A DNA stretch of 32,000 nt from Methanothermobacter thermautotrophicus str. Delta H (GTDB lineage Archaea > Methanobacteriota > Methanobacteria > Methanobacteriales > Methanothermobacteraceae): the NCBI RefSeq assembly GCF_000008645.1, contig NC_000916.1:1050001-1082000 (forward strand). Reading direction: 5' to 3'. Of this stretch, positions 1 to 32,000 are shown in pieces. Both the position numbers and the translations under genes were made by a program. The notes below the pieces were generated by a model that saw only the letters and a program-made list of their open reading frames with translations, ran no database searches and had not been told where the DNA came from. The stretch's first letter is position 1; each line of letters begins with the position of its first letter.

Positions 1-827
1 CCGGGGGTGAGTATCCTTGCCGCTGCAACTGCCCCTGCAAAGGCATCCAGACGGTCCCCTGCAAGGTTAAAGGGGCCCCCCTCAAGGACGAATACATCGA
101 CACCCATCTCAAGTCCTGCCTCGAAGCCTGATATGAGGTCATCGTATCCATCCCCAACGAACATTATGGCCTCAACGCCCTTCCCGTGTTTTCTGGCAAG
201 TTCCAGAACTTCCTCAGCCTCCTCGAGGGGTGCTGCGTGGGTTTCAGCCCCCTGTACGGGTGTCAGGTTAACTGCAACAGAGGATGACAGTTCAACCCAT
301 TCTTCCCTGTCAGATAGCCCCTCCTTTTCCCTGTCAAGGAGCCTTGCATGTATTCTCTCCCTTGGACAGCCCTCGAAGGGTGGGCCTTCAAGGTAGCACT
401 GGCCGCCGCACCCGGTTATGGATCTGGGGAACCTCATTGGCCCGTATCTTCCGAAGTGGTCAAGATCCAGGGGCACCTCCGTTGTTTCCCTCACCTCCCT
501 CATGAGTTCCACAGGTCTCATGCCATAGCTCTCGGCTATATCTGCAAATGCATAGGCGCATACATGTATGGTTGCACCTATGGTGTCAGAGAGCATACAG
601 TTTCCCATGAGGTCAATCTTTTCAAGGTCAGAGGCACAGGTACCCACAATGAGCTCTGTGAGATCACAGCCCAGGGGAAACCTCTTGAAGGTTGCTCCAA
701 GTTTAATCTTATCCTCCCTGGATAGGTCAGAAACAGCATCCACGACCTCTGTAACATCCCTGTCCATTTTAATGATTTCCCAGGCTGTACCTGGGTTATC
801 CACAGCTTCCCTGATTAGTTCATGCAT
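1..827 (-). CDS. Cys-rich conserved methanogen protein of unknown function; only the N-terminal part is in the window
   Basis: It is missing from the ORF track because it has no stop codon in the window. My translation of the minus strand from ATG 827..825 is open for about 275 codons (MHELIREAVDNPGTAWEIIKMDRDV...ITGCGGQCYLEGPPFEGCPRE...VFVLEGGPFNLAGD...). An AGGTGA Shine-Dalgarno site lies 6 nt upstream (plus 831-840). The + strand ORFs listed here are Ser/Pro-rich antisense artefacts. Confidence 0.6.
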   Translation of the reverse strand, partial: MHELIREAVDNPGTAWEIIKMDRDVTEVVDAVSDLSREDKIKLGATFKRFPLGCDLTELIVGTCASDLEKIDLMGNCMLSDTIGATIHVCAYAFADIAESYGMRPVELMREVRETTEVPLDLDHFGRYGPMRFPRSITGCGGQCYLEGPPFEGCPRERIHARLLDREKEGLSDREEWVELSSSVAVNLTPVQGAETHAAPLEEAEEVLELARKHGKGVEAIMFVGDGYDDLISGFEAGLEMGVDVFVLEGGPFNLAGDRLDAFAGAVAAARILTP

Positions 828-943
828 ATTGTTTCACCTTCAAAGTCACTGTAACTCAGTATGGAAGGGATGCTAATTTAAGCTTTGATAAAAGTGGTGG
901 GTTAATAAAAATGCAGGGAATGGGTTCAGATTTTAATACCCCT

Positions 944-1354
944 TTACTTCCCTGCCCTCCTGAGGGGTCCCAGTGACTTCACCGTTTCATAGAATTCCTT
1001 CATCGTCTTCTGGAACTTCTCGCCCTCTGATGCTGATATCCACTCCCACCGGAATCTCTCCTTCTCAATGCCAAACTCTGGCAGTATATCCTCAATGAAC
1101 TGGGCCCTCCTCTTCCACTTGTAATTTCCAGAATCATAGTGACAGTCCCCTATGTGACATCCACCAACAAAGACTCCGTCTGCACCGTCACGGAAGGCCT
1201 TCAGAATCATGGAGGCATTGACACGACCGGAGCACATCACCCTTATTATTCTGACGTTTGGAGGGTACTGCATCCTCGCTGTTCCCGCAGTGTCGGCTCC
1301 ACCATAGGAGCACCAGTTACAACAGAATCCCACTATCTTTGGTTCGAAACTCAT
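944..1354 (-). CDS. MvhD-family protein (delta subunit of the F420-non-reducing hydrogenase / Hdr-associated type, [2Fe-2S]); a paralogue outside the mvhDGAB context
   Basis: The 136-aa product begins [24 protein letters not shown]...RVMCSGRV...[10 protein letters not shown], the Cys pattern typical of MvhD/VhuD. A GGTGAT Shine-Dalgarno site sits upstream. Confidence 0.85.
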
Positions 1355-1400
1355 ACCATCACCTTAGAATTCCACTATCTTTGGCTCGAAAATCACCATC
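1325..1400 (-). repeat. Tandem direct duplication (about 40-42 bp period) of the translation-start region of the mvhD-like gene
   Basis: On the minus strand, GATGGTGATTTTCGAGCCAAAGATAGTGGAATTC (1400..1367) aligns with GATGGTATGAGTTTCGAACCAAAGATAGTGGGATTC (1360..1325). The core is 22/24 identical. The + strand ORF translations show it too (HYLWFE / HYLWLE). Confidence 0.85.
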
Positions 1401-1405
1401 AAACT

Positions 1406-2548
1406 CTAATCCTTCTCTCCACTGTACATTGGCGGTAGCTCTTCACTCACACCTGCTGTGAAACCTGTTCTGTCACGGTATTTCCTCTGTATTCTGTGGT
1501 AGATCCTTGCTAGGGGGATGTCCATGGGGCATACATCTTCGCACTGTCCGCAGTTGATGCAGCTGAAGCCCATATGGGACAGTCTCACACCCTGGAATGT
1601 CAGGGGGTCGGGGGCTTTTTCATCTGACTCCAGGAGGTAATCCTTCTCAAGTTCGCATTCCCTGCAGAAACATATTGGGCACAGATCCCTGCATGCGAAG
1701 CAGTTGATGCAGCGTTTCCAGTATTCATCCCAATCATCCAGGGAAGGGTACTCATCCTCCAGATACTTGTCCTGGAACTTCCTGGCCATCTTAATCATGG
1801 CATTTTCAATTTTCTCCCTGATCTCTATCATCTTCATTGGTGGCTCTTTGACCTCGAGGTAGCCCTCCCTGCGGGCTCCCTCGATGATTTCCTCGCCCCG
1901 ATCTGTGTTGACCTCGATGAAGGTCCATCCCTCCTCTGCACCCCAGTTTCCGCAGGCAATGTCTGCATTCCTGGGCACCATCAGCTCGCATCTCTGGCAG
2001 TTTTCCCTTCTTCCGAAGCCCTCCTCCTCAAGGTAATCGATTGATATTTCCTTATGACTGCCATCCTTTAGCTCGACTATGAATTTGCCCTTATCTATCT
2101 CCTCCCTGACAACGTCATCAGGGTCTATTTCATAGAAGGTCTCTATCATTTCCCTTGCAGATACCGGGCTGAGGGTGCCTCCACAGTTCAATCCTATCAT
2201 GTACACCCTCTGGGGATCAATCTGGTGTCTCTTTTCAAGTTCCTTTATTGCCATTGCATCGCAGGGTTTCACAGCCACTGCCAGGCGCATATCATTCAGG
2301 TACCTTGATATGAGATCTCCGAACATGGTAGGTGCACAGTGAAGTGAGCCGCAGGTTGATACGATCTCATCTGAGTCTTCCAGGAGGACCGGGATTCCAT
2401 CGTAGATATCATCTCCCCTTTCAAGTGTCAGGACTCCGTCCACGATCTCCCTATCAAGCATGTATTTGAATATGGCGGTTACTGCTCCGCCACACTCTCC
2501 CCTTTTCTGAATTTCCTCGTCGGTGGCCCTTGCAAGAATGTATTTCAT
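1406..2548 (-). CDS. FdhB/FrhB-family F420-interacting iron-sulfur subunit (formate dehydrogenase beta-like)
   Basis: [26 protein letters not shown] is a typical FrhB/FdhB N-terminus. The C-terminal part has two ferredoxin motifs, [12 protein letters not shown] and [13 protein letters not shown] prefer the second Met (2548) as start: it sits one nt after the upstream TGA stop (TGAAATG), and the 15-codon extension in the track overlaps the upstream gene. Confidence 0.85.
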
Positions 2549-2549
2549 T

Positions 2550-3581
2550 TCAATCACCCAGCCTCTCGAGTATCCTCTCAAATATTTCACCATCTGTGAG
2601 AACCCCCTCAGGTTCCGGTAGTGCAGGTTCCAGTTTTACAGTATGTCCTGTTGCACCTGTGTATGAGCCCTCCTTTTCACACCAGCCAGCGGTTGCAAGG
2701 AAGATGTCAGGAACTGCACCTGAAGTTTTTATTGACTGGAGGACGAATGATCCCTTAACATCCAGGGGTTCTGCAACTGCACCCGGGTCAATGAGCCACA
2801 GGGATTCAATCTCTTCATGGTCACGGATGGGTGGTATGTGCTGCATCACACCCCGGGTGTTGAAGTCCTCAAATACTGGCAGAACCTCAGCCCCTGTTTC
2901 AGCTGAGGCCTCCAGGACATCTTCTATCACATCCGGGATTTCAGCTGTAATCATTATGAGGTCTGCTGGAAACTCCCTGAGTTTATCTAGAAGATCTAAA
3001 TTATCTGAAAAGGTCAGGTGGGAGCTGGAGTTCATGGCCGTCCTTGTTATCTCCCTCCTATCGTACGATCGGACCTCTGCACCACCATCCATGGCCTGGA
3101 ATATCCTCCTTGCGAGGAGGGGTGCGCAGTTCATTACGTCACCAATGACTGCAATATTATCATAGTTCCTTATTTTCCTCACATCTATTTCTGGATAATC
3201 GAATTCTGGAAATACGGTTATAAGACCGTATTTTTTTACATCAACTCTTTCTATGATCCTTTTGAGTTTAGCTGCCTCCTCATCTGTCAGGGTGCCTGTT
3301 GTGAGTATGGCTGTCTCCGGTGAGGAGATCATCTCTGTGAGTCCATCAAGGGCCTCATCCCAGTCTGCACCCTTAAGGTTTCCTGATTTTTTAACTGCAG
3401 GGGATGTTATTCTATCCTTTACTGGAATCTCATAGCATTCCCTTCCCCTTCTGCATGTCTTTCCCTCGTTTATGATGTGTCTCTTGTAGGGGTAGGTCCC
3501 TGCCGGGGATCCATCCACTTCTATAATGTTCACCCCACATCCTGCGCTGCAGGAGGGGCATATGGTGTGTTTCACCATCAT
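2550..3581 (-). CDS. Half-size FdhA-like molybdopterin-oxidoreductase-family protein (formate dehydrogenase alpha homologue)
   Basis: The N-terminal CPSCSAGCGV...(27 aa)...C pattern matches the CxxCxxxC...C [4Fe-4S] domain of Mo/W-bisPGD enzymes. The C-terminal ATAGWCEKEGSYTGATGHTV resembles the conserved A-E-k-x-G-T-x-T-N segment. At 343 aa it is about half the roughly 680 aa of characterised methanogen FdhA. Confidence 0.75.
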   Translation of the reverse strand: MMVKHTICPSCSAGCGVNIIEVDGSPAGTYPYKRHIINEGKTCRRGRECYEIPVKDRITSPAVKKSGNLKGADWDEALDGLTEMISSPETAILTTGTLTDEEAAKLKRIIERVDVKKYGLITVFPEFDYPEIDVRKIRNYDNIAVIGDVMNCAPLLARRIFQAMDGGAEVRSYDRREITRTAMNSSSHLTFSDNLDLLDKLREFPADLIMITAEIPDVIEDVLEASAETGAEVLPVFEDFNTRGVMQHIPPIRDHEEIESLWLIDPGAVAEPLDVKGSFVLQSIKTSGAVPDIFLATAGWCEKEGSYTGATGHTVKLEPALPEPEGVLTDGEIFERILERLGD

Positions 3582-3584
3582 TTT

Positions 3585-3944
3585 CTACACCTCCAGATTC
3601 TTTACTTTTCTCTGAAACTCATCGATGCTGACAAGTTCATTCTGGACGCTGATCGTCCTGTCACGTGTTATGTTGAAGAGTTCAACCATGATATTCAGTC
3701 CAGAGTCCAGGAGAACCTCTGAAAGGTTTTCCGGGAGTTTCTCGGAGTTCTCAAGGACAACCTTTCCTTCTATTTTAAAATTTAAGGGTATTCCATTGAG
3801 AGATTCCACATAGAATGTGTATCCGACCGAATCCTTCTCGAAATTTGTGTAGTCAATTTTCCAGTCCATGTCAAGACTCAGGGTACACGATTTTGGATTT
3901 TTTCCAGGCCGAAAAAGTCCAATTTTCTGAATCTGAATGTCCAT
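3585..3944 (-). CDS. Hypothetical small protein, first gene of the fdhA-like operon
   Basis: The track ORF is 3585..3998. I prefer the internal ATG at 3944 (MDIQIQKIGLF...) because GGAGGT/GGTGA Shine-Dalgarno sites precede it and the consensus TATA at 4007-4014 would place the transcription start near 3980. The stop lies 3 nt before the fdhA-like start. I recognise no family. Confidence 0.5.
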   Translation of the reverse strand: MDIQIQKIGLFRPGKNPKSCTLSLDMDWKIDYTNFEKDSVGYTFYVESLNGIPLNFKIEGKVVLENSEKLPENLSEVLLDSGLNIMVELFNITRDRTISVQNELVSIDEFQRKVKNLEV

Positions 3945-4006
3945 GCTTTCACCACAACCTCCAGTTTTATCGTGTTTGTCATAATTATCTGCTAACAAGT
4001 ATTACA

Positions 4007-4014
4007 TATATAAA
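4007..4014 (-). promoter_or_regulatory. Archaeal TATA box (TTTATATA on the minus strand) for the unknown/fdhA-like/fdhB-like/mvhD-like operon
   Basis: Plus-strand 'tatataaa' is the reverse complement of the methanogen box A consensus TTTATATA. It lies about 63 nt upstream of ATG 3944. Confidence 0.45.
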
Positions 4015-4402
4015 TGTTCCTAAAATTTAAAAGGCATGTGAACCATTGTAATTACATGAAAATCACAATAAAATCCAATTTTAATCATTTAACCGTTTTA
4101 AATCCACAATAATCTAAAATTATGGCCATGCGGCCCTAATAGATCCAGAGTTAATATTCTGGCAGGAAATTATAATTCATAATAGATGATTATTTTTTAA
4201 TATTTAACGTGGTTTGTACTCTGATCTCTAAGAACAACCCGCAACACGCCATTACAGAGTTAAGGGCAGCCTTCCAGTTAGGATCACTGGATTGAAGCAG
4301 CTCAGCCACAGATCCGTGATATTAATATCTTAATAATTATGATTATTTTCATATAATATTATATGGATAATGGATGGTAAAGGCTTCCCAAAGGAGGATA
4401 AA

Positions 4403-4453
4403 ATGAAAACATTGCTTAAATTGACTTACCCTGAAATTGCCACAGGTGAATAA
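4403..4453 (+). CDS. Candidate 16-codon micro-ORF (MKTLLKLTYPEIATGE)
   Basis: AAGGAGGA (4391-4398) lies 4 nt before the ATG. TATA-like ATATAATATTATAT (4351-4364) is about 27 nt upstream of the Shine-Dalgarno site. A T6 run (4468-4473) follows the stop. It is too short for statistical support. Confidence 0.25.
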   Translation: MKTLLKLTYPEIATGE

Positions 4454-4498
4454 ATTCTCCTTATAAGTTTTTTGATTTGAAAATTATCAAAAAATATA

Positions 4499-4506
4499 TT
4501 TATATT
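4499..4506 (+). promoter_or_regulatory. hmd promoter TATA box (TTTATATT)
   Basis: It matches the box A consensus 63 nt upstream of the hmd ATG. A GGAGTGAT Shine-Dalgarno site is at 4557-4564. Confidence 0.5.
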
Positions 4507-4568
4507 GGAAACCGATTAATCTGTACTACTAATAATATAAGTAGTATTACAGAAATGGAGTGATAGAT

Positions 4569-5603
4569 ATGAAACTTGCAATACTAGGTGCAGGATGTTA
4601 CAGGACCCATGCGGCCAGTGGAATAACAAACTTTTCCAGGGCCTGCGAGGTCGCTGAAATGGTTGGAAAACCAGAGATAGCCATGACCCATTCCACAATA
4701 ACAATGGGTGCAGAGCTAAAAGAACTTGCAGGTGTGGACGAAGTCGTTGTTGCAGACCCTGTATTCGACAACCAGTTCACAGTTATAGACGACTTCGCCT
4801 ACGAGGACGTCATAGAAGCCCACAAGGAGGACCCTGAAAAGATAATGCCACAGATCAGGGAAAAGGTCAACGAAGTCGCAAAGGAACTTCCAAAACCACC
4901 AGAAGGTGCAATACACTTTACACACCCTGAAGACCTTGGATTTGAGATAACAACCGATGACAGGGAAGCTGTTGCAGACGCCGACTTCATAATGACCTGG
5001 TTCCCAAAGGGAGACATGCAGCCAGGCATAATAGACAAGTTCATAGATGACATAAAACCAGGCGCCATCGTCACCCACGCCTGCACAATTCCAACCACCA
5101 AGTTCTACAAGATATTCGAAGAAAAACACGGCGACCTTGTAACAAAACCTGAAACACTCAACGTAACATCCTACCACCCAGGTGCCGTACCCGAAATGAA
5201 GGGCCAGGTCTACATTGCAGAGGGTTACGCCTCAGAGGAAGCAATAAACACCCTCTTCGAACTCGGACAGAAAGCAAGAGGTAACGCATACAGGTTACCA
5301 GCCGAACTCCTCGGACCAGTATGTGACATGTGCTCAGCCCTCACAGCAATAACCTACGCAGGTATACTATCCTACAGGGACTCAGTCACACAGGTACTCG
5401 GCGCGCCCGCAGGTTTCGCACAGATGATGGCCAAGGAGTCACTTGAACAGATAACAGCCCTTATGGAAAAGGTTGGAATAGACAAGATGGAAGAGCACCT
5501 CGACCCCGGTGCACTTCTGGGTACAGCTGACTCCATGAACTTCGGAGCATCAGCAGACATACTCCCAACCGTATTTGAAATCCTCGAGAAGAGGAAAAAA
5601 TAA
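4569..5603 (+). CDS. hmd: H2-forming methylenetetrahydromethanopterin dehydrogenase ([Fe]-hydrogenase)
   Basis: MKLAILGAGCYRTHAASGITNFSRA...THACTIPT...GQVYIAEGYASEE is the recognised Hmd sequence, with the FeGP-binding Cys in the HACTIPT motif. The track start at GTG 4560 is rejected in favour of ATG 4569, which has a properly spaced Shine-Dalgarno site. Confidence 0.97.
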   Translation: MKLAILGAGCYRTHAASGITNFSRACEVAEMVGKPEIAMTHSTITMGAELKELAGVDEVVVADPVFDNQFTVIDDFAYEDVIEAHKEDPEKIMPQIREKVNEVAKELPKPPEGAIHFTHPEDLGFEITTDDREAVADADFIMTWFPKGDMQPGIIDKFIDDIKPGAIVTHACTIPTTKFYKIFEEKHGDLVTKPETLNVTSYHPGAVPEMKGQVYIAEGYASEEAINTLFELGQKARGNAYRLPAELLGPVCDMCSALTAITYAGILSYRDSVTQVLGAPAGFAQMMAKESLEQITALMEKVGIDKMEEHLDPGALLGTADSMNFGASADILPTVFEILEKRKK

Positions 5604-5625
5604 ACCTAGGAAAATCCCAGAAAAA

Positions 5626-5640
5626 TTTATTTATTTTTTT
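5626..5640 (+). terminator. Oligo-T tract downstream of hmd (TTTATTTATTTTTTT)
   Basis: The T-rich run, including T7, starts 23 nt after the hmd stop. Archaeal RNA polymerase terminates at oligo-T. Confidence 0.4.
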
Positions 5641-5707
5641 ATCCAAGTAATTTTTACACTTCAATTTACTGACTTTTCAATCCCAAGCAGCTGAAACTGG
5701 TGTTAAA

Positions 5708-6739
5708 TTGATAGATAAAATACTGAAAAAGGCGGCAGAAGGGTACCAGCTCCAGGATGGAGAGGTTATCCAGTTATTCAGAATAAGAGAATCCGGGGAT
5801 CTTGCCAGTCTCATGAAAACAGCCTTCAATATAATGCGTGAAAACCGCGGCTCTGTGAAGCTGACATCCACAGTGCACATAACAAACATGTGCCAGGTCA
5901 GGCCACGGTGCGGTTACTGTGGATTTGCTGCAGGCACATCAAAAAATGGTTACTATAACTCATTCTTCAAAACTGATGATGAGATCCTTGAAGCCGCCCT
6001 CATAATAGAGGAATCAGGAATACCCAGGGTCAGCTGCTCAGGTGCCCATGGATTCAATGGTGAGCATGCCGTGAAGGCTGCCAGGATAGTTAAGGAGAAC
6101 ACATCACTTGAACTCCTCATAAACGTTGGATCTGACCTCAACAGGAGTGCCACAGAGAAACTTGCAGACTACGGGACAGACACTGTATGCTGCAACCTTG
6201 AAACCACCAACAGGGAACTTTTCAGCAGTGTTAAACCCGGTGAGAGAATCGAGGACAGGATCAGGGTCTGTGAAATGGTTTGTGCGGCAGGTATTGAGCT
6301 CTCAAGTGGCCTGCTCATAGGTCTTGGTGAAAGCTACGCTGATCGCCTGGAGCACCTTAAGTTTCTATCTAAATTTGAAACCCTTGGTGAGATACCCATA
6401 ATGGGATTCAACCCCTACCCTGGCACTCCAATGGAGGAACATCCGCCCTGCCCCCTGAGTGAGCAGATGAAGACCATAGCCATTACAAGGATCCTCTACC
6501 CTGACATAAGGATAACAGTTCCAACACCCACAATAGGGCCCGAGAATGTCAGGTTTTCCCTGATGGCCGGGGCCGATAACCTTGCAACTGTTATACCGGA
6601 CGGCTACCCCCATGACGTTAAGGGTGTGGGGTCCCCCCGCTACGGGAACCTCAGGGACGTCCTGAAGGTTGTGAAGGAAATGGGACTGAGGGCCCAGTTA
6701 AAACCTGCCCCCTCAGCCGAGGGAGTGGCTCTGCTCTGA
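5708..6739 (+). CDS. hcgA: HcgA, radical-SAM-like enzyme of FeGP cofactor biosynthesis (BioB/HydE-like)
   Basis: It lies immediately downstream of hmd. The non-canonical CX5CX2C motif (CQVRPRCGYC) is directly visible, and this motif is the reported hallmark of HcgA. The start is TTG with GGTG upstream. Confidence 0.9.
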   Translation: MIDKILKKAAEGYQLQDGEVIQLFRIRESGDLASLMKTAFNIMRENRGSVKLTSTVHITNMCQVRPRCGYCGFAAGTSKNGYYNSFFKTDDEILEAALIIEESGIPRVSCSGAHGFNGEHAVKAARIVKENTSLELLINVGSDLNRSATEKLADYGTDTVCCNLETTNRELFSSVKPGERIEDRIRVCEMVCAAGIELSSGLLIGLGESYADRLEHLKFLSKFETLGEIPIMGFNPYPGTPMEEHPPCPLSEQMKTIAITRILYPDIRITVPTPTIGPENVRFSLMAGADNLATVIPDGYPHDVKGVGSPRYGNLRDVLKVVKEMGLRAQLKPAPSAEGVALL

Positions 6740-6753
6740 TTGGGGGTGTTGAA

Positions 6754-7224
6754 ATGCTTGAGGACCTCATAGGTAAAGCCTACCTTGAATCTGCAGAGGA
6801 CAGACGCCGCGGGGACAGATCTGAAGAGGTTGAGGCCATAAGGAAGTACATAAGGAGTGCCCGCAGGACCGTGGTCCCCAACTGGAATGCTGAGAAGGTT
6901 GATGCGATAAACGATGTCCTCAGAAGTTTCAATCTGCGGGAAGCCGAACACCTTCAGTTCAACACCAACTGGGCAGACCTCACCAGGATGCCAGCAGTCA
7001 CAAAGGCCCTCATGGCGCTGGACATCTCAGGTGCGGACCTTGTAATTGCCAGGGGGAGGCTCGGCGTCCCTGGTTCAGGGTCCCTCCTCGTTATAATGGA
7101 CTCCAGGGGACGCCTGCTATCTGCAGCCATGTCCCCCCCACATGTAATACACAGCATGGAAGTGAGAGAGGCTGTGAGGTCAGAGATGACCCATGCACTT
7201 GAGAGGATAGGGTTTAAAAGATAA
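6754..7224 (+). CDS. hcgB: HcgB, guanylyltransferase of FeGP cofactor biosynthesis
   Basis: Its position in the conserved hmd-hcgABCDEF order, its 156-aa size, and a GGGGGTG Shine-Dalgarno site support the call. It rests mainly on synteny plus recalled size. Confidence 0.8.
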   Translation: MLEDLIGKAYLESAEDRRRGDRSEEVEAIRKYIRSARRTVVPNWNAEKVDAINDVLRSFNLREAEHLQFNTNWADLTRMPAVTKALMALDISGADLVIARGRLGVPGSGSLLVIMDSRGRLLSAAMSPPHVIHSMEVREAVRSEMTHALERIGFKR

Positions 7225-7302
7225 AGGCCCCATCAAAGAACAGCAGAGAAAAACAGGTCCATAAACAGTATGAACCATATAACAGGAAACAGCTGATCAA
7301 AA

Positions 7303-8079
7303 ATGAAACCCCCTGAAACAGGCATAACAGAAACCGTGAAGACCTTCTTCTCATCCCTCACAGTTGGTGACATAGTAAGACGGATATCCCATCTCAAATC
7401 CTCTGCAGTCACTGGGTGGCTCGATGATGCCAGATTTGAACCTGAAAATGCCCTGATTATAGGCTCATACTTCACAGGCGCCGCGATCTCAGGTGCCCTT
7501 GACTGCAGGGTTACAGTTGCAGATATAAACCCCCAGACACGTTTCCTCCTTAGGGGAGATGTGGACTTCCGGGAGGGTATTCATGGACTGAATGGTGACT
7601 GGGACCTCATAGTTGATACAACCGGCATTGGTGGTGTAACCCCTGAGGAGCTCTCAGGTTTCACTGCAGGGGCCTTCATCGTTGAGGACCCGACCTCTGA
7701 TGGCAGTGATGAAACAATAATGGGCTACAACAGTACCGCTGAACGGCTTGAGGCGGTTGAAGCAGATCTGAAGGCGTCCCTCCGCACCCTTGGACTCGGT
7801 GCCAAGACCTCGGGCACAATGACCCTCACAGTCGAGGTTCTTCGAAGGTCAATGGCCGATGCCCTTGAATGTAGAGGAGTACTGTATGCAACCGCAACCC
7901 TTAGGTTCTTTGAGAGGATCCTCTTCAGAGAGAGGGACCCTCAGGGCTTCCTCAGGGCCCTTGAATCACCTGCCCTTACTGTATCGTCCCTGGGGGATAT
8001 CAGCTGCGATGAGATACTTGAGGGGAACCTAGGAATGATAAGGTCGGAGGTTACAGAAGAGGACGGTGATAACAATTAG
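7303..8079 (+). CDS. hcgC: HcgC, SAM-dependent pyridinol methyltransferase of FeGP cofactor biosynthesis
   Basis: Synteny supports the call, along with a Rossmann-like glycine-rich stretch (IIGSYFTGAAISGALD). The product is 258 aa. Confidence 0.8.
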   Translation: MKPPETGITETVKTFFSSLTVGDIVRRISHLKSSAVTGWLDDARFEPENALIIGSYFTGAAISGALDCRVTVADINPQTRFLLRGDVDFREGIHGLNGDWDLIVDTTGIGGVTPEELSGFTAGAFIVEDPTSDGSDETIMGYNSTAERLEAVEADLKASLRTLGLGAKTSGTMTLTVEVLRRSMADALECRGVLYATATLRFFERILFRERDPQGFLRALESPALTVSSLGDISCDEILEGNLGMIRSEVTEEDGDNN

Positions 8080-8770
8080 AATAGACTCCCTTATCGAATT
8101 GATGGATAGGGTTGCCCCCCCTGAACTTGCCCTCCCGGGTGACCGGATAGGATACCATGGCCCTGAAATCGAGGTTGAAGCTGTCCTCGTCCTCATGGAT
8201 TACCTTGAGGATGTCGCTGTGGATGGCTACGACCTCCTGGTCCTCCACCACCCCCCTGAGGTTGAACCCCCCATCCCCTACCTCACAGTCCACTCCAACT
8301 GGGACGTTGCCGATGGAGGTGCCTGTGACGCCCTGGCAGATGCCCTGGGACTGGATGTTGAATCATTCCTTGACCCTGATACAGGTGTCGACCGCATATG
8401 TAGGGCTGATCTATCCCTTGAAGAGCTCCTCGAAAGAACAGGGGTTCTTAATCCTGAGACCCTGCGGGTTGTTAATCCCCGTGAATACGTGGACAGGGTC
8501 GCTGTGGTTTCTGGCTTTGGACTCTCAGATAAATCACTCATAATGAGGGCCTGGAGTGAGGGTGTATCGGCGTACCTTTCAGGTGACCTCACCCATGGAC
8601 CCGCCATCCTCGGGAGGAACATGGACCTGACACTCATAGATGCAGGTCACCATGCGACCGAGATGCCCGGTCTCCACAGACTCCGTGAGGTCATTGAGGA
8701 TTTCGGGGTCATGGCGGAACTCCTGGATACTGGCACCCCCTGGAGTGAGTACAGGGCCGCCTACATTTAG
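8066..8770 (+). CDS. hcgD: HcgD, NIF3-family iron-binding protein of FeGP cofactor biosynthesis
   Basis: The NIF3-type LLVLHHPP metal motif near the N-terminus and the DAGHHATE motif near the C-terminus are both present. The GTG start overlaps the end of hcgC by 14 nt. Confidence 0.85.
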   Translation: MITIRIDSLIELMDRVAPPELALPGDRIGYHGPEIEVEAVLVLMDYLEDVAVDGYDLLVLHHPPEVEPPIPYLTVHSNWDVADGGACDALADALGLDVESFLDPDTGVDRICRADLSLEELLERTGVLNPETLRVVNPREYVDRVAVVSGFGLSDKSLIMRAWSEGVSAYLSGDLTHGPAILGRNMDLTLIDAGHHATEMPGLHRLREVIEDFGVMAELLDTGTPWSEYRAAYI

Positions 8771-8808
8771 GTACATGGAACGCATGAACTTAAGGGAAAG
8801 AGCAGAAA

Positions 8809-9462
8809 ATGGCGGTGATATTATTGGAGATCTCTGAACTTGAAGGGAAAAAGGCCCCCCGTGGTGAGGTAACCCTCGTTGGTGCCGGCAGGCTGGGGCT
8901 TCGAACAGCCCTCAACCTCATGCAGATACACAGGGGAGGCCCCGAGAGGATAAATGTGATTGATGGTCAGCGTGTATCTGCCGATGACCTCATATTCCGC
9001 CTCATGGGTGCCACGCCCGGGGAGTACAAGGTGAAGTTCATTGAATCACTTGCAACCCCTGGCTTCTCAAGGACGGTGAGGGGCATCCCCGAGTACATAG
9101 ACCGGGACAACCTCCACCTCCTCAGGGGAGATGTTGTCTGTGTTGAGATTGCAGGTGGTGATACCCTGCCTGTGACTGCAGAGATAATAAAGTACGCCCA
9201 GAAAAGGGGTTCCGCCACCATCAGCACCATGGGAGTTTTCGGGATAGGTGAGGAGGAGGTGAATGCCATCAGTATAGAGGAGGCTGATCCCGGGAACCCC
9301 ATAGTGGAGTACCTCCTTGATGAGGGCGTCACTGACCACCTGCTTGTAGGGACCGGGAAACTGATAAGGGACTGGGAGCCAGTAACCCCGTACGTCCTTG
9401 ACCGTGTATCGGAGGTTATGACTGCAGAGATACTCAAACTCCTCAGGAGGAAACTCGGATGA
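8809..9462 (+). CDS. hcgE: HcgE, E1/ThiF-like adenylyltransferase of FeGP cofactor biosynthesis
   Basis: It carries a ThiF/MoeB-type nucleotide loop (VTLVGAGRLGLRTALNL) and fits the synteny. Confidence 0.85.
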   Translation: MAVILLEISELEGKKAPRGEVTLVGAGRLGLRTALNLMQIHRGGPERINVIDGQRVSADDLIFRLMGATPGEYKVKFIESLATPGFSRTVRGIPEYIDRDNLHLLRGDVVCVEIAGGDTLPVTAEIIKYAQKRGSATISTMGVFGIGEEEVNAISIEEADPGNPIVEYLLDEGVTDHLLVGTGKLIRDWEPVTPYVLDRVSEVMTAEILKLLRRKLG

Positions 9463-9932
9463 TAAGGGTTGCGACTGCTGAGTGCTTCACCCATGGATTC
9501 GTTGCAAGGGAGATACACGCCTACTCCATGGGCTACCCTGGAGGCTACAGCTGGAGTGTGGACTCAGATGTGGTGCTGGTGGCAGGTCTCTTCATACCAA
9601 CCCTCTCAGGTATAAGGAGCATCCTCAAATTTGAACCCCCTGAACCCTCAGCCACCCTGAATGACATCAAGGTCTACACTGAAGAGGAGGATGAGAGGGT
9701 GGCCCTCATGATGGCAAGATCCGTGAGGGAGCTCACCTCAGCAGATCTGGGTATAGGTACGACCGCAGGTATCGGAAGGGGCGGCATTGCAGTTGTCTCA
9801 GAAAACAGGGAGGAGGTCATAAACTCCGATGTTGAAGCGGACCTCAGGTTCTCAGGGGCTGAAGAGATCCTCATGAGACAGAGATCCGGTATACGGTGCG
9901 CACTTGAACTCCTTGAATCCTTCCTAGAATAG
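9459..9932 (+). CDS. hcgF: HcgF, thioester-forming enzyme of FeGP cofactor biosynthesis
   Basis: There is a 4-nt ATGA overlap with hcgE. The N-terminus MIRVATAEC places a Cys at position 9, the residue reported as the catalytic thioester-forming Cys of HcgF. Confidence 0.85.
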   Translation: MIRVATAECFTHGFVAREIHAYSMGYPGGYSWSVDSDVVLVAGLFIPTLSGIRSILKFEPPEPSATLNDIKVYTEEEDERVALMMARSVRELTSADLGIGTTAGIGRGGIAVVSENREEVINSDVEADLRFSGAEEILMRQRSGIRCALELLESFLE

Positions 9933-10004
9933 GATTGGCATAGGAATCTATTTATTGTATCCTACGAATAATTTATTAAAAGGAAGAAATAGGTGGTGGT
10001 TTAA

Positions 10005-10760
10005 CTGCTTCTTGAAATAACCGACCTTGCGGTTGAGGTTAGCGGAAAACAGGTCCTCAAGGACATAGACCTCTACATCGATAGGGGAGAGACACATGTC
10101 CTTCTCGGACCCAACGGTTCAGGTAAGAGCACCCTCTTCATGACGATTCTGGGTTTTCCAAAGTACAGGGTTACAAATGGTCAGATAATCTTCAAGGGTG
10201 AGGATATAACCGATCTGAGCACAACAGAGCGTGTGAGGATGGGTATAGGTGTCAGCTTCCAGAACCCCCCAGCAATAAGGGGTGTGAAGCTCATGGACCT
10301 CCTCAAGGTTGAATCTGGTCTGGAAACAGAGGACGAACTGACACCCGAGCTGCGGGGACTTGCAGCCAAGATGAAGTTCGATGAGAGCTTCCTTGAGAGG
10401 GATGTGAACCTTGGATTCTCAGGTGGTGAGGTTAAGAGATCCGAGATCCTCCAGTTACTGGCCCAGAAACCTGACTTCATAATGTTCGATGAACCGGATT
10501 CCGGTGTTGACATTGAGAATGTGGAGCTCCTGGCGGAGGAGATCAACGTGCTCCTTGACAAGGACAAGAAACCTGGTCTGAGGAAGAAGGCAGGGCTCCT
10601 AATAACCCACCTGGGATACATACTGAACTTTGTAAGCGCCGATACCGCCCATGTGCTCATGGATGGCAGGATAGCATGTTCAGGGAATCCACAGGAGATA
10701 ATTGAGGATATAAGGAAGGATGGATTCAAGGGGTGTGTTGAATGCTGCGGGATACACTGA
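10005..10760 (+). CDS. sufC: SufC-type Fe-S assembly ABC ATPase; the start codon is non-canonical or unresolved
   Basis: Walker A (GPNGSGKST), the ABC signature (FSGGE) and Walker B (IMFDEPDSGVD) are all present. The homologous N-terminus LLLEITDLAVEVSGKQVLKDIDL and Walker A lie upstream of the first in-frame ATG (10140). The frame opens right after an in-frame TAA at 10002-10004. An AGGTGGTG Shine-Dalgarno site is at 9991-9998. Confidence 0.8.
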   Translation: MLLEITDLAVEVSGKQVLKDIDLYIDRGETHVLLGPNGSGKSTLFMTILGFPKYRVTNGQIIFKGEDITDLSTTERVRMGIGVSFQNPPAIRGVKLMDLLKVESGLETEDELTPELRGLAAKMKFDESFLERDVNLGFSGGEVKRSEILQLLAQKPDFIMFDEPDSGVDIENVELLAEEINVLLDKDKKPGLRKKAGLLITHLGYILNFVSADTAHVLMDGRIACSGNPQEIIEDIRKDGFKGCVECCGIH

Positions 10761-11974
10761 AGAAGGCTGAGAAGGCCAGGGAAAAGAAGGCCCTCTACGG
10801 TGAGGACATCGACCTTGAAAAATTCATAAAGGAGGAAGCCGGTGAACACGAGGAGGTGACGAGGGCCAAGGAGGTCCCCAAGGAGGTCCAGGAGACACTC
10901 CTGAGGGTCGGTGTTGACCCTGAGGAGAGGGAAAGGGCAGGTACCTTCATACAGGTTGATCAGTCAGGCATCTGCACAACCTGCGCCTCCGAGTCAATAG
11001 AAATCATGGGAATGAATGTCGCCCTCGATAAGTACAGCTGGCTGAAGGATTACATGTGGAAGGCAGTTGCCGTTGACACCGACAAGTACACCGCCACCAC
11101 AGCCCTCAGGGAGGCTGAGGGTGAAATGGGTGGTTACTTCATAAGGTCAAAGCCGGGTGCACGTGAGGTGTTCCCCCTACAGGCCTGTATGTTCATAGGT
11201 GATGAGAGGGTTATGCAGACAGCCCATAACATCGTAATAGCTGAGGAGAACTCTGAACTTCACATAATCACAGGCTGTGCAACAGGAGAGGATGTGAGCT
11301 CAGCCCTCCATGTGGGTGTATCCGAGTTCTACCTCAAGAAGGGTGCCAGGATAACCTTCACCATGGTCCACAACTGGGCAGAGCAGGTTGAGGTGCGCCC
11401 CAGGACCGGTATAATGGTTGGTGATGACGCCACCTACATAAACAACTACATACTGACAAGCCCCGTGAAGAGCATCCAGTCCTATCCAACAGCCTACTGT
11501 ACCGGTGAGAACTCAAGGGTCGTCTTCCAGTCCATCCTTGGTGGTCAGAAGGACTCTGTGCTTGACATGGGCTCAAGGGTCATACTTGAGGGCAGGGGAT
11601 CCAGTGCCGAGATGGTCTCACGTGCTGTCTCCAAGGACTCATCACAGATATATTCAAGGGGTCACCTTGCGGGGCGGGTCCCTGAGGTTAAGGGTCACCT
11701 TGAATGCCACGGTCTTGTGCTCTCAGATGACTCAATGATATACGCTGTCCCTGAACTTGAGGGTAGCGCCACTGAACTCGAGATGTCCCATGAGGCCGCT
11801 GTCGGTAAGATAGCCGAGGAGGAGGTCATGTACCTCACCTCAAGGGGTCTTACCGAGGAGGAGGCAGCATCCATGATTGTGAGGGGCTTCCTGAGTATGG
11901 ATATAACCGGCCTTCCACCCGAACTTGCGGCTGAAACCAAGAGAATGCTGGATATGAGCCTCAAGGGCATGTAA
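10742..11974 (+). CDS. sufB: SufB/SufD-family Fe-S cluster assembly scaffold
   Basis: The 410-aa product overlaps sufC by 19 nt. It has a beta-helix-like repetitive core and a conserved C-terminal region (EAAVGKIAEEEVMYLTSRGLTEEEA) typical of SufB/D. Confidence 0.85.
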   Translation: MLRDTLKKAEKAREKKALYGEDIDLEKFIKEEAGEHEEVTRAKEVPKEVQETLLRVGVDPEERERAGTFIQVDQSGICTTCASESIEIMGMNVALDKYSWLKDYMWKAVAVDTDKYTATTALREAEGEMGGYFIRSKPGAREVFPLQACMFIGDERVMQTAHNIVIAEENSELHIITGCATGEDVSSALHVGVSEFYLKKGARITFTMVHNWAEQVEVRPRTGIMVGDDATYINNYILTSPVKSIQSYPTAYCTGENSRVVFQSILGGQKDSVLDMGSRVILEGRGSSAEMVSRAVSKDSSQIYSRGHLAGRVPEVKGHLECHGLVLSDDSMIYAVPELEGSATELEMSHEAAVGKIAEEEVMYLTSRGLTEEEAASMIVRGFLSMDITGLPPELAAETKRMLDMSLKGM

Positions 11975-11984
11975 ATCCAGCGAA

Positions 11985-11997
11985 TTTTTTTATTTTT
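11985..11997 (+). terminator. Oligo-T tract after sufB (TTTTTTTATTTTT)
   Basis: T7-A-T5 begins 11 nt after the stop. The region is convergent with the end of the PRC-barrel gene. Confidence 0.4.
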
Positions 11998-12087
11998 GGG
12001 TAATCCTGGAACTTCTTTAACTGAAAGAAAGTACAAGCCTCTACTCTGAGGATATAACCCGGAAAGGATAATTAGAGGAAAAAATAG

Positions 12088-12363
12088 TTATTCTGCGATT
12101 ATTATGAATTCACCGACCTTTTCAACCTTCCCGAATGGTACCAGGAGGTAGTCGCCCTTCTTCTTGGCCCCCTTGACTGTCACGTTTCTACCGCTGTCCA
12201 CCTTGATAACCACGTCGGTTATCTTACCTGTTTTATCGTTGATTATGAGTTCTTCAAGCTCCCCCAGGATGCGTGCATTGTTGGTGGCGACCTGGTATCC
12301 CTTTATCTCACTCCAGTACTTCTCTTCCCCTTTTATGAGCTTCTTCTCTTCCATCAATCTCAC
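12088..12363 (-). CDS. PRC-barrel domain protein
   Basis: The 91-aa product has a pattern typical of small archaeal PRC-barrel proteins: KGYQVATNNARILGELEELIINDKTGKITDVVIKVD...LVPFGKVEKVGEFIII. The start may be M4 (12354). Confidence 0.7.
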   Translation of the reverse strand: MRLMEEKKLIKGEEKYWSEIKGYQVATNNARILGELEELIINDKTGKITDVVIKVDSGRNVTVKGAKKKGDYLLVPFGKVEKVGEFIIIAE

Positions 12364-12949
12364 CTAAAATCTTCTCCAGAACCTTCAAATCCCTGCAGCT
12401 ATTTATGTTAACCGCGAGCTCCAGCATGGAAGCCTCAAGGATCCTCTGTTCTTGTACTCTGTTTTTACTCATTAATATATTTACCCCGCAGGGTACTAAT
12501 CCATCCAGGGACCCTGAAAAATCAAGTCCATGCCTTCTGCACAGGTCATCTGGTACTGCGACACACATGGCAGGTTCCGGGCATGAATGGTAGCTGGATA
12601 TTATCCAGTCAATGGTTGATGGCCTCACAAGTGGGAGGTCAGAGTTGATGACAAGGAGGGGCTCATGGTATGATTCCTCAAGGTGTGAGAGAACCTCCCT
12701 GAGATCCTCCACATAACCTCCGCCCGATGCTCTGAATATGGGGTGTCTTCCCCTAACATGATCCTCTGTCATGGGGGTGTGTGGGCTTGTTACCACGATT
12801 ATCCCATCAACACCGGTGGCAGACTCCAGGGCCTCGAGGACATGGTCTATCATGGGTCGTCCTGCTACCTCAAGGAGGGGCTTTTCACAGTCGATAGCTA
12901 GCCTTGTGCCCCTTCCACCGGCCATTACAAGTGCCATCATCCTATTCAA
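12308..12949 (-). CDS. cobY: MobA-like nucleotidyltransferase, probable adenosylcobinamide-phosphate guanylyltransferase (archaeal CobY type)
   Basis: The N-terminal LVMAGGRGTRL...KPLL loop belongs to the MobA/CobY NTP-transferase fold. I recall the CobY activity being assigned to the gene at this genomic position in M. thermautotrophicus. Its 3' end overlaps the PRC-barrel ORF by about 47-56 nt. Confidence 0.65.
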   Translation of the reverse strand: MNRMMALVMAGGRGTRLAIDCEKPLLEVAGRPMIDHVLEALESATGVDGIIVVTSPHTPMTEDHVRGRHPIFRASGGGYVEDLREVLSHLEESYHEPLLVINSDLPLVRPSTIDWIISSYHSCPEPAMCVAVPDDLCRRHGLDFSGSLDGLVPCGVNILMSKNRVQEQRILEASMLELAVNINSCRDLKVLEKILGEIDGREEAHKRGREVLE

Positions 12950-14426
12950 TCCATTTATCTTCCTTTCTTGACTGCAACTTTCTCCTCATTCCGAGGATGC
13001 ACGGGCCGTTCTGCCTTCCTCCCAGGGGCTTGTGGGGTGTCCCCATGGAGTTCATGCACCTTGCCATGACCGCTGCACCCATGGCCAGGGCATCTGAGAC
13101 AAATATACAGTCCCTGAAGCGGTCCTTCACATATTCAAGTATTAGACTGGGCTTTGTGCCTGTGATTCCGGCCCTGCCTGTGACACCGAGGACCGAACCC
13201 TCCTCAATGACACCCTCCTCGAAGGCCTCATCTATGAGCCTCTTTGCTATGAGTGCGCTGACATGGTCCAGTGTTGCAAAGAGGGTGTGTATACCATCCT
13301 CCTGGTATATGCTGTGGCCGATTTCTGTTAGTTCAGGGAGCTTATCACCATTTTTACCTGCGTCACATCCTATGAGTGTGGTGCCTGCGCTGTAGGCGGC
13401 CTCTGTATCCACGGGGACCGTTCCGAATCTTTTTCTGTTTGCAGGGACCTTCCGGATGTCGATTATTTCATCATGTATCCTCTCGGCATGCCTCCTGGCC
13501 TTCTTCCAGTTGGCCCCCTTGAGGATGGATTTCTTGTAGAGGTCAAGTGCTGCTCCGCCCCTGCAGTCCACCATCTCGGTACCCCTGATTATGGCGTCCG
13601 GTATTGCGCCTGCAAGTCCGCAGAAGTTCCCGACGGTCCTTGCGTAGGGTTCATCCGCATTGACTATTCGGCCTGCCAGGGTTGTTCCAAAGTCCAGGGA
13701 GACGCAGGGGTTCCTGTAGTCCACATTTGTCCACTTTGAACCGACCTTGATGCCTGCTGTTACAAGTTCTCCCTCCATCTCGTTTGCAACAACCTCCCTG
13801 CCCGTCGGAGGTATAACGCTTGCCACTGCACCGTCGAATATTACACGGTCGAGGTAGCAGAATTCTCTGAGGCGTTCGGGGATGTTTTCCTTTGAGAGGG
13901 CGGGCGCCATCTTCCTGGGGGGTATACCTGCTGCAAGGCAGCCGTCTGCCAGGGCTATTATGAGTTTACCCACCTCCTCGGGTGACCCGAAACCTGCTGT
14001 TACACCGGTGGATCTTACAACAAAGTCGAGGTCCCTTTCAATGTCAACCTTCGCCCTTCTGAGGGATTCAAGTATCGTGTCTCTTACGAGTTCAGAGACA
14101 GCCTCCTTTGTGAGCTCAACACCCCAGACTGTCTTGCCAAAGACCTCCTCTCTCTCCCGTGGGGGTCTTATGTCACGGGTCATCTTGACGGTCTTGTCAA
14201 GGAGGTAGGTCCTGCTGGTGTTGAGGTTGGTGGCTGTGAGAATGCACTTTGTTGTTGTGTTGCCGAGCTCCACTGAGGCAACAATGTAGTATACATCCGG
14301 GCGCATTGAGTAACCTGACCCCACCGTCTTCTTGGTAAAGGGTGCTGTTTTAGTATCCTCTATTGTTATGAATCTGCTTTTTGCTATAATGGGCTTGGGA
14401 CCGAATAATCTGCTCAAAAATGACAA
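12942..14426 (-). CDS. Conserved methanogen protein with an actin/Hsp70-like (ASKHA) ATPase fold signature; candidate HcgG, unconfirmed
   Basis: Phosphate-1-like VELGNTTTK and phosphate-2-like LDFGTTLAGR motifs are present, with C-terminal GVTGRAGITG and SDALAMGAAV segments. The track start (GTG 14531) lies in AT-rich promoter-like DNA. I prefer TTG 14426, preceded by GGGGGT (6-nt spacing) and a TTTATATT box at 14470-14477. ATG 14306 is an alternative start. Confidence 0.7.
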   Translation of the reverse strand: MSFLSRLFGPKPIIAKSRFITIEDTKTAPFTKKTVGSGYSMRPDVYYIVASVELGNTTTKCILTATNLNTSRTYLLDKTVKMTRDIRPPREREEVFGKTVWGVELTKEAVSELVRDTILESLRRAKVDIERDLDFVVRSTGVTAGFGSPEEVGKLIIALADGCLAAGIPPRKMAPALSKENIPERLREFCYLDRVIFDGAVASVIPPTGREVVANEMEGELVTAGIKVGSKWTNVDYRNPCVSLDFGTTLAGRIVNADEPYARTVGNFCGLAGAIPDAIIRGTEMVDCRGGAALDLYKKSILKGANWKKARRHAERIHDEIIDIRKVPANRKRFGTVPVDTEAAYSAGTTLIGCDAGKNGDKLPELTEIGHSIYQEDGIHTLFATLDHVSALIAKRLIDEAFEEGVIEEGSVLGVTGRAGITGTKPSLILEYVKDRFRDCIFVSDALAMGAAVMARCMNSMGTPHKPLGGRQNGPCILGMRRKLQSRKEDKWIE

Positions 14427-14469
14427 ATGATTACCCCCTGATTTAATGTAATATTGTATCTGGGGAGTT

Positions 14470-14477
14470 AATATAAA
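14470..14477 (-). promoter_or_regulatory. TATA box (TTTATATT on the minus strand) for the ASKHA-like/cobY/PRC-barrel operon
   Basis: Plus-strand 'aatataaa' lies 44 nt upstream of the proposed TTG start. Confidence 0.4.
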
Positions 14478-14562
14478 TCTTATGAATAGGGTCAGATGAA
14501 AAAGAATAAAAGGTTTAAAGGGGATCTTCACCCGAGAAAGTCTGGTGGGTGAGGGTTTGTTG

Positions 14563-14994
14563 TTAGACTGTCCTCACCAGGTGAATTGTGCAGGGTGCGT
14601 AGTGTACCACCTTCTCTGATACACTTCCAAGGAGGTGTTTGTCAACCAGGCTCTTACCTGTACCCATCACTATGACGTCGACATCCTCCTCCTCTGCAAC
14701 TTTAACTATCTCATCTGCAGGGTCACCCTCACGCATAACGGCCCTGAAACTGACATTGGGGTTTTCTGGGCCTGTTAGTCCCTTTTCCATGTCCCTCAGT
14801 ATCTCATTACCCCTCTGGGTCAGCTCCTTAACCATCATCTCCTTGACTTTCTTGGGTGTGAGGAATGGTACCGCCGTGTCAACCACGTATAGACATATGA
14901 CCTCTGCTTCCCTCCCATGGAGGAGGTCGAGGGTGTGCTCTATGAGTTCATCCATGTATTCTCCCATTGTTGGAACCAGAATTTTCCTGTACAT
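14563..14994 (-). CDS. Universal stress protein (UspA family)
   Basis: MYRKILVPT...VICLYVVD...[36 protein letters not shown] carries the USP ATP-binding G-x2-G-x9-G-S motif. The track start at GTG 15003 (a GTGA overlap with the upstream stop) is an alternative. Confidence 0.85.
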
Positions 14995-14999
14995 TTCAA

Positions 15000-15992
15000 T
15001 CACGCCAGTACAAAAAGTCTCATAATAACATATGATATGTACACTGCAAGTAAAACTATGCCGCCAGTCCTCTTAAGTTTCATGTCCCCTTGCCTTATAA
15101 GGAGGACAAGGAGCACAGTGACAAGTATCATCACCGGTGCATCAAAGGTGAGGGACAGTCTCTCGACGGGTACAGGTGCTATGAGGGCCGGTACACCTAT
15201 GCCCACAAGTATGTTGAAGGTGTTGCTTCCAAGGACTGTGCCTATTGAGAGTTCATGGAGTCCCTTCACCGCAGATGACAGTGTGACCACGAGTTCCGGT
15301 ATACTGGTGCCTATGGCCAGTGTGAAGAGTCCCATTATCATGGCAGGTATTCCTGCGATGTCTGCCAGTTCAACTCCGGTGTACACAAGTATCCGGCAGC
15401 CTATAACAAGACCTGCAAATCCCACGACTGTGAGGGCAAGCTTTTTTAGGTCAAGGGGTTCTCTTTCATTTTTACCTGAATTTTCATCTGAATAGGTCTT
15501 CTGGGCCTTTATGAGGCGCCAGAGATAAACAGCATAGGTTAGGACCATTACAAGTGCTGCAATTTTACCTATATTTCCGAAGAACATGAAAAATAGAAGA
15601 ATCAGACCCGTTACAAGGGTTGCGCTGAAATCCCTCTTAAGACCGTCGGCGTTGGTCTCTATGATCCCAGCCACCACAGAGGATATCCCCAGGATCCCTG
15701 CAATGTTCCATATGTTTGAGCCTATAACACATCCCACCCCTATATCTGTACTCCCGGACAGGGATGCTATGAGGGCTGAACCGAATTCAGGGAGGGATGT
15801 CCCGATGGCAGATGCAGTAACACCGAGTATGACCTCAGATATCCCCAGGGAGGATCCAAGGTCAACCAGGTTATCAACGAATAGATCCGCAGATTTTATA
15901 ACCAGTATCAAGGAGGCCACAAGGCCCACTATGAGAATCAATACCCTTTCAAGCAAGTTATCACCACTGAAGAATTTCTTCAATACCCTCAA
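15000..15992 (-). CDS. Na+/Ca2+ exchanger (CaCA family, YrbG/NCX-like)
   Basis: It is a polytopic membrane protein with two alpha-repeat signatures, GTSLPE and GTSIPE. The start is TTG; no ATG is available near the N-terminus. Confidence 0.85.
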
Positions 15993-16109
15993 GACCAGTA
16001 TAATAATTGAATACTGGCACTTAAAAGTTTGTGTCGGAAATATGTTGCCGTTTTCTTGTATTTAAAGATTGTTATAATAAAAATGAACATTTTAGTATTA
16101 AAGATGTTG

Positions 16110-16117
16110 AAAAAAAA
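16110..16117 (-). terminator. Oligo-T (T8 on the minus strand) downstream of mtrH
   Basis: Plus-strand A8 lies 20 nt beyond the mtrH stop. Confidence 0.4.
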
Positions 16118-16136
16118 TTAAATGGTTTAACTGCTC

Positions 16137-17069
16137 CTAGAGCAGTTTGAAGAATGGGTGATCTTCCACTGGCTCTGTGCCTATGTCCTTGGCTGCTTCA
16201 CTTATGAATATGTCAGCCATTGCACAGGCAGGGAAGGCCATTTTGGCGTTTTCTATTGGACCGTAGAGGACGAAGTCACCACCGGCCATCTGCTGGATCA
16301 GGTTGGATCCAACGTCACAGACAGGCCAGGCCTCCTTGTGGTCCTTCTTGTATTCACGTAGCCAGTCCCAGGCTGATGGCACGTTGTGTATACCACTACC
16401 AACAGGGTAACCCCATTTGCTCTTGACTGCAAAGGATGTCCTCACAGCCACACCGGCACCCTGACCGAGTGGTGTTACAGCCACGTCCATGAGGTACTTG
16501 TCGATACCACACTCAGCAGCCATTTCAAGAAGACCCTTGTCTATTGTGCCTGCACCGTCTTCCCAGATTCCAATCTTACCATCAACTGTGGGGTCCATTG
16601 GGTTGAATCCGAGGACAATTGAAGCTGAGAGTTTTGTTTCCTTGAGAGCCTCAAGTTCTGCCTCATCAGCGGCCATGTTGACTGAGTTGTAGATTGCCCT
16701 GTCCTCAAGTCCAACTTCACTGGCGTAGTTGGCACCTGCAATCCTTGCCTCACCGGATGTTGAGTCTATGAAGAATGGTGCGTCTGTCACATCACCCACA
16801 AATTCAAGATACTTGACAATTGCTTCTGGTGTCTGACCGAAGGTCTGGACGATGTGCGGGTTACCTGTGACATCAGACATCTCTTCCTGGGTCTTTATGA
16901 GGGCTTCTGCCTTGTCCTTGTCAAAGACACCTGCCTTCTCATCCTCGATGATGCTGTGTCCACCATAGAATATTGTTCCTGCTAAAACAGTTGGGTACTC
17001 TCCTGGCTGACCACCAATTTTGGTTCCAGCTATATCCAGTACGATCTGTTCCTTATCAAACCTAAACAT
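16137..17069 (-). CDS. mtrH: Methyl-H4MPT:coenzyme M methyltransferase subunit H
   Basis: The 310-aa product starts MFRFDKEQIVLDIAGTKIGGQPGEYPTVL. It is the last gene of the mtrEDCBAFGH order. Confidence 0.95.
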   Translation of the reverse strand: MFRFDKEQIVLDIAGTKIGGQPGEYPTVLAGTIFYGGHSIIEDEKAGVFDKDKAEALIKTQEEMSDVTGNPHIVQTFGQTPEAIVKYLEFVGDVTDAPFFIDSTSGEARIAGANYASEVGLEDRAIYNSVNMAADEAELEALKETKLSASIVLGFNPMDPTVDGKIGIWEDGAGTIDKGLLEMAAECGIDKYLMDVAVTPLGQGAGVAVRTSFAVKSKWGYPVGSGIHNVPSAWDWLREYKKDHKEAWPVCDVGSNLIQQMAGGDFVLYGPIENAKMAFPACAMADIFISEAAKDIGTEPVEDHPFFKLL

Positions 17070-17084
17070 ATGTAAACCTCCAAG

Positions 17085-17551
<467 letters not shown>

Positions 17552-17563
17552 CTGGAAGCCTCC

Positions 17564-18280
17564 CTAGACCAGTAGCAGTATGCCCAGTGTCAGGGTGAAT
17601 GCAAGGCCTATCATTATACCCTGAACCTTACCTGAGTACATACCTGCGAACATTCTGTTGGTGGAACCTATCATTTTAACCTGTGTCTGGATGTTCCTCA
17701 TCCTGGCCTCGATGAGTGCTGTTTCTGGTGCCACAGGCTTGACTTCTTCGCCTTCCTCTTCTTCTCCGCCTTCTTCAACCTTTATGACCATTGCCTCTTC
17801 TTCAAATGCGCCTGGGTCCTTTTCAATGCACTCCTTGACCTTGGCTTTGATGGCGTCGGCGTCCTCAACGTCTATGAGGTTGACGATTTCCAGCTGTTTC
17901 TGGAACCTCTCAATACCCTCATCTGGTATGTTCTCTATGTAGGGAATGGCACCTGTTGCACCGATGATGTTCCTCTTATCAGGGTCCACACCGTTCTGGT
18001 GGAGGGCCTCAATACTCTGTCCTGTGATGTGTCCCTGGACCTCTGAACCGCAGAGTATAAGGAACCTGATGTTGGGGTTTGATATGAGGTTGGCGATCAT
18101 CTTTTCGATACCGAGGTTCTCTGTCTTGCATGGCCCTGCGATGGCAGCGCCGGCCTCCACTGGTACGTCTTCTATGTGTGAGGCAAGGGTGGTGGCAGCC
18201 ACAGGACTTTCGGGGTCACCCACGATGTAGTCCCCGTTGACCACAGGCCATCCTTCAGCAGGTGATTTCTTTTCAACCAC
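17564..18280 (-). CDS. mtrA: Methyl-H4MPT:coenzyme M methyltransferase subunit A (corrinoid-binding)
   Basis: The 238-aa product starts [28 protein letters not shown]..., has an acidic linker ([11 protein letters not shown]) and a C-terminal TM anchor. Confidence 0.95.
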
Positions 18281-18292
18281 TCATAACACCTC

Positions 18293-18595
18293 CTATAAGA
18301 GCAGGGCAAACAGGATGATCAGACCAAGAATGAACCCGTAAACCATGTTGGTGAGTTTACCTGCTGTGAGGTACACTCCCTCCCTTCCAGGATAGGAATC
18401 CAGTGGGGTGGTTGTTGGGTCCAGTGAGTTAATCAGATCATCTGCTGTAGCCTCTAATTCTGCTATCTGTTCGTTTATCTCATCCATGGATAATATTATA
18501 ACTTCCCTTCCGAGAGCAGCCCCTATCATACCGGTGGAAGGATCAAGGGTCAGGTTGTATTCCGGAGCGATCTTAACAAGTGGTAACATTTCCAT
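18293..18595 (-). CDS. mtrB: Methyl-H4MPT:coenzyme M methyltransferase subunit B
   Basis: The 100-aa product has a C-terminal TM helix and fits the operon position. Confidence 0.9.
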
Positions 18596-18607
18596 TTTTA
18601 AAGCCTC

Positions 18608-19411
18608 CTACTGCTCTTCCTCCTTAGGCCAGAGACCTGACCATTTCACGGATGCGGCTTCCTCGAAGGATGCGCTCACGAATGACTTGAAGGCCACGAC
18701 CCAGCAGAGTGCACCCACCAGTGAAACCAGCCACCAGCCAGGGTTCAGTCCTATTCCAAGGAGGCCAGCAATGGCCATTGATATGAATCCTGTTGATGCT
18801 GCCAGCTTGAGTGTCCTTGTCTGGTTCTCGTTTGGTCCCAGACAGGCGTTGAATGGGTGCTGGATTGCCATTGTGTTGAGTATGAAGAGCAGACCTATGA
18901 ATCCTGTTGCTATGACTGATGTTAGAACCGCCTGCATGGTGTAGCTGCCTGCAATGGCCGCTGAAAATCCAAGCACTGAGAGAGCTGCTGCCCCTGAAAT
19001 CTCAGCTGTGCATTTCTCAAGGATCGGGATTTTCATCTTAACTATCTTCTTACCGAGTACGGCCACGACGACACCCAGTATCATGGCGAGTATGAGTCCG
19101 ACGACTGGTGCTGCCAGTGCAGGTAGCGTGAACACTGATGCGAGTCCGGCGACAACACCGACTATACCTATTGAAACTGACATGTAACCTATTGATGGGA
19201 CACCGGTACCCAGACCGTAACTTGCAACCCTTCTTATGGCGTCTGCACCCCATATGATTGCGCAGACAGCTCCCAGGGATGCGAAAACGGGGCCTATGAC
19301 CGGGTTAACCGTTGATGCGTATATGCCTCCCAGTCCACCGATTATTCCGAGTGCCATGAGCCTGCTTTCAGGTATGGCTGCACCGGCCGGTCCTCCTGCT
19401 GCTACTGACAT
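18608..19411 (-). CDS. mtrC: Methyl-H4MPT:coenzyme M methyltransferase subunit C
   Basis: It is a polytopic membrane protein. I take the start at internal Met 23 of the track ORF ([12 protein letters not shown]...), which forms a TAATG overlap with the mtrD stop. The 22-codon upstream extension lies inside mtrD. Confidence 0.9.
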   Translation of the reverse strand: MSVAAGGPAGAAIPESRLMALGIIGGLGGIYASTVNPVIGPVFASLGAVCAIIWGADAIRRVASYGLGTGVPSIGYMSVSIGIVGVVAGLASVFTLPALAAPVVGLILAMILGVVVAVLGKKIVKMKIPILEKCTAEISGAAALSVLGFSAAIAGSYTMQAVLTSVIATGFIGLLFILNTMAIQHPFNACLGPNENQTRTLKLAASTGFISMAIAGLLGIGLNPGWWLVSLVGALCWVVAFKSFVSASFEEAASVKWSGLWPKEEEQ

Positions 19412-20112
19412 TAGAAGACACCTCCATATACGAGTAATGTTGAAAGGGCGCCTGCAACAATGGAGGCTATGAGACATGCCACTATTCCCCTTCCGATCCT
19501 CTTGAATTTAGGATCGTGGAAACCTTCTATGGTACCTCCAATGTTATATGATGCAATAACCGCGTTTATGAAGAATATACCGACGGCGAAGATTGCTGCA
19601 ACACCTGCAGCGCCAATTGCACCATATGAAAGGGTCTTAAGGGCTTCGTTGAGTGCCCAGTATATGAGCCCACCACCTATTCCACCGAGGGCTCCCCCGA
19701 TTATACCGCTGACAAAACAGACGGTTGGTAGACCATGACCCTCGGTACCTGGTGTGACGTATTTTTCCTGTTCCATGCCTGTTAGGGGGTCCACAGCCAC
19801 CTTTGCAGATACAGGAACTGTACCCACACCATATACATAGATGAGGTTACCCACAAGCATGGTGATACCTATCATGAGCATTGAACCAACGGCTCCAGCA
19901 GCCATTATCATGAGTGGGGACTGTCCGGTCATGGCTGCAGCTGTTATGAGTCCTGTTAAACCTGCACCTGCAGCAAGCATTGCTGTACCGGTACCCACTC
20001 CTGTGGCTGTTGCCATAGCTGCTGGCGCACCACCCACAGGTACGAAGTGAACACCTCCACCTATGAGTACTCCTCCAGCGGTTATAGCTCCTATCAGTAG
20101 TAATGGATCCAT
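19411..20112 (-). CDS. mtrD: Methyl-H4MPT:coenzyme M methyltransferase subunit D
   Basis: The 233-aa product is a Gly/Ala-rich polytopic membrane protein. It directly abuts the mtrE stop. Confidence 0.95.
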
Positions 20113-21000
20113 CTATTCATCCTCCTTGTATGGTCCATATCTGTTTCTTGCAAAGACTTCAAGTCTGTTGTTGAGGATTATCAGTAACAAGACTATTATG
20201 AGGCCGGATATTATTCCGCCGGTTATACCGAAGACTATTGTGTTCCAGAAGCTGAGGAATACGATTGCACCGAATGCGAATCCTGTTAAGGGTCCGCCGT
20301 ACTTTGCACAGAAGTGAACAACGTCCATTGAGTTCCTTGCACCCAGCTCTGCCTTTGTTGTTATGTCACCGTGAATCGCAACCGGGATACCTCCACCGAA
20401 GGGGTACTGCTGGTACTCCCTTTCAGCACCGTAGTGGACGTCCCCTGTTGATGAACCGATTGCACCTATTGTTATACCCCAGAGCACTGCCAGAAGTGGC
20501 AGCGGGAATGGGTGTGCAAAGCCAGGGATTGGTAGTGTCATGAGGTATGATAATCCTACAATACAGAATGTCACAATAAATCCATGCCCTGCAATTGGGC
20601 CTAAGTGCTGAACCAGCATGTCCATGAAGAGTGGCTGGTTGAACTGGGACTGGCTAACAATTCGTCCCATGTGGGATGTTACAGCGTAGGTTGTGTGTAC
20701 CATTGCGGCGATTACAGCGCCAACTGCAATTGCCATTATCACAGGCAGCTGCATTGACTGCATCAGCACATATGCAACTGAACCAGCAATTCCGCACCAG
20801 GTCCCGTAGGCAACGGGTTCCCCTGAAACGGCCTTGTTGATTATACGGTGCAGGTGTCCCATCTGTGGTGCCAGCTGAACCTGTGAGTTGGGGTTACTCT
20901 GGGATCCTACGTCAGACTCTAAGTCCTCTGCGGCTCCTGCTATGGTTGCAGCTGCACCCATGAGAGCTACAACACCTAAACCTGTTATCATAGGGTCCAT
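20113..21000 (-). CDS. mtrE: Methyl-H4MPT:coenzyme M methyltransferase subunit E
   Basis: The 295-aa polytopic membrane protein is preceded by an AGGAGG Shine-Dalgarno site. It is the first gene of the mtr operon. Confidence 0.95.
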   Translation of the reverse strand: MDPMITGLGVVALMGAAATIAGAAEDLESDVGSQSNPNSQVQLAPQMGHLHRIINKAVSGEPVAYGTWCGIAGSVAYVLMQSMQLPVIMAIAVGAVIAAMVHTTYAVTSHMGRIVSQSQFNQPLFMDMLVQHLGPIAGHGFIVTFCIVGLSYLMTLPIPGFAHPFPLPLLAVLWGITIGAIGSSTGDVHYGAEREYQQYPFGGGIPVAIHGDITTKAELGARNSMDVVHFCAKYGGPLTGFAFGAIVFLSFWNTIVFGITGGIISGLIIVLLLIILNNRLEVFARNRYGPYKEDE

Positions 21001-21028
21001 ATTTCTTCCTCCTTTTATTTTTTTGAAT

Positions 21029-21075
21029 AAAAAAAATTAGGTGCATTACACTTAAAAAGTTTGTGCAATGCACCT
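21029..21075 (-). terminator. Hairpin plus U8 intrinsic-terminator-like element between mcrA and mtrE
   Basis: On the minus strand, AGGTGCATTGCAC (21075..21063) pairs with GTGTAATGCACCT (21051..21039). That gives 13 bp with one G-U pair and an 11-nt loop, followed after AA by T8 (plus A8 at 21029-21036). Confidence 0.6.
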
Positions 21076-21083
21076 TCGTTAAT

Positions 21084-22736
<1,653 letters not shown>

Positions 22737-22755
22737 AATCTACACCTCCCCCGGA

Positions 22756-23505
22756 TTATTCTGGGTTGTACCCTCCCTGTGATCTTAAAACGTGGATCCT
22801 CTGCATGATCTCCACGGCGTCTGTATCATCACGGTAGGCTTCACCATCCACACGGTAGATGGTTGTTTTGTTCATGAGGGTTTCCTCATCCAGTGGTTCA
22901 CCAAGGTCCACGGGTTCGTCGAGTTCGTCACCGATCTGGTTCTTGACCATTTCGACTCTGCCGGTGTCCTTGTTGTAGATCTGCCTTCTCAGCATGTCGA
23001 ACATCATACCGTCTTCGTCGAGACGGAGTGAGTGTCCGTGGACAGATTTACCTCTGACACCTGATCTTGCAGGGTCAAAGAATTCTGTTTCAAGGAGTTC
23101 CTTGGATATCTTTTCAAGGTCCCTCTCCCTGGTCTCGATGATCTGACGTCCTGAGAGTGTACCTGCGTCTGCACCCCTGTACCTGCAGAGGTATGCCCTT
23201 GATCGTACGTATGGCTGTGCTGGAGCAAAGTACATTGAGTCTGTGAACTGTATGTATCGGACCCTGTCACCGGCCTTTGCACCGTCTATTGGTTCAACCA
23301 TTTCTCTTATTGCGTCCTCTGGTTCATCCATCTCTTCCAGTGGTGGGTGAACACTTGGATATTCTTCCCCTGGGGCCCTGTGACCCAGAATCTTTACTAC
23401 ATCTTCATCTGAGATTTCTCTCAGCTTTTCGAGTTCGTATTCAGGGTTACAGAAATTCCTTCTGTTCTGAGCAACCTTACTTGTTCCGGGATAGTATTGT
23501 GCCAT
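22756..23505 (-). CDS. mcrG: Methyl-coenzyme M reductase I gamma subunit
   Basis: MAQYYPGTSKVAQNRRNFCNPEYELEKLREISDEDV is the recognised McrG N-terminus. The track start three codons upstream is rejected. Confidence 0.97.
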   Translation of the reverse strand: MAQYYPGTSKVAQNRRNFCNPEYELEKLREISDEDVVKILGHRAPGEEYPSVHPPLEEMDEPEDAIREMVEPIDGAKAGDRVRYIQFTDSMYFAPAQPYVRSRAYLCRYRGADAGTLSGRQIIETRERDLEKISKELLETEFFDPARSGVRGKSVHGHSLRLDEDGMMFDMLRRQIYNKDTGRVEMVKNQIGDELDEPVDLGEPLDEETLMNKTTIYRVDGEAYRDDTDAVEIMQRIHVLRSQGGYNPE

Positions 23506-23506
23506 A

Positions 23507-24103
23507 TCATGCACCTCCTAATGCTAACTTAACCTTTCTTATAATCTCATCAAGTTTTTCCTGGGGACAGGTTTCTCCTCTTATGACTCCACTCACAATG
23601 TCAACGATGGTGCCCTTTGTTTTTGGTTCATCTGGCATGACAGCCCTTGTCCTTACACCTATCTTTGCAAAGTCCTCGAAGTCCACGGGGTATTCGCAGA
23701 TGATTATGCATGGTCTGTCGACGTTCCTGAGTATGAGGCGCGCCTTGTAGGTAATGTGATTTTTGACTCCTCCAAGGTGTACGACCAGGAGTTTGTGCCT
23801 CTTCATCTGCTCGACTTCAGCCGGTGTCAGACCGAAGAGACTTCCTGCTCCAGCGCTTGGAGCGTCCTGCGGTACTCCTGCACCTGCATTCAGGACTATG
23901 GTGCTGGTCATTATGTTGGCTTCCCTGAGGGCGAATGTTATCTCGCAGACAGGCTTTGTGATGTGGCGTCTGCCAGGTGACATTGCCACTGCAAGGACTT
24001 CACTTCCACACTGGGCGAAGGTGCCCCTCTGGGCTATTCCTCCCCCTTCACCCATTCCCATTGTTTCTCTGCAGTCAACAACGTGAGTGCACTTTCCGAT
24101 CAT
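23507..24103 (-). CDS. mcrC: Methyl-coenzyme M reductase operon protein C
   Basis: The 198-aa product fits the position between mcrD and mcrG in the mcrBDCGA order. Confidence 0.95.
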
Positions 24104-24541
24104 CTAATGCTCCTTTTTCCTTTTTATTATGGTGGCCCTTTCACTGAGCCGGGCGTTCTGGTCTGTGAGACCTATTAGTTCCTCCGGCACCTTATCAAGG
24201 TCCTCACCATACTTTATCTCATCCGTCACTGTCTTCTGCGTCCTTATATATTTTCCAGGAGTAACATCGTATCCAAAGGGCAGGAGATCCTCACAGACCC
24301 TTTTGATGTCAGCTATTGTGTCCTCGTCCTCTATCTCAAGGAGTACTCGGCCTGTTTTCACCTGAAGCTCGAATTCATGACCTTTAACGCTGATTATGCG
24401 TCTGTCAGGGTGGTCCTCTGGTGGCAGGCGCTGTCCATGTATCACCATTCTCTTAACGCCGCTGATGTCCTCAAGGCGGTTAAGGAGTTTCTCGGTGGTG
24501 TCAGCCCCTAGTAGCCGGTGTGGAAATATCTGAACGTCCAT
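24104..24541 (-). CDS. mcrD: Methyl-coenzyme M reductase operon protein D
   Basis: The 145-aa product abuts mcrC with no gap and fits the operon position. Confidence 0.95.
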
Positions 24542-24572
24542 TGGTTTTTTGCCCCCAGTTCTGAGAGATTAT

Positions 24573-26012
<1,440 letters not shown>

Positions 26013-26264
26013 ATGCATATTTAACTTGATTATAATTAATTAAGATTTCTTTCTGAATCAAGTCGAAAGCTTTATATGTAAAAACACCTTTTTTTGGGTT
26101 TTCTGGATTTTTTATATGGTGGCGTTGATTTTTGTGATCATCCCAAAGCAGAGTATCATCAGCAGGGAGTAATAATAATCATCCTCTGGTCATTCACAGT
26201 CACTGCCCCATGGGTCCAGAGCCGGTAATAAATTATATTTAGAGCTCTCCACAGAGAGAGTGAC

Positions 26265-27515
26265 ATGCAGATAATAGCTGATTTAGGTGGTATACCTGGA
26301 AAGGACTGCAGGGGATTCTGCAGGTACTGCTACTTCCGTAAAGTTGGTGAATTTGAAGCATTTGGGTGTAAAAACTGTTCACCAGGTAGGGTTGGATGTG
26401 AAACTTGTGGAAAGGGTGTTGCAGAGATTGGTAATGAATTCCTGCCCCCCTTTCTTGTCATGGGCAACGTGCAGACAACTCTCATGATGGGGAATTTTCA
26501 GGATAGGGACGTGAAGATAAACATCAGCGGCGGAGGGGATGTGAGCTGCTACCCCCACCTTGAGGAACTCACAGCAGGTCTTGGTGAATTCGGAATCCCC
26601 ATACATCTTGGTTACACAAGCGGGAAGGGGATAGATGACCCAGGAATCGCCTCGAGGCTCATTGAAAATGGTGTTGATGAGGTCACCTTCACCGTGTTCT
26701 CAGCAAACCCTGATCTGAGGCGTGAGTGGATGCGGGATGAAAATGCCTTCCAGGGGCCCCTTGAGGCCCTCAGGATATTCTGTGAGTCCTGTGAGGTCCA
26801 TGCAGCATCTGTGATAATACCCGGGGTAAACGATGGCGATGACCTCCTTGAAACATGCGCGAGACTCGAGGAGTGGGGTGCCACCGGTTTCATCATGATG
26901 AGATTCGCCAACTATGAACACCAGGGCCTCATACTTGGAAATGAGCCCATCATTGAGGGCGTGGAGCCCCACACCGTCTCTGAATTTGAAGAACTTGTGA
27001 GGGCAATTGACCGGGAATTCAATCTCCGTGTGACCGGAACCCCGGTCTGTGACCCCCAGAACGGCACGCCCTTTGTCCTTGCAGCTGATTCAAGCAGGGA
27101 ATACCTTGAAATCCTCCCTGAGATTCAGGGCGAGGCCACCATAATCACCGGATCCATTGCAGCACCCTACATAAGGAGGATAATACACAACCTTGGGGCT
27201 GATGACCTGGTGAACGTTGTTGGTGTCAATAAGGACATAGCCTGCCTCATAACCCTCAGGGACCTTGAGGAGGTGGATCCCGGCGATCTGAGGGAAACAG
27301 TCATAATCCCTGGAAGGGCCTTTGTGCATGACATGCAGGCCAGGGAGGTTCTCAGCCGTGACGGTGTCGACCGGATCGTTGTGAGGGGCCCTGACAGGTT
27401 GACGGTTGATGGGGAGATGAGTGGCACCCTCTCAGAGTATGACGTGATCGAGAGGGAGATGGAAGCCTTCTATGAACTCATACAGGCAATAAATTTCTTT
27501 GGTGCTTCTGAATGA
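26265..27515 (+). CDS. mmp10: Methanogenesis marker protein 10 (Mmp10), the radical SAM methyltransferase that makes 5-methylarginine in McrA
   Basis: The N-terminal CRGFCRYCYF is a CX3CX2C radical SAM motif. Strong recalled similarity runs along the whole length to characterised Mmp10 (GGGDVSCYP, IHLGYTSGKG, IIPGRAFVHDM, DGVDRIVVRGPDRLTVDGEMS). It is divergent from mcrB. Confidence 0.9.
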   Translation: MQIIADLGGIPGKDCRGFCRYCYFRKVGEFEAFGCKNCSPGRVGCETCGKGVAEIGNEFLPPFLVMGNVQTTLMMGNFQDRDVKINISGGGDVSCYPHLEELTAGLGEFGIPIHLGYTSGKGIDDPGIASRLIENGVDEVTFTVFSANPDLRREWMRDENAFQGPLEALRIFCESCEVHAASVIIPGVNDGDDLLETCARLEEWGATGFIMMRFANYEHQGLILGNEPIIEGVEPHTVSEFEELVRAIDREFNLRVTGTPVCDPQNGTPFVLAADSSREYLEILPEIQGEATIITGSIAAPYIRRIIHNLGADDLVNVVGVNKDIACLITLRDLEEVDPGDLRETVIIPGRAFVHDMQAREVLSRDGVDRIVVRGPDRLTVDGEMSGTLSEYDVIEREMEAFYELIQAINFFGASE

Positions 27516-28828
27516 GTCGTGTAACTGTTGTAACACCTGAACACTACAATTACGGTTCAATGCTCATTGCAGGAGCCCTTAGGGACCTTGGACACAGGGT
27601 TGAAATCAGAAAGGGATTTGATGGTGTTAAATCAGAGATCGTATTCATAAGCCTTCAGTCCACCATCCACCTCCTGAGATACAGGGATATTATTAATAAA
27701 ATGGGCGGCTTCAGGGTGGTGGGGGGTCCGGTCAGCATAGACCCTGAGATGGTATTCAGGTACCTCGATGTGGACCTCGTGGTGATGGGTGAGGGTGAGG
27801 ACAAGGTCGGTCCTGTGATGGAGCTTGCAGCTGGAAATTGTAAACCAGAGGATGTCCCCGGTGCAGCCTTCAGATCACCGGAGGGAATTGTGGTCAGTGA
27901 ATCATCACCCTGCCCCATGGAGAGGCCCCTACCCCTTGTTCCAGGTGATATCTCCAGGGAGGATATACGGGGTGCCAGTGTCTACATTGAAACCCACAGG
28001 GGATGTCCCGGTAACTGCACCTTCTGTCAGGTCCCTGAATTCTTTGGCAGAAATGTGAGGAGCAGGCCCCTAAAGGACATAATCATGGAGGTCCGGGAAC
28101 TGAAGTCATCGGGTGCCAGGAGGTTCGCCATAAGTGGAGGTACAGGCACCCTCTATGGCAGCAGCAAATTCAGGGGTATTGATGAGGAAGCCTTCAGGGA
28201 TCTTCTGAGGTGCATAAGTGAGGTCACCGGCAGTAGAAACCTCACCGTGCCGGATATAAGGGTCGATATGGTCAGCCCAGAGATTCTTGATGCCATATCA
28301 GAGTACACGAATGGATGGGTCTTCTATGGTATAGAATCCGGGAGCAGGAGAATGCTCAGGAAGATGAAGAAGGGCATAACCCCTGATCAGGTTGTTGAGG
28401 CCGTTGAACTTGCAAGGGAGTACAACTTAAAAGTTGCAGGCTCCTTCATCGTCGGTTACCCTGGTGAGGACGATGATGACTACCAGGAGACCCTTGAACT
28501 TGCAGATGAACTCATGCTGGATGACTACTTCGTGAGCATAGCCGAGCCACTGCCCGGTACTGAACTCGGTGAGGAGGTCATGGAACTCCCTGAGGATGAA
28601 AACCCGGTATTCATGAAGTCCAGTAACAGGCGATTTGATAGTCTGGCAGAGGAGAGGGCCTTCAATTTACTCCTGGAATCCTATGTATTCCGAAGTGTGC
28701 CGGTCCCCATGACGTCCAGGCTTTTAAAGTCAATAACTGAGGAGGTTCGTCAGCAGCAGGAGCATATAAGAACCGTTACCGGATGCTCAAGGGAAAGCTG
28801 TGATGGATTCGGAGGTTTATCACTCTGA
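27512..28828 (+). CDS. Class B (cobalamin-binding domain) radical SAM enzyme; candidate McrA glutamine C-methyltransferase
   Basis: The N-terminal Rossmann-like B12-binding domain (VTVVTPEHYNYGSMLIAGALRDLGHRV...VVGGP) is followed by the radical SAM motif CPGNCTFC. A 4-nt ATGA overlap with mmp10 implies co-translation. The functional call is an inference from context. Confidence 0.8.
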   Translation: MSRVTVVTPEHYNYGSMLIAGALRDLGHRVEIRKGFDGVKSEIVFISLQSTIHLLRYRDIINKMGGFRVVGGPVSIDPEMVFRYLDVDLVVMGEGEDKVGPVMELAAGNCKPEDVPGAAFRSPEGIVVSESSPCPMERPLPLVPGDISREDIRGASVYIETHRGCPGNCTFCQVPEFFGRNVRSRPLKDIIMEVRELKSSGARRFAISGGTGTLYGSSKFRGIDEEAFRDLLRCISEVTGSRNLTVPDIRVDMVSPEILDAISEYTNGWVFYGIESGSRRMLRKMKKGITPDQVVEAVELAREYNLKVAGSFIVGYPGEDDDDYQETLELADELMLDDYFVSIAEPLPGTELGEEVMELPEDENPVFMKSSNRRFDSLAEERAFNLLLESYVFRSVPVPMTSRLLKSITEEVRQQQEHIRTVTGCSRESCDGFGGLSL

Positions 28829-30043
28829 AAATTTCATGGATGCATTTTTAATGACCTCCTCAAGGGATGATCCCTCTGGAGGTACTTTTCCAAGAAGATA
28901 ATCCGAAAAAAGAAGTTCTGGACCCTCTGATAATTTTTCGATCACCAGAACGTCAATATTCTCATCTTTCAGGAGCTCAGCAGCTCGAATCCCCCTCTTT
29001 GTTCTAAGTGATTTCCCGGAATTTTCAATTATCCTGTAATCGAGTATCTCACCCCTCCTGGTTCTTGCAATAAGGAAGGAGTCTGCCCTTCCAAAGTGGG
29101 TGCTGATTCTGGATTCCATTCCATGGTTATCTGCAAGCGGCACCGCAACCACAACCTCCTCCCTTTTAACTGTCTCCGGCTGTACCGTGAGGTGGTCAAT
29201 GGATGGGAGAACCTCCTTAACCCGGGAGTTTATCTGAGAAATGATCCCCTCTATCTTATCCACAGGCAGGCCCCTTTCAAGTTCAATATGCAGCTCGCCA
29301 AAGAGGTAGGGTCCAGATCTTCTTATTCTGATATCATGAACCCCCTCAACACCTGGGACCGATAAGACCGTCTTCTTTATGACTTCAATGGAATCACGGT
29401 CAATACATGCATCAAGGAGGGTCAGAACATCATATTTTGCAAGCCTGATCCCAATATAAATTATCACCACAGATATTATCACTCCTGCGATTCCCTGAAA
29501 GCCATGAAGCCCCATGTACTCCCCGAGGATCCCTAGGAAGACAAGAATGGAGGATATGACATCCACGTAGCTGTGCTTTCCATCGTTAAGGAGGGCTGTT
29601 GAACCGATTCTCCTCCCAACCCTAACCTTATAAAATGCAATGGCATAGGAGACTCCAATCGATATCAAACTCACTGCAAGGCTTGCAGTGGCCATGGAAA
29701 CCTCTGAAGCTGGATTTAAAATGTAAATAATGGAGTCCCATGTTATCTCCAGACCGGTTATTATGATCAGCACTGAAACGAGGAGGGAAACAAGGGTTTC
29801 AATTCTATGGTATCCATAGGGAAATAGTTCATCAGGTTTTCTCTGTGAGAGCTTAAGACCAATGAATACGGCGGCTGATGAGAATACATCCGCAAAGGAA
29901 TGTATAGCATCTGCTATCAGGGCTATATTTCCAGAGAGATAACCGGTAAACCCCTTTATCACCACTAAAATCATGTTGATGATTACCGAATACTTGGAAG
30001 CGGTTTCTCCCTCCTTCAGTGGTGCTCCATCATTCTCTTTCAT
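28820..30043 (-). CDS. Cation diffusion facilitator (CDF) transporter fused to a C-terminal NifX/NifB-like (dinitrogenase FeMo-cofactor-binding family) domain
   Basis: CDF hallmarks are present: ADAIHSFADV in TM2, YGYHRIE, six predicted TM helices, and a cytoplasmic domain VHDIRIRRSGPYLFGELHIEL. An extra segment of about 110 aa follows, VVVAVPLADNHGMESRISTHFGRADSFLIA...IDVLVIEKLSEGP, carrying the HFGRA signature of the NifX/NafY/NifB-C family. Confidence 0.8.
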   Translation of the reverse strand: MKENDGAPLKEGETASKYSVIINMILVVIKGFTGYLSGNIALIADAIHSFADVFSSAAVFIGLKLSQRKPDELFPYGYHRIETLVSLLVSVLIIITGLEITWDSIIYILNPASEVSMATASLAVSLISIGVSYAIAFYKVRVGRRIGSTALLNDGKHSYVDVISSILVFLGILGEYMGLHGFQGIAGVIISVVIIYIGIRLAKYDVLTLLDACIDRDSIEVIKKTVLSVPGVEGVHDIRIRRSGPYLFGELHIELERGLPVDKIEGIISQINSRVKEVLPSIDHLTVQPETVKREEVVVAVPLADNHGMESRISTHFGRADSFLIARTRRGEILDYRIIENSGKSLRTKRGIRAAELLKDENIDVLVIEKLSEGPELLFSDYLLGKVPPEGSSLEEVIKNASMKFSE

Positions 30044-30050
30044 GTCAATT

Positions 30051-30146
30051 CAGCCCCATTTAGCATTAGCTCATCAACCATTAACTTGATCTGGGAGGTT
30101 GAGTTTAGTCAGCCAGCCCCATATTTAGCATTAGCTCATCAACCAT
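30051..30146 (-). repeat. Direct duplication of the 3' end of the MinD-type gene in the spacer before the CDF gene
   Basis: cagccccatttagcattagctcatcaaccat (30051-30081) matches cagccccatatttagcattagctcatcaaccat (30114-30146). The two are identical except for a 2-nt indel. Confidence 0.9.
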
Positions 30147-31001
30147 CCCCCTAAATAGCTTTTTAAGGTGGGGATTGAAGATCACTGCGGGTAATCCGTT
30201 GACCAGAGCATCTGTAAATGCCAAATCATAGGGTATTATTCCCATGATGGGTATCTCATTTCTATCTGCAAGATCTTCTATCTCAGCTGCGATCTCATGA
30301 TTTAAATCATATTTATTGATTATTATGGAGTGTGGGATCCCAAAATGACTTACAAGTTCTATTGCACGTTTAGAGTCATTTATAGCTGCCTTTGTAGGTT
30401 CCGTTACTATAATGGCCCGGTCACATCCCTTAACTGATGATACCACAGGGCAGCCAATACCGGCTGCTGAATCCAGGAGAGCCAGATCCATGCCCTCCGC
30501 TCTTCCAATTTCAGAGACCTTTCTCCTCAGAGAATCCACAATCTTTCCTGAGCCTCTCTCACCAATTTTAAGATGGCCGGATACCACAGGGAAACCGTAA
30601 TCAGACTTAAAATAGCAAATCTTTCCTGTATCCACTTCTTTGATGTCTATCGCTCTATCAGGGCATATATATGCACATGCTCCGCATCCTTCACAGAGAA
30701 ATTCATTTATTTCAGGTTTTGAGTTCTTTGCACTCCATTTTATTGCATTGAATCTGCATACCCTCACACATTTCTTTCTTGATTTGCATTTTTCAGCCAT
30801 TAAGAATGCCTTTTCAGAGGCCCTTATGGTTTCGCACTCCACATCCCCTGAAGATCCCATGATGAGTGCCAGATTGGGTGTGTCCACATCGCAGTCTCCA
30901 AGGATTATTTCTGCTCTATCAGCAAGTAGAACAGCCATTGAAGCCACTATGCTGCTCTTTCCAGCCCCACCCTTTCCTGAGAGGATGCATACCTCCTTCA
31001 C
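30105..31001 (-). CDS. MinD/ParA-superfamily P-loop ATPase with an inserted ferredoxin-like domain (second of a pair)
   Basis: It has the deviant Walker A SGKGGAGKSS. The insert carries one full CEGCGACAYICP motif and a degenerate CKSRKKCVRVC motif. I prefer GTG 31001 as start (GAGGTG Shine-Dalgarno site 5 nt upstream, 1 nt after the upstream stop). The track start at TTG 31022 is the alternative. Confidence 0.8.
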   Translation of the reverse strand: MKEVCILSGKGGAGKSSIVASMAVLLADRAEIILGDCDVDTPNLALIMGSSGDVECETIRASEKAFLMAEKCKSRKKCVRVCRFNAIKWSAKNSKPEINEFLCEGCGACAYICPDRAIDIKEVDTGKICYFKSDYGFPVVSGHLKIGERGSGKIVDSLRRKVSEIGRAEGMDLALLDSAAGIGCPVVSSVKGCDRAIIVTEPTKAAINDSKRAIELVSHFGIPHSIIINKYDLNHEIAAEIEDLADRNEIPIMGIIPYDLAFTDALVNGLPAVIFNPHLKKLFRGMVDELMLNMGLAD

Positions 31002-31002
31002 A

Positions 31003-31878
31003 TTAACACCTCTGCATCTCAAGTAACCCTGCGACAGTATCTATTCCTGGAACATTAAGGGGTTCACCCCCTGAATAGGCCTCCATTAAATCCTTAGAAT
31101 ATTCTATTTCAGCCACAATGGGCCTCCCTGTTTCTCTGGAAACCTCGAGTACCGGGTCTGCGTTACCGATTCCTGCACGGTTGAGGATAATACTTGAAGT
31201 TACATCCAGCCTCTCAAGTAGCTCAAGTATCAGCTTCAGGTCATGACTCCCAAAGGGTGTTGGCTCTGTAACAGCAAAGGCAAGGTTAGCATCCATGATG
31301 GCATGTATAACATTACAGTGGACTCCTGCTGCTGTGTCAATGATTATGAAGTCCATATCATGGTTCTCTCTCGCATTTTTCATGAGTGAGTCCACCAATC
31401 GTGCGCTTGATTCTATATTCACAGTTGTTTCCCCGGAAAGTAACCTGAAATTTCTTCTAATTTTCTCATCATAATTTTCAGGGAGTTTGCCATCATAAAG
31501 GAATCCTGCGACCATATCCTCATCCTTTATTGCATTATTTCTGCATGAAAGACTGCATGTCCCACAGCCACTGCATCTATCCCTGACAAGAATTGGGTGC
31601 CTGCCCTCCACAAATACGATTGCATTTTTCCTGCACACCTCTGAACATTTACCACACATGGAGCAAGCTGAAAAATCAAAGGAGGGTATCTGAAGAGTTA
31701 CTTCATCTGTTTTTCTTCTCTGCACGGACAGGATTATGTGGTCATCTGGACACTCAACATCTGTGTCCACCAGGAGCACCCTGAATTTATCGGCGAGGGC
31801 TATGGCGAGAGAACATGCTATGGTTGATTTTCCTGTTCCTCCCTTTCCCCCGGTTATTGCTACCATTAAGGGCTTCAT
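31003..31878 (-). CDS. MinD/ParA-superfamily P-loop ATPase with an inserted 2x[4Fe-4S] ferredoxin-like domain (first of a pair)
   Basis: It has the deviant Walker A GGKGGTGKST and two CxxCxxCxxxC motifs (CSMCGKCSEVC and CSGCGTCSLSC) inserted after the P-loop. Confidence 0.8.
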   Translation of the reverse strand: MKPLMVAITGGKGGTGKSTIACSLAIALADKFRVLLVDTDVECPDDHIILSVQRRKTDEVTLQIPSFDFSACSMCGKCSEVCRKNAIVFVEGRHPILVRDRCSGCGTCSLSCRNNAIKDEDMVAGFLYDGKLPENYDEKIRRNFRLLSGETTVNIESSARLVDSLMKNARENHDMDFIIIDTAAGVHCNVIHAIMDANLAFAVTEPTPFGSHDLKLILELLERLDVTSSIILNRAGIGNADPVLEVSRETGRPIVAEIEYSKDLMEAYSGGEPLNVPGIDTVAGLLEMQRC

Positions 31879-31908
31879 CGAAACACCGGCTCATCATGGA
31901 TTTAGTGT

Positions 31909-32000
31909 CTATCTTCTTCTCCTGCCACGGCCACTGCCTGGTGATCGTATCTCCTCAAGATTTCCCTCTGTGAAGAGCTTGAGATTCTCCTCAACTGATG
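31909..32000 (-). CDS. 3' end of an unidentified upstream gene with an Arg/Gly-rich tail
   Basis: My translation of the minus strand gives ...SVEENLKLFTEGNLEEIRSPGSGRGRRRR followed by TAG (31911..31909), 30 nt upstream of the first MinD-type start. Only 29 codons are visible. Confidence 0.3.
   Translation of the reverse strand, partial: SVEENLKLFTEGNLEEIRSPGSGRGRRRR

What the first reader, a model, noticed from the sequence alone, without database searches (positions are those of the whole stretch)
28820..32000. Unassigned metal-handling cluster: two MinD-type ATPases with ferredoxin inserts plus a CDF transporter fused to a NifX-like cofactor-binding domain
Three, probably four, tightly packed minus-strand genes form one apparent operon. 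After an upstream gene with a GSGRGRRRR tail come two paralogous deviant-Walker-A ATPases, each interrupted by Cys-rich ferredoxin-type motifs. The first has 2 x CxxCxxCxxxC. The second has one full and one degenerate motif. Last comes a six-TM cation-diffusion-facilitator protein with a C-terminal extension of about 110 aa carrying the HFGRA signature of the NifX/NafY/NifB-C family. MinD/ParA/NifH/CooC-like ATPases are established nucleotide-driven metallocentre insertases, and NifX-like domains bind complex Fe-S cofactor precursors. A membrane metal transporter covalently joined to such a domain, co-transcribed with a likely heterodimeric Fe-S ATPase pair, suggests a dedicated metal or metallocluster trafficking route. 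As far as I know, this pairing of MinD-ferredoxin and NifX-like proteins recurs in anaerobes without any assigned function, and I do not recall the CDF fusion being described. In this genome it sits beside the MCR modification genes, though that may be coincidence.
Basis: partly seen in the sequence, partly recalled or inferred. Interest (0 to 1): 0.7.

Follow-up and report, generated by a model that had tools for sequence, protein, structure and literature searches.

The report
Iron-sulfur handling operon with metal exporter
The window's end holds the last genes of a seven-gene operon, common in oxygen-avoiding microbes, that teams two iron-sulfur ATPases and small metal-cluster carriers with a membrane metal exporter carrying a fused carrier domain; the parts are known, but its job, probably managing iron sulfide in the cell, is unproven.

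Summary
Window 28820-32000 (minus strand, Methanothermobacter thermautotrophicus deltaH) encodes the 3' end of MTH1175 (NifX-like, PDB 1EO1), two paralogous MinD-type ATPases with ferredoxin inserts, and a YiiP-type CDF transporter fused to a NifX-like domain. All domains pass Pfam thresholds. The fusion is real: at least 124 clusters at 50% identity, and 293 species genomes spanning Methanobacteriales, DPANN, Bathyarchaeia, Asgard, CPR bacteria and others.

The operon runs beyond the window: DUF134 regulator, NifX-like, Mrp/NBP35, MTH1175, ATPase 1, ATPase 2, CDF-NifX. This is an archaeal version of the Desulfovibrio ORP (orange protein) gene set, so the pairing is not unassigned. The fusion was also noted in passing in Acidithiobacillus in 2007-08.

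What appears new is the linkage. Of 73 fusion loci outside Methanobacterium, 51% have a same-strand ferredoxin-ATPase within 6 kb and 58% a standalone NifX-like gene. ATPase order is fixed in 36 of 36 pairs. Only 1 of 51 ATPase-seeded loci has the fusion, so it is an add-on to the ORP-like core.

Neighbouring genes (DtxR, FeoAB, ZIP, SufBC, thioredoxin, cationic Gly/Arg-rich proteins) and M. voltae proteomics point to iron-sulfide homeostasis, with the transporter as a gated iron outlet. That mechanism is inferred. The position next to mcr looks lineage-specific.

The parts
31909..32000 (-). 3' end (last 30 codons plus stop) of MTH1175, a 124-aa NifX-like (IPR003731) protein with a cationic GSGRGRRRR tail. 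The gene continues beyond the window edge.
   Evidence: sequence. (full gene at L001 7761-8135). (124/124 residues match PDB 1EO1 at E 3e-75; ORP structure 2WFB at E 3.8e-11).
31003..31878 (-). ATPase 1 ('T1'), 291 aa. A MinD/ParA-type deviant Walker A ATPase (KGGTGKS) with an inserted 2x[4Fe-4S] ferredoxin domain. Orp3/Orp4-type.
   Evidence: invariant K12, G13, G14, G16, K17, eight ferredoxin Cys, D181, and C188 in GTHCPV; the ortholog is always the upstream member of the pair.
31543..31665 (-). Ferredoxin insert of ATPase 1, with two CxxCxxCxxxC motifs (C72-C82 and C102-C112).
   Evidence: (Fer4 E 6.6e-11).
30105..31022 (-). ATPase 2 ('T2'), 305 aa from the TTG start (298 aa from the start called on CP064324.1, window 31001). 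Paralog of ATPase 1, with GIGCPV at the position of GTHCPV.
   Evidence: (30% identity, E 8e-33).
30663..30788 (-). Ferredoxin insert of ATPase 2: a degenerate first motif Cx5Cx3C (C79-C89) and a full CxxCxxCxxxCP (C110-C120). Most T2 orthologs elsewhere keep two full motifs.
30044..30104 (-). 61-nt gap between ATPase 2 and the CDF gene. It has no TATA-like element. It contains a near-copy (starting at 30075) of the last ~26 nt of ATPase 2 (starting at 30140).
28820..30043 (-). CDF-NifX fusion gene, 407 aa. A YiiP-type divalent-cation/H+ antiporter with a cytoplasmic C-terminal NifX-like domain.
29414..29992 (-). Six-helix Cation_efflux membrane domain (aa 18-210). Transport site A is H48, D52 (TM2) and H157, D161 (TM5).
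   Evidence: (aligned to YiiP D45, D49, H153, D157). (conservation). (six long helices in the model).
29174..29401 (-). ZT_dimer cytoplasmic domain (aa 215-290), with conserved metal ligands H236, H252 and E290.
   Evidence: (MamM C-terminal domain matches with TM-score 0.84-0.86).
28844..29116 (-). Nitro_FeMo-Co / IPR003731 (NifX-like) domain (aa 310-400; fold begins at about aa 296). No cysteines. Invariant or nearly invariant: S311, H316, F317, N341, K349, G351, E373, G374, P375.
   Evidence: E 5.4e-11. (PDB 1O13, 1T3V, 1EO1).. (pLDDT 85-92).

Best explanation
What it is (shown): the three genes, plus the gene fragment at the window edge, are the distal half of a seven-gene operon. The order is DUF134 regulator, NifX-like (116 aa), Mrp/NBP35, NifX-like MTH1175, ferredoxin-MinD ATPase 1, ferredoxin-MinD ATPase 2, CDF-NifX. 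This is an archaeal form of the anaerobe-specific ORP (orange protein) gene set, with a membrane transporter added.

What it most likely does (inferred): it manages metal-sulfide species, most probably iron sulfide, in the cytoplasm of a sulfide-rich anaerobe.
- The IPR003731 (NifX-like) modules hold anionic metal-sulfur species. This has been shown for NifX/NafY, the orange protein, the MrpORP tail and IssA thioferrate.
- Mrp loads [4Fe-4S] clusters onto the ATPase pair, as shown for MrpORP acting on Orp3/Orp4.
- The two ATPases act as an obligate hetero-pair. They use ATP, and electrons from their ferredoxin inserts, to move or remodel the bound species.
- The CDF is a working divalent-cation/H+ exporter. 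Its fused NifX-like tail connects it to this carrier pool, either by sensing how loaded the pool is or by docking the soluble NifX-like proteins and the ATPases.
- The metal exported is most likely Fe2+, possibly Zn2+. Export would happen when the iron-sulfide pool is full, making the transporter an overflow valve that responds to iron that ordinary Fe2+ sensors cannot detect.

Confidence by layer: identity as an ORP-like module with a CDF-NifX accessory, about 0.85; an Fe-S or iron-sulfide homeostasis role, about 0.6; the overflow-valve mechanism itself, about 0.3.
For: Identity:
- Domain calls.
- Operon content on the full contig.
- The Mrp gene matches MrpORP model positions 1-244 at E 6e-95. 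A NifX-like gene starts 1 nt before its stop, so MrpORP is split into two genes here.
- MTH1175 is PDB 1EO1 and matches the ORP structure 2WFB at E 3.8e-11.
- The published description of Orp3/Orp4 fits: paralogous MinD-like proteins with two [4Fe-4S] motifs each.

The transporter looks functional:
- All four site-A ligands and the site-C ligands are conserved.
- YiiP/ZnT fold.

Coupling:
- Of 73 fusion loci outside Methanobacterium, 37 have at least one same-strand ferredoxin-MinD gene within 6 kb, 28 have two, 42 have a standalone NifX-like gene and 24 have DUF134. Binomial P is below 1e-35.
- A NifX-like gene is the immediate neighbour in 40 of 80 loci, often with overlapping stop and start codons.
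- The T1 then T2 order holds in 36 of 36 loci.
- One ORF carries two ATPase modules in tandem.
- Control loci that matched only the P-loop pattern: 0 of 21 have a CDF.

Iron-sulfide theme:
- A DtxR repressor gene follows the CDF-NifX gene (directly, or after one MBL-fold gene) in 5 Methanobacterium loci, and lies near the module in an Asgard locus and a metagenome locus. FeoAB is adjacent in two Methanobacteriaceae loci (L008, L086).
- Recurrent neighbours are ZIP, thioredoxin and SufBD with its ABC ATPase.
- Cationic Gly/Arg/aromatic-rich segments occur in MTH1175, in the DUF134 protein and in DUF5320 proteins (24 + 14 loci). This is the composition proposed to bind thioferrate in IssA.
- NCBIfam's best-scoring named transporters are the iron CDFs MamM and MamB, then MntE and FieF.
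- The A. ferrooxidans fusion lies behind a predicted Fur box.
- In M. voltae, Mvol_0689 and Mvol_0693 (IssA-like) and Mvol_0691 and Mvol_0692 (CbiA-family, listed as FeS-binding) rise 2.3- to 5-fold together with DtxR and FeoAB in pyrite-grown cells that accumulate thioferrate-like iron.
Against: - No experiment exists on this protein, or on any CDF-NifX fusion.
- The HD-HD transport site is typical of zinc CDFs, so iron is not established.
- The fused NifX-like domain has no cysteine and no cationic tail, so its ligand is unknown.
- About 31% of fusion loci (25 of 80) show none of the ORP-like genes nearby. Some of these are on short contigs, but in others the fusion can evidently work alone.
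- Only 1 of 51 ATPase-seeded loci has the fusion, so the core does not need it.
- The characterised ORP complex was linked to cell division and to a Mo-Cu cluster, not to iron export.
- Orthology of the two ATPases to DVU2103/DVU2104 and to Mvol_0691/Mvol_0692 rests on published descriptions and gene position. I did not compare the sequences.
- Co-transcription in this organism is inferred from gene spacing only.
Confidence: 0.5

Rival explanations
1. A stand-alone metal-efflux pump. The CDF-NifX is an ordinary Fe/Zn (or Co/Ni) detoxification exporter, and the NifX-like tail is only a self-contained regulatory or metal-buffering domain. It sits next to the ORP-like genes because they share regulation in a metal-homeostasis island, not because they work together physically.
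For: - 25 of 80 fusion loci have no ORP-like gene within 6 kb.
- The A. ferrooxidans fusion lies with ModA-like and RND genes behind a Fur box, with no ORP genes described.
- The transporter part has all the canonical CDF sites.
- DtxR follows it in Methanobacterium.
Against: - Same-strand linkage to the ATPase pair and NifX-like genes is seen in 51-58% of loci across phyla that share little other gene order.
- The neighbouring NifX-like gene often overlaps it by a few bases, which suggests translational coupling.
- The fused domain belongs to the same family as the soluble proteins of the module.
Confidence: 0.2
2. Handling of molybdenum, tungsten or copper thiometallates. As in the original orange protein, which binds a [S2MoS2CuS2MoS2]3- cluster, the NifX-like modules would bind Mo/W-Cu-sulfide species that form spontaneously in sulfidic cells. 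The CDF would export the associated divalent metal (Cu, Zn or Co).
For: - The orange protein (Orp8 homolog) carries a Mo-Cu-S cluster.
- MTH1175 matches the ORP structure 2WFB.
- The A. ferrooxidans authors suggested Mo or Fe efflux, next to a ModA-like gene.
- The recurrent radical-SAM neighbour has weak similarity to the tungsten-cofactor maturase and to MoaA.
Against: - No Mod, Tup or Wtp transporter genes and no molybdopterin genes appear among the recurrent neighbours. The recurrent ones are DtxR, FeoAB, ZIP, SufBD and thioredoxin.
- CDFs carry divalent cations, not oxyanions or thioanions (established knowledge of the family).
- The M. voltae homologs respond to the iron/sulfur source.
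Confidence: 0.12
3. An MCR maturation route. The NifX-like modules and the ATPase pair would deliver a complex cofactor to the methyl-coenzyme M reductase system encoded next door. The cofactor would be either the L-cluster-like [8Fe-9S-C] clusters of McrC/Mmp7, or F430 as suggested for ANME-2a. The CDF would supply or balance the metal.
For: - Mmp7 lies two genes upstream of DUF134. Mmp10, the MCR glutamine C-methyltransferase and mcrBDCGA follow the CDF gene. This layout is kept in Methanobacterium.
- The MCR activation complex contains three L-cluster-like clusters, NifB is implicated, and methanogen NifB lacks its own NifX domain. How these clusters are moved is described as an open question.
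- An ANME-2a network study tied a similar cluster to MCR.
Against: - The same module occurs in DPANN archaea, CPR bacteria, Zixibacteria, Actinomycetota and Asgard archaea, groups not known to have MCR.
- Mmp7 is adjacent only in Methanobacteriales loci.
- The McrC pull-down recovered Mmp7, Mmp17, Mmp3, A2 and DUF2098, with no MinD, Mrp or NifX-like protein.
- CDFs are exporters, which does not fit nickel supply.
- The ANME-2a proposal rests on gene neighbourhood alone.
Confidence: 0.06
4. A cell-division or positioning system. The MinD-like ATPases would position a complex at the membrane or cell pole, as first proposed for the ORP complex. The CDF-NifX would serve only as their membrane anchor.
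For: - The ATPases belong to the MinD/ParA family.
- ORP genes were described as putatively involved in cell division, and MrpORP localises to the pole.
Against: - Scores against the MinD models are far below their cut-offs (52-68 bits against 201-213).
- All eight ferredoxin cysteines are invariant in type-1 ATPases, and the neighbours are metal carriers, transporters and Fe-S assembly genes. Both point to metal chemistry.
- The module is induced by a change in iron/sulfur source in M. voltae.
- Most ATPase pairs have no CDF to serve as an anchor.
Confidence: 0.05

Closest known systems
[quoted passage not shown]
   Same: - Two paralogous MinD-like ATPases with two [4Fe-4S] motifs each.
- Several small IPR003731 (NifX-like) proteins.
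- An Mrp/NBP35 Fe-S carrier associated with an IPR003731 domain.
- Restricted to anaerobes.
- Here the Mrp gene matches the MrpORP model at E 6e-95, and MTH1175 matches the ORP structure 2WFB.
   Different: - One operon rather than two divergent ones.
- No sigma-54 or OrpR; a DUF134 regulator instead.
- MrpORP is split into two genes.
- ATPase 2 has a degenerate first ferredoxin motif.
- A CDF-NifX membrane transporter is added, which the ORP papers read here do not mention; the original 2011 paper could not be read.
- Direct sequence comparison with DVU2103/2104 was not possible.
Cdf1/CdfB (AFE1588) of Acidithiobacillus ferrooxidans, a CDF with a C-terminal MTH1175 signature (PMC1874648, PMC2631029)
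   Same: The same domain fusion of a CDF with an IPR003731 domain. It was proposed to export Fe or Mo, and it has a predicted Fur box.
   Different: It was noted only in passing and never characterised. It lies with ModA-like and RND genes in an aerobic acidophile, and no ATPase pair or ORP-like genes were described. I did not compare its sequence with the window protein.
YiiP/FieF, MamB/MamM and the ZnT transporters (cation diffusion facilitator family)
   Same: - Six-helix membrane domain plus a dimerising cytoplasmic domain.
- All four site-A ligands and most site-C ligands are present.
- Foldseek E 3e-15 to YiiP.
- Best NCBIfam scores are to MamM and MamB.
   Different: - Scores are below every equivalog cut-off (160 against 350 bits).
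- Site A is HD-HD rather than YiiP's DD-HD.
- Site B is lost.
- There is an extra ~110-aa NifX-like domain that no solved CDF has.
IssA of Pyrococcus furiosus, the thioferrate iron-sulfur storage protein (PMC5524996)
   Same: - An IPR003731 domain that binds an anionic iron-sulfide species.
- The IssA model was built on MTH1175.
- Cationic Gly/Arg/aromatic segments recur in this module: the MTH1175 tail, the DUF134 C-terminal half and DUF5320.
   Different: - The fused domain has no tail.
- The MTH1175 tail is only 9 residues, against 70 in IssA.
- Nanoparticle formation has not been shown here.
- IssA is not reported to occur with a CDF or with the ATPase pair.
NifX, NafY and the NifB C-terminal domain (carriers of nitrogenase cofactor and its precursors)
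   Same: Same Pfam family (PF02579). The histidine of the HFG motif is conserved in the fused domain.
   Different: No nif genes lie in the 21 kb around it. The module occurs in organisms with very small genomes, such as DPANN and CPR. Binding of NifB-co or FeMo-co has not been tested.
ANME-2a cluster C5S33_05750-05780 (PMC12622379)
   Same: A CDF, two 4Fe-4S proteins, a NifX-family protein and a P-loop NTPase listed together and linked to MCR by gene neighbourhood.
   Different: That paper interprets the NifX protein as an F430 shuttle and the CDF as a nickel importer, from network inference only. It does not report whether that CDF is fused to a NifX-like domain, and I did not check.

Membership tests
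Cation diffusion facilitator (CDF) family | Cation_efflux six-helix membrane domain | tested here: met
   Pfam E 9e-49. TIGR01297 at 268 bits against a cut-off of 82. Six long helices in the model. YiiP/ZnT fold.
Cation diffusion facilitator (CDF) family | Four-residue transport site A on TM2 and TM5 | tested here: met
   H48, D52, H157 and D161 align with YiiP D45, D49, H153 and D157. D52 and D161 are invariant and H48 and H157 are at least 90% conserved in 79 homologs.
Cation diffusion facilitator (CDF) family | Cytoplasmic dimerisation domain with metal ligands | tested here: met
   ZT_dimer E 6e-17. H236 and H252 align with YiiP H232 and H248, and E290 is invariant.
Cation diffusion facilitator (CDF) family | Metal/H+ antiport activity and metal specificity | not testable with these tools
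   Below every NCBIfam equivalog cut-off: MamM 160/350, FieF 119/420, ZitB 67/408.
NifX/NafY/NifB-C (Nitro_FeMo-Co, IPR003731) | Domain model match above the curated threshold | tested here: met
   43.1 bits against 26.3, aa 310-400. Ten distant fusions also pass. PDB hits 1O13, 1T3V and 1EO1.
NifX/NafY/NifB-C (Nitro_FeMo-Co, IPR003731) | Conserved histidine of the HFG motif | tested here: met
   H316 is invariant and F317 nearly invariant in 79 fusions. MTH1175 itself has F at that position. That this histidine binds cofactor in NafY is recalled from memory, not tested.
NifX/NafY/NifB-C (Nitro_FeMo-Co, IPR003731) | Nitrogenase gene context and binding of NifB-co or FeMo-co | tested here: not met
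   No nifHDKEN or nifB in the 21-kb locus. Cofactor binding cannot be tested here.
ORP (orange protein) complex | Two paralogous MinD-like ATPases, each with two [4Fe-4S] motifs | tested here: met
   ATPase 2 here has one degenerate motif, but most orthologs have two.
ORP (orange protein) complex | Small IPR003731 proteins encoded alongside | tested here: met
   Two standalone genes (116 and 124 aa) plus the fused domain.
ORP (orange protein) complex | MrpORP: Mrp/NBP35 fused to an IPR003731 domain | tested here: inconclusive
   The Mrp gene matches NF041136 positions 1-244 of 365 at E 6e-95, but scores 318.5 against a cut-off of 450. The IPR003731 part is a separate gene overlapping it by 1 nt.
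ORP (orange protein) complex | Sigma-54/OrpR control and two divergent operons | tested here: not met
   A single same-strand operon led by a DUF134 gene. Archaea have no sigma-54 (established knowledge).
ORP (orange protein) complex | Direct sequence orthology of the ATPases to DVU2103/DVU2104, and a physical complex | not tested
The match rests on the published description.
IssA (thioferrate storage) | IPR003731 domain followed by a long cationic Gly/aromatic-rich tail | tested here: not met
   The fused domain ends 7 residues after the fold. MTH1175 has only a 9-residue tail. Long tails and DUF5320 proteins of that composition do occur in related loci.
MinD (septum site determination) | Score above the MinD model cut-offs, and MinC/MinE-type partners | tested here: not met
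   52-68 bits against cut-offs of 201-213. No Min partners in the locus.

The most novel reading that the evidence does not exclude
In Methanobacteriales this module has been recruited as the missing delivery route for the nitrogenase-type [8Fe-9S-C] (L-cluster-like) clusters of the MCR activation complex. NifB, which lacks its own NifX domain in methanogens, would hand its product to the standalone and membrane-tethered NifX-like modules. The ferredoxin-ATPase pair would then insert it into McrC and Mmp7, whose genes flank the operon. A less bold version is already part of my best explanation: the whole ORP-like module is an ATP- and redox-driven machine that builds and dissolves thioferrate-like iron-sulfide stores. 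That would finally give the ORP complex a function; I put it at about 0.25.
Probability: 0.05. Interest if true: 0.9.

Novelty: new variant of a known kind. Interest (0 to 1): 0.5.

Why it matters
The function of the ORP complex has been unclear since it was described in 2011. How anaerobes store, buffer and dispose of iron when it is bound up with sulfide is also an open question in archaeal metal biology.

This analysis shows that a whole subfamily of metal exporters carries a carrier domain of the ORP/IssA type, and that it is genetically tied to the ORP-like core in many phyla, including the tiny genomes of DPANN and CPR organisms. That gives the system a membrane component and a transported substrate that can be measured, so an opaque soluble complex becomes something testable with metal quotas, transport assays and spectroscopy.

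M. thermautotrophicus deltaH would be a convenient organism for such work if the genetic tools I recall for it hold up (from memory, not checked here), and one component, MTH1175, already has a solved structure.

If the iron-sulfide overflow idea is right, it would also explain how cells regulate iron that classical Fe2+ sensors such as DtxR cannot see, a problem raised by the M. voltae pyrite work.

Tried and rejected
- **Assembly artefact.** Rejected. The same protein is on six contigs, the region is identical in a second assembly, and all of the 120 best homologs listed carry the three domains except two (P0012, a shorter 366-aa entry without the NifX hit; P0025, a 272-aa fragment that has all three).
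- **Fusion specific to Methanobacteriales.** Rejected.
- **Diverse alignment for the genome scan.** A 75-sequence fusion alignment was too diverse for the scan, so I used a 16-sequence subset.
- **Pfam on all 150 representatives.** I replaced it with my own HMM plus Pfam on ten of them.
- **Original ORP paper (Fievet 2011).** Not held in the library. I could not check what it said about gene-cluster distribution or about any CDF.
- **Locus-tag search.** MTH1171-1177 found nothing.
- **MCR link.** I looked for MinD, Mrp or NifX-like proteins in the McrC pull-down and in descriptions of component A3a. None were reported.
- **Radical-SAM neighbour as a NifB relative.** Rejected. It has only weak matches to the tungsten-cofactor maturase, MoaA and viperin.
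- **Palindrome upstream of DUF134 as a conserved operator.** Not found in eight Methanobacteriaceae loci.
- **Rfam scan of the window.** No hits.
- **Fold search for the NifX-like half.** The top 50 matches were all CDFs, so it added nothing beyond the sequence matches.
- **Hetero-complex modelling.** The structure tool takes single chains only, so I did not model the ATPase pair or its docking to the NifX-like domain.

Full report
**Observation.** The minus strand of window 28820-32000 carries three complete ORFs and the end of a fourth:
- 28820-30043, 407 aa.
- 30105-31022, 305 aa from a TTG start, or 298 aa from the start called elsewhere.
- 31003-31878, 291 aa.
- The last 30 codons of a gene ending GSGRGRRRR*.

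Pfam places Cation_efflux (aa 18-210, E 9e-49), ZT_dimer (215-290, E 6e-17) and Nitro_FeMo-Co (310-400, E 5e-11, above the gathering score) in the 407-aa protein. It places CbiA/ParA plus Fer4 in both ATPases. NCBIfam agrees. ATPase 1 has two CxxCxxCxxxC motifs. ATPase 2 has a degenerate Cx5Cx3C and one full motif. The two ATPases are paralogs, 30% identical with E 8e-33.

**Organism and full operon.** The 407-aa protein is encoded identically on CP064324.1, a 1.75-Mb chromosome, and on five short contigs. The window is 99.96% identical to that chromosome over 13.2 kb and identical throughout the finding region. The gene with the GSGRGRRRR tail is MTH1175: all 124 residues match PDB 1EO1. The organism is therefore M. 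thermautotrophicus deltaH or a near-identical strain.

On the full contig the operon has seven same-strand genes with gaps of -1 to 61 nt:
1. DUF134 (189 aa).
2. A NifX-like protein (116 aa).
3. An Mrp/NBP35 ATPase (272 aa).
4. MTH1175.
5. ATPase 1.
6. ATPase 2.
7. CDF-NifX.

Upstream lie an unannotated 176-aa ORF, Mmp7 and a metallophosphatase. Downstream, running in the opposite direction, lie the MCR glutamine C-methyltransferase and Mmp10, followed by mcrBDCGA and mtr.

**The fusion is real, old and widespread.** All of the 120 best homologs listed, down to 44% identity, carry the three domains except two (one shorter entry lacking the NifX hit and one fragment); the named ones are all Methanobacteriales. 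An exhaustive search of one representative per 50%-identity cluster found that 124 of the top 150 carry the fused domain. Ten distant representatives all pass Pfam's thresholds for all three domains. A scan of species-representative genomes with a single peptide pattern found 293 relatives. The best 80 come from Aenigmatarchaeota, Woesearchaeota, Nanoarchaeota and other DPANN lineages, Bathyarchaeia, Thermoplasmata, Thermoprotei, Asgard archaea, Parcubacteria, Saccharibacteria, Actinomycetota, Zixibacteria, Gammaproteobacteria and Methanobacterium.

**The transporter half looks functional.**
- Aligned to E. coli YiiP, H48, D52, H157 and D161 occupy transport site A (YiiP D45, D49, H153, D157).
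- H236 and H252 match site-C ligands H232 and H248, and E290 is invariant.
- Site B keeps only its aspartate.
- An AlphaFold model (mean pLDDT 81.6; NifX-like domain 85-92) has six long helices, and its best structural matches are YiiP and ZnT transporters.
- No solved structure covers both halves.
- The HD-HD quartet is typical of zinc CDFs. By score, the nearest named families are the iron transporters MamM and MamB, then MntE and FieF, all below their cut-offs. Metal specificity therefore cannot be read from the sequence.

**The NifX-like half.** It has no cysteine. It keeps the family's motifs: H316-F317-G, N341-P, K349-x-G351 and E373-G-P. It is only 27-32% identical to the two standalone paralogs of the operon, so it is an old paralog and not a recent copy.

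**What the cluster is.** The Mrp gene matches NCBIfam's MrpORP model over positions 1-244 of 365 at E 6e-95. The missing C-terminal NifX-like part is MTH1175, whose start overlaps the Mrp stop by one base. MTH1175 also matches the orange protein structure 2WFB.

The published ORP complex of D. vulgaris consists of Orp3 and Orp4 (paralogous MinD-like proteins with two [4Fe-4S] motifs each), the small proteins Orp5 and Orp8 (Orp8 being the orange-protein homolog), and MrpORP. MrpORP is an Fe-S carrier that can mature Orp proteins. The complex's function is still described only as putatively related to cell division. The window therefore holds an archaeal ORP-type gene set. I could not compare the ATPases directly with DVU2103/2104.

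**Prior mentions of the fusion.** Two A. ferrooxidans papers noted a CDF with a C-terminal MTH1175 signature behind a predicted Fur box, and suggested Mo or Fe efflux. A 2025 ANME-2a network study listed a CDF, two 4Fe-4S proteins, a NifX-family protein and a P-loop NTPase as MCR-linked, and proposed an F430 shuttle and nickel uptake from gene neighbourhood alone. I found no experimental work on any CDF-NifX protein.

**Linkage, seen from the fusion.** I called ORFs in the 80 scan loci and labelled them with profiles built from the deltaH proteins. Among the 73 loci outside Methanobacterium:

| Feature within 6 kb (ATPase and NifX-like genes counted on the same strand only) | Loci |
|---|---|
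| At least one ferredoxin-MinD gene | 37 |
| Two ferredoxin-MinD genes | 28 |
| Standalone NifX-like gene | 42 |
| DUF134 | 24 |
| Mrp | 7 |

These are lower bounds, because many contigs end close to the gene. Under a generous null of 3.3% per locus, 37 of 73 has P below 1e-35. A NifX-like gene is the immediate neighbour in 40 of 80 loci: 35 upstream, many with overlapping stop and start codons, and 12 downstream. In 21 control loci that matched only the P-loop pattern, none has a CDF and two have a NifX-like gene.

**The ATPase pair.** In all 36 loci with two ferredoxin-MinD genes, the upstream one is the ortholog of window ATPase 1 and the downstream one the ortholog of ATPase 2. Cognate scores are about twice the cross scores in nearly all loci; P is 1.5e-11 for the order alone. 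One metagenome ORF of 603 aa carries two complete modules in tandem. Type-1 proteins have an invariant deviant Walker A, eight ferredoxin cysteines, D181, and a lone Cys188 in GTHCPV. ATPase 2 has GIGCPV at that place. That cysteine is a candidate bridging ligand at the dimer interface, by analogy with NifH, CooC and Mrp; this is inference. No ferredoxin-insert MinD protein has a solved structure.

**Linkage, seen from the ATPases.** A metagenome scan seeded with type-1 ATPases gave 51 loci with a ferredoxin-MinD gene:

| Neighbour | All 51 loci | 9 loci with at least 3 kb on both sides |
|---|---|---|
| NifX-like gene | 31 | 9 |
| Mrp | 12 | 5 |
| DUF134 | 11 | 4 |
| CDF-NifX | 1 | 1 |

The ORP-like core is therefore the widespread unit. 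The CDF-NifX is an accessory found in certain lineages, and it depends on the core rather than the reverse.

**Which metal or ligand?** Context points to iron and sulfur.
- In five Methanobacterium loci a DtxR-type repressor gene follows the CDF-NifX gene, sometimes after an MBL-fold gene. DtxR also sits beside the module in an Asgard locus and, together with FeoB, in a metagenome locus. FeoAB is adjacent in two Methanobacteriaceae loci (L008, L086).
- Recurrent unlabelled neighbours are thioredoxin (8), MBL-fold (6), an ABC ATPase with SufBD (3-4), ZIP transporters (3-5), DUF5320, DUF123 and an unassigned radical-SAM protein.
- No Fur, ferritin or molybdate or tungstate transport genes recur.
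- DUF5320 proteins occur in 24 fusion-seeded and 14 ATPase-seeded loci. They consist of a Gly/Arg/Trp/Tyr-rich region followed by a coiled coil. The deltaH DUF134 protein has RFGRGGYGRGFGAGRG between Cys pairs, and MTH1175 ends in GSGRGRRRR. This composition is what the IssA study proposed for binding anionic thioferrate, and the IssA model was built on MTH1175.
- In M. voltae grown on pyrite, which accumulates thioferrate-like iron, several proteins rise together with DtxR (12x) and FeoB (15x): Mvol_0689 (2.3x) and Mvol_0693 (4.3x), both IssA-like, and Mvol_0691 (5.0x) and Mvol_0692 (2.6x), both annotated with the old CbiA-family name and listed as FeS-binding. The layout matches NifX, ATPase pair, NifX. 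That these are ferredoxin-MinD proteins is inferred from annotation and position.
- FmpB of D. magneticus is another protein with a NifX/NifB domain tied to iron biomineralisation.

**Most likely mechanism.** Shown: the parts, their conservation, and their linkage. Inferred: the IPR003731 modules hold anionic iron-sulfide species; Mrp supplies [4Fe-4S] clusters to the ATPases; the ATPase hetero-pair uses ATP and electrons to transfer or remodel the bound species; and the CDF exports a divalent metal, most likely Fe2+, under control of its fused tail. The tail would either sense how loaded the carrier pool is, or dock the soluble carriers and ATPases. This would act as an overflow valve for iron that is present as iron sulfide and so invisible to Fe2+ sensors, a problem raised explicitly in the M. 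voltae model. I rate the identity at about 0.85, the Fe-S homeostasis role at about 0.6 and the valve mechanism at about 0.3.

**The MCR neighbourhood.** Mmp7, Mmp10, the glutamine methyltransferase and mcr flank the operon in Methanothermobacter and Methanobacterium. The MCR activation complex contains L-cluster-like clusters whose delivery route is unknown, and methanogen NifB lacks a NifX domain. This makes an MCR role tempting. Against it:
- The same module occurs in lineages not known to have MCR.
- Mmp7 is adjacent only in Methanobacteriales.
- The McrC pull-down contained no MinD, Mrp or NifX-like protein.

I keep this as the low-probability novel case.

**Operon evidence in the window.** The 61-nt gap before the CDF gene has no TATA-like element. 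A TATA-like box and a perfect 20-bp palindrome lie just upstream of DUF134, outside the window. Gene spacing and the M. voltae co-expression support co-transcription, but I found no transcript data for this organism.

**Verdict.** The finding is an archaeal ORP-type operon whose last gene is a member of a large, uncharacterised subfamily of CDF exporters with a fused NifX-like domain. The components and the fusion have been seen before. The phylum-spanning linkage, the fixed ATPase order, the accessory status of the transporter and the recurring cationic Gly/Arg-rich proteins appear not to have been described, and they give a testable handle on the function of the ORP system.

Noticed in passing
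L001 5955-5996 (upstream of the DUF134 gene; would be about window 34050, outside the window): A TATA-like AAAAACTATATATAC is followed by a perfect 20-bp palindrome, TTTTGAATATATATTCAAAA, ending 2 nt before the ATG. It looks like an archaeal promoter with an operator. The palindrome was not found in eight Methanobacteriaceae loci.
   Followed up: partly
window 30050-30075 and 30114-30140: The 61-nt gap before the CDF gene contains a near-copy (GATGAGCTAATGCTAAAT-GGGGCTG) of the last ~26 nt of the ATPase 2 coding sequence. It may be a small local duplication.
   Followed up: partly
window about 28780: A 1-nt homopolymer difference (CC here, CCC in CP064324.1) changes the C-terminus of the MCR glutamine C-methyltransferase: 438 aa here, 430 aa there. 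In the window version its 3' end overlaps the CDF stop by 9 nt. This is probably a sequencing difference between two deltaH assemblies.
   Followed up: partly
L001 5998-6567 (DUF134 gene, outside the window): The DUF134 protein has an N-terminal helix-turn-helix. Its C-terminal half has two Cys-pair ribbons flanking RFGRGGYGRGFGAGRG. In CPR and metagenome loci (L021, L030, L066, L103) that C-terminal half exists as separate 75-88-aa proteins. It could be a regulator that senses Fe-S or thioferrate.
   Followed up: partly
L011 1605-1955, L023 1014-1355 and 36 other loci: DUF5320 proteins (about 110-130 aa; a Gly/Arg/Trp/Tyr-rich region plus a coiled coil) commonly sit just upstream of the NifX-like and CDF-NifX genes. 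Their composition matches the proposed thioferrate-binding tail of IssA. Some NifX-like neighbours (172-223 aa) carry similar long tails.
   Followed up: partly
L001 3356-3886; also L007 3876-4391 and L009 2321-2914: A conserved 171-197-aa ORF overlaps the start of the Mmp7 gene and has no Pfam or NCBIfam match. It is not detected as Mmp17. It may be an uncharacterised partner of Mmp7 in Methanobacteriales.
   Followed up: no
L007 8977-9978 and L089 about 7244-7750: In some Methanobacterium genomes the ATPase pair is replaced by a 63-aa ferredoxin plus a ~250-aa radical-SAM protein. The same unassigned radical-SAM family (weak similarity to the tungsten-cofactor maturase and MoaA; not NifB) sits beside ATPase pairs in 16 loci overall.
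   Followed up: partly
L102 8001-9812: A 603-aa ORF with two complete ferredoxin-MinD modules in tandem and four CxxCxxCxxxC motifs. It is flanked by DUF134, two NifX-like genes and Mrp.
   Followed up: partly
L084 3231-3884 and 10 other loci: A ~200-260-aa metallo-beta-lactamase-fold protein recurs directly after the CDF-NifX gene, in Methanobacterium and in DPANN loci alike. In Methanobacterium it lies between the CDF-NifX gene and DtxR.
   Followed up: no
window 4001-5000: GC content drops to 0.375, against about 0.50 elsewhere, and the AT skew changes sign. No Rfam family was found anywhere in the window.
   Followed up: no
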